DNA of 64,000 nucleotides, taken from positions 1-64,000 of the IMG/VR virus record IMGVR_UViG_3300011988_000002; one strand, given 5' to 3'. This document shows positions 1-64,000 of this stretch, piece after piece (within the stretch, counting starts at the first letter, position 1; the number at the start of each line of letters is the position of its first letter). A program made the translations under genes and the position numbers. The notes below the pieces were generated by a model. The model worked only from the letters and a program-made list of their open reading frames with translations. It was not told the origin of the DNA and made no database searches. The stretch is from a virus.

Positions 1-124
1 ATAGACATCTCATATTTATTTTCAAACTTACTTACATCTGGAAGTCTAAGTTCAAAATCCATCCCACAATTAGGGTCATTAAACACTAGTACCAATCTTT
101 CATTTATTTTCATAATTACTCCTC

Positions 125-655
125 CTATGGTGTATATTCAAATTCTAATTCTATAAATGATTTTCCAAATTCATAATCAGCATATAACTTCTTACTTATT
201 CCTGAAACATATGATAAAGGAAATTTAGCCTCACTAAAGCTCTTTTTATCCCATTCAAACTCCTCTTCATCTATATTTATATCAACAGTTGATGTCTTAT
301 ATCCTTTAAGTTTTTCTTTATCTTCTGCTTTAGCATCTATATCACTAACTAAATGCAACTCACTTTTAAGTATTTTAGTCTTTTTAACTTTAACTACCCA
401 AGCATTAGTGTCTTTCCAATCATCTCTTAAAGGGTCAGCCTTACCTTTCATCCATTCACGAAACTTCTCTTGAAAGAACTGTATTATAAGACTTCTAAAT
501 AAATCATGCCTTACTTGTGATACTATTTCACTTGGTTCTTGAGAAGCTTCTTCAAATTTAGTCATTAATTCCTCCTCATCTTCTTTACTAAGCTCAATTT
601 TATACTTAGTAGGTTTAGATGGAGTAGGAATAGTACTTATAAACGGATTATTCAT
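125..655 (-). CDS. hypothetical protein (176 aa)
   Basis: Long ORF with no recognisable motifs; co-oriented and tightly packed with its neighbours. Confidence 0.6.
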   Translation of the reverse strand: MNNPFISTIPTPSKPTKYKIELSKEDEEELMTKFEEASQEPSEIVSQVRHDLFRSLIIQFFQEKFREWMKGKADPLRDDWKDTNAWVVKVKKTKILKSELHLVSDIDAKAEDKEKLKGYKTSTVDINIDEEEFEWDKKSFSEAKFPLSYVSGISKKLYADYEFGKSFIELEFEYTP

Positions 656-659
656 ATTA

Positions 660-1442
660 TCACTTCCTATCCCATAATTTTACTAAACTAAAACTTGCAA
701 CTGGAGTTTTACCTTCATCTGCAATATATGCTTTTCTAAAATCATCATATATCTTTTGATTTTCAGGTGTAAAAAGTATTGATTTACCAACATTTATCAT
801 TTTCTTAACTCTGTAATCATCTTTCATTCCACTATCTATTATAAGTTGATATAAAAGTACATCAATCCAGAAATAATCAGATATAAGAAATGTCTCAACT
901 CCTAAATCTCCAGTACAGAAAAAGTCTAAATAATTACTTATTCCTTCTTTTGTATCATTAAATGTTTTAATATTACTTCCAAATATATTCCTAAGTATTC
1001 TCTCATCATCAATTAAGTTATCTTTCATTATAAAAAAATAATTATTCTCATCAGAGATTATACTCTCAGCATTCAAGTTTACGCTACTTGGTATAGTAGC
1101 GTAACTCAAATTCTTGTAATGTTTAATAAGAAATCTTAACTCATCTGCAAATAGAATAGAAGGTTTAAAGTAAATAAAGTTATTTTTAATATCTTGTGGC
1201 ATAAACATACCACCTTCCTTAGGCATAAGAGATATCCTATTCATAGAATCAACTCTTATAGTATAAGGTGTAATAAGTGAATGCTCTAGTTTTTCAACTA
1301 TAGAAGTTAAAAGATTATCAAAATCCTGACTCTTTATACGTCTTGCATTATCTGACAAGATATCAAGACACCATAAATCATAACTAAACACCACATTATT
1401 AACAGTAGATACTATACTACTTTTTACTCTTAGTTCGTCCAT
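660..1442 (-). CDS. hypothetical protein (260 aa)
   Basis: Long ORF whose stop lies 5 nt from the next gene; its start overlaps the upstream DHH gene by 13 nt. Confidence 0.6.
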   Translation of the reverse strand: MDELRVKSSIVSTVNNVVFSYDLWCLDILSDNARRIKSQDFDNLLTSIVEKLEHSLITPYTIRVDSMNRISLMPKEGGMFMPQDIKNNFIYFKPSILFADELRFLIKHYKNLSYATIPSSVNLNAESIISDENNYFFIMKDNLIDDERILRNIFGSNIKTFNDTKEGISNYLDFFCTGDLGVETFLISDYFWIDVLLYQLIIDSGMKDDYRVKKMINVGKSILFTPENQKIYDDFRKAYIADEGKTPVASFSLVKLWDRK

Positions 1443-2725
1443 TCGTTATAAACCTCCTTAAAGTTAAGATAGAAAAACTCATCTAGTGCATGTCTTATTC
1501 TTTCAAATGATATTCTTGTAGCAATTCTGTTATATGTTTCATCATCAAATATGCTCTTAGTATCACGTCTACAACTAAATCCAGCAGCATTTTTATGTCC
1601 ACCACCAGATAAACCATAGGTTTCACCAATATATCTTGCAATTTGAGGAGATTCAACCTCTGTTACATGATAACCAGTATACACAGTTCCACCTGTTTTA
1701 TGAAATGTTATAACGATATCTACATCTTTATACTCTTCCATAATCTTTTCTTTTATATTTGATGCAAATTTCCATTCAGCTGGAACAAGAGCTATTTTAA
1801 ACATCTTTTCTAAAATACCACTTGTAGTTGAATCTCTGAAGTAATTTACAAATCCAGTTAAAGGGTGATTCTTAGCTTCATTATAGGCAACTTCTACAAG
1901 TTCTTTATATTTTCTGTCACAGTCATTAACCCAACTATAAACAGAATCAGAATTTAAACTTACTCCAGAATCTATAAAAGCTACAAGTATTCTAAGTAAT
2001 TCAACATTATCATCAACTACTTTATCAACTGTACCCCATTTTTGACCTCTATACCATTGAGCATCTCCAGGTTTATATCTTTGTTTCCATAAGAAAGTAT
2101 CCCAAAGATTAACATTGTATGACCATGCTCTTAGATTTCTTTCATAAAGTTGAACTTGCCATAGCTCAGCTTCACTATCTAACCTTTTCATACATGCTCC
2201 ATAACTTATAGTTGCTCCACAATGTTCTATATCAGTTAAAACTTGATAATCAGCTAGTCTATCTTCACCTATAACAGCAACTATTTCATCTCTAGTTCTA
2301 ACATTTCCAGAATGATGGTCATACCAACTAAATTTAACATTATCTGGATAGTCTGCTTCATTAAACGTCTTTAAGTCTAAAAACATTCTGTCTGTTATGA
2401 CTACTTCTATATCTACTATATAAGGAATATCCTTATATCTGTCTAAAACCTCTTTAACTGCATACTTACATATCATTGAAGTCTCTTCCTCACGAGATGT
2501 TCTTTCCATGTAGACATCATAGTTAATCTTTATAGTCTCAGCATACATCATCATATTAAGTGCTGATGTAACCCCATCTAAGTCAGAATGAGATACTATT
2601 ATAAGATGCTTAGGATTTCTGTACACAACACCACTGTCATCAAACCCTCTAACAGCTAAATACTTTCTTTCATCTTTCCAAAAGTCTCCATTTTCATCAA
2701 CTTTTGCATTCCAATTTCTTCTCAT
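1430..2725 (-). CDS. DHH/DHHA1-family phosphoesterase (RecJ-core, NrnA or GdpP-like nuclease or phosphodiesterase)
   Basis: DHH motif I IVSHSDLDGVTS, motif III WYDHHSGN and the DHHA1 motif SGGGHKNAAGF are all present in the translation. Confidence 0.8.
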   Translation of the reverse strand: MRRNWNAKVDENGDFWKDERKYLAVRGFDDSGVVYRNPKHLIIVSHSDLDGVTSALNMMMYAETIKINYDVYMERTSREEETSMICKYAVKEVLDRYKDIPYIVDIEVVITDRMFLDLKTFNEADYPDNVKFSWYDHHSGNVRTRDEIVAVIGEDRLADYQVLTDIEHCGATISYGACMKRLDSEAELWQVQLYERNLRAWSYNVNLWDTFLWKQRYKPGDAQWYRGQKWGTVDKVVDDNVELLRILVAFIDSGVSLNSDSVYSWVNDCDRKYKELVEVAYNEAKNHPLTGFVNYFRDSTTSGILEKMFKIALVPAEWKFASNIKEKIMEEYKDVDIVITFHKTGGTVYTGYHVTEVESPQIARYIGETYGLSGGGHKNAAGFSCRRDTKSIFDDETYNRIATRISFERIRHALDEFFYLNFKEVYNEWTN

Positions 2726-2786
2726 TATAATTCCTCCTACTAAAATATTTATTGTGTCTATTAGACATATTATTATATGTAATTCT

Positions 2787-3215
2787 TTACTTAATAGTTT
2801 CTGCTGGTATTAGTGAGTATCTTTCTCTTAATTTCTGTATCATATATCTATCATATGATTTGATACTGCTTACTTTACTAAATAAGAATCTGTCTCTTAA
2901 GTCAAAGTTATTCTCTTTTGCAAGTTTATAGAAATCAAGATACACATCTATCATAGATTTAGTTGCATAGCAATTTTCTATACTTATAAATAACTTATGA
3001 AAAGTACCTTTATTTAAAGCATTAATACTAATCGCTCTGTCAACTTCATCTGGGTCAAAATCATATTTATCAATCATAAACTTTCTAAATTTCTTAAATC
3101 CTACATTCTTAGTTACACATATAAGCTTATATGTTGGCTTGTATTTAGCATTATATAATTTTATAACATCATTAAAATATCTTATATCAGAACTATTATA
3201 TTCTCCTCTTTTCAT
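2787..3215 (-). CDS. hypothetical protein (142 aa)
   Basis: ORF lying between the DHH gene and the helicase. Confidence 0.55.
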   Translation of the reverse strand: MKRGEYNSSDIRYFNDVIKLYNAKYKPTYKLICVTKNVGFKKFRKFMIDKYDFDPDEVDRAISINALNKGTFHKLFISIENCYATKSMIDVYLDFYKLAKENNFDLRDRFLFSKVSSIKSYDRYMIQKLRERYSLIPAETIK

Positions 3216-3226
3216 AAATAAACTCC

Positions 3227-4428
3227 CTACCTTGATTTAATGTATTTGTAGAAGTTAGAACCTTTACGACTAGACTTCTTCTCTTTTTCAATATTTTTAG
3301 CTTCAACACTGTCTTTTCTATACCCATTTAAATAGTTACTAGCATATTCTTCTGGTATGTCAACACCATATTGATGAATAAATCCGTCTGTAAATAGATT
3401 TTCACGTTTACGTTTATTATAAGTATCTATAGTCTGAGTAAAACTCATATCAACTGGGTACACTACATGACCCAAATCTCCTCCAACTCTACCAACTCTT
3501 GATAAAGTTTGAGTTATCTCAGACCTTGCAAATGTAAACTCTAGTAAAACTATAACTCTTATGTGTTTATCGTCATAACCTCTACCTATTTTTTGTGTAG
3601 TAGAAACTATAAATTTCTTATTCTTATTTTCTTCATTCTCTTTTAAACTTTTACTACTATTAACTATACCTATATCATCTTCATCTATACCAAATCTTTC
3701 ATGAAGTTTATTTGCAACTATCTCACAGTTTTCAATTCTACCTACGAAAAATACTATTCTTCCTTCTTCACTAAGCATCTTCTTCATAAGAGAATCATCT
3801 TTAATATACATTTTATCCATAATAAAATCTAAGAATATATCTTTACGAGCAAATATATTATTATACTCTATCTTAAACATAGATTCATTCCAACCGCGAA
3901 TCTTCATAAATTCCTTTCTAGTTGGATTCATCTTGCCTCTTATAAAGTATATGTTTTTATTTGCAGGTACTTTAACATCATCACCTAGATGCAATACATT
4001 CTTATAAATTATCTGAAATACTCTGTTATCTGTTTGTAAGTTCCTATAAGGTGTACCTGTAAGATATAGGTTATATTCAAAGTTAAAATATACTTCAAGT
4101 TTATATGTAGTAGACACATTTCTATCTACTTCGTCTATTACTTTCATTCTAAGATTCATTTTATTACAAATAATATCAGATATAGTCTCTATACCATATG
4201 TTTTAATTATACTCTCAAGCATAGCCTGAGTTAGAAATAAACCGTTTATTTTATCGTATTTAAGGTCCATTATATCAGAACCTTTCGATAAAACATACAT
4301 TCCTTCTTTTCCTAAAATCTTACAAAAAGATTCATATCCTTGCTTTATTAAATCACTGTTATATACAATGAATATAAATTTACACTTGAGCTCATGTACT
4401 GTATGAGCTGCAAGATAAGTTTTACCTA
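3227..4428 (-). CDS. SNF2-family SF2 helicase, exon 2 (carries motif I GKT through motif VI)
   Basis: Upstream of the annotated Met the frame stays open and reads LGKTYLAAHTVHEL. Further motifs are VIDEVD (II), LYLTGTPYRN (III) and QTLSRVGRVGGD (VI). Joining it to exon 1 rebuilds motif I as ILALAPG-L-GKT. Confidence 0.8.
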
Positions 4429-5494
4429 CGTTTTTGACTGACTATGTCTTTAAACTAATAATAGTTTACGAACCGTTTCGGGATAATCCCTACTCTACTC
4501 CCTATTAGATTTAAGATTTGCATAACTTAAACCTATTTCTTCCAAATTAGTTAAGTGCCTTACCTCATAGAAGTAGCCGTAATAAAAAGTATCCTATCCC
4601 AATAACACCATAAATATGATGCTATCGGGATTTGATATGACTACAACTCTAATTTTATGGGTTTCGATAGTCGATGGACACATATGTTTAGATATTATTT
4701 AGATTTTGTTACTACTGTAAGTACTACATCAGTTGCTGAAGTTAAAGAATTAAATTCACTTTGTTCTTTAGTACCTGTTACACCACCAGTTGCAATCCAT
4801 TTAAGACCATCTCTTTGCTTAGTAGCTGCTTTTTCTGTTTTAATAGTAACTGTAGGCCAAGCTAGTCCTTTAAGACCAACTGGTCCTGTAGGTGAAGTTC
4901 CTGTAAGTTCTATTTCTTTAGAAGCTTGTCCATCCACTAATGCATCTTCTCCACCTTTGAATGTAACTTTAATCTTTTTATTTGCAGGTGTTGACGGTGC
5001 TCCTGATACTTTAGCTTTTATAACTTCTTTCATAGATTTGATTACAAATCCTGCTATAAGTTCTGGTTCAGTTTTAGATACAGACGATACATCTTTTGCA
5101 ACCATAGAATCAACTGGAACTTTAGTTATAATAGTTTCATCAAATCCAGCTTTATTAAGTTCAAGTCTTAGATGTATTAAAACTTGTTGATTTTCACCTA
5201 CATTTTGCCAGAACTTAGCAACTTCTGGTTTGCTAGATTCATTAGCTTTTTTAACTACTGCTTCAATAAACTTATTTATGTTATACATAACATTCCTCCT
5301 TTTTATATTAATTTTATTTGCAAATTTTATCTAAACATACTTTGTTGCTCAACACGTTCTTAGTTAATACATTTTTACTATATCAATAAGCTTTAACTTA
5401 TTGCCATAAAGATATTACTATCATTTACTTAGTAGTATAACATTATAAACGAACGCTCCAAGCAATTAGATTCGTAAGGGCTTAGTACAACTTA
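4429..5494 (-). mobile_element. Group I self-splicing intron (1066 nt) in the helicase gene, carrying an internal ORF
   Basis: Exon 1 ends in U (GGGU) and the intron ends in G (AAAAACG). The internal guide sequence CUAAGCCCU pairs with the exon-1 end AGGGU to form P1, with a G.U wobble at the splice site, and with UAG of exon 2 to form P10. An S-like element AAGACAUAGUC lies 12 nt from the 3' splice site, and there are td-like blocks CGACUAUCGAAAC and GGAGUAGAGUAGGG....CCGAAACGG. If the intron is not removed, translation stops 9 codons in (LSCTKPLRI*). Confidence 0.75.
4695..5288 (-). CDS. Intron-encoded protein of unknown function (197 aa; no HNH, GIY-YIG, LAGLIDADG or His-Cys box signature)
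   Basis: Strong Shine-Dalgarno AAAAGGAGGAATGTTATG. The ORF lies entirely inside the intron. It is rich in K, V, T, G and S, with only one His and one Tyr. Confidence 0.65.
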   Translation of the reverse strand: MYNINKFIEAVVKKANESSKPEVAKFWQNVGENQQVLIHLRLELNKAGFDETIITKVPVDSMVAKDVSSVSKTEPELIAGFVIKSMKEVIKAKVSGAPSTPANKKIKVTFKGGEDALVDGQASKEIELTGTSPTGPVGLKGLAWPTVTIKTEKAATKQRDGLKWIATGGVTGTKEQSEFNSLTSATDVVLTVVTKSK

Positions 5495-5879
5495 ACCCTG
5501 GGGCTAATGCAAGAATACATCTTCTATCTTCATTGAATAAAAAGTGACTGCTAAGTTTCTTAGCAAGTTCTTTTTGGTGTTCTAGTGGTGGATAAGCAAG
5601 ATTATAACTTATTAAATCAACCAGTGGTATTTTAACTTGCTTATAATTATACCTAGTTCTAGTAACACTTTGTATTATATTCTTAGATATTTTAGGAATT
5701 CCTATAACTGTATCTTCACCACCATCTATTTCAAAGAATGCTTTAGGTATTTGTGCTTTTGTATTAAAGTCTATTATTGAAAGTTTTGACCTTAAATTCA
5801 AATATGCTCCGTTATCTAAAGTTGACTTTGGAATATAAAATGCAGTAGTTGTCTCTAGTATATCAAATATAGGAAACAC
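5495..5879 (-). CDS. SNF2-family SF2 helicase, exon 1 (N-terminal 128 codons plus 1 nt)
   Basis: Ends ...RRCILALAPG just before the intron. The only in-frame start is a GTG that directly abuts the AAGGAGG Shine-Dalgarno; an ATA codon lies 8 nt downstream of it. Confidence 0.7.
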
Positions 5880-5895
5880 CTCCTTATTATAGAAG

Positions 5896-5942
5896 AAAAA
5901 ATAAAAGAAATATAGTCCCTGACTAAATATTTGTCAAGGACT
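5896..5942 (-). terminator. rho-independent terminator
   Basis: Hairpin AGTCCTTGAC-n8-GTCAGGGACT followed by a T-run on the minus strand. Confidence 0.6.
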
Positions 5943-5950
5943 ATGCATGT

Positions 5951-6160
5951 TTATTTATTATTCATAAAAGCAAATAGTTCTGATAAACTAAATACTCTTA
6001 GTTCGTCTTTAGGACCACCTGTTTTAACCATAGGTTCTGCAGATGGAACCATTTTACCAGAATAGTCAGACAGAGTTCTATCAACTATCTCTAATACAGT
6101 AGTTGATTCTAATCTTCTCTTTTTACGTTTCTTTTTACTCATGTATAACTCCTCATCCAA
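5951..6160 (-). CDS. small basic protein (69 aa)
   Basis: ORF with an N-terminal KKKRKKRR stretch. Confidence 0.45.
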   Translation of the reverse strand: MDEELYMSKKKRKKRRLESTTVLEIVDRTLSDYSGKMVPSAEPMVKTGGPKDELRVFSLSELFAFMNNK

Positions 6161-6273
6161 GTATTAAATACTTTTTATATTTATTCATAAGTTCTTTACC
6201 AATCTTTCTTAACTTTGCCTTACTTCTTACACTTTTAACATGTAAATTAAGTTTAGATGTAATATCTTTAAGT

Positions 6274-6483
6274 TTAATCTTCTTTCTTCTTATCTTTTTT
6301 AATAACACTTCCAACACATCCTTTATCTGAGACAAGGTCAATTGACACAAGTCTCATTGATTTTAACACTCTTTCTCCATTTACTTCTTCATACTGACCA
6401 ACTGCTCTTATTCCAAAGTTATGTGCAACATGTGTAAGTCCTTGTGCTATAAGATTATTAGTTACTTTAAAACTTCCATTCAT
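6274..6483 (-). CDS. hypothetical small protein (69 aa)
   Basis: Shine-Dalgarno GAAAGGGG upstream; its start is coupled to the upstream small ORF (TAA-TT-ATG). Confidence 0.45.
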   Translation of the reverse strand: MNGSFKVTNNLIAQGLTHVAHNFGIRAVGQYEEVNGERVLKSMRLVSIDLVSDKGCVGSVIKKDKKKED

Positions 6484-6485
6484 AA

Positions 6486-6608
6486 TTATTTCCCCTTTCT
6501 ATTAGCTTTTATTATTCTAGTTTTTGCAGGATTAGAGTTCATTGTGTCCTTATTTATCTTTATTTTAGAATTCTCTCCTCTTAAAACCTTATTAGATTTC
6601 TTTGCCAT
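6486..6608 (-). CDS. hypothetical small basic protein (40 aa)
   Basis: Manually translated as MAKKSNKVLRGENSKIKINKDTMNSNPAKTRIIKANRKGK. It is below the ORF-track size cutoff. Confidence 0.3.
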   Translation of the reverse strand: MAKKSNKVLRGENSKIKINKDTMNSNPAKTRIIKANRKGK

Positions 6609-6614
6609 TTAAAA

Positions 6615-7043
6615 TCACATCCCTTTATTATTTTTATGGTAATTTTTAGCTTTTATAAGTCTTGCATGAAAATTATATTTACCACTTTCTAATTTATCAA
6701 ATAATCTTTTACTAAATCCTACTTTTGCATACTCTCTACCCATATATCTTTTAATTGAAAAGTATAATAAGTTATCTAAAGCAGGGTCTGTCTCATGTTT
6801 TACTAAAACTCTGTGTGTTTGTGATGCCATAAAACTCATAATTGAGTTATATTTATCATTATTCTCTTCTGCAAACTTTCTAAGTCTGTCTCTGACTTCA
6901 TCATTAAACTTAATTAGTTCACTAAGAGGTTTTCCAGTATTATTTACAGCATTTATTTTCATATAACCAACTAAAACTTTTGCCATATTTCTTTTAAGCA
7001 TTCCAAATTTTGATAAAACTTTAAACTTCCTATTAACTTTCAT
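6615..7043 (-). CDS. hypothetical protein (142 aa)
   Basis: ORF whose start overlaps the upstream gene by 11 nt. Confidence 0.55.
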   Translation of the reverse strand: MKVNRKFKVLSKFGMLKRNMAKVLVGYMKINAVNNTGKPLSELIKFNDEVRDRLRKFAEENNDKYNSIMSFMASQTHRVLVKHETDPALDNLLYFSIKRYMGREYAKVGFSKRLFDKLESGKYNFHARLIKAKNYHKNNKGM

Positions 7044-9048
7044 AACTTTCTCCTTCTATAGTTGCAAGTTCTTCATCATCTAATACACTATTAAAATCAT
7101 TCATCATCATATCTTTAGTAAAGTATCCATTTAATATATCATTAAATTCAGTATATAAACTTCCTTTTGCTGTATCTCTTCCTTCTGTAATACTATTATA
7201 GAATACATCTGTTTCTACAGGAGTTGCATTTTGCTTTGTAAGTTTAAATACCTTCTTAATATATCCATGAACCATACCTATACCAATGTTGCTTGATTTA
7301 GACGGACTTGTAATATCAGACCTTACATTTACATAATTAAATGTTTTACTATCTTCTGTTGCACGTTTGCTACTATCTTCACCATCTCTTAAAAGTATGT
7401 ATATTAATGTTTCATATTGTATAAAATGGTCAAGTTTTATTCTTTCTTTCATAAACTTAAATAGGAACTTAACCATACCTTCAAAGTCAAGTGTTTTAAT
7501 ATACTCAGCATTTTCTTTAAAGAAATCATTATTTTGTCCACCAATAAGTTCATAGAATCTTTCAGCATTTGCTATAACAGAATCATTAGGAATGTCTATC
7601 TTATAACTTCCATCTTCACATTCAACTATGTTTTGACCTGTTTCAAATAGTTTTCCATCTACCCATAGTTCATTTTTATATCTTATAGGAAGACCATTTG
7701 CTGCTGTTTTAGTAGGTATATGTTTAAGCTCTACTTTATATTTCTTATTAAAGTAGATTCTATCAAATACCATTTTCTTAATATAAGGTGTAGTTTTTAT
7801 AAACTCTTCTAAGTTCATATCTTTAATATCACCAAAACTTACAAGTATAGCCTTTATTATTGCAACTATAAAGTGCTTTATTGATATAACTCCTTGCACT
7901 ATTTTGGCAACATCATCTATAATATAAGTTATATAGTTATTATAATGTATCTTATTATCTCTCATAAACTTATTAAAATGTCCAAAACAGTCAAGACATA
8001 TATGGTCACCTTTACAAAAAGCTATACTTCTTATATTAATTTCTTTACCGATAAGGTCTTTCCTATCATAATCAACATACCCTATTATATTACCATTATC
8101 ATCACAGTAATTCTTACCACGATAGAATATAAGTTCTGATTCTTTCTCTATCTTTATCTTCCAAGTTCTATGAGTACCACAATCATTAATAACTTCTCTT
8201 GTATCAGCTGAGTTAAGTCTTGCTGGTAGAAGTGCTGATATAACCTGTTTAAACACAGTTCCACCCTCTTTTATATCATTCTTACCAACAAATCTAGCTT
8301 TAATACCCATTTGGTCCATATGCATTATATCTTGCTTTTTCCGTAGTCCATTTATAAGAGGGTGTCTTATAGGTTCGTGTGCAATATAAGTATTAACTGC
8401 ATCTGGCATCATACCATATGTAACAGCAAATGTTTGTACTTGAGCAAGATTTGCTTTAACTCCTGATGTAAAATAATATGTTAATGGGTCTATAAATATA
8501 TCTCCAGACTCAAATAGTTTTGCAACATTTTTAATTTTACGGTCTATTTCCCAAGGTGTGTCAGTATCATTATAAACATCTTTATCTATAATATCACGGT
8601 AACGTTTATCATTAAGATAAGTATCTATATAACCAAGAAGTCCATGTTGCACTGTAACTATATCGTTTCCTATTATTGCAAGTCTATAGAATTGTGATTT
8701 TACTCTATCTAATATAAAAGGAATTGATATTTCTGGCATAAATAAATCTTTATCTCTTAAAAGTGCTCTTAAAACCTTAGTAGAGTACTCTTCAGGCATA
8801 CCTTTTTCATAAGAAGTAGTAAAGAATAAATCTTTTCTTATGCCTTTTTCTCTTGATACTTTGTAACTATCAAACATAAGTTGCAAACATGCATTTACAA
8901 ATATCTTAGATGCATTACCTTTTATATAAAATCCATCAAAGAATTCCATCATAAGGTCTTCCTTATTGGTTGCATCTTGTCTTATTCTTCTTGCAAGTTC
9001 TATTAAATGTTCTTTATTATCAAACTTAAATAATTCCATATTTACCAA
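7033..9048 (-). CDS. hypothetical large protein (671 aa) with a CKGDHICLDC cysteine cluster
   Basis: Long uninterrupted ORF. No Walker or polymerase motifs were recognised. Confidence 0.75.
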   Translation of the reverse strand: MVNMELFKFDNKEHLIELARRIRQDATNKEDLMMEFFDGFYIKGNASKIFVNACLQLMFDSYKVSREKGIRKDLFFTTSYEKGMPEEYSTKVLRALLRDKDLFMPEISIPFILDRVKSQFYRLAIIGNDIVTVQHGLLGYIDTYLNDKRYRDIIDKDVYNDTDTPWEIDRKIKNVAKLFESGDIFIDPLTYYFTSGVKANLAQVQTFAVTYGMMPDAVNTYIAHEPIRHPLINGLRKKQDIMHMDQMGIKARFVGKNDIKEGGTVFKQVISALLPARLNSADTREVINDCGTHRTWKIKIEKESELIFYRGKNYCDDNGNIIGYVDYDRKDLIGKEINIRSIAFCKGDHICLDCFGHFNKFMRDNKIHYNNYITYIIDDVAKIVQGVISIKHFIVAIIKAILVSFGDIKDMNLEEFIKTTPYIKKMVFDRIYFNKKYKVELKHIPTKTAANGLPIRYKNELWVDGKLFETGQNIVECEDGSYKIDIPNDSVIANAERFYELIGGQNNDFFKENAEYIKTLDFEGMVKFLFKFMKERIKLDHFIQYETLIYILLRDGEDSSKRATEDSKTFNYVNVRSDITSPSKSSNIGIGMVHGYIKKVFKLTKQNATPVETDVFYNSITEGRDTAKGSLYTEFNDILNGYFTKDMMMNDFNSVLDDEELATIEGESYES

Positions 9049-9596
9049 CTAATCTCCTTTATATCATAATCCACTTTAATAGTACTAAACTCTGGGTTAA
9101 AACGAGTTATCTGTCCCCATCCTGTTATATTACTTTGCTTTTTAAGATAATGTTTTATATCAGAACCCTCCTCTATGAAGTAAAAATCAGAGTTTCCATC
9201 ATATAAAAAGTATTTATCTTTATGTATAAGTACAAATCCCTCAACTGTAGCTCCATATGTTTTAGTCTCAGACTCTGATTCATATAGTCCTTTTACATCC
9301 ATGTCTATATAACCAAGATGTCCTTTTATATCTCTTTCTTTATAAAGTCTTACAAGTTTACCAGATGTAGGATGAAGTACTTTACCACAATATAAGTACT
9401 TAAATCTCTTTATATTATCTGTTCTTGTTGTATACTCCAAAGTATATCCCTTAGTTTTATCTCTTTTAAATATATAGTAACTATCATTACTAAATTCATA
9501 CTCATTCGTATTACTTAGTAAAAACTTCCTATCTTTCATTCTAACTAAAGGTATACTTGGCAAACTTAGTTTAAATGCCATTAAAATCGCCTCCAT
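9042..9596 (-). CDS. hypothetical protein (184 aa)
   Basis: ORF overlapping both neighbours by a few nucleotides. Confidence 0.6.
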   Translation of the reverse strand: MEAILMAFKLSLPSIPLVRMKDRKFLLSNTNEYEFSNDSYYIFKRDKTKGYTLEYTTRTDNIKRFKYLYCGKVLHPTSGKLVRLYKERDIKGHLGYIDMDVKGLYESESETKTYGATVEGFVLIHKDKYFLYDGNSDFYFIEEGSDIKHYLKKQSNITGWGQITRFNPEFSTIKVDYDIKEISW

Positions 9597-10269
9597 ACTT
9601 AACTAAAATATCATTCACTAGAACATATTGCTCATTTTCTTTTCCATAAAACTTATTATCTATTGGATTTATATTAAAACATGCATAAATAACAGGTGGC
9701 ATACCTTCAGTAAATCTAACTACATTTTCTACAGTAAGAAGCTTAACCTTTTTAGTATCGTTATTCATTGCAAGTATTCTCATTCCAGGATATAGTTTAT
9801 GTATCTTAATGCTTACAAATCTGTCTCTTGATATGATGTATTCTCTAAATTTATCAATACTATCTACATATGTAGGAACTCTAAATTCAAGTTTATTAGA
9901 TGTTTGACTTTTAGTAATCTCACATGTAGCCTCGTCAAGACTAGTTGCTTTTCCTTCATAAAGTAAAACTTCATGGTTTGGTATACCAAAAAGTCTAACA
10001 TCTTTATCTTCAACAAATTCAACCATATAAGATATATAAAGAGTCATTACTTTTATACTATCTGTAAACTCCCCTACGTGTGAGCCAAGTTGATTTACCC
10101 TAATGTCAGATAGTTTTAATACCTCAGGTTTAGGCATTTGTATGTGGTCAATTTTTATCATATCACCTCTTTTAGTTTTATCAAGCCAAGTACTAAGTAA
10201 ATCTTTAGTAGAAACCTTTTCTCCATTATTAATACTAAGTTTGCTGTTGTCTAATTCAATTATAAACAT
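9571..10269 (-). CDS. hypothetical protein (232 aa)
   Basis: ORF; a weak Hint-like C-terminal pattern was noted but not accepted. Confidence 0.6.
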   Translation of the reverse strand: MFIIELDNSKLSINNGEKVSTKDLLSTWLDKTKRGDMIKIDHIQMPKPEVLKLSDIRVNQLGSHVGEFTDSIKVMTLYISYMVEFVEDKDVRLFGIPNHEVLLYEGKATSLDEATCEITKSQTSNKLEFRVPTYVDSIDKFREYIISRDRFVSIKIHKLYPGMRILAMNNDTKKVKLLTVENVVRFTEGMPPVIYACFNINPIDNKFYGKENEQYVLVNDILVKYGGDFNGI

Positions 10270-10327
10270 TTTATTTCCTCCTTTTCTAATCAGTTATTTA
10301 AGTTTGATTCACCTTATTATATTTACT

Positions 10328-10360
10328 TAAGAAAAAATAAACAGGGAATTAACCCTGTTT
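10328..10360 (-). terminator. rho-independent terminator
   Basis: AAACAGGG-TTAATT-CCCTGTTT hairpin followed by a T-run on the minus strand. Confidence 0.6.
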
Positions 10361-10493
10361 ATCTTAACTAGCAAGATGTTTACACTTATTCATAAGTTTA
10401 AGTGTTTCAAGTGCTATCTTAAGTGTTTGTACTTTATTATTTTCTTCTTTTTCCATTATTTTTTCTACTTTGTTTTTAAAATTAGTCTTATCT

Positions 10494-10736
10494 TTATTCT
10501 TCATCATCAATCACCTCTGCAACTTCTGCATCTTTATCCTCTATTAGAACTCTACTTGGTGTAGAATCATCTCTTTTTGAACTAAATGCAGCTCTAAGTT
10601 CAGCATCTTCTGCAAGTAGTGCTCCTAATCCAAATTTAACTATGTTATACCAAGGTGTTTTTGTAATATCGATATCTTTCTTTTCAACTCTTTTTTCATC
10701 ATATGTCGCTAGTTCATTACAATATTTCTCATTCAT
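10494..10736 (-). CDS. hypothetical acidic protein (80 aa)
   Basis: ORF. Confidence 0.5.
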   Translation of the reverse strand: MNEKYCNELATYDEKRVEKKDIDITKTPWYNIVKFGLGALLAEDAELRAAFSSKRDDSTPSRVLIEDKDAEVAEVIDDEE

Positions 10737-10984
10737 ATTAATAACCCCCTTAAAAATGTAAACTTCATCCTAGTTATAAATTCATTCTTCTCAATATCAC
10801 TAAGTATACCTTTCTTCTCTTTCTTAATTAACATATTGCACTCTTTTATCAATTCATCAATTGACTCAACGTGTTCAGTAAGATTCTTTAACTTTAAATC
10901 ATAATATTCATCAATGTCATTAACCTCTGCTACCTTTATACGTTTATATACTTCTATTCTTTTATTTCTTGACCTAACCTCCAT
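10733..10984 (-). CDS. hypothetical protein (83 aa)
   Basis: ORF with stop and start overlaps to its neighbours. Confidence 0.5.
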   Translation of the reverse strand: MEVRSRNKRIEVYKRIKVAEVNDIDEYYDLKLKNLTEHVESIDELIKECNMLIKKEKKGILSDIEKNEFITRMKFTFLRGLLI

Positions 10985-11190
10985 TATTCCTCCTGTTTTA
11001 ATTCTCCTTGATGTGCTCTTATTATAGATTCTCTATAAATGTTATAAAATAAAGTTAACCAATCAAAATTTTGTAAAGTATTTCTATTTATAAATTCTAT
11101 CTCTTTTATTTTTAAACTAAAAGAAGACTCATATATAATTGCAGGTAAATTTCTTTTATTTTCTTTATCCATTTTTACCATCCTTTTCAA
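10984..11190 (-). CDS. hypothetical protein (68 aa)
   Basis: ORF. Confidence 0.45.
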   Translation of the reverse strand: MKRMVKMDKENKRNLPAIIYESSFSLKIKEIEFINRNTLQNFDWLTLFYNIYRESIIRAHQGELKQEE

Positions 11191-11818
11191 GCATATCTAT
11201 TAATAAATTATTACTATTTATAAAGAACTCAAAGTCTTTATAAGTTTGACTTCTGAAGTGCTTTAACATATCAGTTCCTTTAACTATAGCTGATTCTATA
11301 TATCTTCTAGTTACTATACACTCATCTGTACCAGTATAGTCCATTTTATCTTGAATACTTGATAGTTTTTGTAATATTACTCTTATTTTATAAGCAAAAG
11401 AATCTTCATTATAGTTTGGACTATACCCTCTATATAAACTATTAATTTCAAATAATATTGATTTAAATTTATTTATCTCTGGTTGTAATTTAGAGTAAAT
11501 AGAATCTAATTCTGTTTTATAAATGCTATAGATGTAGTCAACCCAAATGTTATCTGGAATATCTTTCTTATGTCTTTTAAATGGTCCTCTATACATATCA
11601 ATTAAGTTATTAATAACTAACTCTTGAGAATACAGTTTTTGACCAAGTTCTGAATTCTTTGGGTCTTTATACATAGAGCCTAATCTACCTTCTAAATAAA
11701 GATATCTTATTCTAGATATATGAATTCTTACATTCTCTAGTCTACTTATATCACAAACCTTGCCATAATCTTCAAATCTTTCTTTTTTAAAGAATTCTCC
11801 TGGTGTTCTGTAACTCAT
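11165..11818 (-). CDS. hypothetical protein (217 aa)
   Basis: ORF. Confidence 0.6.
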   Translation of the reverse strand: MSYRTPGEFFKKERFEDYGKVCDISRLENVRIHISRIRYLYLEGRLGSMYKDPKNSELGQKLYSQELVINNLIDMYRGPFKRHKKDIPDNIWVDYIYSIYKTELDSIYSKLQPEINKFKSILFEINSLYRGYSPNYNEDSFAYKIRVILQKLSSIQDKMDYTGTDECIVTRRYIESAIVKGTDMLKHFRSQTYKDFEFFINSNNLLIDMLEKDGKNG

Positions 11819-11820
11819 AA

Positions 11821-12228
11821 CTATACCTCCTTATTAAAGATAACATAAATTTCTTCACATATAACTTTAAACTCTCTAAATCTTTCATTGTACTCAACTG
11901 AACACTTATCAAGGTATTCTTTATTTTTATTATACATTTCAATATTCTCTTCTTCTGTTAAAATCTCTTCTCCACCATATACTTCTAGTATATTATTTGT
12001 AGTTGCTGCAAGTTTATCTCTAAATTCATTAATTCTATCTGCTAGTTTATCTAAATACTCTTTAGTAACATCACTTCTTTTAGATAATAAGTTATGACTA
12101 TTTATAAGTGTATTTCTAAGTATAAGAGATGTTTCAGCATAATCATCTGGACTTATATACTTACCTGTTTCTATAACACTTTCTTTACTCATTAAATAAT
12201 TTAATGCAAATCCGCCATTTTCTTTCAT
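11821..12228 (-). CDS. hypothetical protein (135 aa)
   Basis: ORF with Shine-Dalgarno AGGAGG upstream. Confidence 0.6.
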   Translation of the reverse strand: MKENGGFALNYLMSKESVIETGKYISPDDYAETSLILRNTLINSHNLLSKRSDVTKEYLDKLADRINEFRDKLAATTNNILEVYGGEEILTEEENIEMYNKNKEYLDKCSVEYNERFREFKVICEEIYVIFNKEV

Positions 12229-12243
12229 TTTATTCCTCCTACA

Positions 12244-12399
12244 TTATTTATTTTCTTTAGTTCTTTGTTTCTCCTCTTCGTCTAGCACTCTATTATAAAT
12301 AGCATTACTGCAAAACTGTTCAAATGTAATACTCTTTCTTTTACATATTTCATTTATTCTTTCAATTAAATTATCGCTCAATACTATCCTGTTATTCAT
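12244..12399 (-). CDS. putative ribbon-helix-helix (CopG or Arc-like) small DNA-binding protein (51 aa)
   Basis: Manual translation: MNNRIVLSDNLIERINEICKRKSITFEQFCSNAIYNRVLDEEE.... An AAGGAG Shine-Dalgarno sits 10 nt upstream. Its ATG overlaps the upstream stop as ATGA. Confidence 0.4.
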   Translation of the reverse strand: MNNRIVLSDNLIERINEICKRKSITFEQFCSNAIYNRVLDEEEKQRTKENK

Positions 12400-12659
12400 A
12401 TTCCATGCTCCTTCCATTTCTTAATCCAATATAATATGTCTGGTTTATCGTTATATAGTCTCTCTAAATATTCTTCTTCAGTTTCATCTGAATGTTTAGT
12501 ATTAGACGGATGTACACTAATAATATCTGGATTTAAATCATCTACAAACATAATCTCATCCTGTGTTCTAATTACTGTAATATGACCTGGACTTGGTCTT
12601 CTAAAATCTGTAAATCTTATTGTGAATTCATCATCGTCTTTATTAGTCAAATATCTCAC
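12396..12659 (-). CDS. hypothetical protein (87 aa)
   Basis: ORF. Confidence 0.5.
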   Translation of the reverse strand: MRYLTNKDDDEFTIRFTDFRRPSPGHITVIRTQDEIMFVDDLNPDIISVHPSNTKHSDETEEEYLERLYNDKPDILYWIKKWKEHGI

Positions 12660-12673
12660 CTCCTATGCGGAAC

Positions 12674-12709
12674 AAATTAAAAACGAGTAGGTTTTACCCT
12701 ACTCGTTTA
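12674..12709 (-). terminator. rho-independent terminator
   Basis: AACGAGTAGG-TTTTAC-CCTACTCGTT hairpin flanked by T-runs. Confidence 0.6.
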
Positions 12710-12714
12710 TTTTA

Positions 12715-14526
12715 CTAACTTATTCCTATAACTATATCATTTGCTTGTAAATCTATTCCTTTAACTCCAAGTGCAGACCTAGATACAAGTTTTATAGTGC
12801 TTGTATCACAAACTAAGCTTTTACCCATCTTAGTATATATAAGGATAGATTCCTCACTTGTCTTTCTTACCATTGCAACTATTCTGTTATTATGTTTAGT
12901 TTGTGTACATTTAACTCCTGCTCCATTTCTATTCTGTACTTTAAACTCATCTGGATTACATCTTTTAATATAACCCGATTCTGTTACAAATACAACAGGA
13001 GTATTACCATCAACTCTACACATAGAACTTACAAAGTCTTTTTCATCTTTATCAAGTTTTATACCACTAACTCCTACAGCTCCAATTCCAGTAGGTTTAA
13101 TTTCATTACTATCTATTCTTATACACATTCCATTATGTGTTGCAATGAGTATGTCTCTTTCTTTGGAGCTATCTGGAATTATAACTATATCAACTATCTT
13201 ATCAGCACTGTCAACACCAATTAAGTTCTTTCCATTTGCATTAATCTTTTTAAGATTTTTAAGGTCTGTTGATTTTACCATTCCTTTAACAGAACAGCTA
13301 ATAAGAGTTCCAAATTCATTATTATTTACAAATACAAGAACTATATTTTCACTGTCTCTAAGACTTAGTAAGTTTCTTGCAAGTGCTCCTCTTGCAAGTT
13401 TTGATACAGTATCAATCTCATAAGCTTTCTTAGTGTAAACCCTACCTTTAGAAGTTAAAAACACAAGTTGCTGTCTTGCTGTTACATTAAGAACTTGCTT
13501 TATTTCATCCCCTTCTAGTAAAGTTCCTACTGAGTTTCCTTTTCCTCCACGTCTTTGTTCTTTGTCAAGAGGTTCTGTACGTTTTATATAACCTTTTTGT
13601 GTCATTATAATAGTACATGGTTCATCAGGAATTGTATCCTCTTCTGTTATATCATCTCTTTTCTTTTGTATCTTTGTTTTACGTGTAAGATAAGGCTTTG
13701 CTTCTTTGATATTTCTTATATCTTCCCATTCCTTAATCATATACTCGTCTACATCTTTATTAGATTTAGTTCTTGTAAGTCTTGTAAGTGTTTTAATTCT
13801 TTCTTTTACATCTTTTTCCTCTTCTCTTGCATCACTCATATTAAGCTTTGTAAGTCTTGCAAGTTTAAGGTCTAGTATATACTGAGCTTGAGCTTCAGAT
13901 AACTTAAAAGACTTCATAAGTTCTTCTCTTGCAGAAGATGTATCTTTTGCATTGCGAATAATCTTTACGGCTCTGTCTATATCTTTAGTAACTATAAATA
14001 AACCTTCAAGTATATGAAGTCTGTCTTCATTTTTCTTAAGTTCTATCATAAACTTATTATGAAGACAAGTTTCCCTAAAAGAAATAAATGAACTCATGAT
14101 ATCTTTTATATTAACTTTCTCTTTAAACTTACCATTCACAAGTAAGTTATGTAAAGGTTTTAGCACTTTCTCAAAAGGAGTTTTATGTATAAGAAGAGAA
14201 ACTACTCTGTCTATAGTTTCTCCTTTTGCTAAATCTATACATATTCTAATACCACCTTTTTGAGTAGTCTCATCTCTTATGTCTTTTATATTGAGCTCCC
14301 CGTTATCAACTAATGTTCCAACAGCAATAGTTATATCTGGTATTTTAGTATTATAAGGAATAGAAGTAATAACTAGTCTTTCATTACCTTTACTATCCTT
14401 TTCTACTTTATATTCACCTCTTACTCTTACATATCCATCACCACTTGTATAACATCTTTTAAGTCCGTCTGTTCCATTTATAATACCCCCTAATGGAAAG
14501 TCAGGACCTTTTATTATTTCATACAT
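12715..14526 (-). CDS. gyrA: DNA gyrase / topoisomerase IV subunit A homolog, C-terminal part (from the GPDFP motif onward)
   Basis: The motifs MYEIIKGPDFPLGG and AQYILDLKLARLTKL are colinear with GyrA. It is in the same frame as the upstream fragment, separated from it by a single TAA. Confidence 0.8.
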   Translation of the reverse strand: MYEIIKGPDFPLGGIINGTDGLKRCYTSGDGYVRVRGEYKVEKDSKGNERLVITSIPYNTKIPDITIAVGTLVDNGELNIKDIRDETTQKGGIRICIDLAKGETIDRVVSLLIHKTPFEKVLKPLHNLLVNGKFKEKVNIKDIMSSFISFRETCLHNKFMIELKKNEDRLHILEGLFIVTKDIDRAVKIIRNAKDTSSAREELMKSFKLSEAQAQYILDLKLARLTKLNMSDAREEEKDVKERIKTLTRLTRTKSNKDVDEYMIKEWEDIRNIKEAKPYLTRKTKIQKKRDDITEEDTIPDEPCTIIMTQKGYIKRTEPLDKEQRRGGKGNSVGTLLEGDEIKQVLNVTARQQLVFLTSKGRVYTKKAYEIDTVSKLARGALARNLLSLRDSENIVLVFVNNNEFGTLISCSVKGMVKSTDLKNLKKINANGKNLIGVDSADKIVDIVIIPDSSKERDILIATHNGMCIRIDSNEIKPTGIGAVGVSGIKLDKDEKDFVSSMCRVDGNTPVVFVTESGYIKRCNPDEFKVQNRNGAGVKCTQTKHNNRIVAMVRKTSEESILIYTKMGKSLVCDTSTIKLVSRSALGVKGIDLQANDIVIGIS

Positions 14527-14529
14527 AGC

Positions 14530-15141
14530 TTATGTTGTAATACTTCTGTTTTTTATATATTCTATACATAAATTTATTACATCATTAAGGTTATGTGGTA
14601 AAAAAGATGCTGCAAATCCAACTCCTATACCAATGTTTCCATTTATTAATATATCTGGTAAAATTTCTGGAAAATAAAGAGGCATAAGTAAACTATCATC
14701 ATAATTAGGAATATACTCTACAACATCTTTTGCTAAATCTTTAAGTATTATCTTTTCTGTATACCAATTTAATTTACACTCAGTATATCTTTTATCAGCC
14801 TCTTGGTCTGCTGAGATAGAACCAAAATTTCCATTTGGTGATATATAAGGTATATTCATAGAGAAATCTTGTGCCATATTTACAAGTGTTCCATATGCAG
14901 ATGAGTCACCATGTGGATGATATTTACCTATGACTTCTCCGACTATTCTTGCAGATTTTACAAAAGGACCATTATAACTTACCTTTAAATCGTGCATAGC
15001 ATATAAAACTGCAAGTGATGATGGCTTTTGATTATCTTCAATATTAGAAATTGCTCTTCCTTGTATAACCATTCTAGCATAGTCTATATAACTTTCAGAA
15101 AGGTCATCTATTATATCTTTCTCTTCTATAATTGCAGCCAT
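14530..15141 (-). CDS. gyrA: DNA gyrase / topoisomerase IV subunit A homolog, N-terminal fragment with the catalytic tyrosine
   Basis: VLYAM, GKYHPHGDSSAYGTLVNMAQ and the active-site block DKRYTE (Tyr) are present. It ends ...IEYIKNRSITT then TAA. A GGAGGA Shine-Dalgarno lies upstream. Confidence 0.8.
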   Translation of the reverse strand: MAAIIEEKDIIDDLSESYIDYARMVIQGRAISNIEDNQKPSSLAVLYAMHDLKVSYNGPFVKSARIVGEVIGKYHPHGDSSAYGTLVNMAQDFSMNIPYISPNGNFGSISADQEADKRYTECKLNWYTEKIILKDLAKDVVEYIPNYDDSLLMPLYFPEILPDILINGNIGIGVGFAASFLPHNLNDVINLCIEYIKNRSITT

Positions 15142-15144
15142 CTT

Positions 15145-15308
15145 TTATCCTCCTATAATCATTTCTTTTCTCATTTTAGTATCTTTACCCATAATTCCAG
15201 ATATTACTTCATCTGTCTTAGATTTATCTTTCATTGTGATTTTTACAAGTCTATAAGAACTTCTATCTAAAGTAGTTTCATACAAATCTTTTGGGTTCAT
15301 TTCTCCTA
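15145..15308 (-). CDS. gyrB: DNA gyrase subunit B homolog, exon 2 (C-terminal 54 codons)
   Basis: After splicing it reads (L)GEMNPKDLYETTLDRSSYRLVKITMKDKSKTDEVISGIMGKDTKMRKEMIIGG, colinear with the GyrB C-terminus GLGEMNPEQLWETTMDP... Confidence 0.75.
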
Positions 15309-15607
15309 CGAATAGTATGCTAATTTTTTAATCACATCTACCCCGACTATATCTTCACCTCTATTAGAGGGTACACCATTTCTTATTACATGAGTGCAAT
15401 TAACTCAAAACCTTATCTTCTATAAGGAAATCTACTCTTGTTATATATCTCTACATAACCGCCTAGTCTGTGAACGTTAAATTATACTTCTATAAAGTCT
15501 TCGCTACTGATTATTCATTTAGGCAACACTTTGGTATCCTAAAGACCTCCCAGTATAAAAATGTATTATTCCAAAACATCACTGTTTTTCGGGGCTAGTT
15601 TTCGTCA
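15309..15607 (-). mobile_element. Group I self-splicing intron (299 nt, no ORF) in gyrB
   Basis: Exon 1 ends AAAGGGU and the intron ends ...CUAUUCG. It has an R-like element GUUCACAGACUAG and an S element AAGAUAUAGUCGG. The internal guide sequence CUAGCCC pairs with GGGU to form P1 and with UAG of exon 2 to form P10. Unspliced read-through stops at TGA after 9 codons. Confidence 0.8.
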
Positions 15608-17348
15608 ACCCTTTGAAACGAGTTACCATAAAATTTGTAATTCCTTTATCTTTAAGCTCTTTTACATACCTATCTTTATCATTATCTGTATCAAAGTAAG
15701 TTATTTTCTTACCTTGTATTACTCTATACAGAGGTGGACATGCTGAATAAAGTTTTCCTTCTTGTATTATCTCTGGCATTAATCTAAAGAAAAGAGTAGT
15801 AAGTAATGTACGAATATGTGAACCGTCTAAATCTCGATCGGTCATAATTATAATTTTACCATATCTCATTTTTTTAATGTCAAATGTATCTAAATATCCT
15901 GCACCTATAGCATTTATTATAGAACGAACCTCTTCATTCTTTAATATCTCTACCAAATCTTTCTTTTCAACATTTGCTATTTTACCTCTTATTGGAAGTA
16001 TAGCTTGATGAGTTACATCTCTACCTTGCTTAGCACTCCCAGCTGCTGAATTTCCTTCACAAATTAGAAGCTCTCTATCTTCTACTTTAGTATGACTTGA
16101 GCAATCTGCAAGTTTGCCTTTAAATTTATCAACCATACTTTTCTTAGTATCAGAATTTGCATCTTTTATTTTACGTATTTCTTCTCTTTGCTTTCTGGTT
16201 TTCATAATCCTATTAAGTATTATATTTGCTTCTTTAGGATTATCTGTTAGATATAGCTCAAGTGCACTATAAGTGCTACTGCTCACCATACCTACAAGCT
16301 CTGGATTATTTACCTTTGCTTTAGTTTGACCTTCAAACTCAGGTTTACCCATTTTAACAGATACAACTGCCATAAGACCTTCAAGAACCTCACTACCTTC
16401 AAAGTTTTGGTCCTTATCTTTAAGGAAACCTGTGTCTCTTGCAATCTTATTTATAACTCTTGTAAGACCTGTTCTAAAACCTTGCTCATGAGTACCTCCA
16501 TTTATCATACGAAGATAGTTTACATAAGACCTTATGTTATCTTGTGATTTATCATGATAAGCAAGAACTATTTCTACTTTATCAGTTCCTTCTCCTTCTT
16601 TTGCTGGACCTTCTCCTGTAAAATAGAAAGGTTTGCAAATAAGACTACGTTCTGTTTCTTTTGCTATTTTATCAAGAAGTTCTGTTATTCCTCCTTTTGA
16701 ATAAAATACTTGTTGCTCTCCAGTACGTTCATCAGTAACTGTAAACTTAAGTCCACGAGTTATATAAGCAGCTCCTAAACAGAAATCGCATATTTGGTTA
16801 AATTTAAACTCTTGTGTTGCTTTAAATATCTTTGGACTTGGTTTAAACTTAACTATAGTACCTGTATCTAGTGATTTACCAATTTCTTCAACTGGTGTAA
16901 GTACCTTACCAAAGGAATATCTTTGTCTAAATACCTTTCCTTCACGATGTACCGTAACTATTGCATCGTCTGATAAAGCACAAACTGCTTTACATCCAAT
17001 TCCATGAAGTCCAATACTATGTCCATAAGTAGAATTATCAAGTTTTCCTGTTGAGTTCATAACTGTAAATAGAACTTGTAGTGTTGGTATTCCGTATTTT
17101 TTGTGTGGAGCTACTGGAATACCTCCTCCATTATCTTCAATTGAGATATATCCATCTTTTGTAATAACTACATTTATATCAGTACAAACACCCCTTGCAT
17201 ATTCATCTATTGAGTTTGAGATGATTTCTATTGCAAGATGATGAAGCCCAATATTATCTGTATTCCCTATATACATAGCTGGACGAAGTTGAAGTGGTTC
17301 TAACCCTTCCATTACCTCAATTGCATCTGCTGAGTAAGATTTACTCAT
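15608..17348 (-). CDS. gyrB: DNA gyrase subunit B homolog, exon 1 (ATPase, transducer and TOPRIM domains)
   Basis: Motifs HLAIEIISNSIDE, EGNSAAGS, PIRGKI and IMTDRDLDGSHI are present, and it ends at RFKGL, part of the KGLGEM motif. Confidence 0.85.
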
Positions 17349-17361
17349 TTATATACCTCCT

Positions 17362-17805
17362 TTATTTTGAGCTTAGTTCAACTGATTCTAGATATTTTAT
17401 ATATTTATCTAGTTGTGCTTTTACTTCGGAAACTCTTTCTTCTTCTACAAGATAATAAAAAGAAACCTTCTCTCTTGTAATTTTTTGATTTCTAGTCTCA
17501 TCATAGTAATCATAAATATTATGAATTGGTTGATAAGCTAGAGTAAGATGAAGTCTTATAAATTCTTTAAGCATTGCATTTATTTTATCTGTAATACAGA
17601 ATTTAGAATTTCCACTTGCATAAAGTGTGCCTTTAACAGACACACTTTGAATAAGTTTTCTTACTTTTGGTTTAAACTCTTTTTCCTTTTGATATAATGT
17701 TTTCTCTCTTTCTTGTTTAACACCAAACTTTCTAGGGTCAAGTTCACGTTTTATGTTCTTAGTTCCCTTTCCGATGTTAAATTTTCCTTCTTTCTTTGCG
17801 TACAT
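17362..17805 (-). CDS. hypothetical basic protein (147 aa)
   Basis: ORF. Confidence 0.55.
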   Translation of the reverse strand: MYAKKEGKFNIGKGTKNIKRELDPRKFGVKQEREKTLYQKEKEFKPKVRKLIQSVSVKGTLYASGNSKFCITDKINAMLKEFIRLHLTLAYQPIHNIYDYYDETRNQKITREKVSFYYLVEEERVSEVKAQLDKYIKYLESVELSSK

Positions 17806-17821
17806 AACTAATCTCTCCTTT

Positions 17822-18643
17822 TTATATTAATGTTTTTAGATTGCTAATAAGTGTTTTGTGTATTGCTTTATATGCAAAAGCAACTACGTCTTCTTTATAA
17901 ACTCTTACAACTGAGGTAAATGTTGTATACTCCTTAGTATGTTTAACTCTTGTTAAATTAGAACTAAGGTCAGTTCCTATATCTCTTAACATTTCTTTTG
18001 AACTTGCAAGTAGTTCTTCTCTTGTATCTTCTATTCTTTTATCTTCAGCAAGTTTAATCTCTTCTGTTTTACATACAAGTAATGTTTCTTTTATAATATC
18101 TTTATTTCTATTATATGCTTTATTAAAATGCTGTTTAGTTCCAGCACCTGCATATGTATTATAGTACTTTTTCCATACTTCTGCCTTATCTTTACCATGT
18201 ATATTTACTTTCTTAGTTTCAACTACATATTTATAATAAAGTGCCATTGCAGCTACTGATGCTTTATGATTATGAGTTAGCTCATTAAAGCTTATCTTTT
18301 TGAAATCAATTCCATTTGCTTTAAGTTTTTCATAAGTTTCTTTATCTTTAAGAACTTGTTTTTTAATAAACTTAAAAGCAACTGGTGTTATTTGAGCTAT
18401 TCCATGTTTAGAACTTCCTTTATAAGCACCTAAATCTGTTTCTGCTGATAATGTACCAAGCATAATATCATTCCATTCATCATGATATGATTCAAATACT
18501 AACTTTGTAGTATCATAGACTATTTCTACAACTTTTTCTTTTTCTATTCCATAGTTTCTTAATTTAGCTGCCATAGAAGACAAGCTAAACAGCACAAATA
18601 TAATTCCTATAATTCTTTTCATATAAGTTTCTCCTTTATTCAT
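17822..18643 (-). CDS. predicted secreted protein or lipoprotein (273 aa)
   Basis: N-terminal signal-peptide-like segment MKRIIGIIFVLFSLSSMAAK. Confidence 0.6.
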   Translation of the reverse strand: MNKGETYMKRIIGIIFVLFSLSSMAAKLRNYGIEKEKVVEIVYDTTKLVFESYHDEWNDIMLGTLSAETDLGAYKGSSKHGIAQITPVAFKFIKKQVLKDKETYEKLKANGIDFKKISFNELTHNHKASVAAMALYYKYVVETKKVNIHGKDKAEVWKKYYNTYAGAGTKQHFNKAYNRNKDIIKETLLVCKTEEIKLAEDKRIEDTREELLASSKEMLRDIGTDLSSNLTRVKHTKEYTTFTSVVRVYKEDVVAFAYKAIHKTLISNLKTLI

Positions 18644-19481
18644 CTATTTTTATTAAGTTATTTGAACTTCCTTGTACTTTAGGTAGTTGACCATTCCATT
18701 TTTCAATAGTCATCTTTCTTAAAAGTTGTGGAGTTAAAGAATTGCTTTCTATTTCATTTGCTTTTGCTTGTAATTCTTTTTCTCTTAGTGCATATTCAGC
18801 AAGTTTAACTCTATTTTCAGCTTCTACTTGTGCTTTTGCTGATTCTGCCTTAGCTGTTTCAACTTTCTGTTCAGCAACCTTTTTAGCTTCAATTGCCTTT
18901 TCATACTCATCACTAAAGTCATGGTTTACGATAGATACATTTGATACAACCATTCCATATCTTGCAAAGTCATCTTGTAAATCATTAAATATTTCTGTAG
19001 AAATTTGTGCTCTTTTAGTTACAAATTCCTCTATAGTATACTTTGCAATAGTTGCTTGTACTATTTCTTTAACCCTAGGACGAACAAATCTTTCTTGATA
19101 CTTCATTCCAAAGTTTGTATAAAGCTTTTCTGGGTCTTGAATATTTGCTTGAACTGTAAATTCAAGTTTTATACTTTGCATATCCTTAGTTGATACTTCA
19201 AGAGTAGTATCTTGTTCATCTGTTTTACCAAAGATATAACTCTTTTCTCTAGTTTCCATAAATACTTTAGATTGAATAAGTGGATATTTAAAATGTAGTC
19301 CTGGTCCATCTACTCTTGATATATTACCATTTGTAGATACAATTGCCACTTCTCCTGTTTGTACTGTATATACATTAGTTAAGTAAACTATAAGTCCTAC
19401 AAGTATAATAGCACCAACTGCTCCAAACTTAAATACTCTTTTAACATTAAAATCTCCTTCATCATTAACAAAAAATCCCAT
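18636..19481 (-). CDS. SPFH/band-7 (HflC/HflK or prohibitin-like) membrane protein
   Basis: An N-terminal transmembrane segment is followed by an SPFH-like region (YTVQTGEVAIV...) and an EAKKVAEQ coiled-coil tail. Confidence 0.65.
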   Translation of the reverse strand: MGFFVNDEGDFNVKRVFKFGAVGAIILVGLIVYLTNVYTVQTGEVAIVSTNGNISRVDGPGLHFKYPLIQSKVFMETREKSYIFGKTDEQDTTLEVSTKDMQSIKLEFTVQANIQDPEKLYTNFGMKYQERFVRPRVKEIVQATIAKYTIEEFVTKRAQISTEIFNDLQDDFARYGMVVSNVSIVNHDFSDEYEKAIEAKKVAEQKVETAKAESAKAQVEAENRVKLAEYALREKELQAKANEIESNSLTPQLLRKMTIEKWNGQLPKVQGSSNNLIKIDE

Positions 19482-19590
19482 ATTTATTTCCTCCTTTATT
19501 ATATAAGTCTATCTGTTACAATTTTAACTACATCCAATAGTCCATCTACTACAAGTTTAACTATTAGTATTTCAATAAATGTTCTTGTCA

Positions 19591-19794
19591 TCACTCAACT
19601 CCTAACGAACTAGTCATATCTTTAATTATCTTATTTTCTTTTTCTTCTTCTGAATAACATGATTCTGTTCCTATTGATAATAGTTCATAATTAAATGCAT
19701 TATTACCTTGTTTAGATTCATTAGTAGGAACTTTCCTGTTATTTGAGCTTGAACTTGTATTTGGTGTTATAATTCTAGGTATCCAATAAACCAT
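19591..19794 (-). CDS. hypothetical small protein (67 aa)
   Basis: ORF. Confidence 0.4.
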   Translation of the reverse strand: MVYWIPRIITPNTSSSSNNRKVPTNESKQGNNAFNYELLSIGTESCYSEEEKENKIIKDMTSSLGVE

Positions 19795-19797
19795 ATC

Positions 19798-20016
19798 TTA
19801 TTCCTCCTTCTTTATTCTCTTTATAAGTTCTTCCATTTCTTTTTCAATTTCTTTATCCTTTTTATCAGTAACATATCTTGAATATTCAAGATAGCTTACT
19901 CCTAGTAAATATGCTACAGTTAACAGTATAGTTCCTATAGTAAATCCATTCTTTACAAATACAGCAGTTACCACAAGTGCATATATAGAAAGTCTAATAT
20001 AGATTGAATTAAACAT
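19798..20016 (-). CDS. small membrane protein (72 aa)
   Basis: Hydrophobic N-terminal half with a charged, KE-rich tail. Confidence 0.5.
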   Translation of the reverse strand: MFNSIYIRLSIYALVVTAVFVKNGFTIGTILLTVAYLLGVSYLEYSRYVTDKKDKEIEKEMEELIKRIKKEE

Positions 20017-20153
20017 CTATTTATCCTCCTTATCATTATCATTTTTGTTACTATACTTTAATGTAACATATACTATTATACCTGCAAATACAAAACATAC
20101 AAGTATATACATTAGTATAAATAAATATATTTCATCCAAATTAACATCTCCTT

Positions 20154-20543
20154 TTAAAAGTAATCTTTATCATCTACTCCATCAAACTCATCCATATCTA
20201 CATCTGAGTCTCCTTTATCAACTGCTCCTACTTCTTCAACATCATATAATTCATAGTCACCGACACCTAAATCTTTATTATAAGTATACGGTATTTTATA
20301 AAGAGTAGCACCATAATCATATGTTGCAACATCAAGTGCAGTATCTTCAGTCATATGTTGTAATGCTTCTTGTATATTAAGTCCACTTGTTTCTTCAGTT
20401 TTATCTATATATTCATTACATGCATCTTCTATAAATTCATGTATATCTGTATATAAAAATGGGTCACTATATTCACTCATAATAACTATATAACCATTTT
20501 CTTTTGCTTTTAACTCTAATTCTCTCAATATGTCATCTATCAT
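20154..20543 (-). CDS. hypothetical acidic protein, paralog A (129 aa)
   Basis: Shares the blocks ENGYIVIMSEY...EFIEDACNEYIDK...LYKIPYTYN with the adjacent ORF. Confidence 0.6.
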   Translation of the reverse strand: MIDDILRELELKAKENGYIVIMSEYSDPFLYTDIHEFIEDACNEYIDKTEETSGLNIQEALQHMTEDTALDVATYDYGATLYKIPYTYNKDLGVGDYELYDVEEVGAVDKGDSDVDMDEFDGVDDKDYF

Positions 20544-20558
20544 ATTTAATTCCTCCTT

Positions 20559-20894
20559 TTAAATGTTAAATAAGTTTACTTCTTCTGCTTTGCTACTAAA
20601 GCCAGTTCTATCATTTCCTATATTATATAGATATGGTATTCTATATAACTTAGCATTAGGAAATTGTGCCTTTACAAAATTATATCTTTCTTGTGAATCT
20701 TCTAGTTTATTTATACTTTCTATTATATCAGATTTACTACTAAATGGATTCCTTTTATCCTTATATTCTTCGCAAGAACTATAGATAAAGTCTCCAATAG
20801 TTTCAAAATTATCTGGTTCATGTTTCTCAGAAAGTATAAATATATGACCATTTCTTTTACCAACTCTAAGCATTTCTAGATATGTTTCATTCAT
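20559..20894 (-). CDS. hypothetical protein, paralog B (111 aa)
   Basis: Carries RNGHIFILSEK...DFIYSSCEEYKDK...LYRIPYLYN, homologous to the gene downstream of it. Confidence 0.6.
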   Translation of the reverse strand: MNETYLEMLRVGKRNGHIFILSEKHEPDNFETIGDFIYSSCEEYKDKRNPFSSKSDIIESINKLEDSQERYNFVKAQFPNAKLYRIPYLYNIGNDRTGFSSKAEEVNLFNI

Positions 20895-21266
20895 ATCTCT
20901 TTCCTCCTGTTAATTTAATATTCTTCAATAATATAAGCTATTCCAAAAATTGCCGACAGTGTTAGATATAGGGTTATCATAAAACCCACCTCCTTTTAGA
21001 CTTAGTTTTGTCTTAATTTTAGACTCATATGTATCTTAGTATTAGAATGATTGATTATTCGATTTTAAGGGTATTATAGTGAATTCTGAAGGGTGTTTAA
21101 ATACGAAGCTACATTAAATCAAACTATGATATATAAGAGTTTTTATGGAAGACTTTACGAAGAAAATAGGTATTTCTAACTAATTTAATGCTTATATATA
21201 ATAAAGTGTAATAATCTTTTATATATATGAGATTATTATAAATAAAATTATATTGGAGGTATTAAA
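20895..21266. promoter_or_regulatory. divergent intergenic region expected to hold promoters for the 20894 minus-strand block and the 21267 plus-strand block
   Basis: 372-nt AT-rich gap lacking ORFs between divergently oriented genes. It contains the first copy of the 14-mer AAGACTTTACGAAG. Confidence 0.3.
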
Positions 21267-21497
21267 ATGGAAGATTTAAAAGATTTTGGAGGACTAATTG
21301 ATGAAACAGGTAAGACTATTAAAATGGCACGTTACGCTACTTACGCTAAGTATGCTGTAGCCGCTGTTGTGGTTGGAGTTGGAGGATACTACTTATACAA
21401 GGGTGTAAAAGCTCTTGAAGGAATCCAAGCTGGTATTAAGCAACTATCAGCTGAGGAGCTAAAAGGAGCTCCATCAGATGACGTTGTAGATTTATAA
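21267..21497 (+). CDS. small membrane protein (76 aa)
   Basis: Shine-Dalgarno GGAGG upstream; one transmembrane segment, AVAAVVVGVGGYYLY. Confidence 0.55.
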   Translation: MEDLKDFGGLIDETGKTIKMARYATYAKYAVAAVVVGVGGYYLYKGVKALEGIQAGIKQLSAEELKGAPSDDVVDL

Positions 21498-21509
21498 TCT
21501 ACAACATTA

Positions 21510-21546
21510 AAAGAATAGTTTGAAATATAACTATTCTTTTTTTCGT
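21510..21546 (+). terminator. rho-independent terminator
   Basis: AAGAATAGTT-n9-AACTATTCTT hairpin followed by TTTTTTT. Confidence 0.6.
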
Positions 21547-21610
21547 CTTTTAAATCAAATACAATGATTTCTGTTACAACAAAAAGACTTTACGAAGGAG
21601 AATTGATATT

Positions 21611-23179
21611 ATGATTTCAGATGTAGAAATATTAAACTGTGTATCACTTGGTTATCTTGAAGAATTTGGTAAATCAGAACATGGTAAAACTGTACCAGAA
21701 CTTATGTATGATAAACCATATGTTACACCAACAGAACGTTCTATTTATTGGAACTATAAACTAAATGGAGAATATATCTATAGAGATAAACTCAAAGATT
21801 GGAAGCTTGTCTATACTTCTGACTTTAATCGTATTTGTAATGAATACTTGCTGCTTGATGAGAAAGTAGATAATGGATTTCGTGCAACTATTTGGCGTAA
21901 GGATAATTATGTTGTACTTGCATTTACAGGTACAAATGACCTAGATGATATGATAGATGATATAGACCTTGCTTATAATAATAACTTTAACGACCAACTT
22001 TCTGCTGCATTTATGCTTTATAAATATACAGAAAAATACTTCCTTAACGAAGGAGATACACTTTATATTGCAGGTCATAGCTTAGGTGGAGCACTTGCAC
22101 AATTTGTATATGGATGCATTCCTAAACATAGTAGATATATTAGACTTGCAACATTTAATGGACTTGGAATAGGAGTACATAAAGGAGACTACGTAATAGA
22201 TAAGCCACTTTTTGTTAAAATGATTAGTAGATATTTAATTGATGTACCAGAAAGAAGTTATATAGTAAGCGAAATGTGGGATTATATGTTTGGAGGATAC
22301 TATCTTGAAAAGCACCCAATAGAAGATAAAGAAAAGACTATTGATTTTATTATCACAAGACTAAGAATAAGTTTTGCAGATAGTAATTTACAAAGTGGAT
22401 TTCTTAAAGTATTTTCTTTTTTTAAGCTTAAGTTTTCTAAAGTTGCAAAAGATGATAAATATACAGCTAAAATACCACTTGACCATATTAAATATGTAAG
22501 CAATATGATTTATTATATGTGTTATACAAGTTATTTATTCCATAAGTACCATATGAATGCTTTTTATAATACTAATGGAAGTAACTTCTATTTTAGTGAA
22601 GACTGGGTTCCTAATCTTCAAACTTCACTAGGTGTTAGATACTGTCTTGATAAAGGTGATATTGGATTTGATATAGCAGATGATAGTAAAACTAGAATAA
22701 TAAAGTCTACTATTACTAAAGTTGGATTTAAAAGACATTCCGTAGGACTGTTTATTATGTATCTTGATATACATGGAGATTTAAAAAAGAATGGAACTAT
22801 GAATGCTGCTTTTATTTATAATATGTATAAAGAACTTGTATATAGCTGGCTTGAAAGAGAAAGGGTTATTGGAAGAGAGCACACATATGATATGTTAAGA
22901 AGTGAAGATGGAAGGAATATACTGTTTGTAGATAGAGTAACACTTGAACACGCAAGTAATATAGATACAGACATACTTACCAAAAAAGACATAACTTTTC
23001 TAGAAAAAAGATTTACACTAGGTGCTGAGTATAAAAGAAGTTTATTTAAAAATAGCATAAAAATAGAAGAAAATGAAAAGAATGAAGTATGGGTTGGTAC
23101 ATGTGATAACTTTAGTTATATGGAAGTAAATGCAGAAAGATTACCACTTGTGTTAATTGAATATAAGGGAAGAAAATAA
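21611..23179 (+). CDS. Lipase_3 (class 3 lipase / alpha-beta hydrolase) domain protein with a C-terminal extension of unknown function (522 aa)
   Basis: VVLAFTGTND and the nucleophile-elbow motif YIAGHSLGGALAQF are present. A Shine-Dalgarno GGAG sits upstream. Confidence 0.75.
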   Translation: MISDVEILNCVSLGYLEEFGKSEHGKTVPELMYDKPYVTPTERSIYWNYKLNGEYIYRDKLKDWKLVYTSDFNRICNEYLLLDEKVDNGFRATIWRKDNYVVLAFTGTNDLDDMIDDIDLAYNNNFNDQLSAAFMLYKYTEKYFLNEGDTLYIAGHSLGGALAQFVYGCIPKHSRYIRLATFNGLGIGVHKGDYVIDKPLFVKMISRYLIDVPERSYIVSEMWDYMFGGYYLEKHPIEDKEKTIDFIITRLRISFADSNLQSGFLKVFSFFKLKFSKVAKDDKYTAKIPLDHIKYVSNMIYYMCYTSYLFHKYHMNAFYNTNGSNFYFSEDWVPNLQTSLGVRYCLDKGDIGFDIADDSKTRIIKSTITKVGFKRHSVGLFIMYLDIHGDLKKNGTMNAAFIYNMYKELVYSWLERERVIGREHTYDMLRSEDGRNILFVDRVTLEHASNIDTDILTKKDITFLEKRFTLGAEYKRSLFKNSIKIEENEKNEVWVGTCDNFSYMEVNAERLPLVLIEYKGRK

Positions 23180-23228
23180 GAAAAAAAGAAACCCTAGATG
23201 TTTAGTCTAGGGTTATCTTCTTTATTCT
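23180..23228. terminator. bidirectional rho-independent terminator between convergent genes
   Basis: AACCCTAGAT-GTTT-AGTCTAGGGTT hairpin with an A-run upstream and a T-rich stretch downstream. Confidence 0.6.
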
Positions 23229-23746
23229 TCTACCCAGTATGATTCTTCATCACAATTAGACGAATCATTGTATTCTGGTTCTGGGTATTGATATTCAAAA
23301 TAGTCAGATGGACCTCCATATGTATATCCATTCTTTAAAAGCTTTTTAAGTATTTTACTATCATGTATATCATACCAATATAAGTTAAATGCATCATACA
23401 ATTGACCATTTTCAAGAATATACAAATCACCACATTTATTATGATAATGTGCATTCTTAAATATATTAAGAACTTTATAGTGAAATTTATCAGATATACA
23501 TATTCTATTATCTTGATGTATACGGTTATTATACCATACATCTTTTAAAACTTTATAAATGGTTTTAATGTTTATATTACAAAATTCTAAACTACCATCA
23601 TCACATAAATTACAAACATGTCCATAATCACCATACCAGTCTTTACCTGATATAATGTTAAGTTGTTTGCATCCAAAGAATTCCATACATTCCTTAATAA
23701 AGTTTTTCATTTCCACTTGTTTATTATTTTTTCTCATATAAATCAT
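23222..23746 (-). CDS. hypothetical Cys-rich protein (174 aa)
   Basis: ORF. Confidence 0.55.
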   Translation of the reverse strand: MIYMRKNNKQVEMKNFIKECMEFFGCKQLNIISGKDWYGDYGHVCNLCDDGSLEFCNINIKTIYKVLKDVWYNNRIHQDNRICISDKFHYKVLNIFKNAHYHNKCGDLYILENGQLYDAFNLYWYDIHDSKILKKLLKNGYTYGGPSDYFEYQYPEPEYNDSSNCDEESYWVEE

Positions 23747-23825
23747 CTCCTTCAGTTCTTTAATCTACACTATGAGACCAATGTAGAGAACCTTATTTTA
23801 TTTTTTAAACATAAATATCTCAATA

Positions 23826-25022
23826 TTATTTTAAAAATACACCATTTATATCAGCATAATCATCAACTATAATTTCCACCATATCTTCTTCTTTTACTTC
23901 AGATATAGATTTGATTTTAATTGGCTGTTGATACTCATAAAACTTCTTCAAAAACTTATAAGTTTCAGAACCATTATCATCACAAAGTGCATAAAATATG
24001 GATTTACAACTTGCTGGGTAGTCATTCTGTGTACCATAGGTATTCCAACTAGGATTAACATAAACTAAACTTCTTGCACCAGTATATTTACAACTCTCAT
24101 CTACATTCATAGAATAATTACAATCATCTGCATTTATTTGATAAACAGTTCTTGGTATAGTATGACCACCACTGTATAAATTATTAATTCTCATAAGTCC
24201 ATTTATACCTATAGTATGCATAAAGTTTGCATAATTAAGTACAGTATTATAGCTTTTCTTTGAAAACCCACCAACTGTTATAGGTTTTCCATTAGATAGA
24301 ATAATTTCATAGTAACTCATTAATTTTAAAAATTTATAAAATCTTATTCTAGTATCTTTGTCAGCCACAAATAAACAGTTTGGAATGTTTTTAGTTCCAA
24401 TATCTATTCCATACTTTTCTATAACTTTAAAAACTTCACCAGCATCTTTATAATTAAGTCTAAAACCATACTGAGATTCTTTGTACTTTCCTAACTTTTT
24501 GTAAGATATATTTATTTTATTTTGTTTGTTCTTTGGTACAAATCTTTTAAATATCTTTTCTACATATTCTTTATTATTTGTAAAAAATGTAAATACAGAA
24601 CATCCATGGTCAACATATGTATTGCATGTATTTAGTATAATTGCAATATCTTCTAGTTCATTATCATCTAAATGAATACAGTTTTCTTCATCCATAAGCT
24701 GATTTCCAAATACTAGTATATTAGATTTCTTAAGCTCAGCAATTTTAGTACTTGCAATACTATAACTTTTAGGTAATATATGAAGTATGTTTGTATCACT
24801 TGATGAAATTATATGTGTACCATTTCTTAAACCTAATTTAATAGAATCAGATTTAACATCAGTATACCCTTCATTTACCTTTACCCAATTTCCAAATGTA
24901 CTTCTAAGCTCAACTGTATTACCACCTTGAACCAACTTAACAACTTCTTCAGCTGTTATAAAACCAATACCTCTTACAAAAACTTGCATTCTTTTTTCAA
25001 TCTTCATTTTAAATACCTCCAA
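23826..25022 (-). CDS. hypothetical protein (398 aa)
   Basis: Long ORF. Confidence 0.65.
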   Translation of the reverse strand: MEVFKMKIEKRMQVFVRGIGFITAEEVVKLVQGGNTVELRSTFGNWVKVNEGYTDVKSDSIKLGLRNGTHIISSSDTNILHILPKSYSIASTKIAELKKSNILVFGNQLMDEENCIHLDDNELEDIAIILNTCNTYVDHGCSVFTFFTNNKEYVEKIFKRFVPKNKQNKINISYKKLGKYKESQYGFRLNYKDAGEVFKVIEKYGIDIGTKNIPNCLFVADKDTRIRFYKFLKLMSYYEIILSNGKPITVGGFSKKSYNTVLNYANFMHTIGINGLMRINNLYSGGHTIPRTVYQINADDCNYSMNVDESCKYTGARSLVYVNPSWNTYGTQNDYPASCKSIFYALCDDNGSETYKFLKKFYEYQQPIKIKSISEVKEEDMVEIIVDDYADINGVFLK

Positions 25023-25132
25023 ATATAATTATTTGACACGCCTAAGTATCACTATATTATATGTAATTAATCTTAATTAAATGCGGAAAAAAAAAGAATA
25101 ACCCAGATTTCTCTGAGCTATTCTTTGTGTTA

Positions 25133-25429
25133 TTATCCTAAACTAGATTTTACAAGTTTACCTATTTTAAGACCCTTTATACCATTTGATTCTTCTTGGA
25201 GACTTTGTATCTCATTGATGTCATCGTCATCATCTTCATCGTATTTTTGATATATAAGAAGAATATAATCAGACATAGTTTTTATATCATCTAAATAATA
25301 GTCATATTCAGTTGCAAGATACGCACATGTATCTAAAACAGTATTTATACTAATCTCATCTGTACGTTTTATTGATACAAATACAACAACTGTTTCATTA
25401 TCTTTACTAAATAAATCTCTATATTTCAT
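25133..25429 (-). CDS. hypothetical acidic protein (98 aa)
   Basis: ORF. Confidence 0.45.
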   Translation of the reverse strand: MKYRDLFSKDNETVVVFVSIKRTDEISINTVLDTCAYLATEYDYYLDDIKTMSDYILLIYQKYDEDDDDDINEIQSLQEESNGIKGLKIGKLVKSSLG

Positions 25430-25718
25430 TTACTACCCTCCTTTGTATAGGTGTAAGTGGTGTATCGTCTTTGGTTTTGCATTTAATTTTTCTAAAATTA
25501 AGAACTATGTATTTATCATTATAGAAACTTTCTCTTAGTTCAAATTGATAATTATTTGCAATTCCTAAGCAGTAATTTATATCGTAGTTCATATCATAAA
25601 TAAATCCATTATGGTCAAATAAAGGAATTATAATCCTAATTTTATCATTATTTCCATACATTTCAAAAATCTCAGTATAATTAATTCTTGTCTTTTTCAT
25701 TCTATCCATAGTTATCAT
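25419..25718 (-). CDS. hypothetical protein (99 aa)
   Basis: ORF. Confidence 0.45.
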   Translation of the reverse strand: MITMDRMKKTRINYTEIFEMYGNNDKIRIIIPLFDHNGFIYDMNYDINYCLGIANNYQFELRESFYNDKYIVLNFRKIKCKTKDDTPLTPIQRRVVNEI

Positions 25719-26185
25719 ATCACTGACCTCTCTACTACCAAATTTAAGTACATTCCAGCAAATCCTATAATAGTATAGACTATTACATATATAAAGAATA
25801 TTACTATTTTATCAAGATATGTAATTTTAAGTGCTTTTACAAACTTATCATAATCTTTATTATTTATACTAAGTGTATTTAAGTAGTCCACTCTATCTTT
25901 AAGTATAACATTCTTACCTATTGCAGTAAGAGATAATATAAATAATATAAAATAGAAATGCATTGGTTTTATTGAACCAACTACATAATGTCTTATATCT
26001 GAAACTACTCTTAATTTAGTCAATATAAATATAGAGACTAAAACTGCGATAATAGATATCGCAGTTATTATAATCTTATTTTTACGTTCCCAATCATGTA
26101 TAAGAGACACTTTTGGGTAGTAATTAGTTACTTTCATTTTCTTCTCCTTTATCTTGGTTAAGTTTTCTTTCTTGTTTACGGTCAT
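25715..26185 (-). CDS. small multi-pass membrane protein (156 aa)
   Basis: About three hydrophobic segments; contains KDYDKFVKALKI. Confidence 0.55.
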   Translation of the reverse strand: MTVNKKENLTKIKEKKMKVTNYYPKVSLIHDWERKNKIIITAISIIAVLVSIFILTKLRVVSDIRHYVVGSIKPMHFYFILFILSLTAIGKNVILKDRVDYLNTLSINNKDYDKFVKALKITYLDKIVIFFIYVIVYTIIGFAGMYLNLVVERSVI

Positions 26186-26531
26186 AAAGTGTCTTAAAGA
26201 AGAAGTCTATTATTTCAGGATTAACTAGTGGTAATTCACTTGGGTCACTATTTAATACCAAATCAATAGTTTCTTCAAGAGCTGCATCAATGTCATCTCT
26301 GTGTACATCTTGTTTTTCAGGTGCTTCATATGTATCACATACAATAAGAGCCTTTACAAATGCTTTGTAGTCATCTTTATTCTTGCTCCATTTTTGCATA
26401 GTATCAACTATTTCAATATAAGTTAATGCTTCTTTTACTACTTCTTGAACAGTCTTTTCAATCTTTTCTTCCTTTCTTAATTCATTTTTTACTTCCTTTT
26501 CAACTTCTTTTACTACATTTTCAGTATTCAT
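26124..26531 (-). CDS. hypothetical acidic protein (135 aa)
   Basis: Contains KDDYKAFVKALIV, related to the motif in the downstream membrane protein. Confidence 0.5.
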   Translation of the reverse strand: MNTENVVKEVEKEVKNELRKEEKIEKTVQEVVKEALTYIEIVDTMQKWSKNKDDYKAFVKALIVCDTYEAPEKQDVHRDDIDAALEETIDLVLNSDPSELPLVNPEIIDFFFKTLYDRKQERKLNQDKGEENESN

Positions 26532-26553
26532 AACTAAAACCTCCTAATATTTA

Positions 26554-26937
26554 TTAAAATAAAAGCATTAAAGCTTTAAAAACAGCATAATTAAACAGTA
26601 TATAAACAAGTGTGTTTATACTTATAGACTTTGTATAGAACTCATCAGTCATAGCTATTGCTTTCATCTCAAGTTCAAATATCAAATCTGAATCATACTT
26701 TTTCATACATGCCCAATGTACAACTCTTCCAAATAAATCAACCACACATATAGCAATATAACATAGACTAAATAGACTAAATATTTTAAAGTTATCCATA
26801 GTAAAATTTGCAATAATAAGTATTACCAGTCCAATAACCACTGATTTAAGTCTAAGTTCATTTGAGAAATCATGAGATATACCATCTCTTATTAAAATCT
26901 CTTCCATCTCTTTTTGCTTATCATAAAATGTCTTCAT
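26554..26937 (-). CDS. small multi-pass membrane protein (127 aa)
   Basis: Hydrophobic segments present. Confidence 0.55.
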   Translation of the reverse strand: MKTFYDKQKEMEEILIRDGISHDFSNELRLKSVVIGLVILIIANFTMDNFKIFSLFSLCYIAICVVDLFGRVVHWACMKKYDSDLIFELEMKAIAMTDEFYTKSISINTLVYILFNYAVFKALMLLF

Positions 26938-27344
26938 TGTATCACTCCCATTATAAACCCTGATATATAAAATACAAATAAATTAAATACTAAACAGAAT
27001 ACTTTCCATATATTTGAAACTAACTTATTTGAATTTCTTTCACAATTCATTCTAAATGTATATAGTTCTCCATATGATTTATTTTTTAATAAACCTGGAA
27101 TAACCATATGTATATAAATATATCCAGGTATATCAACACATATAATAACAGAACATATTACCATATGTATTAGAAATTTAATCATTAATAAATCTGCTTT
27201 TGGTATAAATAGAAGCATAGCTACACTTATACCAATAAATCCAAATCTAATAGATTCCCATCTAAATGCATATCTAATTATATTATAGATATATGTTATT
27301 TGTATTTCTCTATCTGTTTTAGTTTCATTAAATTTATTATTCAT
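26934..27344 (-). CDS. small multi-pass membrane protein (136 aa)
   Basis: Hydrophobic segments present. Confidence 0.55.
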   Translation of the reverse strand: MNNKFNETKTDREIQITYIYNIIRYAFRWESIRFGFIGISVAMLLFIPKADLLMIKFLIHMVICSVIICVDIPGYIYIHMVIPGLLKNKSYGELYTFRMNCERNSNKLVSNIWKVFCLVFNLFVFYISGFIMGVIQ

Positions 27345-27353
27345 TTACACCTC

Positions 27354-27758
27354 CTACTCTATAAATAATCTTAATATAATAATCACTATACTAAATACTA
27401 TCATGTAAACTATGAATAGAATTGCTATCCATCTATATGGTACTATTTTTACTCCATTACGTATATGCCATACTACTGCATCCAAAGCATCATTTATTTC
27501 ACTATGTGACATATTTGATGTTTCTTTATCTATACGGTAATTAACATATATATTTCCAAGAATATCAAATGCACCTAATAATAACAGTATTGAAGCAGGT
27601 ACTACAATCTCTAAATTTGTAGTTGTTTTCCATAAGAATAAAGATATTACTGATACTATAAATGATGTTATAAAACTAACATCTCTATATACTTGCATAT
27701 ACTCAATCTTTAAATTACGTTTAGTAATATTAATATCTCTTGGTTTAGTAAGTAACAT
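27354..27758 (-). CDS. small multi-pass membrane protein (134 aa)
   Basis: Hydrophobic segments present. Confidence 0.55.
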   Translation of the reverse strand: MLLTKPRDINITKRNLKIEYMQVYRDVSFITSFIVSVISLFLWKTTTNLEIVVPASILLLLGAFDILGNIYVNYRIDKETSNMSHSEINDALDAVVWHIRNGVKIVPYRWIAILFIVYMIVFSIVIIILRLFIE

Positions 27759-27768
27759 AATATTCCTC

Positions 27769-28815
27769 CTATTTCTTTTTATGATTTTGTTTTGGCTTCT
27801 TTTTTCTTTCTACTTTTTTTCTAGGTTTAATATCTCTTAAATTATTATTTGCTATTGTAATTGGGTATTTCTCTTTCATATAATCAAGAAGTTCCATAGC
27901 AGCTTTTTGATTATCCTTTGATAGAATAACAGTATTTGCATGATATGATACATTAGGTATAACATTTCCATTATTTATAAGAACATCTAAAACTCTTGTA
28001 TAGAAATACTCAATTGCTTTAAATATACCCATCATTTTAACTTCTTTATTATAACTATCTGTAATAAGTTCATCTCCAAATAGTCTTTGTATAATATCTT
28101 TATTAAATTCATCTTCTTCATATCCAAGTACAACACTTACTATAGAAGTATACTTTCTTTTATGTGTTCCAATATCATTTTGTATATTTATAAGACATGT
28201 ATTAAGAGTAAGAAGAACCTTTATATAAATATCTATTAGGAATTTACATATATTTTTAAAATCAACTCTGTCTTTTGCAAAAGAAATTGGGTCATATATA
28301 GTTAGAATGTCAGCTATATCATTACAAATCATTTCCTCTAGATTAAAATTAGATTTTATTTGTCTTGAATTTTCTATTATTTCTTTTGCATATGTATCTG
28401 GATTATACTCTTTAAGAAGAGAATCATTTAGAATAGTATTCATTACTTCTTTATAAGTAATTTCATCTTCTGTTCCTTTATATGCTTGCATAAACTCATA
28501 CGCATCCTCCCAAGGGTCATTATAATCAAGATTTGTTTTTAGGAAATCATCTATATCTTTTTGATTAATGTCTGAATTTATAATATAATCTATGTTTCCA
28601 TTAGTCAAAAGTCTTGTAAGTATTCCTGTAGTTCCTTCATTTACAGTATTCTTACTCTCTACACATGAGTTAATATTTATACTATGTTCATCTTTTGCTG
28701 CTATATATGATGCTACAACAGTAAATAAACCACTTTCTTCTTTTAATTTCTCCGCCGCATTTCCTTCAAAAAGCATCAAGTTAAAATAAAGCTCTTTATT
28801 TGCAACCAATTTCAT
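27769..28815 (-). CDS. hypothetical protein with a basic KK-rich tail (348 aa)
   Basis: Long ORF. Confidence 0.65.
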   Translation of the reverse strand: MKLVANKELYFNLMLFEGNAAEKLKEESGLFTVVASYIAAKDEHSININSCVESKNTVNEGTTGILTRLLTNGNIDYIINSDINQKDIDDFLKTNLDYNDPWEDAYEFMQAYKGTEDEITYKEVMNTILNDSLLKEYNPDTYAKEIIENSRQIKSNFNLEEMICNDIADILTIYDPISFAKDRVDFKNICKFLIDIYIKVLLTLNTCLINIQNDIGTHKRKYTSIVSVVLGYEEDEFNKDIIQRLFGDELITDSYNKEVKMMGIFKAIEYFYTRVLDVLINNGNVIPNVSYHANTVILSKDNQKAAMELLDYMKEKYPITIANNNLRDIKPRKKVERKKKPKQNHKKK

Positions 28816-28827
28816 CTCAAACCTCCT

Positions 28828-29199
28828 TTAAAAATTACCCCAAGCATATTCTATTAAATCAACTAAACTATTTGGCATATTTGATAGGTACACTATTACT
28901 TCTAATATCTTATTATCATATTTAAATTTAAGAAGTCCATCAATAAATTCCTTTGCAGCAAGTACAGAACTTATCTTATTCTTTTGATATTCAGTCATTT
29001 TAGATACACTATCTTTAAGTTTAAACTTCATAGTAGAATTTTCATAAGTTAAAGTAAACATTTCTTTCTTTTTAGCTTCATCTTTAGCTGCTTTTAGAAT
29101 ACCTGTATGAGCAGGTGTTGAATACACTACAAATGTATCATGTTTGTATCCTCTTTTAGCTTTTATTCTTTCTATTATAACTGTTCTTCCTATATTCAT
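28828..29199 (-). CDS. hypothetical protein (123 aa)
   Basis: ORF. Confidence 0.5.
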   Translation of the reverse strand: MNIGRTVIIERIKAKRGYKHDTFVVYSTPAHTGILKAAKDEAKKKEMFTLTYENSTMKFKLKDSVSKMTEYQKNKISSVLAAKEFIDGLLKFKYDNKILEVIVYLSNMPNSLVDLIEYAWGNF

Positions 29200-29565
29200 T
29201 TATTTACCTCCGTATAATAATTCATTTTCAAAATTTGTAAATACATCTTCTAGTATTTCATCTAATTCATATGTATATTTTTTAATTCTTTTATTATTAA
29301 GTAAGTATCTCATTACCTTTACAAACCCAAAACTTCTAAGTACACTATACATCACATCAAAGACTAATGTATGTCCTATGTTAGACCTACTTATCTTTAC
29401 AGATAGTTTAAAACTATGTTCCTCTTCTTGGACTATACTAAACATATGAAGTTTAGATTTGCTTGAACTAGTTGTGTAATATACTTCAAATTCAACTTTC
29501 TTTTCTTTATTTCTTATCTTTTTAATTTCAATCTCTTCCATTTTATCTTCCTTTCCATTCATCAC
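29200..29565 (-). CDS. hypothetical protein (121 aa)
   Basis: ORF. Confidence 0.5.
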   Translation of the reverse strand: MMNGKEDKMEEIEIKKIRNKEKKVEFEVYYTTSSSKSKLHMFSIVQEEEHSFKLSVKISRSNIGHTLVFDVMYSVLRSFGFVKVMRYLLNNKRIKKYTYELDEILEDVFTNFENELLYGGK

Positions 29566-29905
29566 TTAATAAATCAAGAGCTTCATCAATAGTATCATTA
29601 ATGCAGAATGTGGTTCTAACTAGCTTACTATCATGTCTAAATGCAGCAATCCTTTTAGTAAAATACGAACTTTGAAGTACTTCAAGTAATTGCTTCTTGG
29701 CATGAGCACTATAATTATCAAACTTTTCCATTAGTTTAAACTCTTTAGTTTTCCTATCTAATATAAGTGTACACAAATATCTTTTTCTTAAGTTAATAGG
29801 TTCTAACTCTTTTCTTCTGCTACCTGTTACAACTTTAAAATAGATGTTGTTTTTATCACCTTCATATACCTCCTTTTCAATAACAACAAATCTTTCTCTT
29901 TCCAT
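29543..29905 (-). CDS. hypothetical protein (120 aa)
   Basis: ORF with Shine-Dalgarno AAAGGAGG upstream. Confidence 0.5.
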   Translation of the reverse strand: MERERFVVIEKEVYEGDKNNIYFKVVTGSRRKELEPINLRKRYLCTLILDRKTKEFKLMEKFDNYSAHAKKQLLEVLQSSYFTKRIAAFRHDSKLVRTTFCINDTIDEALDLLSDEWKGR

Positions 29906-29929
29906 AATAATTCCTCCTTTATAATTTGT

Positions 29930-29997
29930 GAAATAAAAAGTTTAATGTAGACTAACATTAAATCACATAATAATATGTAATCAATGTTAATCTACAA
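29930..29997 (-). terminator. rho-independent terminator (long-loop hairpin)
   Basis: ATGTAGACTAACATT / AATGTTAATCTACA stem with a T-run on the minus strand. Confidence 0.45.
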
Positions 29998-30003
29998 CTT
30001 TTA

Positions 30004-32448
30004 TTAAGCTACACTGTTATCAGTTAAATGTATCGGTATCTTAATCCAGTTAGATGCATTTGTACCATCAGAACTTTCTGCCATTCTAATAAATATAGTA
30101 TACTTACTTCCAAGGGTTCTATCTTGCAATATAACATTATTAATAAATTCAGTAAGAGGAGTACCATAGTATTTTGTACCAAGTGAACATCTGCATGTAC
30201 TTTGGTCTGAAAAAAAGATACTATGTACATTATCTTTATTTCTTATAATGAATCTAAAATTGCATTTATATGTATCATACATTGGTGTAAAAAATTCTTT
30301 TTCATCAAAGTTATTATCTGGAACTTTACCATCAAAATCACGTTTATATACTACTATTTCAATGTAAGTACGTGATATGTTTGATATAGTAGTTTGCATA
30401 TTACGAAATATAATTATATTGCCTTCACTATCAACATTTACAAGTGGAGTTACATATTTTTTAGCAAGATATTTAACACTTCCATCTTTTAAACTTTTAA
30501 ATTTAAGTGTAGGATATGTTGGTTTAGAATCTCTAAATTCTAAGTAGTACTTATCAGAGGTTCTATAAGTATATGGGTCTGAATATGGATTATTTCTATT
30601 CCCATTTTTGTAATTCTCTGATAGAGTGTATACTTTATTTTTTAAATTAATAGAATAGTAATACAATGACTCCCAGGCTATACTTCTTTCAGCATATTTA
30701 TGTTTTGTAGTACTTTTATAAGTTAATCTTTGACCCTGACCATAATTATAACCACATATGTATTCTTTAAATATAACTTCTGTATCTAAATTTCCAGCTT
30801 TAAAATTACCTCTTTTAGATTTTCTAAGTCCTGAATTTACTTGATAATTATATTCTTCTTCAGTTGCTATACTTGTAAGTTTTATATCTGAAACTTTGCT
30901 TATTTGAGGAAAGAAAAAAGTCCTTTCATCATAGCTAGTAGTTAAATCACTCTTATTATCAGTAAACTTAGATACAAGTCCATGATACCATCTAGATATA
31001 AAATCCCCACCTGTTTTATTACCGAGTTCCGTATAAGTGGTTTCATTTGGATTAGCAGTAGGGTTTTTTGGATAACTTACTTTATCCATATCTTCTGCTT
31101 TAGATAATTGAAATAATGGATAAGGTGTCTTATATCCGCTCTCTTCGACTTCCTCTACCTCTGAAGTATATTGTAGTAATTCAGATAAATTAGTTCTACG
31201 ATATTCTGCATACATATTATAAATATTGAAATTACTTATAAATTTATTATCTGGACTATTTAATATTTCATTAGATATAGAAGGATTTCCAAGAAGATAA
31301 GGATTTCCTTTACTTCCAATAAGAACGGTATTAGCTTGATACGACTTAACTCCACTAAACTCAGTTGCATTATATACTGGATAATGTGTTATAGGTTGTG
31401 GGTCATATTTAAGAACCATTAAATCAGCTGCATTTGACCTTACTATGTAACTATATCCTCCTTTAAGATAAATACACCCATCTTCTTCAAAAGTAATACT
31501 ATTTGTACCAGTTCCATTACCTCTAAGTTCAGGTGTTGACGGTTTATATCCATTTATTATATCACCGTATCTATTATGGTATACAAAACAAGCATCAACT
31601 GCATCAGGTCTTGTATCTGTTGAATATATAGTAGTACTTGATACAACAGCAGATTTATTATCAGTAAGTAGTTTTATTTTAATTTTTTGATTCATATTAA
31701 ATTCAGTTAAATCTACAAGTTGTACTTTAGGATATAGCTCTAACTCTTCAAGTTTATCAAGTAGTCCAGAAAAGTCCTTTGTTTCTCCTTGTCTTATAAC
31801 TTTAGAAGCTTCAAGTAGCACTTTAGCTAAATCAAGAAGCTTAGTTCCATAGTTATAAAGTTCTTTTGGTCCTTTTATATGTGTATAATATCTTATATTA
31901 AAGAACTTCTTATATATATCAAGTATACACTCACTTACATGTTTATACCCTTTTTTATAAACTTCAGCTAGAAGTCTTAGTTTTTCATGTAAAGTTATAA
32001 GATTTGCACTATCAGTTTCTTCTTCATCATATGTAAATACAGATAAATCAGATACAAATTCAACCATATTCTTATTATTTTTAGTACTATAAAGATATGG
32101 TATAAAATCAGCAGGTCTTACTCCTTCCCAAAGCTTATCAAAACTTATTTCTCCATCTAGTGTATAATGGTCAGTATGGTTTTTCCATTTAGTTAAAAAC
32201 ATTAAACTCAACTCAACATTCTTATCACCACTTTTACCAAGTTGAATAAAGTTTTCAGACACTTTTTCTAAAGTTAAAACCTGTTCATCTTTAATTACTA
32301 AATCTTCTCCATACTTAGTCTTTATATAAAGCTGTCTTTTATTGTCAAGTTCAGGTATAAAATCTCCATAACTTATAGATTCCGCAAGTCCAGTTTTATT
32401 CATATCTTTATGCACAAGTTTATATAATATTCTTCTTTCTTTTTTCAT
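30004..32448 (-). CDS. large virion or structural protein (814 aa)
   Basis: Long ORF in the structural block. Confidence 0.7.
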   Translation of the reverse strand: MKKERRILYKLVHKDMNKTGLAESISYGDFIPELDNKRQLYIKTKYGEDLVIKDEQVLTLEKVSENFIQLGKSGDKNVELSLMFLTKWKNHTDHYTLDGEISFDKLWEGVRPADFIPYLYSTKNNKNMVEFVSDLSVFTYDEEETDSANLITLHEKLRLLAEVYKKGYKHVSECILDIYKKFFNIRYYTHIKGPKELYNYGTKLLDLAKVLLEASKVIRQGETKDFSGLLDKLEELELYPKVQLVDLTEFNMNQKIKIKLLTDNKSAVVSSTTIYSTDTRPDAVDACFVYHNRYGDIINGYKPSTPELRGNGTGTNSITFEEDGCIYLKGGYSYIVRSNAADLMVLKYDPQPITHYPVYNATEFSGVKSYQANTVLIGSKGNPYLLGNPSISNEILNSPDNKFISNFNIYNMYAEYRRTNLSELLQYTSEVEEVEESGYKTPYPLFQLSKAEDMDKVSYPKNPTANPNETTYTELGNKTGGDFISRWYHGLVSKFTDNKSDLTTSYDERTFFFPQISKVSDIKLTSIATEEEYNYQVNSGLRKSKRGNFKAGNLDTEVIFKEYICGYNYGQGQRLTYKSTTKHKYAERSIAWESLYYYSINLKNKVYTLSENYKNGNRNNPYSDPYTYRTSDKYYLEFRDSKPTYPTLKFKSLKDGSVKYLAKKYVTPLVNVDSEGNIIIFRNMQTTISNISRTYIEIVVYKRDFDGKVPDNNFDEKEFFTPMYDTYKCNFRFIIRNKDNVHSIFFSDQSTCRCSLGTKYYGTPLTEFINNVILQDRTLGSKYTIFIRMAESSDGTNASNWIKIPIHLTDNSVA

Positions 32449-32456
32449 ATTATCAC

Positions 32457-33998
32457 TTATTCCTCTACACTTATAATATAAGAGTTTCCAAGCATAATTT
32501 CTTTAGCTACATAAAGTTGCTCTGTAAATGATATAAAGTTTGCTTTATTAAGATATGCTTGTCTACCAATAGGTGTAAATAAAGTAACATATCCATTTTC
32601 ATAATCTGATACTTGTACAAGTGGCGGTGCTTCTCCTCCTCCTGGGGTTTGTCTATCTGGGTCAAATATAACTTCTATATTCTCTATATATCTACTCCAT
32701 AAAGTATATGTTTCTCCACCACGAAGTACAACTATATAAGAAAACTCAGCATCTGTTCCACTTCCAGCTGGTTCACCTGCATAAAATCTTCTAACATCAA
32801 ATATCATCTGAGGTGTATCTCCTCTTTTTATAAATGTAAAGTTAGTCTGTCTATGATTAGTACCATATCCACTATGTATAGAAGTAGTAGCTGGTGTACC
32901 TGCTGATATTTTCTTATTATAATAATATTGCTTAGGCATATTAGAACCATAACTTCCTATTACAAGCATTTCGCTCATAAGTGTATCAAGTTGTGTTTTA
33001 GCCCAACCAGCAAGGTCAGTCACAAAATCATTTTGTAACCATTTCTTATTTTTGTTATAACCTCCATGCTCAACTATTAAAGGAGAATTAAAGAAATCAT
33101 AATATCCACTAAGTTTATTTATATCTTCTATAGTTCTTCTAGATATATTTCCTATATCCCAATCTGATTTAAGTTTTAGTTTTACAAGATGAGTTTCTGT
33201 ATTTCTTCCAGGAACTGTAAATGTATATGGTCTTATCTTCTTTTCTAAAAACGGTATAATATCATCAATATTAAGACTATCTACTACATTTTTAAGACTT
33301 TGTTCCAAACTTAGCTTCATTTTAGGCACTTCTAGTGTTGCCTCTCCTATTTTATCAAGCCAATCTGCAATCTTATCTCTTATAATTGCAATATCTCTAT
33401 CTATATTAAGCTTTAAAGTATCAAATATTTGCTTATTATTATCAATGTTTTTAAGAATACGTCTTAAAACAGTATATAAATCCTCTATTTCTCCATCAGC
33501 TTTAAGTCTTACGTATACTTGCTTTTCGTGTACAAAAGGAACTACTTGTACTTCTGTACCATTTCTATATATCTTTTGAATATATGGAGTTATAGTATTC
33601 TTATTTTTATCTATATACTCATAAAAGCTTCTTATTACATCTTTTGATGTACTTTTATTAGAACCATCACTATCTTCCATAGTTCTTATCCATATAGTAT
33701 TATCTGTCATATCTTCTCTCTTAGGTTCATCTTTGCCCATAATAATAAGTTTATTAAGTATCTTATGTAGAGTTGCTTGGTCTATAGAAGTTATAGGTAC
33801 AAGTTCACCTCCCATATTATCTGGTTGCTTTATGTATATTACTGGTCCTTTATTTGTATACTTTACTACAAGTTCATTTGCACTAGCAAGAGCTTTAGTT
33901 TTATCTTCGTTCTCATCCATTACAAGTAAGCTAAAACCTACTCTTCCTGCTTGTACAAGTCTAGTTAGTTCTAGTAAAGCTTCAACTACATTTACCAT
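32457..33998 (-). CDS. probable virion structural protein (513 aa from MVNVVEAL)
   Basis: The internal start has a strong Shine-Dalgarno, TTAAGGAGGTAAATATG. The ORF-track start at 34067 adds 23 residues and has no Shine-Dalgarno. Confidence 0.65.
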   Translation of the reverse strand: MVNVVEALLELTRLVQAGRVGFSLLVMDENEDKTKALASANELVVKYTNKGPVIYIKQPDNMGGELVPITSIDQATLHKILNKLIIMGKDEPKREDMTDNTIWIRTMEDSDGSNKSTSKDVIRSFYEYIDKNKNTITPYIQKIYRNGTEVQVVPFVHEKQVYVRLKADGEIEDLYTVLRRILKNIDNNKQIFDTLKLNIDRDIAIIRDKIADWLDKIGEATLEVPKMKLSLEQSLKNVVDSLNIDDIIPFLEKKIRPYTFTVPGRNTETHLVKLKLKSDWDIGNISRRTIEDINKLSGYYDFFNSPLIVEHGGYNKNKKWLQNDFVTDLAGWAKTQLDTLMSEMLVIGSYGSNMPKQYYYNKKISAGTPATTSIHSGYGTNHRQTNFTFIKRGDTPQMIFDVRRFYAGEPAGSGTDAEFSYIVVLRGGETYTLWSRYIENIEVIFDPDRQTPGGGEAPPLVQVSDYENGYVTLFTPIGRQAYLNKANFISFTEQLYVAKEIMLGNSYIISVEE

Positions 33999-34115
33999 AT
34001 TTACCTCCTTAAAATTTATAAATAAGTACCAAAACTTGTTTCTATTATACCCTCCTATTAGAAACAAAGATTAGTATTTTATACTATATTAAAGGTAAAG
34101 GAGGATAAAGTTTTT

Positions 34116-35582
34116 ATGAATATCAAACTAAATGGTGTTCTACTTTCAGATATAGAAAATATGTCATATGGACACGAAAGTGAAATATTTGCATTTGAAC
34201 TTAGTAAATATGATAGTGCTTTTGAGAGTCTTGAAGAAGAATTTATAACTGGAGAGATAACGTATATTGATTCAGGTATGGAAGGACTTGTTTGGGGTAC
34301 AATGAAAGCTACTAAAAGTGCTTTAAAAGGTGCTGCAAAAGCTGGTCGTAATACAGCTAAGTTTATAAAACGTAATGCAAAAGATTTGAAAGCATATCTT
34401 AAAACTATGTTCTTAAAACTTCAGAAGATAATAAAAGAACTAGGAATGCAACTATCTGCAAGATTTGCAAGACTTATGAAAGTTGCAGACAGATATAATA
34501 AGCTAGGAAGAGAAGTAAATGAGATACTGTCTTTTCTTGGTAAAGCTGTAAATGATATGCCTGAAATGAATTTATCTTGGCATAAGTTTGATGCTATTCT
34601 TTTAAAAGATATGTTTAATGGAATAGAGGACTATGAGACTTATTACAAGAGGGTAATAGAAGGAACATTAATAGAAGAAGGAGGTTCAAGGGATGTACCA
34701 ACTCCAGAAAAAGTAAGAGATGCGTTAACAAGAAACGACCAACAAGCAATCTATAATTATTGTGGTGTATGTGCAAATGTGCTTGCACATTTTAATAAGA
34801 ATAAAGAACTTGCTATAATTATAGGTTTATCTGGTGGAAATCTAAATGATGTTCAGAAATCTGGTTTTGTTGCAAGACTTGCCAAAAGATTTGGTAGTGC
34901 AATTGCAAATATATTTACTGCTGGTAAATTTAAAGATTGGCAAGAAGCACGTAAACTTTTGGGTGATAAGTCAAGTTTTTCTAATATTTCAAAAGAAACT
35001 AAAGAGAATATAAGTAAAAATGGTTCAGCTTTAACTGGAGCAGGTTCTTTTTTAAAAGAAGCTATACTTGGACCAGAAATACATAAAACATATAGTTCAT
35101 CAAATGCTGAAGAATTTAGAAAAGATATGATGGATAATAGCTCAGGATTTCTAACACTTATGAATTCTATTCTTGGCAATCAAATTATCTTTAAAGTGCT
35201 TAAATCTGGTGCACTTTCTATAAAGAAGGAAACAGATGCAAGACTTAAGGAAATACAAGATATAATAAATGCTGGAGCAGCTGCATCTGAAAAGTCTGAA
35301 AAGGAAAAATCAAATAATGATGCTACTAATAAAAATAATAATACTGATAATAAAGATAATGAGGAAGATAAGAAAAAGGATAATGAGGAACAAGTTGACA
35401 CTAATGCTAATACTCCTGATAAACTCGCTGATTTGTATGTAAGACTTATGGGTTCTATACTTGCAAGAGCTTGTAAAGATTATGCACAAATAATAACTGC
35501 ATGTTTATCTACTACATTTATCCTAGTTAAAGAAACTGAAGGAATAGTTGCTGCTATAAAAGAGCAAACAGTTAAGAATTAA
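34116..35582 (+). CDS. hypothetical protein (488 aa)
   Basis: Shine-Dalgarno AAGGAGG; long ORF. Confidence 0.7.
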   Translation: MNIKLNGVLLSDIENMSYGHESEIFAFELSKYDSAFESLEEEFITGEITYIDSGMEGLVWGTMKATKSALKGAAKAGRNTAKFIKRNAKDLKAYLKTMFLKLQKIIKELGMQLSARFARLMKVADRYNKLGREVNEILSFLGKAVNDMPEMNLSWHKFDAILLKDMFNGIEDYETYYKRVIEGTLIEEGGSRDVPTPEKVRDALTRNDQQAIYNYCGVCANVLAHFNKNKELAIIIGLSGGNLNDVQKSGFVARLAKRFGSAIANIFTAGKFKDWQEARKLLGDKSSFSNISKETKENISKNGSALTGAGSFLKEAILGPEIHKTYSSSNAEEFRKDMMDNSSGFLTLMNSILGNQIIFKVLKSGALSIKKETDARLKEIQDIINAGAAASEKSEKEKSNNDATNKNNNTDNKDNEEDKKKDNEEQVDTNANTPDKLADLYVRLMGSILARACKDYAQIITACLSTTFILVKETEGIVAAIKEQTVKN

Positions 35583-35592
35583 GGTGATATAA

Positions 35593-37077
35593 ATGGCAAA
35601 TTTTGAACCACTAAAGACTTTGGGTGATAAGTCAACTTCTCGTGCCAAAGCTGATTTAATACTTGCAGATAATATGAAAAAGATGATAAGTGGACGTATT
35701 CCTGATATGCTAAATCTTCCTGCATCTGCAATAGATTTATTTCATATAAACAAGAAAGAAACTACTTATTCAGAAGGAACTAAAACTAGCTCTGATGTAA
35801 GGTCAAATAAATACGACTTTATAGAAGGAGTACCTACTTATGGAGTTCCAAATAGACGTGAAACTCAAGATGGTTCTAAGGACGATAGAAAACTTCAACT
35901 TAGAATAGACCAAGAAGGTCAAATGCTTATACCTTATTCTGATGTAACTCCTGTTCCTATGGACCACTTCTATTCTTATTCACTTGCAGATGTAAATCAC
36001 TTATTTGTAATTACTAAGGTTGAAAGACAGTTTATAATAGATAGAGACTTCTTTCTTGTAACATACTCACCATCACCATATTTTAAATATCAAGATATAT
36101 TAAAGCAAGTTGTAAATGAGTATATCTATGAAGAAGATACTGGTCTTGGTGTTGGTGGTAAAGATAAGGGATTTGAAGCTCCTCAAATACTTTCAAAAGA
36201 TGATAAAGGAGCAAGAGAAGAGCTACAAGCTAAAATAGATGATTTAAATAAGAAATATATAGATACATTCTATAATGAAAAGTATGATGCTTTGATATTT
36301 ATACCACAAAATAAGATATCTGAGCTTGTACCAAAGAAAATAGATGGAGTTGATTTAGAACAAGACTGGAAAGATTTGTATCATAGACGTAGAATGGGAT
36401 TTATATACTACTCTTTAATGGATTTACAAGCTAATATGCCTATACTTAATTATTCTATGGATAAGAATATACTGTTTTTAGAACCTCCATATCCTTTATT
36501 TGGTGCAAAAGCATCTTATAAAGGAAGTCTATACGACAGAATAATTAAAAAGGATTTTCCTAAGAAGAAAGACCCTAAGGTAAAATCTAATCCATTTAAG
36601 AATAGAACAGAAGATACAAAAGAATACATAGGAAATCCAAGTGCTTATGCTTTTAAATACTTCTTATCAGTAAGAGATGCACTAAACTTTAACTATGAAC
36701 TAGCTGATTATGAAGTAGAATATGATTATTCATGTTTCTTTAGATTTAAACTATATGAAAAGCATAGTGCTCTTACAAACTTCTGGAATACAGGAATAGC
36801 AATAAACTATTTATTACATCATCATTATCTTGGTGATACATATGAAAGAAGTGCTAATGTAAAGTATACTATTACTCATAATATAGTTACAAAGTTTATG
36901 GATTTACATATGAATGATGATATTAAAGGTATAATAGATAATCTATACTTACTTGATTACTATATATTTGATAGAGAGAATATAGATGATTATATTGGAG
37001 TTCCTATAGTAAAGTTAATACTTGAACTTGCACTTGAAAAATTAAAGAGTGGAAGAAAATCATACTCAGAAAGTTAA
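35593..37077 (+). CDS. hypothetical protein (494 aa)
   Basis: Long ORF tightly coupled to the preceding gene. Confidence 0.7.
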   Translation: MANFEPLKTLGDKSTSRAKADLILADNMKKMISGRIPDMLNLPASAIDLFHINKKETTYSEGTKTSSDVRSNKYDFIEGVPTYGVPNRRETQDGSKDDRKLQLRIDQEGQMLIPYSDVTPVPMDHFYSYSLADVNHLFVITKVERQFIIDRDFFLVTYSPSPYFKYQDILKQVVNEYIYEEDTGLGVGGKDKGFEAPQILSKDDKGAREELQAKIDDLNKKYIDTFYNEKYDALIFIPQNKISELVPKKIDGVDLEQDWKDLYHRRRMGFIYYSLMDLQANMPILNYSMDKNILFLEPPYPLFGAKASYKGSLYDRIIKKDFPKKKDPKVKSNPFKNRTEDTKEYIGNPSAYAFKYFLSVRDALNFNYELADYEVEYDYSCFFRFKLYEKHSALTNFWNTGIAINYLLHHHYLGDTYERSANVKYTITHNIVTKFMDLHMNDDIKGIIDNLYLLDYYIFDRENIDDYIGVPIVKLILELALEKLKSGRKSYSES

Positions 37078-37087
37078 GGAGGATAAT

Positions 37088-37210
37088 ATGAATGAGGATA
37101 TAATAAGAGATGATAGTAGACTTTTTGATTTATTTACATCTCTTGGAAGATTTGTAATACAAGATGAAATAAACTTTAAAGAAGAAGAAAATAAAGAACT
37201 TGAAATATAA
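37088..37210 (+). CDS. hypothetical small protein (40 aa)
   Basis: Manual translation: MNEDIIRDDSRLFDLFTSLGRFVIQDEINFKEEENKELEI. A strong Shine-Dalgarno, TAAGGAGGATAATATG, precedes it. Confidence 0.4.
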   Translation: MNEDIIRDDSRLFDLFTSLGRFVIQDEINFKEEENKELEI

Positions 37211-37224
37211 AGGAGTGAGTTAAC

Positions 37225-38958
37225 ATGACAGTATTAGAAATACTAGAGGCTAAATACACAAAAGACAGAACAGAATACACAATTAAGTTTAAACCAGTTC
37301 CTGGTAAGAAACTTTCTAGTCTTACAAAAGAAGACATAACTATTACTTCTGTTTCTGATGGGTCTAAAGAAGACTATGAAGTAATAAACTATACTTATAG
37401 TAATAAAGCTGGTGGAAGTATTACATTTAAAACTACTAAAGACCCTATTACTGCTGAAATAATGGTTAAGTTTAAAGATATAGAAGATGAATTCTCTATA
37501 GAAACAAAGGAAAAAACAGAAGAAGCTACACCAGAACCACCTAAAGCACCAGAGTCAACACCTAAATCTGGAACTGAAGAAAAGAAAGAAACTAAAACAG
37601 AAATGCAAACTGAATCACAACCTACTTCTTCTGAAAGTAGACTTGAAGAAGAAAAGGTAGAATTTGGAAGACAAGAAGTAACTGAAGAAGAAATAAAGTT
37701 TGCTCATCCTGTTATTAATAGATTCTATGGTCAACAAGAAGTTAAAAAGCAGTTTAAACCGAGAGCATATGAACTATATTTTAAAGAAGATTATGAAACA
37801 TCTGGAGTTCCTTATGCTTATGAAGCTAACTTACTTATAGGACATTTTGAACAAGGTGACTTTATAATGAGAGAAGGAAATGAATTTATTATGTATACAG
37901 GAGAAGGTCCTATACATGCTAATATATTTATGATGGTAAGAAACATGAGTAGAGAAGAATTCAATGAATACTTCCATGTTACTATAAGTCCTGACTATCA
38001 TAAAACATACACATTTAGAGTTAAAAAAGAACATCCTGATGCAGTTACAAAACCATTTAAACTTGAATTAGGGTTCTATAAACTTGATAGTTTGGAAAAA
38101 CTTGAAGACTTTACAATAGAGTTATCACCAGTTGACCATTCTTTAAAGCTTCCTAAGATTACAAATAACAGAAAGCAAACACTTGATGTATATGAACTTC
38201 CTGCTAAAAGTTCAAACTTTGGTGATACTATAATGAATATACTTGTTGAAAAGAATGAAGACTATTTTGAACTTGTAAAATGGTCAGCAGAAGGATATTC
38301 ATTTTTAATTCCATTTAGAAATCCAATAGTAATAAAATATGTAACATGTAATCCACTTGAAGCACCTAATAGAGCTAAAAAGTATATTGGATTTGTACAA
38401 ATAAGAACTAAATTCCCTGGAGAAGTTACTATTGTATGGACTGTAAAAGGTAAGAATGGAGCAGTTGCTGATGTAAGACAGAAGATTAAAGTTACTGGAA
38501 CACCAAGTCCAACAGATGGTATGACACCTGATGAGATAGCAGAATGGACTATATATGGACATACAGCTGAAGAAAGAGATAAATGGTTCTGTTATAGATC
38601 TCTTAATAGAAAAGTAACTGTAACTGGAGACCCATATGTACTTAATAAGTTTGAAATGCCTAAATGGCAACACAGAAGTCTTTATAGACCACAAGAAAAT
38701 GTAATATATACAGACTGTATAAGACTTAAGGATTTCTTTGATAAATATCCTGATGAAAAAGTAGGAATTATAAGTTATTATTGGATTCCTATGGGACTTA
38801 CATCTAAACAGTTTATAGATTTCTTATCTACACATAAAAGTGGTGAAGGCAAAGAATATTACATAAGACCACCTTATTATAGAACTTGGGAAGAATACCA
38901 ATATGGTAAAAAGAATGAAATAGACTATAAAAAGATGGCAGAAGAAATGCACTGGTAA
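37225..38958 (+). CDS. hypothetical protein with PT/E-rich linkers (577 aa)
   Basis: Shine-Dalgarno AAAGGAG; long ORF. Confidence 0.7.
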   Translation: MTVLEILEAKYTKDRTEYTIKFKPVPGKKLSSLTKEDITITSVSDGSKEDYEVINYTYSNKAGGSITFKTTKDPITAEIMVKFKDIEDEFSIETKEKTEEATPEPPKAPESTPKSGTEEKKETKTEMQTESQPTSSESRLEEEKVEFGRQEVTEEEIKFAHPVINRFYGQQEVKKQFKPRAYELYFKEDYETSGVPYAYEANLLIGHFEQGDFIMREGNEFIMYTGEGPIHANIFMMVRNMSREEFNEYFHVTISPDYHKTYTFRVKKEHPDAVTKPFKLELGFYKLDSLEKLEDFTIELSPVDHSLKLPKITNNRKQTLDVYELPAKSSNFGDTIMNILVEKNEDYFELVKWSAEGYSFLIPFRNPIVIKYVTCNPLEAPNRAKKYIGFVQIRTKFPGEVTIVWTVKGKNGAVADVRQKIKVTGTPSPTDGMTPDEIAEWTIYGHTAEERDKWFCYRSLNRKVTVTGDPYVLNKFEMPKWQHRSLYRPQENVIYTDCIRLKDFFDKYPDEKVGIISYYWIPMGLTSKQFIDFLSTHKSGEGKEYYIRPPYYRTWEEYQYGKKNEIDYKKMAEEMHW

Positions 38959-38963
38959 AATGG

Positions 38964-39030
38964 AGAAAAAAAAAGAATATAAACCCGAATACTATTTATT
39001 TAGTATTCGGGAATGTGTTCTTTTTATTTC
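38964..39030. terminator. bidirectional rho-independent terminator
   Basis: CCCGAATACTA-n6-TAGTATTCGGG hairpin with an A-run upstream and TTCTTTTTATTT downstream, sitting between convergent genes. Confidence 0.65.
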
Positions 39031-39033
39031 CTT

Positions 39034-40362
39034 TTATTTACTTCTACCATATTTGACTTTCTTAATAATAACAGGATTTTTCTCCGCTTCTTCTTTTAAA
39101 TCATCTCTTGAAATACCTAACTGACTGACAAGTTCTTCAATTGCACTATCAAGTGTTTGCATTGTATTAAGTTGATTTTCTTTTGTATTGTAAGAAGAAT
39201 TTATTACATAATCAGTTATTGCTTTTATAAGCATTTGTACTTGTCCTGTCATATAAGATTCACATGCCTTACATTTAACACCAGTTGAACCAGGAAAATA
39301 AGATAGAGCTAATCTTGGTAAACCTCTTACTATGATTTCACTATTTATTCTAATACACAAATCCTGAGTTAATACAGGAATAAGTCCATCTTTCATAGCT
39401 TGTGTCATTTGGTCATCTGAAAATAGGAATTTACCATCTCTTATATGTTTTATAGAATCATCATTTGAAAGCTTAGCAAGTATACCTGCTATTTCTTCTT
39501 GGTCAAATGTAAAATCATTTATAATTTCATCTATGACTGGTTTATATTTCTTAAATTCTTTACTATTTAAAGTATTCATTTTAAGAAATGGTAATATTTT
39601 TTCAAGTGTTTCTCTATTTCCAGTACACATAAAGTTTCTTATAACTCCAACAGATGCAGTATTCATGTAATAATGTATAGCAGGAGTTGATTCAATGTAT
39701 CCAAGTACAAATTCACCTATAACATTATTTTCATCTCCACTATAGAATCCTTGTAACTTATTAAGTAAGTAAACTATAGCTTCTCTTATTTTATTATTCT
39801 TCAAATCACCCATATCATTAAATAAAACATCTGCAATTTCTTGAACATGTTTATTAACTTCTCTTTCACTACCAAATAAACTATCTTTTAGACAAGTTTT
39901 CATTCTATTTTCCATAGTAGAGAACTCTATTTTATCAGATTCTTCTATCCATGAAGTATAGTCTGGGTTAAATACTTTGTCATTTTTAATACACCAGTCA
40001 TAAATAAGTATAGTTTCATGCATAGTTACTAAAGCATAGAAGATATCAGAACATCTATCTATCAATACATCTCTTTTATCTTCTTCATTTAGCATAGTTA
40101 CATTTTTATTAGCTTCCATAATTTCATTTGCATCCTTAATTATGTTATCAATTACAAGTTTTATATTATATACAAAACTTTTAAATTGACTAAATGCATC
40201 TACATAAAATATTTCATGTCCTACTGTTTCATAAAAACTTCCATTAAGCATTTCAATTCTCTTTTTGTTTGCATACACAATTGCCTTTACAAGTGTTTTT
40301 AAATCTTTCTTTTTCATAATAATTAAACCTCCGATATAAATTTTTATTTGTCTTATAGACAC
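39034..40362 (-). CDS. hypothetical protein (442 aa)
   Basis: Long ORF. Confidence 0.7.
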   Translation of the reverse strand: MSIRQIKIYIGGLIIMKKKDLKTLVKAIVYANKKRIEMLNGSFYETVGHEIFYVDAFSQFKSFVYNIKLVIDNIIKDANEIMEANKNVTMLNEEDKRDVLIDRCSDIFYALVTMHETILIYDWCIKNDKVFNPDYTSWIEESDKIEFSTMENRMKTCLKDSLFGSEREVNKHVQEIADVLFNDMGDLKNNKIREAIVYLLNKLQGFYSGDENNVIGEFVLGYIESTPAIHYYMNTASVGVIRNFMCTGNRETLEKILPFLKMNTLNSKEFKKYKPVIDEIINDFTFDQEEIAGILAKLSNDDSIKHIRDGKFLFSDDQMTQAMKDGLIPVLTQDLCIRINSEIIVRGLPRLALSYFPGSTGVKCKACESYMTGQVQMLIKAITDYVINSSYNTKENQLNTMQTLDSAIEELVSQLGISRDDLKEEAEKNPVIIKKVKYGRSK

Positions 40363-40366
40363 TATA

Positions 40367-40858
40367 TTATGTATAACTATTTAAAATTATCTTAACTGAA
40401 TGAACTATAAATATAGCAAGTACAGAATAAATTACTGCTATTGCTATATCATAGTTTGTACTAACTCTTGGTTTTCTGGTTCTGTCAAATATTACCTTAT
40501 GTATTCTTACAACAGTTAAATACTCAGTTATAAGTATCATTAAATCTGTACTCATTTTATAAAATATAGTATAATCAATAAGAGTTACACGTCTATCTCT
40601 TAATACAGCATAACATGCAAGTATCATGTATGTACATGATACAAATGAAGCTAATTTTGCAACTAGAAGTGCATTATATCTTAACTTATATCTTGAACTA
40701 TCTACTTCTCCATCTCTTGCAAGTCTTTTCATACACACTTCTTTTACTTGCATATGTCCCATTACTAATAGCATACTAAGTAGTATAAATGCAACACCTA
40801 CATTAAATAGGTGTGCATTTATATTTTTAACAAAGTTGAATAAATTAATTATATCCAA
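40367..40858 (-). CDS. membrane protein (163 aa)
   Basis: Several hydrophobic segments. Confidence 0.55.
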   Translation of the reverse strand: MDIINLFNFVKNINAHLFNVGVAFILLSMLLVMGHMQVKEVCMKRLARDGEVDSSRYKLRYNALLVAKLASFVSCTYMILACYAVLRDRRVTLIDYTIFYKMSTDLMILITEYLTVVRIHKVIFDRTRKPRVSTNYDIAIAVIYSVLAIFIVHSVKIILNSYT

Positions 40859-41889
40859 TATTTTCCTCCTTCATATATTTTATCAAGTTGAGTATCTATT
40901 GGCTCTCTAAAATCACCAAAGTCTTTAGAAGCAGTATTATAAACTACATCTATCTTATTTACAAACTTCTTACCAAGAATAGTCTCAAGTTTACTTACTA
41001 TTTCCTTTACTTCTGCTATATTATACATATAGTCAGAATTACCCATTTTAGTAGTATCCATTACAAGAACCAAATGATTCATTGAATTTATATATTTTTG
41101 ATAATAATATTCAATTGCTTTAACATAAGAAGCAAATCCAAATGTTGCTACAAATATTGCATCTTTTCCTATGTTTCTGTTCATATTATAGACATTAATA
41201 CAATCAAATACTCCTTCACATATAAACATCATAGTTTTATTCTTCTTTCCTATATTAAGTGTATAATAGTTACCCACCATATCTTGGTCTGCTGTTAAAG
41301 ATAACTTAAAATCTCTACCTATTCCTCTACATACAAACTTATTTTCATTATCAGAGTGAAAACATATGGTATCTTTTGGACTTAATGTAAATTTATCTAC
41401 ATTTATATTTATATGTGGTGAATACTGTAAGGTAGATTTAAGGTCTGGAATTATCTTATATTCAAACATAGTTTCATCTGTAAGAACTAGCTTACATCTA
41501 TCAACCATATATGCAAGTTGGTCTCCAGATAATTTAGAATAATCTATAAATAGTTCTTGTGCGTATCCTTTTTTAAACTCAAAACTACTCTTCTTCACAT
41601 CTTTAGTAAGTTGCTTTATTGCTTCCATATCTACAAATCCCATATCTAAGAAATCCTTTTGTGTAAGTCTTCTGCTATTTGTACATCCAGCACGAAAACA
41701 TTTAAGATACAAAGGACTATCAGGATTACATCTTATATAGACGGGATTTATCTTATGATTCTTACATTCTGCACATATCTTAGTTCCATCTATACTAAAA
41801 TACGAATTATGATACTGTTTAGCTCTCATATTAGAATATAAGAACTTATAGAATATGTTAAAAGCTTCTTCCCTAGTCATAGAAACCAA
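40849..41889 (-). CDS. DnaG-like DNA primase (zinc-binding plus TOPRIM)
   Basis: Zn-ribbon cysteines CAECKNH...CFRAGC and the TOPRIM motifs ICEGVFDCINV and LVLVMDTTKMGNSD. Confidence 0.65.
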   Translation of the reverse strand: MVSMTREEAFNIFYKFLYSNMRAKQYHNSYFSIDGTKICAECKNHKINPVYIRCNPDSPLYLKCFRAGCTNSRRLTQKDFLDMGFVDMEAIKQLTKDVKKSSFEFKKGYAQELFIDYSKLSGDQLAYMVDRCKLVLTDETMFEYKIIPDLKSTLQYSPHININVDKFTLSPKDTICFHSDNENKFVCRGIGRDFKLSLTADQDMVGNYYTLNIGKKNKTMMFICEGVFDCINVYNMNRNIGKDAIFVATFGFASYVKAIEYYYQKYINSMNHLVLVMDTTKMGNSDYMYNIAEVKEIVSKLETILGKKFVNKIDVVYNTASKDFGDFREPIDTQLDKIYEGGKYWI

Positions 41890-43522
41890 CTTTTTCTTTT
41901 ACTTTATTTAAAACATCATAAACATAATCATTATGTTTATTACTAGACTCATTTGCAGATGGTTCAAGTATTTCATATCTATTAGGGAATAATAGATGTC
42001 TTACTCTAGATGGATTTTTAAATAAGTCTAATATTTCTATAAAAAGAGAAGGAGATAAGTCAATCATACCAGACTTTCCATGATAAGTAGTACATATCTC
42101 TCCAATAGTTGATACTTTAGATATTAAATCTGTTCTTCCTATCTTAGTTAAATGTTCTATTATCTTATCTTCTGGATAGTGAGTATTTCTTGATTGCTTT
42201 TCTGATTTCATTATCTCAAGTTTATCATATATTGGTTCAAGTGTAGGGTCTGATTTTGCTCTTAAATAGAAAAGTGCAAGTATAACCTTTGCATATACAC
42301 CAAGCACATCTCTATATACAAAACATTCACCTGTCATAGAAAGTAAACATATTCCTAGAATATATTGATTAAATGAATTAGATTCATCTATTACTATATC
42401 TTTTATTACATTGTAGTTATTAGGAAAGTATGTGTTAATCTCTTTTACAAATACATCAAAAACATCAACACAAGTTTCTTTTCTTAAGTTATAAAGATGT
42501 TTGTGTTTATCTTCATATAGTGATTCTTCTCTACGAGATGTGTCTTCTCCTGCTGTTTCTATAAGAACTTCAGCAACATTTACATCAGTAATTCCTTTGT
42601 TTTGGTCTTGCATTGCATTTATGTCACCTAGTGTCTTTTGAATATAAGCAGCCATATTTTGTGCTACAAATTTAAAATCATCGAAGTTTTTACCTTCTGT
42701 CCAATATAGTTCTCTAAGTTCCTTATCTGTTCTACATTCATATACTTCACGACCTATTTCATAAGTTATTATTTGTGGAACATATTTCTTTAAAGCATTA
42801 TAAATATCTACTTTATTCTTAGAACCATAACTTGCAACATCAAGACCTATTGATGTAAACTTTTCTCTGTATGACTCAGGTGATGTACTCCAAAGATTTG
42901 CAACTCTATCGTATAGGAATGCAAGTACTTCATCTTGTACATTTTTAGGAATTTCATCATCATATTTACAAAGCTCATCAGTAAGCTCATTTACTAAGTA
43001 ATCATCATACAGAGTAATTGTGTCTATCCATTTTATTTTAATATAAGCATTATTAACATATAGGAAACACAACTTCATAAGTACAGATATTCCAGCAAGT
43101 AATAAAGCTGTATGATTTGTTAAAGTTACATCTGTTGTAGCTTTTGCTTCATTTATATTTGGTACTTGAATGTGATATGTGTATTCAGCTGCTTTTTCTA
43201 TCATAAAATGATTAAGTTTTCCTACTTCTTCTATTGCTTTCATCATAGTAGCAGATGAGTTATTATCTATAACTTCTCTTGCTTTTTGAAATCTATTCTT
43301 TGTATTTATATAATACTCAAATAAATTTGCAGCTAGTTCTTCATATTCTCCATTATGTTTTAAGAAATAATAATAAAGAAAATGATTAAGTCCTTCACAC
43401 ATTTTAGTAACTGTATCTACTCTTAATCCTGTTTGCAGTCTTGCAATAGGGTAATCTACACCTAAGTAGATATAGGTTATAGTCTTACCACTCCATGTAA
43501 AATAGCTTCTAAATTTATCCAT
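41873..43522 (-). CDS. hypothetical protein (549 aa)
   Basis: Long ORF with no P-loop. Confidence 0.65.
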   Translation of the reverse strand: MDKFRSYFTWSGKTITYIYLGVDYPIARLQTGLRVDTVTKMCEGLNHFLYYYFLKHNGEYEELAANLFEYYINTKNRFQKAREVIDNNSSATMMKAIEEVGKLNHFMIEKAAEYTYHIQVPNINEAKATTDVTLTNHTALLLAGISVLMKLCFLYVNNAYIKIKWIDTITLYDDYLVNELTDELCKYDDEIPKNVQDEVLAFLYDRVANLWSTSPESYREKFTSIGLDVASYGSKNKVDIYNALKKYVPQIITYEIGREVYECRTDKELRELYWTEGKNFDDFKFVAQNMAAYIQKTLGDINAMQDQNKGITDVNVAEVLIETAGEDTSRREESLYEDKHKHLYNLRKETCVDVFDVFVKEINTYFPNNYNVIKDIVIDESNSFNQYILGICLLSMTGECFVYRDVLGVYAKVILALFYLRAKSDPTLEPIYDKLEIMKSEKQSRNTHYPEDKIIEHLTKIGRTDLISKVSTIGEICTTYHGKSGMIDLSPSLFIEILDLFKNPSRVRHLLFPNRYEILEPSANESSNKHNDYVYDVLNKVKEKVGFYD

Positions 43523-43539
43523 TTTATTCCTCCTTTTTC

Positions 43540-45987
43540 TTAATAAACCTGTTTTCTTTCACCAATTATAGTTAAACTTGATACATCTCCTAAAGTAAGT
43601 GTAATAGAGTTTTGTATATGTGAGCCTAAGTTATGTGATATGCAGAATGCTTGATTTATATTAAATACAGACATAATTTCATGAATTACATCTGAGAATT
43701 TATTTTTAAATACTTCATCAAGTTGTGCATCAACTTCATCAAGGCACATTACATTATATCCAAGTATAGATAGAACAGCTGAGTTAAGAAGAAGTCCTAT
43801 TATAGTTTTCTCTCCAGAACTGCAGTTTCTAACATCATTTGTAACTCTATTAGTTCTATGTCTTAAAACAGATATAACTATTTCTTCATCTTCTACTGTA
43901 ATACTTATAGAGTAAGGGAAAAGTCCATCTAAAATATAATTTACTTTACTTTCAATATATTCTAAATGTTCTTTAAGTAAGTAGAAAGGTATATCTTTTT
44001 CAAGTATACTTTTAAGTATATCAAGTTCTTTAATCTCTTTATTATATGTAAGTAGAGTCTTATTAGTATTATCAAGATTACGGATAACTTCTTTAACTCT
44101 TGCTTTTTCCTCTGATAGTTTAGTTAAGTCTTTTTGAAGTTTAGTTATTCTTTCAGTTATAACGTCAAGTCTTGATGTAAGTTCTTTATATGTTTTATCA
44201 TAACTTATCTTAGTTTCTCTTATGTATATAAGTTCGTCTAATTTCTTTATAGATAAAGAGTTATTTATACCAAGAATATCTTTATATTTATTTAAGAACT
44301 TATATTTTATATTCATCTCATTTATAGTATGTACAAGTTCTTCTTTAGTTTTAATAAGTTCATTATAATATTCTTCATTATATTCATGATGAAGTTCTTT
44401 CATTCTATCCTTATAATCATTTAATAAAGATTCTATTCCATATATTACAGCTGAACCTTCCCATAAAACTGTATAAATGTCTACAAATTGGTCATATGCT
44501 CCCATCATAAGTCCATTTACTAAGTCAAAAGTATTAGTTCTTTTAAGTACATCTTCTTTAATTAAACTCTTTATATAGTTAAGACAGTCGTTAAAATTAG
44601 TATTATAGTAATCCATAAGACTTCTTTTTACAGAATTTAAATGATTAAGTCCATCTTTCCATGAATTCTTTAGATTTTTATTATCTTCTATCCATTTTTT
44701 ATCTACAACATATGCTTTATATAAAGAACATTTATCACAGTTTGTAGTATATGGAATATCTGAATAGTTATCTCCTTGTATAACAGAAGATGATATGTTA
44801 TCAAACTTAGTTATACTATCTTCATAGAACTTAATCTTTTCAGATAACTCATCTATATAAGAGTTCACATTATCTACTATTTTTAAAACATCGTCTCTTT
44901 GAATATTAAAATAATTTATATCTTTACTCAAATCTTTGAGTTTCATTATAGAATTCTTTAGTTCTGTATATTCTTCTGGTTTTAGTATTCTTTTTGCTAT
45001 ACTAAGATACTTATCTTTTTCTAAATTCAAATCAGACTCTTCATCTTTTATTTGCTTTTTTAAATGAAGTTCGTCGTTATATATCTTTTTATAAACTGCC
45101 TGAGTATCCATTTTCTCTATAACATGAGCAAGTTCTTTAGTTTTAAGTTCAATCTGAGAAGATAAAGAAGCATAGTTTTCTTTAGCTATACTTAAAAGTT
45201 CATATTCTCCTTCTTCAAGAAGATAAATAAGTTTATCAAGTTCATCTGTATCTACATCTGTGTAATCCTTTTTAACTTCATTTATCTTATTTTCTAACTC
45301 ACTTTTCTCATTCATAAGTGTTGGAATTGATATATTTTCAATTTCTTCTATGTTATTTTCTATATTTGATAGATAAACCCTTTCCTCTTTTTCATCTCTT
45401 GATGATAAAAGTTGTATTCTATACTGTGTAAGTCCTTTAGTTGCACCTTTTTTATCTCTTAATGTTTCAACTACATTCTTTTTAAGAAGAGCAATTCTAT
45501 CACTATCTATAGTAGATTCTATTATTTTCTTTCTATCAAGTGGAGTTGAGTTTGTAATTCCATTAAAAGACTCAGATAAATTTGCTATATCCTCAACTTT
45601 ACTATTATAATGCAAGTATGTATTTACAAGTTCTACATACATATCTCTATGTCCAGTAGGATTAAGCTTAGTTTCTATCCCATTTTCTATTATAGTTAGA
45701 TAAGATTTAGCACTATGTGTATCTCCTTTTGGGGTATATTCATGTTCTGTTATAATATATTTATTACCATCTCTATAAACTACCTTTTTATATCCACTCA
45801 TTCCTATCTTTATAGGATAAGCTTTGTCAAATCTTCCAGATTTAGCATAAGGATGAAGTGTACTCATAAGAAGAGATTTACCAGAACCATTAAGTCCAAG
45901 TATCTGTATTATGTCTCTATCTATGTCTTCTATATGTAAATCTCCAAGTTCTATCATATTTCTACATTCATATTCTATTATCTTCAA
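43540..45987 (-). CDS. Rad50/SbcC-like (T4 gp46-like) coiled-coil ABC ATPase
   Basis: Walker A LGLNGSGKSLL at the N-terminus, a coiled-coil of about 600 aa, then the signature SSGEKT and Walker B MCLDEVDAQLDE at the C-terminus. Confidence 0.75.
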   Translation of the reverse strand: MKIIEYECRNMIELGDLHIEDIDRDIIQILGLNGSGKSLLMSTLHPYAKSGRFDKAYPIKIGMSGYKKVVYRDGNKYIITEHEYTPKGDTHSAKSYLTIIENGIETKLNPTGHRDMYVELVNTYLHYNSKVEDIANLSESFNGITNSTPLDRKKIIESTIDSDRIALLKKNVVETLRDKKGATKGLTQYRIQLLSSRDEKEERVYLSNIENNIEEIENISIPTLMNEKSELENKINEVKKDYTDVDTDELDKLIYLLEEGEYELLSIAKENYASLSSQIELKTKELAHVIEKMDTQAVYKKIYNDELHLKKQIKDEESDLNLEKDKYLSIAKRILKPEEYTELKNSIMKLKDLSKDINYFNIQRDDVLKIVDNVNSYIDELSEKIKFYEDSITKFDNISSSVIQGDNYSDIPYTTNCDKCSLYKAYVVDKKWIEDNKNLKNSWKDGLNHLNSVKRSLMDYYNTNFNDCLNYIKSLIKEDVLKRTNTFDLVNGLMMGAYDQFVDIYTVLWEGSAVIYGIESLLNDYKDRMKELHHEYNEEYYNELIKTKEELVHTINEMNIKYKFLNKYKDILGINNSLSIKKLDELIYIRETKISYDKTYKELTSRLDVITERITKLQKDLTKLSEEKARVKEVIRNLDNTNKTLLTYNKEIKELDILKSILEKDIPFYLLKEHLEYIESKVNYILDGLFPYSISITVEDEEIVISVLRHRTNRVTNDVRNCSSGEKTIIGLLLNSAVLSILGYNVMCLDEVDAQLDEVFKNKFSDVIHEIMSVFNINQAFCISHNLGSHIQNSITLTLGDVSSLTIIGERKQVY

Positions 45988-46139
45988 TTAAATCACCTCG
46001 GGAAAAAATAAAATTAAATACAAAACAGCATATAAACTGCTATACACTGTTTTGTATTCTTATATAATAGATACATAAATAGCCTCTAGAACGCTCTATA
46101 ATAGGCTTATTTTCCAATCTTTTACATTTTATGTATAAA

Positions 46140-47732
46140 TTATGGTCTGTATTTAATATCGTGGAAATAGAAGTGTTTTCTGTAGAAATCAAGTATACTT
46201 ATATTTCCTTGTAGTCCTGTATTTTCAGGTGATTTTATAGTATATGGGTCTATTAAACCATAATCAAATTCATTTCTGTAACGTCTATCTGCATATCTAT
46301 CATTATTTGTAGATATAGTAGATTTCTTTGCATCTTTCTCCTCTGATGTTTCAAGTAAACTCATCTTATATGCAAGATAGTGAAATACATCTACAAAGTT
46401 TGTATTATCAAATGTTTTAAATAAATCTGGATGTGATTTAATAGTTTTACTTATCATAAGCTCTCTTGGTGCATCTACTTGAGATACATATTGAACTTCA
46501 CTTTTATTTTCATTTCCTCTACTTCTGTAACTAGATGAATTTCTTTGTATATTTATTAAATGAAATGCCATATGTGGATAGAAACTCATAACTATATAAT
46601 CATTATAACCAAGTATTAATGACCTTAACATCTCAAGAGATATAGTATTTTTATTAGCTCCATAATCTATATAGTCTTTCTTTTCTTCTGCTTCTGTATC
46701 TTTACTAAATGTAGACTTATCTTCTGTAGGTTTTTCATAATAATCATCATTATATTTCCACATATTAAGTGTAGGAACTGTATTAAATCCTAGTTTATCT
46801 TTATCAGTTTCAAGATACTGAAGATATATTGCATAGGTATTTTTAAGTATCTCCTTTACTCTATCTGTAACTATGTCCATTTTTAAGAAATCTTTCATAA
46901 GCTCATCAATCTCATTCTTATCAAAGAATAGAAATGGTAAGAAAAATCTACGAGAACCTATTCTCATATAGAAGATTTCCTCTTCTTCTTCTTTGCTATT
47001 ATACACATAACATGTATCAAAATATGCTTTTGTTACAGCAACTTTTGAACTTTTTGGTTTATTCTTACGTAAGAATTGAATTTCTATATGTCCAAATACT
47101 GTTTTATTCTTGTAATGATACTCTCCCATATATGGAAATCTTACCATTCCATGTATTTTATAGTATCCATTATCTTGAAGCATAGGTACTTGTAGTATAG
47201 GATTTCCTCCTCTTACAAATAAATCTTCATCAGAACCAGCAAGTGATTTATCTATAAAATGAATCTGTTGTTGGTTTTCCAAAAACTTTACTACATGTGG
47301 AAGTATTTTAAATCCTTTTTCTTTATATTCTTTTAATTTTGCAAGTGTGTTAGCTATCTCAATTCCCTTACGATTTTCAGCAAAAAAACTAGGAGAGTAA
47401 ATAAACAAGCATTCAACATACCGAACCATTTGAGGCTCGGTAGTTGCATACGTAACTCTATCTTTATCTCCTAGCTTATCTTTTTTGCTGTCTTTAATTA
47501 TAATAGATTGAGATAACTCTTCAGAATAAGGAAGATATCTATATCCTGTAAGAATTCCTTTATAGATACCAAGATTATTAGTACTGCTAAGAGTTCTTAT
47601 AAGTGCATGCCACATATCTCTATCTTCAGTAGAGAATAAGTCTTCATTTACAAATCCTTTCTTTATAAAAGAATTAATAAACTTATCCTCTCTTATATCT
47701 TGCTCAGTTACTTCTCTTCTAAATTTTATCAT
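46140..47732 (-). CDS. hypothetical protein (530 aa)
   Basis: Long ORF. Confidence 0.7.
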   Translation of the reverse strand: MIKFRREVTEQDIREDKFINSFIKKGFVNEDLFSTEDRDMWHALIRTLSSTNNLGIYKGILTGYRYLPYSEELSQSIIIKDSKKDKLGDKDRVTYATTEPQMVRYVECLFIYSPSFFAENRKGIEIANTLAKLKEYKEKGFKILPHVVKFLENQQQIHFIDKSLAGSDEDLFVRGGNPILQVPMLQDNGYYKIHGMVRFPYMGEYHYKNKTVFGHIEIQFLRKNKPKSSKVAVTKAYFDTCYVYNSKEEEEEIFYMRIGSRRFFLPFLFFDKNEIDELMKDFLKMDIVTDRVKEILKNTYAIYLQYLETDKDKLGFNTVPTLNMWKYNDDYYEKPTEDKSTFSKDTEAEEKKDYIDYGANKNTISLEMLRSLILGYNDYIVMSFYPHMAFHLINIQRNSSSYRSRGNENKSEVQYVSQVDAPRELMISKTIKSHPDLFKTFDNTNFVDVFHYLAYKMSLLETSEEKDAKKSTISTNNDRYADRRYRNEFDYGLIDPYTIKSPENTGLQGNISILDFYRKHFYFHDIKYRP

Positions 47733-47747
47733 AAGACAGCTCTCCTT

Positions 47748-47999
47748 TTAACTAAATAATTTTGCAAAAGCATCTGCATACATTTTAAGAAGACTAGGGT
47801 ATTCTACAACCCTAGTTACTTTTATTATTCTTTCTCTTCTTAAACCTGGTTTAGGTACTTTCATTTTTGGTATAAACTTAGGAATAGGTTTTGAAAACTT
47901 TCCAGATAATATATCTTTTAACATCATTTCATCCTGAGATGGAATAAGTTTTATTACTTTATCTCTTCTTATTCTATTCCCATTTACTATTTTTGCCAT
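47748..47999 (-). CDS. hypothetical protein (83 aa)
   Basis: ORF. Confidence 0.45.
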   Translation of the reverse strand: MAKIVNGNRIRRDKVIKLIPSQDEMMLKDILSGKFSKPIPKFIPKMKVPKPGLRRERIIKVTRVVEYPSLLKMYADAFAKLFS

Positions 48000-48010
48000 A
48001 TTAAACCTCC

Positions 48011-48691
48011 TTATACAAGGTCATTCTTAGTTGCTCTTAGTAAATCATTACTTAAGCAAAGTGTAAATAGAATTTCTCCATCTTCAGCTTCTCCTGCAAC
48101 CTTAACTCCTATACCAGCTTCTCCTTGTAAAGTATTTCCAACTTTAACACAACCACCTAAAAGGTTTATATAGTCTGCTGATAATACAGCTGATGATTTC
48201 ATATAATCTATAAAGTTTATATCAGGATACTCATCTTCAAAGTCTTTTCTAAACTTATAAAGTGTATCTATAATTTCATCAACTTGTAATGCTATTTGAG
48301 GAAGTATGTTTGAACCACCTCTTCCTATTCTATTATAATCAAGATTTGCTCCTCTAGTTCCAGCATTATAATAGTCTTCAATAGTACCTTCAAGCATTTG
48401 TGGTGTCATCATATACAAATCTGTCAAACTTTGTCTATCACCTTTTAAATATTGTTCAATTTCACTTGGACTAGACATTCTTATAATTCCACCATTACCT
48501 GAGCCTTCATGTGCAAATCTATAAGCAAATAAAGATACATATTGACCATTTTGAAGTGGTGCTGGTTCTGTATAGAATACTACCGAACCGATTGGTCTTC
48601 CTGTATCATCTTTGTGCTTAATAGCTGTAGTTGTAACCTTTGACCCTAAAGCCTTTAATACTGCAATAATATACTCTCTTTCGTTTGTCAT
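48011..48691 (-). CDS. hypothetical protein (226 aa)
   Basis: ORF. Confidence 0.6.
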   Translation of the reverse strand: MTNEREYIIAVLKALGSKVTTTAIKHKDDTGRPIGSVVFYTEPAPLQNGQYVSLFAYRFAHEGSGNGGIIRMSSPSEIEQYLKGDRQSLTDLYMMTPQMLEGTIEDYYNAGTRGANLDYNRIGRGGSNILPQIALQVDEIIDTLYKFRKDFEDEYPDINFIDYMKSSAVLSADYINLLGGCVKVGNTLQGEAGIGVKVAGEAEDGEILFTLCLSNDLLRATKNDLV

Positions 48692-48766
48692 AATAATTTT
48701 CCTCCTGTTATAATTTGTAAGTATTAATAAAACTCTACTGAACTTAATCAGTAGAGTTATTTTATA

Positions 48767-49468
48767 TTATCTTCTTCTTGCATTTAGCATTTCTTTATAA
48801 AGTCTTTTAGCTGAACCTGTGAATGCTATAATATCAGGTTCATTTGATTTACCTTTTAATCTATCCATCAATGCAACAAATGCTGTTTCTGTTGATGGAA
48901 ATGGAATGTTATTATTTACCATGTACTTATCAAGTACATCAATAATAGTTCCTAAATCAGTAGAATCATCATCTTCATATCTACTTCTTCTGTCGTACCC
49001 TCTTCTAGAACTTCTTTCATAGTGTCTAGAATAGTTCTTTTTAACTCTTTTATGTTCATCCATGATATCAAGTGCTTCTTTAATTACATCTCTAAATAGA
49101 AGTCTACTATCTGGAGATTCTGCTAAGATATCCATCATGTCTTCTCTAGAGCTATCTGTAATTCTATCAATAACTCTTTCTAAAGTTCTTGGATTAAGTT
49201 TGTCCTCAGCTGCAAGAGCTAACATATCTAAATCTTCATTTGTTAGTGTTTCCTCTTGTCTAGCAATTAACCCTGCAAGTGTTTGCACAGCTTCATCTCT
49301 TAATTCTTTCATGCTTTTTCTCATATTCATTCCTCCTAATCTTTGTAGTCCATTCACTGCCTGTATTTGTGGTGGACCATATATAAAATTTTGTACAGGA
49401 CTTAACAACTTAAATTCACCTCCTGTATAGAATATGGAAAGATTAGCTATTTCTTTCCATAATATCAT
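48767..49468 (-). CDS. hypothetical protein (233 aa)
   Basis: ORF. Confidence 0.6.
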   Translation of the reverse strand: MILWKEIANLSIFYTGGEFKLLSPVQNFIYGPPQIQAVNGLQRLGGMNMRKSMKELRDEAVQTLAGLIARQEETLTNEDLDMLALAAEDKLNPRTLERVIDRITDSSREDMMDILAESPDSRLLFRDVIKEALDIMDEHKRVKKNYSRHYERSSRRGYDRRSRYEDDDSTDLGTIIDVLDKYMVNNNIPFPSTETAFVALMDRLKGKSNEPDIIAFTGSAKRLYKEMLNARRR

Positions 49469-49482
49469 ATATAAGTATATTT

Positions 49483-50271
49483 CTATACATTAAGTGCTGG
49501 TTTAAATACATCAAAAACAGACTTTCCTACAACTTCTAATAATTGGTCTGCTTTTATAGATGTTATTTCTCTTCCTTTAGAAACATTACTCATTATTTCT
49601 CTTAGAATAGTTTTAACATTTACATCTTTATTATGTTTTTTGTAGTCAGTTTCTGTTTGTGCAAATAGATTAAGTACAGCTCTTGTAAATATTGGAACTT
49701 TATTTTGATTTATATCAAATGCCCAATCATCACTATGTAAATAATCATATAAAAGAAGGTCTTCAAAAGTATAATTAAAATAAGAAAGTAGTTCATTAGC
49801 ACGATTTACAGTTAAATCAACAGTAGTAGATTTACCATCAACCATAGCCCATATCTCTCTTATTATATTACGTTTCTTTTGATGTTCTTCTTTTGGAAGC
49901 ATATATCCGTTTGGATACTTAACTATTTGAGCACATGTAACTTTGACTATAGGTGGCAACTTTATCATATATGGGTCAGGAAGTGAGTCTTCGTAACCTG
50001 ACGCAAACCACAATATATCTTTATCTTCGTCAAAGTCTTCAAATAGAGGCTTCTTTCTTAGTTCTTCTAGATTAAGAATAACTGCATCTTCTGGGTTAAT
50101 TGCCTTACCAAATGGTTTTATTTTACCATTAAAGTCTTGAAGAACTGTATATTTAAGTGATGTAACCATATTAGTTTTCTCATCATATAAATATAGTTCT
50201 TCTTCTGAAGGAATTCTCTCGTCAGACAGTTTAAACTTCTTATCTTTTCCTACTATCCAGTACTTATTCAT
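49483..50271 (-). CDS. hypothetical protein (262 aa)
   Basis: ORF with Shine-Dalgarno AAAGGAG. Confidence 0.65.
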   Translation of the reverse strand: MNKYWIVGKDKKFKLSDERIPSEEELYLYDEKTNMVTSLKYTVLQDFNGKIKPFGKAINPEDAVILNLEELRKKPLFEDFDEDKDILWFASGYEDSLPDPYMIKLPPIVKVTCAQIVKYPNGYMLPKEEHQKKRNIIREIWAMVDGKSTTVDLTVNRANELLSYFNYTFEDLLLYDYLHSDDWAFDINQNKVPIFTRAVLNLFAQTETDYKKHNKDVNVKTILREIMSNVSKGREITSIKADQLLEVVGKSVFDVFKPALNV

Positions 50272-50345
50272 AATAATAATTCTCCTTTCTTTAGTATTTA
50301 TAGTGAGTTTAAGTCACTTGATGATATATAACTAGTCTCTAAGTA

Positions 50346-50400
50346 GATAAAAAAAAGAACTCTATAACACTTTAGGCTACTAGATTAATATAGAGTTCTT
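50346..50400 (-). terminator. rho-independent terminator (long loop)
   Basis: AAGAACTCTATA ... TATAGAGTTCTT stem plus TTTTTTTT on the minus strand. Confidence 0.45.
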
Positions 50401-50663
50401 TAATGAAATTAAATTCCGCACATACTATAACTTAAAAATTATATTGAGATCTTAACCGCTTCTTTTAATACACGTTACGATAATGTATTATGGTTTCGCG
50501 TTCCTAATTGGCATCCAATGCAAGTATACTTTTACTACCTAGAACGAAGCACACTAAAAGAAAGTATATATGCATAAGCTTTAAGATATTGTGCGGTTAT
50601 ATCTAAAACTTATTTTTTATTCTTCTAGGAATATATACAGCAAATTCACTTTACCAATATTAA

Positions 50664-51200
50664 TTAATAGGTTTTTAACCTGTTAACTACGTCTGTTCTA
50701 TCTGCACTTGCAAGTTTCTTAAGCTTACGTTTTTCTTGCTTAGTAGGTTTGTAGTGCATATCCTTTGAAACTTCTTTCCATTTGTTAATAAGTTTCTTAA
50801 GTCTATTGTGATTTTGTTTACTTATTATTGGTAATTTATTTTTAATACAATAACGTACACTAAAATCATAATAGATAAATTTTGAAAGTATTGTATGTAA
50901 ATAATCTTTTTCTTTAAAGTTTATAAACATACGCATTTCTTTTTCTAAAATGTTTCTCTCATCTTCGTAAGTGTGTAGGCGATTAGAAATATGAGAATAT
51001 TTCCATCTACTTTCACTCTTTACGAAACTATTGGTACAGGAATTAATGTTAAATGGCGAAAATGATAATATCATTCCGTAATTAGTTTTAGGAAGAGTAA
51101 ATATAGTTGCATTAGTTCTTAAAAGATTTCGTGTAACTCTTGCTTCTATACGTTTTCTTTCCTTTAGTAAATCTTCTCTTTCCATTTCAATTATTTTCAT
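50664..51200 (-). CDS. hypothetical basic protein (178 aa), freestanding between terminators
   Basis: ORF. Confidence 0.55.
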   Translation of the reverse strand: MKIIEMEREDLLKERKRIEARVTRNLLRTNATIFTLPKTNYGMILSFSPFNINSCTNSFVKSESRWKYSHISNRLHTYEDERNILEKEMRMFINFKEKDYLHTILSKFIYYDFSVRYCIKNKLPIISKQNHNRLKKLINKWKEVSKDMHYKPTKQEKRKLKKLASADRTDVVNRLKTY

Positions 51201-51297
51201 ATTCTAATCACCTCCAACTTAACAGGAAATAAAGACTTTAGGCTTCCAATATCGACTGGAATTTCACTAAATTATTTATAATTATCTAATATTTAAC

Positions 51298-53142
51298 TTA
51301 GTCTTCTAATTGCTCATTTTTATATGAGTTATCTTGTTCCATTCCAAGTTGTGTACCTATACATACAAGTAGTTCAGGTACAACATGTTTTCCTCCAACT
51401 TTATAGTTAAATATTGCATTATTAACAGAATTACATATCTGTATAAGCATATGTTCTTTTGTAAGTATATCAAGTTTTTGTGCTGTTTTAGAATAGCTAC
51501 TTCTTCCAGTTTTCTTAGAAGCATCTTTCTCAACTGGATATCCTTTTGAGTTAGTTTCTGATATAGAAGTAGAGCTATTAGTTTCTCTAGGGTCATTTCT
51601 TTGTCTATTATACCAGATAAATCCTACTTCATGCTTAGATGTTAAAGGCATCTTTACACCACTATCTTCTACATGCCATATAGTAAGTCTTTCATAACCT
51701 ACATATTTCTTTGCAAGTATTGCAAGTTGTGCATGTGTAGGAAGATTATTAAGATTTGTATATGGAAGATATATTATTGGTGGAAATCCTTCTTTTATAA
51801 ATTCGTACAAATCATCTTCAGTCATTCCAATAGATAAGAATTCATCTTCTAAATCAAGTAAAGTATAGTATTTATGTAAAAACTCATATGTTTTCTTAGG
51901 TGTAATAGTTCCATCATTTATACAAAGCTTTAACTTTTCCATTACTCCTGTATGAAACACTTCAAAAAGTGGAGCTGCTGTTGACCTTGCTATAAGTGAT
52001 TGAGATATATACTCACAGTCTATGTTACGTCCATATTCATCTACAAAAGAACCATCTCTATATACATTTTGTATAGTAAACTTTCCTCCAGATTGTGTAG
52101 AGAATTTATATCCTACATCTGGTATATCTATTGTGTAGAAAGTCATCTTTATATAAGGATAGTCAACTGCTTGTGAGTTTATTCTAAAGTTATCATGTTT
52201 GTAGTTTTCTTTTATTATATTTGCTTCTTCAGATAACATATTAGTTGGATACTCAGATAAAGCATCATATATAGCATGTCTATATTCAAGATATTCAAGT
52301 CTATATCTTTCAAGATTATCATCTTTACATTTTTGATTACAGTAAACTTCTACTCTTGCAAGAAATGAATTGCTATCAACTCTTATTTGCTCATCTTCAA
52401 ATCCACTTGCAATCTCAGGATTTTGTCCAAGTATTATAGGGTCATCAGTATTTGCTATTACTTTAAATAGAATATCATCTTTTATTACTTCTCCTATTTT
52501 AGGAAATAGTTCTGGATATCTACTTATTATAGTCTTTTCATTAAGCTCTATCTTAATTTCTGTATGCCTTAAACATGTAAACTTGCGACAAAAAGACTCA
52601 GATACATTTGCACTATCTGAAGAGTTATGAACATTAGTTGTGATTATTGACCTTATATTCTTTCCAAGTCCTAAAGTATTAGTAACTGGATTATAACTAT
52701 TTGGATAAGTTATACAGAAGTTATCTTCATCATCTCTAATATCATACTCTTTTCCTATTTCTAGTAAATCTAAATCTGTATTAAGTATTGATGCAAATGA
52801 ACTATTTGGATGGAACTTATCTGTTTCAAGGTAATAAATTATTCCATTTAATTTATAGATGTAAAAGTTCATAAATTGATACTTTATATGATGTAGAAGT
52901 GTTATTTTACCTCTACGTCTTCTTATTACACTACTTCTACATACTATATCTTGCATAAGACTACTTTGATAATAAGGATACTCTGCTTCAAGTGGAACTA
53001 CAAGTTTCATAAATTGGTCAAGTGCCATATCCTTACGTTGAGATGAGTTATTTCCATTTGCTGCATAGATAAGAGCTTGTGTTTGTGTTGTCTCAAGCAT
53101 TTCTTCTGTTATATTTACATTACTTCTTTCCTTCACAGTCAA
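51298..53142 (-). CDS. hypothetical large protein (614 aa)
   Basis: Long ORF. Confidence 0.7.
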   Translation of the reverse strand: MTVKERSNVNITEEMLETTQTQALIYAANGNNSSQRKDMALDQFMKLVVPLEAEYPYYQSSLMQDIVCRSSVIRRRRGKITLLHHIKYQFMNFYIYKLNGIIYYLETDKFHPNSSFASILNTDLDLLEIGKEYDIRDDEDNFCITYPNSYNPVTNTLGLGKNIRSIITTNVHNSSDSANVSESFCRKFTCLRHTEIKIELNEKTIISRYPELFPKIGEVIKDDILFKVIANTDDPIILGQNPEIASGFEDEQIRVDSNSFLARVEVYCNQKCKDDNLERYRLEYLEYRHAIYDALSEYPTNMLSEEANIIKENYKHDNFRINSQAVDYPYIKMTFYTIDIPDVGYKFSTQSGGKFTIQNVYRDGSFVDEYGRNIDCEYISQSLIARSTAAPLFEVFHTGVMEKLKLCINDGTITPKKTYEFLHKYYTLLDLEDEFLSIGMTEDDLYEFIKEGFPPIIYLPYTNLNNLPTHAQLAILAKKYVGYERLTIWHVEDSGVKMPLTSKHEVGFIWYNRQRNDPRETNSSTSISETNSKGYPVEKDASKKTGRSSYSKTAQKLDILTKEHMLIQICNSVNNAIFNYKVGGKHVVPELLVCIGTQLGMEQDNSYKNEQLED

Positions 53143-53509
53143 TCTCCTTTCTTAAATCTCTCATTCTAACTATATCTTTTATATAAATGTTATCTCCTTC
53201 TACTCTATCTAGATAGTATAAACTGTATATCATCTTAGCTAGATATGCTTTATTTCCTGGAATTAAATCGTCAAAGTCTACTATACGTATAAATCCAGGT
53301 GATTTATATATTTGAACCTTTTCTAAATCATCTATTTTAGAAATATCTTTAACTTCAAACATTCTATTCCTATACAGTTCATATATTTTACCACTTGCTC
53401 TAGAATAAGTATATCTAATACCTCTACCTCTTACGTACTCATACATCTCATTTCCTTTCAACTCAAGTTTTGGGTCTTTTCTTTTTCTAAAACTAAATAC
53501 ATTCTTCAA
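53120..53509 (-). CDS. hypothetical protein (129 aa)
   Basis: ORF. Confidence 0.5.
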   Translation of the reverse strand: MKNVFSFRKRKDPKLELKGNEMYEYVRGRGIRYTYSRASGKIYELYRNRMFEVKDISKIDDLEKVQIYKSPGFIRIVDFDDLIPGNKAYLAKMIYSLYYLDRVEGDNIYIKDIVRMRDLRKEIDCEGKK

Positions 53510-53582
53510 TTAATATACCTCCTGTTATTTAATATAAGTCCTTTGTGACTTCGACCTATTATTTATAATAGTAATTTATTTA

Positions 53583-53617
53583 CGGGACAAATAAACCTAG
53601 GGTGTGACCCCTAGGTT
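53583..53617 (-). terminator. rho-independent terminator
   Basis: AACCTAGGG-GTCACA-CCCTAGGTT hairpin followed by TTTATTTGTCC on the minus strand. Confidence 0.6.
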
Positions 53618-53622
53618 AGTTA

Positions 53623-54711
53623 TTAGTCTAAGTATGCATTAGGATATTTGATACAGTTATTATTACCTTTTATACCGAGTTTTCCTAATGTAAGAAGTGT
53701 TGATACTGTAACTTCTCCATATGCTCTTGAAACATTCTTGAATTTCTCTACATTATGTTTAAATTCATCACTTTCCATTCCACTCATTTTATCATAAGCA
53801 GATTTTAAAGCTCCACCAACGTGTCCATTTGCACAGAAATTAGAGAAGTTTGCTATATCTTTATAAGTTAAACCTTCAAATGCACGAATATCATATCCAT
53901 TATTCCAGTTTTTAATAATTACATCAAGATTTTTAGCAGAAATAGATTCAAATGGGTTCTCATCTCCTACCGAATCGTCATTATCTCCTGAATCATCTTT
54001 CTTTTCTTCTTCAGTTCCTTTATCATCTTCATTATTATTATTATTATCATCTTGAGAACCTTCATTTTTATCATCACCCTTATCAGAGTCATCTCCTTTA
54101 TCTCCTCCATCATCAAAAGGATTTCCTCCATCATCGTCAGAGTTATTATCTCCACCATCTTCATTTTCATTATCATCTTTATTTTCAGTATCTTCTTCGT
54201 TTTGTTTATCCATATCTGGATTATCAAAATCATCAAGTTCTGCTTCTTTATCTTTCTTTTCAGCATCTTGATTTTCTTTTATAAGTTGAAGAACCATCTT
54301 ACTTGCAGTTTTTATATCTGTTTGCATAGACGATACTGCGTTATTTAGTATTTCATTTATAGTATCTGCAAGTACATTAGGTGTTTCTTCTGCTTCCATT
54401 GCTGATATTATACTTTGATGAACAGAATCATCTGGTATACGTTCTCCATTTAAACTTCTAAGTACTTTAGATGAGATATGGTCAACTGTATTTATTATTG
54501 ATTTAATAACTACATTGTGTTCTTCAACGTTTTCATTTCCAACTAAAGACTCAAGTTTTCTTATATTTATTCCTAATCCATCAAGTACATTACAAGCTAT
54601 TGCTTTAGATGCATCTGATTCAGATATATTTTCACATCCTTTTATAATTACCTTTGCTAGTATCTCTTTAAGTACAGCATCTTTTACTTCATTCATATCA
54701 TTTATATACAT
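53623..54711 (-). CDS. protein with a long acidic low-complexity D/G/N-rich region (362 aa)
   Basis: ORF containing the DDGGDKGDDSDKGDD...NNNNNEDD region, which is encoded across an (AAT)5 repeat. Confidence 0.65.
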   Translation of the reverse strand: MYINDMNEVKDAVLKEILAKVIIKGCENISESDASKAIACNVLDGLGINIRKLESLVGNENVEEHNVVIKSIINTVDHISSKVLRSLNGERIPDDSVHQSIISAMEAEETPNVLADTINEILNNAVSSMQTDIKTASKMVLQLIKENQDAEKKDKEAELDDFDNPDMDKQNEEDTENKDDNENEDGGDNNSDDDGGNPFDDGGDKGDDSDKGDDKNEGSQDDNNNNNEDDKGTEEEKKDDSGDNDDSVGDENPFESISAKNLDVIIKNWNNGYDIRAFEGLTYKDIANFSNFCANGHVGGALKSAYDKMSGMESDEFKHNVEKFKNVSRAYGEVTVSTLLTLGKLGIKGNNNCIKYPNAYLD

Positions 54712-54722
54712 TTCATCACTCC

Positions 54723-54941
54723 TTATAATGATTCTATAAATTCACTATTTCTTAAAATACTTATTAAATGAGACCTTCCCATACAAGGATTTACAGCATT
54801 CATAAGTTCTCTTATGATGCTAGGTGTTTCAATAGACCTTTCTATTAAGTCATGATTATCTTCTCCTGGTTCTCTGTAACTATTTATAATAATTCTAAGA
54901 CCATTAAAAGAATGACTCAAAATCTCCTTCTGTGTCTTCAT
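54723..54941 (-). CDS. hypothetical protein (72 aa)
   Basis: ORF. Confidence 0.4.
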   Translation of the reverse strand: MKTQKEILSHSFNGLRIIINSYREPGEDNHDLIERSIETPSIIRELMNAVNPCMGRSHLISILRNSEFIESL

Positions 54942-55860
54942 GTAGTAGTTTACCTCCTTGTTCGATAATCTCTAGTGCTAGAGGAACTTTATTAAATAAC
55001 ATACAAGATAGCTTATATTCTGCATCTATACGATTAAATTCTCTAGACTTAAGTTCAGTTACTCCAGCAAGTTCTTTTATAGTCTCTGCTGGATAATATT
55101 TTAGTTCTTCTAATATTCTACCAAGCTTAGTTTTCATTTGCTTAGTAGATTTTATTGATTCACATATTTCTTCAACTATTTTCTTCATATGTTTAAATTG
55201 CTCTTTTATACTTCGATTACTCTGATATTTAAAGTTTTTATAACTAAGTTGCCAATATTTATAATGAGAACTTTCTTCTATTTTCTCTCTATAATAGTCA
55301 TTCTTCTCCTTACTATTATTAAAGTACACGTATACTTCAGCTCTAGGATTATCAGGAGTTATTATCTTAGGAGAATATAAAGTTCCAATGTTATATCCAT
55401 CTGTAAGTATGATTCTAAATTCGTTTTGTAACATAACATCATTATGAATCTTAATCATATTATCAACGTCTTTTTCTCCCATATGTGCAAGTCTTTCTTT
55501 ATAGTAAAGGTCTCCTATATATTTCTTTAGCTTTAATATACGTTTTTTATCTTTTTCAGTAGCTTCTAAGTAGAAGTTACATTTAAGTAGATAAGGAGAA
55601 AGTATAGTTAATTTTTTAAGAAGTTCAGTTCTTTCAAAGAATGGTTTAAAAGCTTTCTTCATCTTCATTTGGTTTACAAGAGCAATACCACCTGTTTTCA
55701 TATTTGGTTTTGGTCTACTATCTGCAAATGGTTCTCCATATAATACCATTTTAAGACAAGTATTAAAACCATACTTTTTACAGATATCTTTATCTTCTTT
55801 AGGTATATCCATTAAAATAGCATAGTCTTTACTTGAGTCTCTATCATCATTCTTTTTCAT
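54904..55860 (-). CDS. hypothetical protein (318 aa)
   Basis: ORF. Confidence 0.6.
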   Translation of the reverse strand: MKKNDDRDSSKDYAILMDIPKEDKDICKKYGFNTCLKMVLYGEPFADSRPKPNMKTGGIALVNQMKMKKAFKPFFERTELLKKLTILSPYLLKCNFYLEATEKDKKRILKLKKYIGDLYYKERLAHMGEKDVDNMIKIHNDVMLQNEFRIILTDGYNIGTLYSPKIITPDNPRAEVYVYFNNSKEKNDYYREKIEESSHYKYWQLSYKNFKYQSNRSIKEQFKHMKKIVEEICESIKSTKQMKTKLGRILEELKYYPAETIKELAGVTELKSREFNRIDAEYKLSCMLFNKVPLALEIIEQGGKLLHEDTEGDFESFF

Positions 55861-55871
55861 TATATTCTCCT

Positions 55872-58343
55872 TTATCTTGTAAGTGTTCTTCTTAAGTAGT
55901 TGAAGTTTGTATTTATTGTGTAATCTTGGTATGCATTAGATGCAATACGCATTATATTTGATACATTATCAACATATGCTCCTAGTTTTCCTTCTACAAA
56001 ATATTCATAAAGTCCTATCGGTATCTTTGTAAATACAGTATTGTGACCTGCAAGAGTTGCAAGTAAGTTAAAACTAGATGTTGGGTTAAACATAGAAGTT
56101 ATAATTGCCTCAGGTGTATCATTTGCTGTAAATCTTCTAAGTTTAGGAGATGTAGCAACATTTATTAGAGGAACTATATTGATACTAATTGTAATATCAG
56201 ATGCTATACCTTCTGTTGTATTATAAGTTGCATCTGTTTTTATATTTATACTTTCAATTGCAGCACGTGGTAAGTTCATAACACCTTTACTAAATGCTGC
56301 ACAATAATATGGCTGTTGAGGAATTATATATTTTTCCTGACTGTCTTGTTCGTTTTTAACTATAAAGAAAGGTATAAGTTTACATATAGCAAAATGAAGT
56401 CTAAATAAACTCCATCTATCTGTTCCAACTGCAAGTAGTCTTATATTTGCCGTATATGTTTCACCAAGTGTTGAACCTTTTATAATCTTTGGAATTACTA
56501 TCTGAGATGATAAGTTAAATCCAACCCAACTTCCATCGTGATAGTTATGAAATCTTAACTCTTTCCATGCATCTTTAAATGTTTCTGGGTCTCCTCCAAG
56601 CATTTCAAATCCTTTAATCTTTTGAAGTCCAGCTGTTACAAGTTTACCCATTTGGTCTTTCCAATATTGTACAGTTGCAGCAGAAAGCTCAGATTCTTGT
56701 AAATCAAGTGAAGATGAATAGTTCTTTTCAATAGGTCCATCACAGTAGAATGTAACAAATGGTAATCCTTTATTAATAGTTTCAGGGTCAGCATTTAGTA
56801 TATATTTCATAAAGTTAATAACAGACTGGTCATTTAAGTTATTATTATCGTAACCAGCTTGATATAAATCCTGTAGTCCTGGAATCTTCTCAAAGTTACC
56901 GTTAATTGCACCTTTAAGTAAGTTAGAACCAAGTTTTTTAACTCCATCTATACCTTGGTCAACTGCTGTTCCAACCATTCTATCATAAAGAGCAAGACCA
57001 ACATCTCCTCCATGTGTTCCCATAAAGGCACGTAATCCTTCTTTTGCATTCTTAATAGAGCTATCAACCCATTTATCAAGCTCTTTAGCTTTCTTAGTTG
57101 CAGTATCTACTACATCTGCATATCCTTTTTTAAGTTGATTAAACTTATTTTGTAGACTTCCTGCTTTTTTAGCAAGTTCGTTTGCTTTTTTACCAAACTT
57201 AGATAAAGGATAAGGATTTGCTTTTTTAAGAGCTTTTTTGGTATTTTGGTCCCAGAACTTATTATCTCCTAGTATAGAGTCATCAACAGCAAGTATTTCA
57301 TTACTCTTAACTTGATATGTTCCTGTCAGTGCTTTTTCTTTTGCCTTTTTATTTGCATTAGCTAAATCAGACTTAGCTTTATTCATTAACTGGTCTGCAA
57401 TAGCTTTACCTTGACCTGGTTTAGTTTTAGCAAATTTATATGGGTCAGCCTTACCTCCACTTAAAAAATCATCGGCTGCTTCAAATCCACTTCTACTTAA
57501 TCCACCAATCATACTAGCAGTATTTTTAATGACTTTACCTGGAAACTTTACAGCTTTAGAAAGCCATCCTTCTTCCCATTCAGTACCTATAATCTCACCT
57601 TTCATAGCAGAGAATCTATCTCCTAGTTTATCACATATGTGTTTAGGTAAGAATACTTCCATATCTTTAGTTGTGTATGTACCAAGCCCTAAAAGCATAA
57701 GAGATGCTCTTGCATGTACACATACATCTCTCCAATATGCTTCTGTTGCTATATCTGCATCAAATCCATAACTAGGAATATTAACAGAACCCCAAAGACT
57801 ATCTTTAAGTTTACCAAGCAAGTTACCTTTACTTCCACCAAGTATCATAGTTTTAAATGGTGACGGGTCTAACTTTAATGGAGTAAGAGAGAGATAACTC
57901 CCTCTTTCCATTACAAGTTTTGCATATTTCTTACCAACTAAACCACTCTCAAACGATGTAGCCTGAGACCTAAACATAGCTTCTTGCATAAATGGTGGTG
58001 GGTCAACTATATTATCTGCCATAGGTGGCATACCCTCTATATGATTTTTATAATCAAGTCTTACGTAATACTTTGCAGATGGATTTTGTTCATTTTTAAC
58101 ACTGGGTGAGCTTAACTTAAATGTACCAAGTTGAGCAAAGTCAGTTTTTGCAAATGGTGATGACATTGCTCTTGCGTCAAAATCACTTTGTACTATGCTT
58201 CCAAGTTTACCACCTGCATTATAAAAACCTCCACGTCCTGCAGTTCCTCTAAAGATACGGTCTTTTACTTCTCCAACAGTTGATTTTGCAGAACCTCTTA
58301 TTCTTCTATCAACAGCTTCTACTATATTTGTAAAAAGTCCCAC
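55872..58343 (-). CDS. large virion protein (823 aa), immediately upstream of the tape-measure-like gene
   Basis: Long ORF. Confidence 0.7.
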   Translation of the reverse strand: MGLFTNIVEAVDRRIRGSAKSTVGEVKDRIFRGTAGRGGFYNAGGKLGSIVQSDFDARAMSSPFAKTDFAQLGTFKLSSPSVKNEQNPSAKYYVRLDYKNHIEGMPPMADNIVDPPPFMQEAMFRSQATSFESGLVGKKYAKLVMERGSYLSLTPLKLDPSPFKTMILGGSKGNLLGKLKDSLWGSVNIPSYGFDADIATEAYWRDVCVHARASLMLLGLGTYTTKDMEVFLPKHICDKLGDRFSAMKGEIIGTEWEEGWLSKAVKFPGKVIKNTASMIGGLSRSGFEAADDFLSGGKADPYKFAKTKPGQGKAIADQLMNKAKSDLANANKKAKEKALTGTYQVKSNEILAVDDSILGDNKFWDQNTKKALKKANPYPLSKFGKKANELAKKAGSLQNKFNQLKKGYADVVDTATKKAKELDKWVDSSIKNAKEGLRAFMGTHGGDVGLALYDRMVGTAVDQGIDGVKKLGSNLLKGAINGNFEKIPGLQDLYQAGYDNNNLNDQSVINFMKYILNADPETINKGLPFVTFYCDGPIEKNYSSSLDLQESELSAATVQYWKDQMGKLVTAGLQKIKGFEMLGGDPETFKDAWKELRFHNYHDGSWVGFNLSSQIVIPKIIKGSTLGETYTANIRLLAVGTDRWSLFRLHFAICKLIPFFIVKNEQDSQEKYIIPQQPYYCAAFSKGVMNLPRAAIESINIKTDATYNTTEGIASDITISINIVPLINVATSPKLRRFTANDTPEAIITSMFNPTSSFNLLATLAGHNTVFTKIPIGLYEYFVEGKLGAYVDNVSNIMRIASNAYQDYTINTNFNYLRRTLTR

Positions 58344-58354
58344 AATAAACCTCC

Positions 58355-61300
58355 TTAATATTTAGATTTTGCAATACTTCTTGCATTATTTATCAGAAAA
58401 TTGTCTCTACTTTCACTTTGCATAAATGTTAGTATTTGCGTAAGTACTTCAGTAGTTTTAGCTTGTTGCTTCATAAGTCCACTAAACAGTGACGACATTA
58501 CTTTAATTAAAACTCCTATAGTTTTATCATTATCAGAAGTATTTACTATTTGTACTGGACGATTATCTTGATTTACTGGTCCGTCTCCTTTTTCTTCACC
58601 ACGTGATTTAGACATATTAGAAGTTGCACCTTTAAGTCCATTTCTTTGTGCATATGCAATGTTTTCAGCTTCTGTCATCTTTAAGTTATTATAAGATAAA
58701 TCAAGTACTTTAAATGGGTCTATCTTGTTACCATTTGCATCTATAACTTCGTAGTGTAAGTGAGAACCGTATGCATCAACTCTACCATTAGGTCCTACTC
58801 CACCTGCTTCTCCTATTTGTTGACCAGCTTTTACAAATTCTCCTATTTTAAGAGGAGTTCTTCTAGATAAATGTAAGTATCTTGTAGATATACCTTTATC
58901 ATCAGTTATTTGTACTATACCAAAGTTAGATGTATTTGATGTTATCTTACCACTATGCGTTGCAAATATAGGTGTTCCTTTATATGCACGTATATCTATA
59001 CCTCTGTGTGGATTTGAACCTCCTTTTACATTACGAGGACCAAATGCAGATGTAACTACTACATCATTTTTACTTCCTTTAATCGGCATATTATTCATAA
59101 TACCAGCATACGTCTTGCCTATAGACTCACCATATTTAACAGTAGAATCTATCTTATCTGGTTTGTATATAGTATCTCCTGACGTTGAAAGACCAAATGC
59201 ACCAGCATAATTTATAGCAGTACCACTTTTCTTATTTCTAACATCAAGTCCTGATATAAGTCCATTTTTAAACCAAGTATACATTTCTGATACTGTAAAT
59301 GGTCTTATACGTTTCTTACCACCTTCATAGAAGAAATAAGGATTGGCATCTATTACAGATTTTGATGTTTCAAGTTGTATACCTATTGCATCTTTAGAAG
59401 CCTGAATATACTTTCTTGCTCCACTAAATCCAAACGCATGAACCATATAAACTTCTTCAGGAAGTGGGTCACGACCTGCATGTTGACGTGCAATTTTATA
59501 TTCATCTGCAAGGTGAAATGCTCCCATAAATGCATTCATATATGGGTTAAATCTAGGGTCTTGTCCTGTTCCCATTCCACGTTGCATATCTTGTGGTGTT
59601 AGTCCTATTTTAGATGCATGTTTATTAGTAACATCTTTCCATGTTGCCGATGTAAATTGGAATAACCCTTTTGCAGACGAAGTTCTTGCACCAGCATTTG
59701 CATCAAATCCAGATTCTTTACCAGCTATTGCCATCATAAGATTTTCATCAACACCAGTTATTTGAGCAACTTTTGATATAATAGCAATAGTATCGTTGTT
59801 ACCATTAGTTATTTTAGAGAAGTCTCCTTGCAAACCAGTTCCTACACCCATAGTAAGACCAAAGTTATTACCTCCAAAAGCTGCAGCTGCTGCATTTTGT
59901 ACAAGTCCAAGTGCTCCATTTATAGCAGGATAACTTCCATATTTAAATTTAGCCACTTTATTTGCACGAAGTCTACCAAAGTTTATAGGTTTTATATCAC
60001 TAGGTCCACCTTTTTCACCTTTTAGTGCTTGTTGTCTATCAAGTAAATACTTAAGGTCTCTTTCTTTCTTATCTGGTTTACTAAAGCTTTCTCTTACTTT
60101 AAGTGGATATTTATTAAGTTTTTCACTATTTATAAATTCCATCTTAGCCATTCTATAAGAGTAGTCACTGTCACCTTGATGTGCTTTTACAAACTCATAC
60201 CACTCAGGTGTATCAACATATGATGTCATTTTGCTCATAAAAGCTTTATCACGTTCTGCTTTTTTAGCAGGGTCTAACCACTTACCGTTCTTATCAAACA
60301 TAGAACCATCGCCGTTATCGTTACCTTCACCCATAGCATAGAACTCTTCTTCTTTCCTACCAGTCATCTCTGTTGCTTTATTAGCAAGATATCTTTGTAA
60401 AAATGCAAGTCCAGTCCATGTTAGTGTAGCTCCAAGACCTGTTTGTGCAAATGCATTAACTTTACTAAGTCCATTAGTTACAAGTCCCCATGTTTTACTA
60501 GCAACATTTTTAACACCACCCCAAAGTTTAGACATAAGTGCCTTACCTTTAGTAAGTAAAGATGTGATACCAAGCATACTAAGTCCATTTTTAATAGTGT
60601 CAACTACTCCTCCACCAGTCTTTTTAGCAGCTTCTACTTGAGATGTAACTCCTTGTGTAGTTTGGGTAGTTCCTGTTCCACCTAAAGCACCATTTAGTAT
60701 TGCATCTTCAACCTTTTCTTTTTTAATTTGGTCTCTTTGAAATGATGGTTTGCTAAACATTTGTCTTATATGATGAAGTCTGTTTTTATCTTTAGGTGTT
60801 TTAGCATCTTGATAACTCATCTGTAATGCAGTTTTAGATGATTCTAAATCTGTATTTGTAAGTGCAATCGTATCGTCACCTATAATACGAACGTTCACAA
60901 AATCATTTATTTTATCAAGTATTTCTTGTAGTTTTGATACTATTGGGTCTTGTGTTTCATTTGATTCGTCTGAAACAACAGGTGTTCCATCTGCATTAGT
61001 TGCACCAGTTGGTACAAGTCCAGTTGATGACCCTTTATTTCCTATATATTTACCTAGTTTATAAAGTCCATATACTGCCATTCCTATACCGTTTGATTTA
61101 AGTGTGGATTTAACAGCGTCACGAGCTCTTTCTTTAAAGTTCTTTTTAAACTTCTCTACTTTACTCATATCAGAGTCTGCTTTTAAGCTAGAATCTCCTG
61201 GATGAGTGAGTACGGTTACAGATATAAGTCTTGCAAGTATATCACCTGTTAGTATTTCTGTTTTATAAACTTGTGCTTGTGGGTCACATATTTGACATTT

Positions 61301-64000
61301 CTTATTTCCATATTGAAGTAAAGTTACGTAATGTGAACCATCATTATCTATATTTTGAAGTTGAAGTATTACAGATGATTTAGGACCACTAGCTATAGAT
61401 TTGAAGTTTTGAGGAGTAAATGTATTTTCACTTCCTTTATATTGAGTAACTTCCCATCCTATCTTTATAGCCATAGCTTTAAAGAATTCCATATTCACAC
61501 CATCATCTGTTAGATACTCATTAGCAATATCAAGCATTGCTTGTCCAGATATAGGTGGATATCCATGTCTTGTAATAGCTGCATTAAATGCACCAAGTGC
61601 ACAACCTGCAACAGATACTTTCTTTCCGTTTGCAAATGTAAGGTCTTTAAAATCACTCATACGCCAAGATGCTTGTGTATCTTGTGTAGTAGATTTGTCT
61701 CCATTACCAGAACCTCCACCTACTTCTGCTTTACGCATATTCATAAGTGTTGATATAAGCTGTTCTGATTCTCCACGAGACCTTGAGTCATTTACTATAT
61801 AACCTGATTGAAGCTTTTCATATATAATTCTGTCCCAAGCATCTCCTGCAATACCTTTAATGTTACCTAAATCAGCTTTAAAGTCGTTAAGTACAACTGT
61901 TTCTTGTATATCATACATAGCTTTACGTGTAATTGCATCTAAAGGCATTTGAGGATTCATATAAGATAAGTATCTTATATATGTTTTAGACAAGTTTTCA
62001 AGTCCCTTTGCAACGTCTGTACGAAGATTAAGTGCATCTGTAAGACCTTTACGCTTATCTTCATCAAGTTCGTCAAACCATTTCTTTACTGCTTTTTCTT
62101 TTTCTTCTGGACTCAAGTCTCCATTTTGCATTATATTATTAAATGCAGTCATATCAGAACTTCTTATTATTTCAGAAGGTAGCAAAACCTTACCATTTCT
62201 TATTGCACGTTCATAATTATGTTTTGAAAGTGCTGCTTCTAAGTATGGTTTACCAAATTTATATATTACATCTTTTCCAGATAAAGGTTTACCTGTTTTA
62301 GGATCTATTATTTCATTTTGTATAAATAAATCCATATCTTCTATATCTTTAAGCTCTTGCATATAAGTTCTATCTGCATAATATCTTCTCATAAGCTCTT
62401 GTATTTTTGCATCATTAAGATTATGTCCACCTTTTGAGAATCTATTAAACATAGCAAGTAGTTCTGGGTCTCTTATATCTTCAATGTTACCATTTAGATA
62501 GTTACTCAAACCTTCTTTAAAATCTTTATTTCTTTCAATTTGTGCATTTAAAGCATCTACTTTCATTCTTGCCATAGTTTTATCTCTTGTTTGCTTATAC
62601 ATATCACCTTTAGTTATAAACTTCATATCATGCATAGCTATATTACGTTGAGATAAGTCACGTTTACTTCTTTCAGATTCTTCTCTTAAATGGTAAGCTT
62701 CTTTATTTTTACCCTCAAGCATGTCTTTTCTTCTTTTCTTAGCTGCATCTTTTTCCTCTCTTGTTGCTCTATGGTCTTCTTCTATTTCTTGTAAATCTCT
62801 TGCAAAATCTCTAAGTTCTTCTATTCTTTTTGTATTTTCAACTATTCTTTTTTGAATTTCTACTCTTTCATCTTCAGTAATATCAGGGTCTTCAAGTCTT
62901 TTAGCAAGATTTTCACTATCTCTTTCTAAGTTACGTATCATATCTCTTGTAATATCGTTTTCTATTTGAGCATCTGTACGTCTATCTCTTATATTGAAAT
63001 ACTTCTTTACGAAATCAAACTTCATAAGAAATCTACCTAGTCTTTTAAAGATACCTTTTTTACTCTCATCATTATTATCAAAGAGTCTTTTTTGTGCAAA
63101 TCTCATAAGTGTAGGAGCAATAGACCCAGCAAGAAGTCCAGTCATAAGTCCAGCAAATGGTGATATAAGTGTTCCTAGTGGTCCCATTGCTTGAAATGCT
63201 TTCATAGTCATAGAACCAACTTTACCTCCAAGACCAATCGAAGGAAGCCACTTATTTATAAACTTTGCCATAAATATCTGTCTATTTGTAATCCCGTATT
63301 CATTTTTAAATTCACCTGCAGGACCTAGTATGTTTTCAATCTTTTCTCTGTTTTTAGCAAAACTCATTGCAACAGCACCAACTGTTGCCATCATTTTACC
63401 AAGCCAAGGTGATTGAATTATACCTTTTTGCTCAAGTAATTTACCTATTGCATATCCTGCACCTGCTCCACCTATTATACCCATATTACGTGTAACTTTA
63501 GCATCTTGGAATACATTTGTAAGCATTCTGTTAATACTTGTAATAGGAGTTGATATTTCAAAATCATCACCCATTCTTACACGTCTGTCTTCTCTTTCTA
63601 TACCTTGCATCATAGCTTCATTGTATCTAGAGTATTTAGCTTTAAGTTGATTTATTTGAAGCTCTCCCTTATCATTTATAAAAGGAACAAGTTGTGCTGG
63701 GTCAGATATAAAACCTAGTCTTTCATAATCTGACGCTTTTGCACCCATACCAACATAGTGTGCCATAGAAGCAGCAGTCATATTAGCACTGTGCATCTTT
63801 GTATATATAGCATTTGCTTTAAAGTACTTGTTAAGTTCTTTATCAAGCTTTTCATTATCTTCATCTGTAAGTTCATTATTATAGTATCTATTTCTAAGAC
63901 CTTTATCAGTAAGACCACCATTATTTATCATAATCTTTATATTTTCAAGTCTTTGTTGCTTTAAAGCTTTATCACGTTGTTCAGCAGTCATATTCTTCAT
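58355..64000 (-). CDS. tail tape-measure-like or virion-associated peptidoglycan hydrolase, 5'-truncated at the window edge (more than 1881 aa), with lytic transglycosylase (SLT) and M23 peptidase domains
   Basis: SLT motif AIAGKESGFDANAGARTSSAKGLFQFTSATW. M23 motifs HRGIDIRAYKGTPIFATHSG and GSHLHYEV. Long charged helical regions. A Cys...His segment (VAGCALGAF...GSHYVTLL) may be a cysteine-peptidase domain. Confidence 0.8.
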   Translation of the reverse strand: MKNMTAEQRDKALKQQRLENIKIMINNGGLTDKGLRNRYYNNELTDEDNEKLDKELNKYFKANAIYTKMHSANMTAASMAHYVGMGAKASDYERLGFISDPAQLVPFINDKGELQINQLKAKYSRYNEAMMQGIEREDRRVRMGDDFEISTPITSINRMLTNVFQDAKVTRNMGIIGGAGAGYAIGKLLEQKGIIQSPWLGKMMATVGAVAMSFAKNREKIENILGPAGEFKNEYGITNRQIFMAKFINKWLPSIGLGGKVGSMTMKAFQAMGPLGTLISPFAGLMTGLLAGSIAPTLMRFAQKRLFDNNDESKKGIFKRLGRFLMKFDFVKKYFNIRDRRTDAQIENDITRDMIRNLERDSENLAKRLEDPDITEDERVEIQKRIVENTKRIEELRDFARDLQEIEEDHRATREEKDAAKKRRKDMLEGKNKEAYHLREESERSKRDLSQRNIAMHDMKFITKGDMYKQTRDKTMARMKVDALNAQIERNKDFKEGLSNYLNGNIEDIRDPELLAMFNRFSKGGHNLNDAKIQELMRRYYADRTYMQELKDIEDMDLFIQNEIIDPKTGKPLSGKDVIYKFGKPYLEAALSKHNYERAIRNGKVLLPSEIIRSSDMTAFNNIMQNGDLSPEEKEKAVKKWFDELDEDKRKGLTDALNLRTDVAKGLENLSKTYIRYLSYMNPQMPLDAITRKAMYDIQETVVLNDFKADLGNIKGIAGDAWDRIIYEKLQSGYIVNDSRSRGESEQLISTLMNMRKAEVGGGSGNGDKSTTQDTQASWRMSDFKDLTFANGKKVSVAGCALGAFNAAITRHGYPPISGQAMLDIANEYLTDDGVNMEFFKAMAIKIGWEVTQYKGSENTFTPQNFKSIASGPKSSVILQLQNIDNDGSHYVTLLQYGNKKCQICDPQAQVYKTEILTGDILARLISVTVLTHPGDSSLKADSDMSKVEKFKKNFKERARDAVKSTLKSNGIGMAVYGLYKLGKYIGNKGSSTGLVPTGATNADGTPVVSDESNETQDPIVSKLQEILDKINDFVNVRIIGDDTIALTNTDLESSKTALQMSYQDAKTPKDKNRLHHIRQMFSKPSFQRDQIKKEKVEDAILNGALGGTGTTQTTQGVTSQVEAAKKTGGGVVDTIKNGLSMLGITSLLTKGKALMSKLWGGVKNVASKTWGLVTNGLSKVNAFAQTGLGATLTWTGLAFLQRYLANKATEMTGRKEEEFYAMGEGNDNGDGSMFDKNGKWLDPAKKAERDKAFMSKMTSYVDTPEWYEFVKAHQGDSDYSYRMAKMEFINSEKLNKYPLKVRESFSKPDKKERDLKYLLDRQQALKGEKGGPSDIKPINFGRLRANKVAKFKYGSYPAINGALGLVQNAAAAAFGGNNFGLTMGVGTGLQGDFSKITNGNNDTIAIISKVAQITGVDENLMMAIAGKESGFDANAGARTSSAKGLFQFTSATWKDVTNKHASKIGLTPQDMQRGMGTGQDPRFNPYMNAFMGAFHLADEYKIARQHAGRDPLPEEVYMVHAFGFSGARKYIQASKDAIGIQLETSKSVIDANPYFFYEGGKKRIRPFTVSEMYTWFKNGLISGLDVRNKKSGTAINYAGAFGLSTSGDTIYKPDKIDSTVKYGESIGKTYAGIMNNMPIKGSKNDVVVTSAFGPRNVKGGSNPHRGIDIRAYKGTPIFATHSGKITSNTSNFGIVQITDDKGISTRYLHLSRRTPLKIGEFVKAGQQIGEAGGVGPNGRVDAYGSHLHYEVIDANGNKIDPFKVLDLSYNNLKMTEAENIAYAQRNGLKGATSNMSKSRGEEKGDGPVNQDNRPVQIVNTSDNDKTIGVLIKVMSSLFSGLMKQQAKTTEVLTQILTFMQSESRDNFLINNARSIAKSKY

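What the first reader, a model, noticed from the sequence alone, without database searches (positions are those of the whole stretch)
4429..5494. Group I intron splits an SNF2-type helicase gene exactly inside Walker A
The helicase N-terminal ORF stops 9 codons after ...ILALAPG. The annotated downstream ORF stays open upstream of its Met and reads LGKTYLAAH. Splicing at GGGU^ ... G^UAGG rebuilds the canonical SNF2 motif I, ILALAPGLGKT. The intervening 1066 nt has the hallmarks of a group I intron:
- the last exon-1 base is U and the last intron base is G;
- an internal guide sequence CUAAGCCCU lies 14 nt into the intron and forms P1 with AGGGU (including the G.U wobble) and P10 with UAG;
- there is a P7-like GACUAU/AUAGUC pair and an S-like block AAGACAUAGUC near the 3' end;
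- there are sequence blocks similar to the T4 td intron.
The host gene is only functional after RNA splicing.
Basis: partly seen in the sequence, partly recalled or inferred. Interest (0 to 1): 0.8.

Follow-up and report, generated by a model that had tools for sequence, protein, structure and literature searches.

The report
Group I intron in phage helicase
A self-splicing RNA (group I intron) of a well-known kind interrupts a phage helicase gene inside its ATP-binding motif; the unusual part is that the gene it carries is not a recognisable homing endonuclease and varies greatly in size between related phages.

Summary
On the minus strand an SF2 helicase gene is broken after ...ILALAPG at 5495. 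It resumes at 4428. Removing 4429..5494 (1066 nt) gives ILALAPGLGKTYLAAH, which aligns without a gap to 11 uninterrupted homologues.

The insert is a structured RNA with group I anatomy:
- P1 with a U.G pair at the 5' splice site.
- P3 to P8 in canonical order, with the P3/P7 pseudoknot.
- An AAGACAUAGUC block (J8/7 plus P7').
- A terminal G that is always kept.

Across 12 variants, 96.9% of predicted pair cells are paired and 45 pairs show compensatory changes.

Rfam's Intron_gpI model does not reach threshold, scoring 16.4 bits on the 3' part only. However, a model built from this intron's core alone finds, at 64 bits, an ORF-less metagenomic intron that Rfam scores at 88 bits.

- The helicase is ResIII/DEAD-like, not demonstrably SNF2.
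- Subgroup IA2 was not tested.

That ORF has no nuclease similarity. In relatives the same loop holds 0.6 to 4.9 kb of different cargo.

Verdict: a new member of a known kind, with an unusual cargo. A second group I intron lies at 15309..15607.

The parts
5495..5879 (-). Helicase exon 1, about 128 codons plus the first base of the Leu codon. It ends ...ILALAPG + U. The start codon is uncertain (GTG at 5879 in the mechanical ORF list).
   Evidence: It aligns with the N-terminal parts of uninterrupted homologues.
4429..5494 (-). Group I intron, 1066 nt
   Evidence: The same boundaries (GGGU^U...G^UAGG) occur in relatives whose introns measure 1057-5229 nt.
5477..5499 (-). P1 hairpin. AGGGU^UAAG (5499..5491) pairs with the internal guide CUAAGCCCU (5485..5477). 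U5495.G5481 is the wobble pair at the 5' splice site. The CUA of the guide can pair with exon-2 UAG (P10).
   Evidence: Helix 1 is 98.9% paired but invariant, so covariation does not test it.
5469..5474 (-). P3 5' strand, CGAAUC. It pairs with GGUUCG at 4474..4469. It follows P1 directly, so there is no P2.
   Evidence: Helix 2: 100% paired, with U.G changing to C-G and A-U to G.U on one side.
5466..5468 (-). J3/4 UAA. It is also the in-frame stop codon that ends translation of exon 1 on unspliced RNA.
5346..5464 (-). P4/P5 domain. P4 is UGCUUGG (5464..5458) with UUGAGCA (5352..5346). P5 is GCGU (5456..5453) with ACGU (5357..5354). Between them lies a ~95-nt P5 extension with two covarying hairpins.
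   Evidence: Helices 3-5 (P5 pair AU:8, GC:3). These blocks are shared with the Rfam-positive intron L021.
5328..5340 (-). P6 5' strand, GUAUGUUUAGAUA
   Evidence: It pairs with 4694..4682. In helix 6, 6 of the 10 pairs counted there (5340..5331 with 4691..4682) have changes on both sides, and 100% of cells are paired. This includes the relative where the two strands are ~4.9 kb apart (L008).
4695..5288 (-). Intron ORF in the P6 loop: 197 aa, with a GGAGG ribosome-binding site at 5299..5295. Predicted as an N-terminal helical domain plus a C-terminal beta-grasp domain resembling the InlB B-repeat. No nuclease similarity.
4682..4694 (-). P6 3' strand, UAUCUAAACAUAU. It starts immediately after the ORF's stop codon.
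4667..4672 (-). P7 5' strand, GACUAU. It lies within the conserved block CCAUCGACUAUCGAAA.
   Evidence: Helix 7 is invariant.
4475..4666 (-). Peripheral domain between P7 and P3', in the position of P7.1/P7.2 in IA introns. It contains a long-range stem AAUUAG/CUAAUU, nested hairpins, the conserved strands GUAAGGCACUUAA, UUGGAAGAAAUA and GAGUAGAGUA, and the hairpin GGGAUUAUCCC.
   Evidence: Helices 8-14. The stem at columns 242-247/353-358 has 6 of 6 pairs with compensatory change. The equivalent short P7.1/P7.2 region in L021 is shown.
4469..4474 (-). P3 3' strand, GGUUCG
4451..4468 (-). P8 hairpin, UAAACU...AGUUUA
   Evidence: Helix 15: 6 of 6 pairs with changes on both sides.
4440..4450 (-). 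J8/7 (AAGAC) plus the P7 3' strand (AUAGUC): the 'S' block
   Evidence: (aligned by Rfam to AAGAUAUAGUC)
4429..4439 (-). Short 3' tail ending in the terminal G (omega G) at 4429. No P9 hairpin.
   Evidence: the tail varies in length and sequence, and the final G is invariant.
3227..4428 (-). Helicase exon 2: (U)UA GGU AAA ACU... = LGKTYLAAH..., running to the stop codon.

Best explanation
The stretch 4429..5494 (minus strand) is a self-splicing group I intron. It has IA-type architecture: peripheral helices between P7 and P3', no P2, and almost no P9.

It sits in the gene of a phage SF2 (ResIII/DEAD-like) helicase, between the first and second base of the Leu codon of motif I (Walker A), APG-L-GKT.

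Inferred mechanism:
1. The internal guide GCCCU pairs with exon-1 AGGGU to form P1.
2. A free guanosine bound in P7 attacks after U5495.
3. The terminal G4429 then takes the G site, helped by the 3-bp P10 (UAG/CUA).
4. The exons are ligated, and only then can a P-loop-containing 528-aa helicase be made.

On unspliced RNA, ribosomes stop at the UAA that is also J3/4.

The P6 terminal loop carries a 197-aa gene with its own ribosome-binding site. This gene is conserved and under constraint, but it is not a recognisable homing endonuclease. In related phages the same loop holds longer versions of it, or additional large genes made of repeated modules.

What is shown:
- the exact junction;
- the fold, by covariation;
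- homology of the core to a certified group I intron;
- conservation of the arrangement in relatives.

What is inferred:
- catalysis itself;
- the timing and route of ORF expression;
- the function of the cargo.
For: Junction:
- The spliced product has a continuous ResIII domain across the junction (E 2e-17) plus Helicase_C. It matches phrog_16 'DNA helicase'.
- It aligns gap-free to 11 uninterrupted homologues. Two of them read APGLGKT.
- There is no start codon that would let exon 2 include GKT on its own.

Fold:
- 112 pairs in 15 helices were counted on 12 variants. 96.9% of cells are paired, against 34-44% when the partners are slid.
- 45 pairs have changes on both sides, against 7-12 when slid. 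None of 500 shuffles reached the observed value on any of the five measures.
- The ORF-deleted sequence folds at -120.1 kcal/mol, against -89.2 +/- 6.0 for shuffles (z = -5.2). P1, P3, P4, P5, P6 and P8 are recovered.
- P6 stays paired across loops of 0.7 to 4.9 kb.

Family:
- Rfam aligns the 3' part to Intron_gpI at 16.4 bits, E 0.052 in that small search.
- Model R1, built only from the trimmed core of these helicase introns, matches L021 355-565 over its full length at 64 bits, E 2e-13. Decoy loci that share a 21-nt pattern score 12.8 bits or less.
- The same L021 element scores 88.4 bits with Rfam Intron_gpI.

Conservation:
- All relatives of 69-99% identity are interrupted at the same site.
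- The terminal G is invariant.
Against: - Rfam Intron_gpI gives no hit at its gathering score, either on the window or on relatives. The 5' half alone gives nothing.
- P1 and P7 never vary, so covariation neither supports nor refutes them.
- The protein database holds no full-length product of more than 47% identity, such as a spliced transcript would give.
- No RNA data could be examined, so splicing was not observed.
- The very short 3' tail without P9, and the absence of P2, are atypical. Efficient splicing might therefore need a protein cofactor.
Confidence: 0.9

Rival explanations
1. It is a split gene without splicing. A mobile gene cassette inserted into the helicase gene, and the two halves are translated separately and associate as two polypeptides.
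For: - Gene callers report separate exon-1 and exon-2 proteins in all relatives.
- The same window holds a GyrA-like gene that really is split into two adjacent ORFs.
Against: - In the window the first possible start codon of the C-terminal half is 43 codons downstream of GKT. That polypeptide would have no P-loop, and the N-terminal one ends in APG.
- About 470 nt of non-coding flanks are conserved, and their base pairs covary, including across the cassette.
- The core is homologous to a certified group I intron.
Confidence: 0.03
2. It is a group I intron that no longer splices by itself and depends on a protein. That protein could be the intron ORF acting as a maturase, or a host or phage chaperone.
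For: - P2 and P9 are missing, and the P7.1 domain is very large.
- The ORF is highly conserved and always present in some form.
- Its N-terminal helical domain gives a faint HTH_WhiA match, E 0.09.
Against: - The ORF resembles no known maturase or LAGLIDADG protein.
- Its C-terminal part is a beta-grasp module whose copy number varies. That pattern suits a binding or decoration protein better than an RNA cofactor.
- All core elements are intact.
Confidence: 0.1
3. The 197-aa ORF is a homing endonuclease of an undescribed family, so the element is an ordinary mobile intron.
For: - It occupies the position (a peripheral loop) and has the size usual for phage intron endonucleases (review PMC3984707).
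- Two introns in this window share the exon context GGGU^UAGG.
Against: - No intron-less allele was seen among close relatives.
- The protein's modular length variation (197, 253, 419-437 aa), and the repeat-rich partner genes with a sialate-esterase-like end, are features of surface-binding proteins.
Confidence: 0.07

Closest known systems
Phage T4 td intron and other phage IA2 introns such as Staphylococcus phage Twort orf142-I2 (from my own knowledge of the literature; not compared by sequence here)
   Same: - A group I intron in an essential phage DNA-metabolism gene, at a conserved functional motif.
- Extra helices between P7 and P3' (P7.1/P7.2).
- A GACUAU/AUAGUC-type P7.
- For td, an ORF placed in the P6-region loop, and an early in-frame stop for ribosomes coming from exon 1.
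   Different: - The ORF here is not a GIY-YIG, HNH or other recognisable endonuclease.
- There is no P2 and no P9 hairpin.
- P7.1 is expanded to ~150 nt.
- The loop cargo varies from 0.6 to 4.9 kb among relatives.
ORF-less metagenomic group I intron L021 333-614 (JGI contig Ga0102930_1010644)
   Same: - Shared core blocks: ACGAAUCUAAUUGCU, CAUCGACUAUC, GGGAGUAG, CCGAAACGGUUCG and AAGAYAUAGUCAG, colinear in both.
- Model R1 of the helicase intron matches it at 64 bits.
- It passes Rfam Intron_gpI at 88.4 bits.
   Different: - It is 282 nt with no ORF.
- It has P2-type hairpins and a P9.
- Its P7.1 is 3-4 bp.
- It lies in a different, unidentified protein gene.
Group I introns of human-gut 'Jug' jumbo phages (PMC12880540)
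   Same: Large gut phages with many essential genes (terL, nrdD, DNA polymerase) interrupted by group I introns. Splicing was confirmed there by metatranscriptome reads.
   Different: - Those introns average ~206 nt, and the associated ORFs are HNH, GIY-YIG, PD-(D/E)xK or LAGLIDADG endonucleases.
- Those phages have 360-402 kb genomes, whereas the related contigs here are ~232-245 kb.
Group I introns with non-endonuclease cargo: the C. difficile IStron (a IA2 intron plus IS605 transposases; PMC3984707, PMC4227781) and the fungal mitochondrial rnl intron carrying rps3 (papers listed; content from my own knowledge)
   Same: A splicing-competent group I ribozyme carrying a gene that is not a homing endonuclease.
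   Different: - The IStron cargo is a transposon at the 3' end and provides mobility.
- rps3 is a housekeeping gene in an rRNA intron.
- Here the cargo sits in L6, is a variable set of beta-grasp or repeat-module proteins, and the host is a phage helicase gene.

Membership tests
Group I intron | The 5' splice site follows a U that forms a U.G wobble in P1 with an internal guide sequence near the intron's 5' end. | tested here: met
   AGGGU^UAAG pairs with CUAAGCCCU, with U5495.G5481 as the wobble. The pair is UG in 11 of 11 variants (helix 1). Because it is invariant, this is a structural fit, not covariation.
Group I intron | The last intron nucleotide is G (omega G). | tested here: met
   G4429. 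It is kept in all variants, although the preceding tail differs in length (6-27 nt) and sequence.
Group I intron | Core helices occur in the order P3-P4-P5-P5'-P4'-P6-P6'-P7-P3'-P8-P7', with the P3/P7 pseudoknot. | tested here: met
   P3, P4/P5, P6 and P8 are 100% paired, with one-sided or compensatory changes. P7 (GACUAU/AUAGUC) is 100% paired but invariant. RNAalifold recovers the nested part independently.
Group I intron | Conserved core sequence elements are present (J3/4-P4 'P', P4'-P6 'Q', J6/7-P7 'R', J8/7-P7' 'S'). | tested here: met
   Rfam aligns AAGACAUAGUC to AAGAUAUAGUC. The P, Q, R and S blocks are colinear with those of the Rfam-positive intron L021. R1 matches L021 at 64 bits.
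Group I intron | The sequence reaches the Rfam RF00028 gathering score of 50 bits. | tested here: not met
   There is no hit on the window or on relatives. The 3' part alone scores 16.4 bits and the 5' part scores nothing. The natural sequence has 0.8 kb in L6 and ~150 nt in P7.1. The tool does not accept an edited sequence, so the ORF-deleted form could not be scored.
Group I intron | The RNA self-splices using exogenous guanosine. | not testable with these tools
   This needs in vitro transcription with GTP, or RNA from infected cells.
Group I intron, subgroup IA2 | P7.1/P7.2 lie between P7 and P3', and the sequence matches a subgroup-specific model. | tested here: inconclusive
   Extra covarying helices occupy that position (helices 8-14), which fits IA. 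No subgroup models were available, and P2 is absent.
SNF2-family helicase (host gene) | The protein matches the SNF2-related ATPase domain above the Pfam cut-off. | tested here: not met
   SNF2-rel_dom scores 15.5 bits against a cut-off of 24.9. ResIII scores 64 bits (cut-off 22.5) and Helicase_C 27.8 bits (cut-off 23.5). There is no PDB relative by sequence.
Homing endonuclease (intron ORF) | The protein shows sequence or fold similarity to the LAGLIDADG, GIY-YIG, HNH/His-Cys, PD-(D/E)xK or EDxHD families. | tested here: not met

The most novel reading that the evidence does not exclude
In a clade of ~240-kb phages from human-associated metagenomes, the P6 loop of this helicase intron serves as a variable cargo site for accessory genes that are not endonucleases.

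The cargo seen so far:
- A protein with a conserved helical N-terminus and one to several beta-grasp (InlB B-repeat-like) modules: 197, 253 or 419-437 aa.
- In some lineages, an additional large repeat-module protein. One of these is 1363 aa and ends in a sialate-O-acetylesterase-like domain.

This makes introns of 1.06 to 5.2 kb that keep the ribozyme core and the P6 pairing. On this reading the intron would be a vertically inherited carrier, or expression platform, for surface-binding or virion-decoration genes, rather than a selfish homing element.
Probability: 0.5. Interest if true: 0.6.

Novelty: new member of a known kind. Interest (0 to 1): 0.42.

Why it matters
- Annotation: the helicase is one essential gene, not two fragments plus a 'hypothetical protein'. 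Gene callers and the general Rfam model both miss this in every related contig.
- Method: ORF-containing or peripherally expanded phage introns escape RF00028. They can be recovered by excising loops and using covariation.
- Biology: if the cargo reading holds, group I introns in large gut phages can carry, and perhaps time the expression of, variable adhesin-like genes. That would widen the view that phage intron ORFs are homing endonucleases.

Tried and rejected
- Rfam searches: at gathering on the whole window and on five relatives; at permissive E-values on 4200-5700 and on the 5' half. None gave a usable hit. Only the 3' part gave a weak one.
- Megablast of the locus and tblastn of the ORF against 50,697 phage records found no match. 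The helicase has only distant (about 26-30%) uninterrupted relatives, in Fusobacterium and Bacillus phages.
- The pattern GAAACGGTTCG...AGAYATAGTC was scanned against metagenome and genome contigs. About half of the hits were chance matches in GC-rich DNA (L019, L022, L028-30, L033-34, L038-40). I used them as decoys.
- A possible small helix flanking the P7 5' strand (UGGNN...NNCCA) and a CGA/UCG mini-hairpin inside P7 were considered. I dropped both as incompatible with P7 and not consistently paired.
- I looked for a spliced product in the 5.8-billion-protein collection. No full-length protein above 47% identity exists there.
- The sigma-70 promoter scan gave no more sites than shuffled sequence (8 found, 8.5 expected). 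Nothing can be said about a promoter for the ORF.
- The Pfam scan of the L021 host exon gave no family.
- Model R1 did not detect the second intron of the window, so the two introns are not close relatives.

Full report
**Where and what**

The feature lies on the minus strand. ORF 5466..5879 ends ...RRCILALAPG, then reads LSCTKPLRI and a stop. The frame of ORF 3227..4300 is open upstream to a stop only five codons before ...VGKTYLAAHTVHELKC.

Joining U5495 to U4428 makes CCA GGG U|UA GGU AAA ACU, which reads PGLGKT.

**Is the join real?**

- The 528-aa product gives one uninterrupted Pfam ResIII match across the junction (residues 98-257, E 2e-17), plus Helicase_C. It also matches phrog_16 'DNA helicase'.
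- Aligned with 11 uninterrupted homologues (37-47% identity, 518-562 aa), it needs no gap at the junction. G128, G130 and K131 are invariant, and two homologues read APGLGKT.
- In the window there is no ATG, GTG or TTG between the stop upstream of GKT and the Met at 4300. A separately translated C-terminal half would therefore lack the P-loop.
- The SNF2 label is not supported: SNF2-rel_dom scores 15.5 bits against a cut-off of 24.9. No solved structure is related by sequence.

**Relatives**

Proteins 69-99% identical to the product cover only exon 2. Their contigs reach up to ~245 kb and come from ENA, JGI and Logan assemblies (some sample and contig names, e.g. HMP, suggest human-associated samples). 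They show the same layout: exon 1 ending in ..AL(A/S)PG, GGGU^U, an insert, then G^UAGG(U/A)AA.

Insert lengths at this one site are 1057-1072, 1230, 1727-1780 and 5229 nt.

About 205 nt at the 5' end and 265-300 nt at the 3' end of the insert are conserved. The middle is coding and variable.

**The RNA fold**

I removed the coding loop and aligned 11 distinct full variants plus one 3' half (alignment A1). RNAalifold and inspection give the following elements:

- P1: AGGGU^UAAG with CUAAGCCCU, with the U.G pair at the splice site.
- No P2.
- P3: CGAAYC with GGUUCG.
- J3/4: UAA.
- P4: UGCUUGG with UUGAGCA.
- P5: GCGU with ACGU, followed by a two-hairpin extension.
- P6: GUAUGUUUAGAUA with UAUCUAAACAUAU, which encloses the ORF.
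- J6/7.
- P7: GACUAU with AUAGUC.
- A ~190-nt multi-helix domain between P7 and P3'.
- P8.
- J8/7: AAGAC.
- A tail of 6-27 nt.
- The terminal G.

Counting this structure on A1 gave the following:

| Measure | Observed | Partners slid by 1-3 columns |
|---|---|---|
| Cells paired | 96.9% | 34-44% |
| Pairs with changes on both sides | 45 | 7-12 |

- None of 500 shuffles reached the observed value on any of the five measures.
- The structure was partly derived from these same sequences, which favours it on 'cells paired'. The compensatory-pair counts are less affected.
- P6 has 6 of 10 pairs compensatory and is 100% paired. This holds even in L008, where its strands are 4.9 kb apart.
- The long-range P7.1 stem and P8 each have 6 of 6 compensatory pairs.
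- P1 and P7 never vary, so they are consistent but untested.
- The ORF-deleted window sequence folds at -120.1 kcal/mol, against -89.2 +/- 6.0 for shuffles (z = -5.2).

**Is it a group I intron?**

Rfam's RF00028 does not reach its gathering score:
- Nothing on the window, the 1.5-kb locus or the relatives.
- 16.4 bits (E 0.052 in a 281-nt search) on the 3' part, which aligns AAGACAUAGUC and the final G.
- Nothing on the 5' part.

I judge the test to be insensitive here, for two reasons.
- The natural sequence has 0.8 kb in L6 and a ~150-nt insertion in P7.1.
- An ORF-less 299-nt intron elsewhere in the window also reaches only 28.5 bits.

A bridge was found. A core pattern scan of metagenomes returned L021, a 282-nt ORF-less element that Rfam scores at 88.4 bits, E 7e-21.
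- L021 shares colinear blocks with the window intron: ACGAAUCUAAUUGCU, CAUCGACUAUC, GGGAGUAG, CCGAAACGGUUCG and AAGAYAUAGUCAG.
- I built covariance model R1 from the trimmed core of the helicase introns only (alignment A5; 170 positions, 38 pairs).
- R1 matches L021 355-565 end to end at 64 bits, E 2e-13.
- Decoy loci carrying the same 21-nt pattern score 12.8 bits or less.

The Rfam structure line for L021 also fixes the helix names used above.

The extra helices between P7 and P3' fit subgroup IA. The review PMC3984707 lists P7.1/P7.2 among class-defining features. IA2 itself was not tested.

ORF 4695..5288 (197 aa) has a GGAGG site 7 nt upstream. Its stop codon abuts the P6 3' strand.

- It has 31 close homologues, with a strongly conserved C-terminal half.
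- It has no Pfam or PHROG family and no match in 50,697 phage records.
- The AlphaFold model (pLDDT 83.8) shows a helical domain (residues 1-95) and a beta-rich domain (residues 105-192).

In relatives the same N-terminus is followed by more modules, giving proteins of 253 and 419-437 aa.

L008 and L041 carry a second, large repeat-module gene in the same loop: 1363 aa, and more than 606 aa on a truncated contig. The two are homologous at E 1e-10. The L008 protein ends in a sialate-acetylesterase-like domain (SASA, E 6e-5, 23.2 bits, just under the cut-off of 24.8).

L006 has yet other ORFs before the same 3' intron half.

So the loop cargo is variable and looks like surface-binding proteins rather than homing enzymes. 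Its function is inferred only.

**Mechanism**

Shown:
- the junction;
- the fold;
- the family relationship;
- conservation.

Inferred, from the established group I pathway:
- guanosine attack at U5495 within P1;
- exchange to G4429 in the P7 site;
- alignment of exon 2 by the 3-bp P10 (UAG/CUA);
- ligation.

Translation from exon 1 on unspliced RNA ends at the UAA that is J3/4. This limits ribosome entry into the core, as is known for T4 td (my own knowledge).

No intron-less allele exists among close relatives, and there is no recognisable endonuclease. Current mobility is therefore not evident, and vertical inheritance within this clade is the simpler reading.

**Comparison and novelty**

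Group I introns in essential genes of phages, including large gut phages with ~18 per genome and splicing verified by RNA reads, are well documented (PMC12880540; PMC3984707).

This one is a new member: a new host gene and site, and an expanded P7.1. Cargo that is not an endonuclease has precedents, namely IStrons and the fungal rnl intron with rps3. A variable adhesin-like cargo of up to 4.9 kb in L6 of a phage intron is, as far as my searches went, not described.

**Verdict**

- Observation: confirmed.
- Interpretation: supported, with corrections.
- Confidence that this is a splicing group I intron: 0.9.
- Interest: moderate, 0.42. It is higher (0.6) if the cargo reading is borne out.

Noticed in passing
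window 15309..15607 (minus strand): A second group I intron, 299 nt with no ORF, splits a GyrB-like gene (ORF 15579..17348; Pfam DNA_gyraseB and Toprim) inside the RFKG-L-GEMNP motif. It has the same exon context as the helicase intron (GGGU^U...G^UAGG, codons G-L-G) and a CUAGCCC guide. Rfam Intron_gpI scores 28.5 bits (E 1.5e-5 in a local search), below gathering. Model R1 does not detect it.
   Followed up: partly
window 12715..15141 (minus strand), junction at about 14527..14532: The GyrA-like gene is in two adjacent ORFs of 203 aa and 603 aa. They cover Pfam DNA_topoisoIV positions 1-172 and 175-429. Only TAA GCT separates them before the ATG, with no insert between them.
   Followed up: partly
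L008 4659..9887; L041 3794 to the contig end; L010 3159..4938; L013 2349..3578: The same intron site in related phages holds very different amounts of coding DNA in the P6 loop, giving introns of 1.06 to 5.23 kb. This includes a 1363-aa repeat protein with a SASA-esterase-like C-terminus.
   Followed up: partly
L031 versus L026 and L001 (composite alignment A1): The L031 intron has a 5' end (P1 loop to P5) like L026 and L032, but the rest is like L001. This suggests recombination between intron variants.
   Followed up: no
L021 333..614 (minus strand) and L021 1017..1139: An ORF-less group I intron (Rfam 88.4 bits) ends a 158-aa ORF (...DVNTDLASW) that has no Pfam family. No obvious downstream exon was identified. 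A second, weak R1 match (21.7 bits) lies at 1017-1139 on the same contig.
   Followed up: partly
window 5466..5468 (minus strand): The stop codon that ends exon-1 translation on unspliced RNA is the J3/4 UAA of the ribozyme. In relatives the in-frame stop lies elsewhere: earlier in L001 and later in L008.
   Followed up: no
window 1430..2725 (minus strand): The gene downstream of the helicase encodes a 431-aa protein with a sub-threshold DHH phosphoesterase match (24.2 bits against a cut-off of 28.1). This fits a replication or repair gene module.
   Followed up: no

What the first reader, a model, noticed from the sequence alone, without database searches (positions are those of the whole stretch)
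4695..5288. Intron-borne 197-aa ORF that is not a recognisable homing endonuclease
The helicase intron contains an ORF with a near-perfect Shine-Dalgarno (AAAAGGAGGAATGTTATG), so it is probably expressed. The protein has one His and one Tyr in total. It has no GIY-YIG, HNH, LAGLIDADG, His-Cys box, EDxHD or clear PD-(D/E)xK motif. It is rich in K, V, T, G, S and A, resembling a beta-rich or structural domain. Phage group I intron ORFs are almost always homing endonucleases. This could be a new class of intron-mobility protein, a maturase, or a passenger gene carried by an intron.
Basis: partly seen in the sequence, partly recalled or inferred. Interest (0 to 1): 0.75.

Follow-up and report, generated by a model that had tools for sequence, protein, structure and literature searches.

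The report
Non-endonuclease passenger gene inside phage intron
A self-splicing group I intron that interrupts a helicase gene of an uncultivated ~240-kb phage carries a conserved, fast-evolving two-domain protein that does not look like a homing endonuclease, and in related phages the same intron loop holds up to two cargo genes (4.7 kb), so the intron seems to serve as a safe place to keep ordinary phage genes.

Summary
A 197-aa ORF (4695..5288, minus strand) with a GGAGG Shine-Dalgarno lies in a 1066-nt insertion (5494..4429) that splits the PGLGKT Walker A codons of an SF2 helicase.

The insertion has group IA intron architecture: a U·G pair at the 5' splice site, a terminal G, P1 to P8 plus P7.1/P7.2, and compensatory changes across 23 distinct copies. 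The ORF sits in the P6 loop. Rfam does not detect the intron.

The protein matches no homing-endonuclease motif, profile or fold. It has a helical N-domain, a Pro-rich linker and a beta-grasp C-domain that weakly resembles the InlB B-repeat.

Every helicase relative at 69% identity or more is split. All 23 distinct intron copies recovered carry an intact ORF of 191-440 aa, and every relative at 47% or less is uninterrupted. This points to vertical inheritance, not homing.

In two relatives the same loop also holds a giant repeat protein, one of 1363 aa with a sialate-O-acetylesterase-like domain. The small-plus-giant gene pair also occurs free-standing, once a few genes upstream of a tail-collar gene.

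Best reading: a passenger gene, probably a surface-binding or fibre accessory. Its function is not proven.

The parts
5495..5879 (-). Helicase exon 1 (about 128 codons, ends ...ALAPG + first base of the Leu codon). The start codon is uncertain (GTG at 5879).
   Evidence: Its homologues are the 131-137-aa upstream genes in L001-L006.
4429..5494 (-). Group I (IA-like) intron, 1066 nt. The 5' exon ends in U, which pairs with G in P1. The last intron base is G at 4429.
5477..5499 (-). P1: exon AGGGU (5499..5495) pairs with the internal guide GCCCU (5481..5477). The U·G pair lies at the splice site.
   Evidence: paired in 23 of 23 copies, invariant.
5469..5475 (-). P3 5' strand ACGAAUC, which pairs with GGUUCGU at 4474..4468. 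An in-frame UAA follows immediately and stops ribosomes arriving from exon 1.
   Evidence: 99% of cells paired, with U·G to C-G and A-U to G·U changes. One search gives the exon-1 ORF reading into the intron as ...SCTKPLRI*.
5345..5465 (-). P4 (UUGCU 5465..5461 with AGCAA 5349..5345), which encloses P5 (5456..5451 with 5359..5354) and the P5 extensions.
   Evidence: P5 shows G-C to A-U compensation. The P5b hairpin is compensated in L007.
4682..5340 (-). P6 stem (GUAUGUUUAG 5340..5331 with CUAAACAUAU 4691..4682). Its loop holds the SD and the ORF.
   Evidence: 100% of cells paired, with three positions showing double compensatory changes (AU/CG/GC and GC/UA/AU).
5295..5299 (-). Shine-Dalgarno GGAGG, 6 nt upstream of the ATG. 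It is conserved in all intron copies aligned across that region.
4695..5288 (-). The 197-aa ORF: helical N-domain (about 1-95), Pro-rich linker (96-103), beta-grasp C-domain (about 104-197).
4440..4672 (-). P7 (GACUAU 4672..4667 with AUAGUC 4445..4440). It encloses P7.1 (4629..4598), P7.2 (4535..4506), a small hairpin (4490..4480), the P3 3' strand (4474..4468) and P8 (4467..4452).
   Evidence: P7 is invariant. P7.1, P7.2 and P8 show compensatory changes.
3227..4428 (-). Helicase exon 2 (begins with the last two bases of the Leu codon, then GKTYLAAH...; contains DEVD and Helicase_C).
   Evidence: PF00271 on homologues.
5909..5937 (-). Sigma-70-like promoter match (TTGACA, 17 nt, TATATT; 11 of 12) upstream of exon 1. 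This is a consensus match only.

Best explanation
The 197-aa ORF is a passenger (cargo) gene. It is not an intron-mobility enzyme.

Shown:
- A group IA-type self-splicing intron interrupts the Walker A codons of a phage SF2 helicase.
- The ORF occupies the terminal loop of P6 and has its own Shine-Dalgarno.
- Splicing at U(5495)/G(4429) restores PGLGKT.
- The intron is present in the whole clade of close relatives and absent from more distant ones.
- The protein consists of a clade-specific helical N-domain, a Pro-rich linker and a beta-grasp C-domain.
- The C-domain belongs to a module family that also builds giant (1360-1460 aa) repeat proteins encoded immediately downstream of homologous small genes.
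- That two-gene cassette is found inside this same P6 loop (L007, L055) and also free-standing (L054, L053, L008/L009).

Inferred:
- The P6 loop acts as a neutral safe harbour, because anything placed there is removed from the helicase mRNA by splicing.
- The cargo is translated from the precursor or from the excised, structured intron RNA.
- The small protein is a non-enzymatic binding or adaptor protein. Its conserved beta-grasp module would contact a carbohydrate or cell-surface ligand, or the partner fibre protein. Its variable N-domain would anchor it to a phage-specific partner.
- The window's phage kept only the small gene in the loop.
For: Intron identity:
- The exons join in frame to give a 528-aa helicase with PGLGKT.
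- Uninterrupted homologues read QPGYGKTYI at the same place.
- P1, P3-P8 and P7.1/P7.2 are 80-100% paired across 23 distinct copies. Double compensatory changes occur in P5, P5b, P6, P7.1, P7.2 and P8. All 23 copies have U at -1 and a terminal G.

Not an endonuclease:
- No hit in Pfam, PHROGs, NCBIfam or PADLOC, nor in PDB sequences.
- The only residues invariant across distant members are structural: F, G, L, P, T, W in the C-domain and M, Y, K, W, L, D, F, K in the N-domain. The single His is not conserved.

Vertical inheritance:
- Helicase homologues at 69% identity or more are all exon-2-only proteins of 357-379 aa. Those at 47% or less are all full-length, 518-562 aa (L056 and L057).

Cargo behaviour:
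- L007's 5229-nt intron holds a 191-aa homologue plus a 1363-aa ORF between the same compensated P6 strands.
- L055 holds a 232-aa homologue plus an ORF of at least 606 aa.
- Long 419-440-aa variants exist, in which N-domain types and C-terminal types are reassorted.
- Free-standing small-plus-giant pairs lack any intron sequence upstream.
- The L054 pair lies a few genes upstream of a gene with a phage tail Collar domain.
- The C-domain HMM hits the giant proteins' repeats.
- The L007 giant has a SASA esterase-like domain (Pfam 23.2 bits, phrog_143 at E 7.5e-9).
- The BFVD homologue (E 1.5e-12) comes from a phage whose annotated 'Tail protein' also matches (probability 0.98).

Selection:
- dN/dS is 0.2-0.7 for the ORF and 0.04-0.14 for helicase exon 2. 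So the ORF is intact and constrained but evolving fast.
Against: - There is no expression, splicing or biochemical evidence. Everything comes from metagenomic contigs.
- Pfam's Flg_new model does not hit.
- The gene sits inside a replication gene. Unless it has its own late promoter it would be made with early or middle transcripts, which is odd for a virion or fibre accessory.
- The 64-kb window contains no giant-protein homologue, so the presumed partner is missing or lies elsewhere in the genome.
- The N-domain type found here occurs only in intron-borne copies. An intron-related role for that domain therefore cannot be excluded.
- The protein is basic (pI 9.4), which is compatible with nucleic-acid binding.
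- Rfam's group I model does not detect the intron.
Confidence: 0.6

Rival explanations
1. The ORF is a passenger gene, but it acts inside the cell. It would be an early-expressed host-takeover, anti-defence or superinfection-exclusion protein, co-transcribed with the helicase, and not a virion or surface accessory.
For: - The gene sits inside an early or middle replication gene, downstream of a strong sigma-70-like promoter match.
- It evolves fast and modularly. The N-domain is 48% identical between phages whose helicases are 93% identical, and dN/dS reaches 0.88.
- It belongs to no known family.
Against: - The C-domain is shared with giant repeat proteins, one carrying a carbohydrate-esterase-like domain, and with a gene pair a few genes upstream of a tail-collar gene.
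- No PADLOC hit, although PADLOC covers defence systems, not anti-defence proteins.
Confidence: 0.2
2. The ORF is a new, unrecognised class of homing endonuclease or nickase that mobilises the intron.
For: - The position is typical for an endonuclease gene: a free-standing ORF with its own SD in the P6 loop of a phage group IA intron, as recalled for I-TevI in T4 td (own knowledge).
- The protein is basic (pI 9.4).
- The review PMC3984707 states that ORFs in mobile group I introns function as homing endonucleases.
Against: - No catalytic motif, no conserved His, Cys or acidic constellation, and no nuclease fold.
- The C-domain is a repeat unit of giant non-nuclease proteins.
- The intron is fixed in the clade and absent outside it, with no sporadic distribution.
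- Homologues occur away from any intron.
Confidence: 0.07
3. The ORF encodes a maturase or RNA chaperone that helps the large intron fold and splice. This could matter most when the P6 loop holds kilobases of cargo.
For: - The N-domain type is found only in intron-borne copies.
- The protein is basic.
- It is retained in every intron copy recovered.
Against: - The N-domain evolves much faster than the strongly conserved ribozyme core it would have to bind.
- No similarity to LAGLIDADG-type maturases or to known RNA-binding folds.
- The C-domain exists in intron-free contexts.
Confidence: 0.07
4. The insertion is not an intron. The helicase would be a genuinely split gene, with an unrelated gene inserted between the two halves.
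For: Rfam gives no group I hit at E up to 1 on 4200..5800 or at gathering threshold on the whole window.
Against: - The break falls inside the Walker A motif, between the first and second bases of the Leu codon of PGLGKT.
- About 470 nt of non-coding flanks are conserved, with helix-preserving compensatory changes in a canonical group I arrangement.
- Intronless homologues are colinear across the junction.
Confidence: 0.03

Closest known systems
Phage T4 td intron with I-TevI (group IA intron with an ORF in the P6 region; recalled from own knowledge)
   Same: Both are group IA-type introns with P7.1/P7.2 in a phage DNA-metabolism gene. In both, a free-standing ORF with its own ribosome-binding site is looped out of P6, and an in-frame stop lies shortly after the 5' splice site.
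   Different: The ORF here has no GIY-YIG or any other endonuclease signature or fold. The intron is fixed in a clade instead of sporadic. In relatives the loop holds up to two genes and 4.7 kb.
Fungal mitochondrial rnl group I intron that houses rps3 (own knowledge; the topic appears in PMC5626475, listed)
   Same: A group I intron that stably carries a non-endonuclease gene and is inherited vertically.
   Different: That case is an organellar rRNA gene with a conserved ribosomal protein as cargo. This case is a phage protein-coding gene with a fast-evolving, domain-shuffling cargo of unknown function.
IStrons (group I intron plus IS element chimeras; PMC4227781 and bioRxiv 10.1101/2023.11.20.567912, listed)
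   Same: A group I ribozyme makes a multi-kilobase insertion with non-homing-endonuclease ORFs harmless to the interrupted gene.
   Different: IStron cargo is a transposase (own knowledge: TnpA/TnpB) that provides mobility. Here the cargo has no mobility signature and lies in the P6 loop.
InlB B-repeat / Listeria-Bacteroides repeat type beta-grasp modules of surface proteins (PDB 2y5p)
   Different: No Pfam hit even at E up to 5. The similarity is at fold level and weak, and MoaD/ubiquitin-like proteins score the same.
Phage 'morons' and accessory gene cassettes inserted between core genes (own knowledge)
   Same: A self-contained accessory gene or genes with their own translation signals. The content varies between close relatives, and the same cassette occurs at different genomic places.
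   Different: Here the insertion point is inside a ribozyme loop within an essential gene, not an intergenic region.

Membership tests
Group I intron (subgroup IA-like) | 5' exon ends in U, which forms a U·G wobble in P1 with the internal guide sequence | tested here: met
   AGGGU/GCCCU is paired in 23 of 23 distinct copies. The base before the intron is T in all copies.
Group I intron (subgroup IA-like) | Terminal G (omega G) at the 3' end of the intron | tested here: met
   The last base is G in 23 of 23 copies.
Group I intron (subgroup IA-like) | Core helices P3-P8 with the P3/P7 pseudoknot, supported by covariation | tested here: met
   P3 is 99% paired and P7 100% paired (invariant). P5, P6 and P8 carry compensatory changes. 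The P3 and P7 strands interleave as expected.
Group I intron (subgroup IA-like) | Extra hairpins P7.1/P7.2 between P7 and the P3 3' strand | tested here: met
   Two long hairpins at 4629..4598 and 4535..4506 are 92-93% paired, with several double compensatory changes.
Group I intron (subgroup IA-like) | Match to a curated group I covariance model in Rfam | tested here: not met
   No hit at E up to 1 on 4200..5800, nor at gathering score on the window. The roughly 650-nt P6 loop insertion could not be removed for this tool, so the failure is weak evidence.
Group I intron (subgroup IA-like) | Exon ligation restores a functional reading frame | tested here: met
   The joined product is a 528-aa helicase with PGLGKT, colinear with uninterrupted homologues of 518-562 aa.
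Group I intron (subgroup IA-like) | Guanosine-dependent self-splicing | not testable with these tools
   Needs in vitro transcription and splicing, or RT-PCR.
Homing endonucleases (LAGLIDADG, GIY-YIG, HNH, His-Cys box, PD-(D/E)xK, EDxHD) | Family-specific catalytic motif or profile match | tested here: not met
   Regex searches. Pfam, PHROGs and NCBIfam. PDB sequence profiles.
Homing endonucleases (LAGLIDADG, GIY-YIG, HNH, His-Cys box, PD-(D/E)xK, EDxHD) | Nuclease fold | tested here: not met
Homing endonucleases (LAGLIDADG, GIY-YIG, HNH, His-Cys box, PD-(D/E)xK, EDxHD) | Sporadic distribution of the intron among close relatives (the signature of homing) | tested here: not met
   All relatives at 69% helicase identity or more are split. 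All at 47% or less lack the intron.
Homing endonucleases (LAGLIDADG, GIY-YIG, HNH, His-Cys box, PD-(D/E)xK, EDxHD) | Site-specific cleavage of the intronless allele | not testable with these tools
   Needs biochemistry.
Listeria-Bacteroides repeat / InlB B-repeat (Pfam Flg_new) | Pfam profile match | tested here: not met
   No such hit for 23 full-length members at E up to 1 or for 11 diverse C-domains at E up to 5.
Listeria-Bacteroides repeat / InlB B-repeat (Pfam Flg_new) | Beta-grasp fold superposable on 2y5p | tested here: inconclusive
IStron | IS-family transposase genes fused to the intron | tested here: not met
   No transposase domain in the ORF or in the cargo of relatives.

The most novel reading that the evidence does not exclude
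In a clade of uncultivated ~240-kb phages, a vertically inherited group I intron has become a gene-carrying platform.

Its P6 loop is a safe-harbour slot. Fast-evolving, domain-shuffling host-interaction genes are kept and exchanged there, from one gene of about 190 aa up to two genes totalling 4.7 kb, including a 1363-aa protein with an esterase-like domain. They may be expressed from the excised, structured intron RNA.

This would be the first phage group I intron whose resident ORF serves the phage rather than the intron.
Probability: 0.5. Interest if true: 0.8.

Novelty: new variant of a known kind. Interest (0 to 1): 0.7.

Why it matters
The textbook view is that ORFs in mobile bacterial and phage group I introns are homing endonucleases that serve intron mobility (review PMC3984707).

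This locus looks like a counter-example with comparative depth:
- The same intron, at the same site, is kept throughout a phage clade.
- Its loop carries non-nuclease genes whose content varies between relatives.

If confirmed, three things follow.
- Self-splicing introns can be domesticated as neutral insertion sites or expression vehicles for accessory genes in phage genomes.
- Annotation pipelines would need to change, because they currently call such loci 'split helicase plus hypothetical protein'.
- There would be a natural precedent for engineering cargo into ribozyme loops.

The work also defines a new small-protein family and a partner family of giant repeat proteins, neither with any annotation.

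Tried and rejected
Searches that found nothing useful:
- Rfam at E up to 1 on the locus and at gathering score on the window: no hit.
- Pfam, PHROGs, NCBIfam and PADLOC on the ORF and its distant relatives: nothing significant. The only matches were HTH_WhiA at E 0.09 and DUF1573 at E 0.013, both below cut-off.
- PDB sequence searches with the single sequence and two profiles: only chance-level hits.
- INPHARED phages by megablast of the locus and by tblastn of the ORF: no match. The nearest cultured helicases are in Fusobacterium phages JD-Fnp at 26% identity, uninterrupted.
- The AFDB fold library was unavailable.
- A word-indexed profile search with the C-domain alignment returned only 3 fragments.
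- The search for related loci with the C-domain alignment failed, and with the L055 giant or P0040 it found nothing in IMG/VR.
- An intron-motif scan of IMG/VR and metagenomes recovered only this same helicase intron plus 10 stretches that lack the other intron motifs; I did not examine them further and take them to be chance matches. No ORF-less copy, no endonuclease-bearing copy and no copy at another site turned up.

Leads considered and dropped:
- L010 first looked like an intron-minus relative, but that was a tblastn over-extension. It has the intron and the ORF.
- The repetitive hits P0041, P0043 and P0044 from the representative search are spurious low-complexity or repeat accumulations: CheA P2 repeats, Calx-beta and PKD-like proteins.
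- The conserved AAATTTGCAAATA upstream of the SD is not enriched in the window (13 matches against 11.8 expected), so it is not a recurring promoter motif.
- The sigma-70-like match inside the intron (5352..5324) is no better than shuffled sequence gives.
- No endonuclease domain was found in ten neighbouring ORFs that could act in trans.
- The 177-aa antisense ORF at 4657..5190 (+) is taken as a by-product of the coding strand's codon usage.

Full report
**1. What is at the coordinates**

The minus strand of 4695..5288 holds a 197-aa ORF with an ATG start and a TAA stop. It is preceded by AAAAAGGAGG, then 6 nt, then the ATG.

Simple motif searches find no endonuclease pattern.

A stop-free stretch of this length (211 codons) was not reached in any of 2000 shuffles of the intron sequence.

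**2. The surrounding interruption is a group I intron**

The upstream ORF (5466..5879) ends ...ILALAPGL and then runs 8 codons into non-helicase sequence. The helicase resumes at 4428.

Joining ...CCAGGGT (5495) to TAGGTAAAACT (4428) gives an in-frame 528-aa SF2 helicase with the Walker A sequence APGLGKT. With these boundaries the 5' exon ends in U and the 1066-nt insert ends in G.

I collected 23 distinct copies of the insert from metagenomic and IMG/VR contigs. I removed the P6 loop, aligned the copies and counted pairs for a hand-derived structure.

| Helix | Strands | Pairing and variation |
|---|---|---|
| P1 | AGGGU / GCCCU | U·G at the splice site, invariant |
| P3 | ACGAAUC / GGUUCGU | 99% paired, one-sided changes |
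| P4 | UUGCU / AGCAA | 90% paired |
| P5 | | G-C to A-U compensation |
| P6 | GUAUGUUUAG / CUAAACAUAU | 100% paired, three positions with double changes |
| P7 | GACUAU / AUAGUC | invariant |
| P7.1, P7.2 | two long hairpins between P7 and the P3 3' strand | several double compensatory changes |
| P8 | | compensated in L007 |

P3 and P7 interleave as in the group I pseudoknot. The P7.1/P7.2 pair is the hallmark of subgroup IA, to which the classic phage introns belong (own knowledge).

The ORF and its SD lie in the terminal loop of P6.

Rfam finds nothing. I treat this as weak negative evidence, because the roughly 650-nt loop could not be excised for that tool.

**3. The protein**

Thirty-one protein clusters at 53-98% identity exist. 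All are unannotated and have no Pfam domain, and some lie on contigs of up to 242 kb.

An AlphaFold2 model built from a 23-sequence alignment has a mean pLDDT of 83. It shows three parts:
- a helical domain, residues 2-95;
- a disordered Pro-rich linker;
- a beta-rich domain, residues 105-192.

Foldseek against BFVD finds one true homologue, an uncharacterised 280-aa protein of 'Myoviridae sp. ctkfK18' at E 1.5e-12. It also matches that phage's annotated 'Tail protein' with probability 0.98.

No homing-endonuclease, maturase or other nuclease fold appears.

Across distant members the invariant residues are hydrophobic or structural. The single His is not conserved.

**4. Distribution**

A search with the spliced helicase splits the relatives cleanly.
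- Homologues at 69-99% identity are all exon-2-only proteins of 357-379 aa, so the gene is split.
- Homologues at 37-47% identity are all full-length, 518-562 aa, with ResIII and Helicase_C domains.

Two of the uninterrupted genes (L056, L057) lie in a broadly similar replication-gene neighbourhood and read ...QPGYGKTYI... across the insertion point.

Every one of the 23 distinct intron copies carries an intact ORF. An intron-motif scan found no ORF-less copy, no endonuclease-bearing copy and no copy at another site.

This is the pattern of one ancient gain followed by vertical descent. It is not the pattern of ongoing homing.

**5. The loop content varies, and that is the most informative result**

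- *Long variants.* In relatives whose helicase is 94% identical (L012, L019), and in L031, L036 and L045, the ORF is 419-440 aa. It has the same N-domain, a long insert with an extra middle domain, and a divergent C-domain. Two different N-domain types are combined with the long form, which indicates module exchange.
- *L007.* The helicase N-terminal exon is 50% identical and the aligned start of exon 2 is 79% identical. The intron is 5229 nt. Between the same compensated P6 strands lie a 191-aa homologue and a 1363-aa ORF. That ORF is made of repeats and has a C-terminal sialic-acid-specific acetylesterase-like domain (Pfam SASA at 23.2 bits, just under the 24.8 cut-off; phrog_143 at E 7.5e-9).
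- *L055.* The intron holds a 232-aa homologue followed by an ORF of at least 606 aa that is homologous to the giant. The contig ends before the 3' part of the intron.

A whole-library profile search found further small proteins (P0037, P0039, P0040). They have unrelated N-terminal regions and the same C-domain. Each is followed directly by a homologue of the giant repeat protein, and none has intron sequence upstream. In L054 the pair lies between a DHH-family gene and, three genes further on, a gene with a phage tail Collar domain.

An HMM of diverse C-domains hits repeats inside the giants, with per-domain scores up to about 20 bits. So the small protein's C-domain is one copy of the giants' building block. 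The 64-kb window contains no giant homologue.

**6. Selection**

The table compares the window with three relatives.

| Relative | ORF dN/dS | Helicase exon 2 dN/dS |
|---|---|---|
| L006 | 0.21 | 0.04 |
| L001 | 0.43 | 0.14 |
| L002 | 0.70 | 0.05 |

Against L002 the N-domain is only 48% identical while the helicase is 93% identical.

The C-domain has a lower dS (0.22-0.29) than the helicase (0.78-1.0) in the L002 and L001 comparisons. This suggests recent exchange of that segment between lineages.

The gene is therefore functional (always intact, dN/dS below 1) but fast-evolving and mosaic. That behaviour is typical of host-interaction genes.

**7. Interpretation**

*Shown:*
- A group IA-type intron lies in a helicase gene.
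- A conserved non-endonuclease ORF sits in its P6 loop.
- The loop content varies and includes a two-gene cassette that also exists outside introns.
- The intron is fixed in a clade.

*Inferred:*
- The loop is a neutral harbour for accessory genes.
- The protein is a binding or adaptor protein related to fibre- or adhesin-like giants.
- It may be translated from the excised intron RNA.

I put 0.6 on this package. The passenger, non-mobility part alone is nearer 0.8. The surface or fibre-accessory function is nearer 0.4.

*Rivals:*
- intracellular early accessory or anti-defence protein, 0.2;
- novel endonuclease, 0.07;
- maturase, 0.07;
- not an intron, 0.03.

**8. Comparison with what is known**

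- *T4 td / I-TevI* (own knowledge) has the same architecture: a group IA intron with the ORF in the P6 region. Its cargo is an endonuclease.
- *Fungal mitochondrial rps3-in-rnl introns* share the idea of a host gene resident in a group I intron.
- *IStrons* (PMC4227781) share multi-kilobase non-endonuclease cargo, but that cargo is a transposase.

Three full-text searches combining 'group I intron' with phage terms returned no title or abstract describing a phage group I intron with structural or accessory cargo; only a few of the papers were opened. The 2014 review states that ORFs in mobile group I introns act as homing endonucleases.

I therefore rate this a new variant of a known kind.

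Noticed in passing
window 12715..15141 (minus strand), stop at 14530..14532: The gyrase/topoisomerase IV subunit A homologue aligns colinearly with an 813-aa relative (40% identity over 807 residues). It contains an in-frame TAA followed by GCT ATG (...SITT* A MYEIIKGPDFPL...). This splits it into ORFs of 203 and 603 aa. It could be a genuinely split gene with stop-restart coupling, a readthrough site, or an assembly error.
   Followed up: partly
L055 1..1708 (ENA ERZ21659579 NODE_35): In a related phage the gyrA homologue is 1220 aa and carries precomputed Pfam hits for an intein (Intein_splicing, PT-HINT) with an HNH_3 endonuclease. So genuine endonuclease-bearing selfish elements do exist in this phage group, but not in the helicase intron.
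   Followed up: no
L007 5627..9718: A 1363-aa ORF inside the helicase intron's P6 loop. It has many beta repeats plus a C-terminal SASA (sialate O-acetylesterase-like, SGNH) domain. Homologous giants of 1459 aa (L054) and at least 606 and 679 aa (L055, L053) exist. None has any family annotation.
   Followed up: partly
L012 2476..3735 and L019 2414..3736 (also L031, L036, L045): Long 419-440-aa versions of the intron ORF have low-complexity linkers, an RRRRS motif and an extra middle domain of about 150 aa with no detectable family. N-domain types are reassorted between short and long forms.
   Followed up: partly
window 4695..4990 (C-domain coding part of the ORF): Synonymous divergence of the C-domain (dS 0.22-0.29) is much lower than that of the flanking helicase exon (0.78-1.0) in the same genome pairs (window against L002 and L001). 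This hints at recent recombination or an extra constraint on this segment.
   Followed up: no
window 4657..5190 (+): A 177-aa antisense ORF overlaps the intron ORF and is also open in relative L010. It is probably a side-effect of codon usage on the coding strand.
   Followed up: no
window 5467..5469 (minus strand): The exon-1 reading frame runs 8 codons into the intron and stops at a UAA in J3/4, directly after the P3 5' strand. In some relatives the frame stops even earlier, in the P1 loop. This would keep ribosomes out of the ribozyme core.
   Followed up: partly
window 58355..64000 (minus strand): A very long ORF (at least 1881 aa as listed by the ORF listing, its upstream end at or near the window edge). 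It is not homologous to the intron-associated giant proteins by tblastn.
   Followed up: no
window 1430..2725 (minus strand): A DHH/DHHA1-family (RecJ-like phosphoesterase) gene lies two genes downstream of the helicase. In L054 its homologue directly precedes the free-standing small-plus-giant cassette.
   Followed up: partly

What the first reader, a model, noticed from the sequence alone, without database searches (positions are those of the whole stretch)
15309..15607. ORF-less 299-nt group I intron interrupts the phage gyrB homolog inside the KGLGEM motif
The GyrB-like ORF ends at ...RFKGL+TKTSPEKQ*, stopping at TGA. The 437-nt gap before gyrA has no annotated ORF, yet its last 164 nt encode (G)EMNPKDLYETTLDRSSYRLVKITMKDK...MIIGG, colinear with the GyrB C-terminus. 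Splicing at AAAGGGU^ ... CUAUUCG^UAGGAGAAAUG yields KGLGEMNP exactly. The intron carries a recognisable R-like element (GUUCACAGACUAG) and S element (AAGAUAUAGUCGG). It also has an internal guide sequence CUAGCCC that pairs with both exon ends.
Basis: seen in the sequence. Interest (0 to 1): 0.75.

Follow-up and report, generated by a model that had tools for sequence, protein, structure and literature searches.

The report
Group I intron splitting phage gyrB
A 299-base self-splicing-type RNA (a group I intron with no gene of its own) sits inside the gyrase B gene of a large uncultured phage. It is real and cleanly delimited, but it is an ordinary member of a class of mobile introns long known in phage DNA-metabolism genes.

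Summary
Confirmed. On the minus strand, the gyrB-like ORF (17348..15579) stops 8 codons after ...FKGL. The missing C-terminus (GEMNPKD...MIIGG) lies 299 nt downstream. Joining U15608 to U15308 gives a 634-aa protein that aligns end to end with solved ParE/GyrB structures.

The 299 nt (15309..15607) carry the group I hallmarks:
- a U•G pair at the 5' splice site in P1;
- a terminal G;
- a guide sequence, CUAGCCC, that pairs with both exon ends;
- canonical P/Q/R/S core elements;
- extra hairpins between P7 and P3', as in subgroup IA.

Rfam Intron_gpI matches only below threshold (28.5 bits against a cut-off of 50; E=3.8e-5 in a 901-nt search).

The comparative evidence is the strongest:
- Five related phage contigs read FKGLGE straight through.
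- Nine distinct intron variants share identical boundaries, with 99% of cells paired and six compensatory pairs.
- The intron is 86-96% identical where the flanking exons are only 67-76% identical, so it has probably moved between alleles.
- One metagenomic variant carries an HNH-family-like endonuclease ORF in the P6 loop, so this copy is probably an ORF-less form of a mobile intron.

Splicing itself is untested. This is a new member of a known kind, of modest interest.

The parts
15608..17348 (-). gyrB/parE-like exon 1. It encodes residues 1-580 plus the first base of the Leu581 codon. Read without splicing, it runs on for 8 codons (TKTSPEKQ) to a UGA at 15581-15579.
   Evidence: ORF list. 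Pfam HATPase_c, DNA_gyraseB and Toprim. PDB ParE/GyrB alignment.
15309..15607 (-). ORF-less group I intron, 299 nt. It begins after U15608 and ends with the terminal G (omega-G) at 15309.
   Evidence: Rfam RF00028, 28.5 bits, E=3.8e-5. Identical boundaries in 9 variants. Precise absence in 5 relatives. Structure counts.
15145..15308 (-). gyrB exon 2. It supplies the last two bases of the Leu581 codon, then GEMNPKD...MIIGG and the stop codon TAA at 15147-15145. The gyrA ATG follows 3 nt later, at 15141.
   Evidence: Gene callers on identical public contigs list it as a 51-aa DNA_gyraseB_C ORF.
15592..15611 (-). P1. Exon GGGU (15611-15608) plus intron UG pairs with the internal guide CUAGCCC (15598-15592). 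U15608•G15595 is the wobble pair at the 5' splice site. The CUA of the guide (15598-15596) can instead pair with exon-2 UAG (15308-15306), forming P10.
   Evidence: Predicted de novo by RNAalifold. 9 of 9 variants are paired, and G•U becomes A-U at the sixth pair.
15573..15588 (-). P2 hairpin, 6 bp, with a GNRA loop (GUGA here; GCAA or GAAA in relatives). The in-frame UGA that ends the unspliced reading frame lies in this loop.
   Evidence: One pair covaries: A-U, G•U and G-C.
15559..15566 (-). P3 5' strand (AUACAUUU). It pairs with 15381-15373 (AAAUG-G-UGU), which forms the P3/P7 pseudoknot.
   Evidence: Assigned by hand. All 8 pairs are standard in 9 of 9 variants but none varies, so there is no covariation support.
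15505..15555 (-). P4 (UACUGG at 15555-15550 with UCAGUA at 15510-15505, the P and Q elements) enclosing P5 (15545-15538 with 15523-15515).
   Evidence: P4 has one compensatory pair (A-U to G-C). P5 has two.
15464..15475 (-). R element GUUCACAGACUA. It contains the 3' strand of P6 (GU) and the 5' strand of P7 (C-A(bulge)-GACUA), which is the guanosine-binding helix.
   Evidence: Exact match to the Rfam consensus block. Unique in the window.
15391..15459 (-). Three peripheral hairpins between P7 and P3'. P7.1 is 15459-15440 (8 bp, GAGA loop). P7.2 is 15427-15411. A third hairpin is 15407-15391.
   Evidence: P7.1 has two compensatory pairs. The other two hairpins do not vary. Rfam treats this ~100-nt region as an insertion.
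15344..15370 (-). P8 hairpin (15370-15358) followed by the S element AAGAUAUAGUC (15355-15345), whose UAGUCG (15349-15344) is the 3' strand of P7.
15309..15343 (-). P9 / P9.0 terminal hairpin (15343-15310), ending immediately before the terminal G at 15309.
   Evidence: Three pairs change on one side only and stay paired.

Best explanation
This is a group I self-splicing intron with subgroup-IA-like architecture and no ORF. It is inserted within the Leu581 codon of the KGLGEM motif of a phage type IIA topoisomerase B-subunit gene (gyrB/parE-like).

Proposed mechanism (inferred from the anatomy and from the established group I pathway, not observed):
1. gyrB and gyrA are transcribed together, and the intron folds into a P1-P9 core.
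2. A free guanosine bound in P7 attacks the phosphodiester after U15608, which is held in P1 by a U•G wobble with the guide sequence.
3. The freed 3'-OH of U15608 attacks after the terminal G15309, with exon 2 aligned by a 3-bp P10.
4. The ligated mRNA encodes a complete 634-aa subunit.
5. Unspliced RNA would instead give a 589-residue product (580 GyrB residues plus 9 intron-encoded residues, including a Leu581 read from intron bases) that lacks the GyrB C-terminal domain.

At the DNA level it is a mobile element. It is present or absent at exactly the same nucleotide in related phages, and it is better conserved than the surrounding exons. One variant also carries an HNH-family-like endonuclease ORF. 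The copy in this window is therefore most likely an endonuclease-less form. It persists because it splices, and it could spread only by recombination or with an endonuclease supplied in trans.
For: Shown here:
- The splice junction restores a collinear 634-aa protein.
- RF00028 aligns over its full length, with exact R and S blocks.
- RNAalifold independently recovers P1 with U•G at the proposed site, plus P2, P4, P5, P7, P7.1, P7.2, P8 and P9.
- The full model is 99.0% paired. It has 6 pairs and 20 cells with compensatory change, against 0-1 pairs in the slid controls, and 0 of 500 shuffles reach the observed covariation score.
- Five relatives (L001, L004, L006, L009, L010) read F-K-G-L-G-E with no insert.
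- All intron-bearing alleles have GGG-U|UA at the junction, complementary to the guide. Intron-less alleles have GGA and varied Leu codons.
- Against L002, L003, L032, L038 and L039 the intron is 86-94% identical but the flanking exons are only 67-76% identical.
- L033 carries the same intron 3' half and exon 2, with a 196-aa ORF that ends inside P7.1 and matches PHROG 'HNH endonuclease' families (E=2.3e-33).
- The same genotype, with an identical intron, is assembled in at least 3 independent samples.
Against: - The Rfam score (28.5 bits) is below the gathering cut-off of 50. The match disappears when the whole window is searched, because of the speed filters.
- The minimum-free-energy z-score is unremarkable (-0.5).
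- The covariation rests on 9 closely related sequences that fall into about two clades, so each compensatory pair may be a single event. The structure was also derived from these same sequences.
- P3, P6, P7, P7.2 and the third hairpin never vary, so they are supported only by the consensus.
- No RNA evidence of splicing is available.
- No endonuclease homolog lies in this window, so the present mobility of this copy is inferred.
Confidence: 0.88

Rival explanations
1. Split gene. The insert is not removed from the RNA. GyrB is made as two chains: a 589-residue N-terminal product, and a 51-aa C-terminal peptide translated from its own AUG (15300), which follows an AGGAG.
For: The window does have AGGAGAAAUG at the start of exon 2. 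Gene callers list a separate 51-aa DNA_gyraseB_C ORF. Split topoisomerase subunits do exist in phages (T4 genes 39 and 60; my own knowledge).
Against: - The AGGAG and AUG are simply the conserved G-E-M codons. Only 2 nt separate them, which is too short for efficient initiation.
- In L002, L003, L032, L033, L038 and L041 the same intron is followed by GELNP, with no start codon at or just upstream of it.
- This reading does not explain a conserved ribozyme core with compensatory changes, or the U•G and terminal-G boundaries.
Confidence: 0.04
2. Decayed intron. The sequence descends from a group I intron but no longer splices efficiently, so gyrB in this phage is a pseudogene or is dispensable.
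For: - There is no endonuclease ORF.
- The Rfam score is below threshold.
- The adjacent gyrA in this particular window carries an in-frame TAA, which could hint at decay of the operon.
Against: - Every core pair is intact in this copy, and variants keep pairing through compensatory changes, which implies selection on the fold.
- Both exons remain open and conserved.
- The gyrA stop is a single-base difference from three otherwise identical public contigs, in which gyrA is an intact 808-aa ORF.
Confidence: 0.07
3. Translational recoding: stop-codon read-through or ribosomal bypass of the gap, as in T4 gene 60.
For: A topoisomerase subunit gene is the classic host of the 50-nt bypass (bioRxiv 10.1101/2022.08.31.505936, listed).
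Against: The gap is 299 nt, with many stops in all three frames. Exon 2 is in a different frame from exon 1. The insert has ribozyme features, not bypass features.
Confidence: 0.01

Closest known systems
Group I introns of phage DNA-metabolism genes (T4 td, nrdB, nrdD; Bacillus phage SPO1/SP82/Bastille DNA polymerase; Staphylococcus phage Twort nrdE and orf142). Reviewed in PMC12908238 and PMC2988022.
   Same: - A self-splicing-type RNA interrupts an essential replication or nucleotide-metabolism gene at a highly conserved motif.
- Presence/absence polymorphism among related phages.
- The optional endonuclease ORF sits in a peripheral loop, and some versions are ORF-less.
- Extra P7.1/P7.2-type hairpins typical of subgroup IA. 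More than 50% of viral group I introns are IA2 (PMC11835236).
   Different: - The host gene is gyrB/parE. I found no report of a group I intron in a gyrase or topo IV gene in three full-text searches.
- No detectable nucleotide similarity to any GenBank phage record.
- Three hairpins, rather than two, lie between P7 and P3'.
Group I introns of gut jumbo 'Jug' phages (PMC12880540)
   Same: Large uncultured human-associated phages whose essential genes are peppered with short group I introns and homing endonucleases. In that study, splicing was confirmed for about half of the tested introns by metatranscriptome reads.
   Different: This is a different phage lineage (relatives are ~240 kb and this window is 29% G+C, against 360-402 kb Bacteroides/Phocaeicola phages). 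That paper lists topoisomerase IV among the conserved single-copy core genes of Jug phages and does not name it among its examples of intron-interrupted genes (terL, nrdD, DNA polymerase).
T4 topoisomerase genes 39/60 (split by a mobile element, with a 50-nt translational bypass)
   Same: A phage type II topoisomerase ATPase/Toprim subunit gene is disrupted by a selfish element and still yields a functional enzyme.
   Different: The mechanism is entirely different. T4 uses two polypeptides and ribosome hopping. Here the anatomy predicts RNA splicing that restores one chain.
Inteins in GyrB and GyrA (PMC4760082)
   Same: Selfish elements that insert at conserved catalytic motifs of gyrase subunits and remove themselves to restore the protein.
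   Different: Inteins splice at the protein level and stay in frame. This insert has stops in all frames and an RNA catalytic core.

Membership tests
Group I intron (Rfam RF00028) | Score at or above the curated gathering threshold (50 bits) of the family covariance model | tested here: not met
   There is no hit at gathering. In a 901-nt search the score is 28.5 bits, E=3.8e-5, over the full model (positions 1-253). The shortfall comes from the ~100-nt P7.1-P7.3 insertion, which forces the model's P3' and P8 into gaps. The whole-window E-value search loses the hit to the speed filters.
Group I intron | 5' splice site follows a U that forms a U•G wobble in P1 with an internal guide sequence | tested here: met
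   U15608•G15595. P1 is predicted de novo. U•G is present in 9 of 9 variants.
Group I intron | Intron ends with a G (omega-G), and the 3' exon can pair with the guide sequence (P10) | tested here: met
   G15309 is invariant in 9 of 9 variants. Exon-2 UAG pairs with guide CUA (3 bp), and L007 keeps the pairing through G•U.
Group I intron | Conserved core: P4 (P/Q), P6, and P7 (R/S) with a bulged A and the G-binding pair; P3 and P8; P3-P7 pseudoknot topology | tested here: met
   The R and S blocks are identical to the consensus. P4, P5 and P7.1 show compensatory changes. P3, P6, P7 and P8 are fully paired, but P3, P6 and P7 do not vary and P8 changes on one side only. The ordered Q-R-S combination is absent from 100 shuffles.
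Group I intron | Precise excision restores the host reading frame; intron-less alleles exist | tested here: met
   Junction KGLGEM, 634 aa, collinear with ParE/GyrB. Five intron-less relatives.
Group I intron | Guanosine-dependent self-splicing of the RNA | not testable with these tools
   This needs in-vitro transcription with GTP and Mg2+, or RNA-seq junction reads.
Subgroup IA (IA2-like) | Additional helices P7.1/P7.2 between P7 and P3' | tested here: met
   There are three hairpins at 15459-15391, and P7.1 has two compensatory pairs. Subgroup-specific covariance models were not available, so the IA2 assignment itself is not tested.
Mobile (homing) group I intron | Encodes, or is mobilised by, a site-specific homing endonuclease that cuts the intron-less allele | tested here: inconclusive
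   This copy has no ORF, and no homolog lies in the window. Variant L033 has an ORF in the P6 loop that matches PHROG HNH-endonuclease families, but only their C-terminal part, with no Pfam test run on it (related ORFs from relatives gave no Pfam hit). Intron identity exceeds exon identity, which argues for past transfer.

The most novel reading that the evidence does not exclude
The Toprim and C-terminal part of gyrB in this ~240-kb phage clade may be an arena for competing selfish introns. Relatives carry up to three independent insertions, at CEG|NSA, DLD|GSH and KG(L)GEM. They occur in every combination, with interchangeable cargo: HNH-like endonucleases, or a Phd/Doc-like toxin-antitoxin pair.

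On this reading the ORF-less site-C intron spreads between gyrB alleles that differ by about 30% without an endonuclease of its own. It would rely on an endonuclease supplied in trans by an ORF-bearing sibling during co-infection, or on reverse splicing. Intron carriage would then influence which phage wins a mixed infection.
Probability: 0.25. Interest if true: 0.55.

Novelty: new member of a known kind. Interest (0 to 1): 0.3.

Why it matters
- Annotation. Gene callers split this gene into a 'truncated' 589-aa GyrB and an orphan 51-aa DNA_gyraseB_C peptide. Recognising the intron restores one 634-aa subunit.
- Host range of the element. It adds gyrase/topo IV to the list of phage replication genes invaded by group I introns. 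I found no earlier report in the searched literature.
- Conserved targets. With the two further insertion sites in relatives, it illustrates again that mobile introns target the most conserved catalytic motifs.
- A usable data set. The natural series of intron-plus and intron-minus alleles, and of ORF-plus and ORF-minus forms, is ready material for studying the homing-endonuclease life cycle in uncultured jumbo phages.
- No new biochemistry. It does not open a new mechanism.

Tried and rejected
- Rfam at gathering threshold on the window and on nine related loci: no hits.
- Rfam in E-value mode on the whole window and on 47 kb of loci: no hits, because the filters are stricter for long input. 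Only short-range searches show the match.
- Thermodynamic stability: z=-0.5 on the sense strand and -1.0 on the antisense strand, so it is uninformative.
- blastn of the intron against 50,697 GenBank phage records: only two short chance-level hits.
- tblastn of the spliced protein against the same collection: best identity 42%, and none of the 30 listed top hits is interrupted at this site.
- Exact 22-mer from the intron in IMG/VR: no match.
- R...S pattern in 185,579 reference genomes: no match, so the host was not identified.
- tblastn of the relatives' intron ORFs (endonucleases, Doc) against the window: nothing.
- Pfam on the two relatives' endonuclease-like ORFs tested (L003 site A, L001 site B) and on the neighbouring window ORFs: nothing.
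- Other readings considered and rejected: translational bypass, intein and frameshift (stops in all frames, 299 nt, RNA core).
- tRNA scan of the window: none found.
- I did not build a custom covariance model.

Full report
**1. What is in the sequence**

All genes around the finding are on the minus strand. The ORF at 15579..17348(-) encodes 589 aa, with HATPase_c, DNA_gyraseB and Toprim domains, and ends ...VTRFKGLTKTSPEKQ*. A 51-aa ORF (15145..15300) begins MNPKDLYETT..., and gyrA starts 3 nt after its stop. The 437 nt between the gyrB stop and gyrA have stops in all three sense frames.

Joining U15608 to U15308 removes 299 nt (15309..15607). The junction reads AAA GGG U|UA GGA GAA AUG, that is KGLGEM, and the ORF is 634 aa. 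The spliced protein aligns without a break over residues 4-630 with S. pneumoniae ParE (4juo, E=1.6e-139). The segment 'vtrfkglgemnpkdlyett' pairs with 'lqrykglgemnadqlwett' there. Pfam DNA_gyraseB_C covers residues 572-631, across the junction. ParE and GyrB score almost equally, so I call the gene a type IIA topoisomerase B subunit (gyrB/parE-like).

**2. Is the insert a ribozyme?**

Database match. Rfam finds nothing at its curated threshold. A search of 15000-15900 gives Intron_gpI at 15338-15616(-), 28.5 bits, E=3.8e-5, over the whole model. The P, Q, R (GUUCACAGACUA) and S (AAGAUAUAGUC) blocks align exactly. About 100 nt between P7 and P3' are treated as an insertion, which accounts for the low score. 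The ordered Q...R...S combination occurs once in the window and in none of 100 shuffles.

Consensus folding. RNAalifold had no knowledge of group I rules. On five variants it predicted these helices:
- P1 (GGGUUG/CUAGCCC), with the U•G wobble exactly at the proposed 5' splice site;
- P2, with a GNRA loop;
- P4 and P5;
- P7 (GACUA/UAGUC);
- two hairpins after P7 (P7.1 and P7.2);
- P8;
- a terminal P9 that ends one base before the last G.

Completed model. I added the P3 pseudoknot (15566-15559 with 15381-15373), P6 and a third hairpin, then counted pairs on nine distinct variants (alignment A3). The results:
- 99.0% of 720 cells form standard pairs.
- Six pairs (in P2, P4, P5 twice, P7.1 twice) change on both sides and stay paired.
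- Slid controls give 34-44% paired and 0-1 such pairs.
- None of 500 shuffles reaches the observed covariation score.

Caveats. The nine sequences are 86-99% identical and fall into about two clades. The structure was derived from them. P3, P6, P7, P7.2 and the third hairpin never vary. Thermodynamic stability is no better than that of shuffled sequence (z=-0.5).

Guide sequence. The alternative of cutting one base later would leave an intron ending in U instead of G, so the junction is unambiguous.

**3. Comparative evidence (the strongest part)**

Ten IMG/VR loci encode 74-99% identical GyrB proteins. tblastn shows that this gene carries insertions at three sites in different combinations (residue numbers):
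- Site A: CEG432|N433SA.
- Site B: DLD508|G509SH.
- Site C: within the Leu581 codon, which is our site.

Site C is occupied in the window and in L002, L003, L005, L007 and L008. It is empty in L001, L004, L006, L009 and L010, which read TTCAAAGGA-TTG/TTA/CTT-GGAGA, that is FKGLGE, without interruption. A metagenome scan added L032, L035, L036, L038, L039 and L041. All nine distinct variants have the same boundaries.

Every intron-bearing allele has GGG-U|UA at the junction, which is complementary to the guide. Intron-less alleles have GGA and varied Leu codons.

Against L002, L003, L032, L038 and L039, the intron is 86-94% identical to the window copy. The 240 nt of exon 1 and 156 nt of exon 2 that flank it are only 67-76% identical. 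An insert better conserved than the essential gene around it, in two exon backgrounds (GEM and GEL), indicates movement between alleles.

In the GEL alleles exon 2 has no start codon at or near its beginning. This argues against a separately translated C-terminal peptide.

**4. Mobility**

The window copy has no ORF. L033, a 1.66-kb metagenome contig, has the same 3' half of the intron and the same exon 2. A 196-aa ORF replaces the P6 loop and terminates inside P7.1. That ORF matches PHROG families annotated as HNH endonuclease (E=2.3e-33), though only their C-terminal part. The related ORFs from relatives that I tested have no Pfam hit, so catalytic competence is unknown.

No homolog is present in this 64-kb window. 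I infer that the window copy is the endonuclease-less stage of a homing-intron life cycle. I did not test whether it is still mobilised in trans.

**5. Comparison with what is known**

Group I introns in phage DNA-metabolism genes, inserted at conserved motifs and with or without endonuclease ORFs, are textbook material (PMC12908238, PMC2988022). More than half of viral group I introns are subgroup IA2 (PMC11835236). Gut jumbo phages carry about 18 group I introns per genome (PMC12880540).

The intron here has the IA hallmark of extra helices between P7 and P3'. It shows no nucleotide similarity to any GenBank phage record. No GenBank phage GyrB is more than 42% identical, and none of the 30 listed top hits is interrupted at this site. 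Three full-text searches found no report of a group I intron in a gyrase or topoisomerase IV gene. Absence from that library is not proof of novelty.

Verdict: a new member of a known kind.

**6. Provenance**

The exact exon-1 product occurs on 7 public contigs. Three of them (from ERZ27279303, SRR1779502 and SRR1779497) are identical to the window over 4.5-7.8 kb except for one base. Related IMG/VR contigs are about 240 kb long. The window is 26-34% G+C. The host was not identified: the intron pattern is absent from 185,579 reference genomes.

**7. Confidence**

- That this is a group I intron by sequence and structure: about 0.93.
- That it splices in vivo to give the 634-aa protein: about 0.85.
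- Overall for the stated explanation: 0.88.

Noticed in passing
window 14530-14532 (minus strand TAA), between ORFs 14530..15141 and 12715..14526: gyrA is broken by an in-frame TAA: ...CIEYIKNRSITT*AMYEIIKGPDFP. Pfam DNA_topoisoIV covers profile positions 1-172 in the upstream ORF and 175-429 in the downstream one. Three otherwise identical public contigs (L042-L044) have G instead of T at window position 14532 (GAA, Glu) and an intact 808-aa GyrA. All 20 related loci also have Glu here. The stop is therefore a single-base peculiarity of this window: a rare variant, an assembly or sequencing error, or an edit. It is not recoding and not another intron.
   Followed up: yes
L002:5163-6112, L003:5297-6273, L004:4119-4411, L007:5309-6263, L009:4861-6121, L010:3091-3477 (empty in the window; equivalent point is between 16053 and 16052): Relatives carry a second, unrelated group I intron in gyrB at CEG|NSA, the Toprim catalytic-Glu motif. 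It has a classic core: AAUUGCGGGAAA...GUUCAGAGACUAGGG...AAGAUAUAGUCC. Rfam gives 28.6 bits, E=7.9e-5, for the L010 copy. It occurs ORF-less (about 290-390 nt) or with different cargo in the P6 loop.
   Followed up: partly
L002:5140-6140 and L007:5280-6290 (site-A intron cargo): In two relatives the site-A intron carries no endonuclease. It has a ~50-aa ORF overlapping (ATGA) a 124-aa Fic/Doc-family ORF with the HPFSDGNKRTA motif (Pfam Fic, E=7.6e-18). This is the layout of a Phd/Doc-type toxin-antitoxin operon, here inside a group I intron. A full-text search returned no title or abstract describing such cargo (the papers themselves were not read). It could be the most unusual thing in this gene family, but it lies outside the window.
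   Followed up: partly
L001:5528-6826, L002:6341-6668, L005:5528-5858, L006:5528-5855, L009:6350-6687, L010:3709-4999 (empty in the window; equivalent point is between 15825 and 15824): There is a third insertion site in relatives, at DLD|GSH (the Toprim DxD motif). The insert is about 330 nt, or about 1300 nt with a 315-aa HNH-family-like ORF at its 5' end. It ends ...CUAUUCG like the site-C intron, but Rfam gives no hit. It is presumably another intron, but its type was not established.
   Followed up: partly
L033:1-800: This is an ORF-containing version of the very intron in the finding. A 196-aa ORF related to the ORFs in the site-A and site-B inserts (shared motifs: W..F.NFY.W and LDKDIL...YSP..C.F.P) fills the P6 loop and ends inside P7.1. 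The contig is cut, so exon 1 and the 5' half of the intron are missing.
   Followed up: partly
window 15579-15581: The in-frame UGA that terminates unspliced translation lies in the GUGA loop of P2, upstream of the catalytic core. Relatives with GCAA or GAAA loops lack this stop; in L002, read by eye, the frame stays open about 30 codons into the core. Whether an early stop helps folding or splicing here, as has been discussed for T4 td, was not examined.
   Followed up: no
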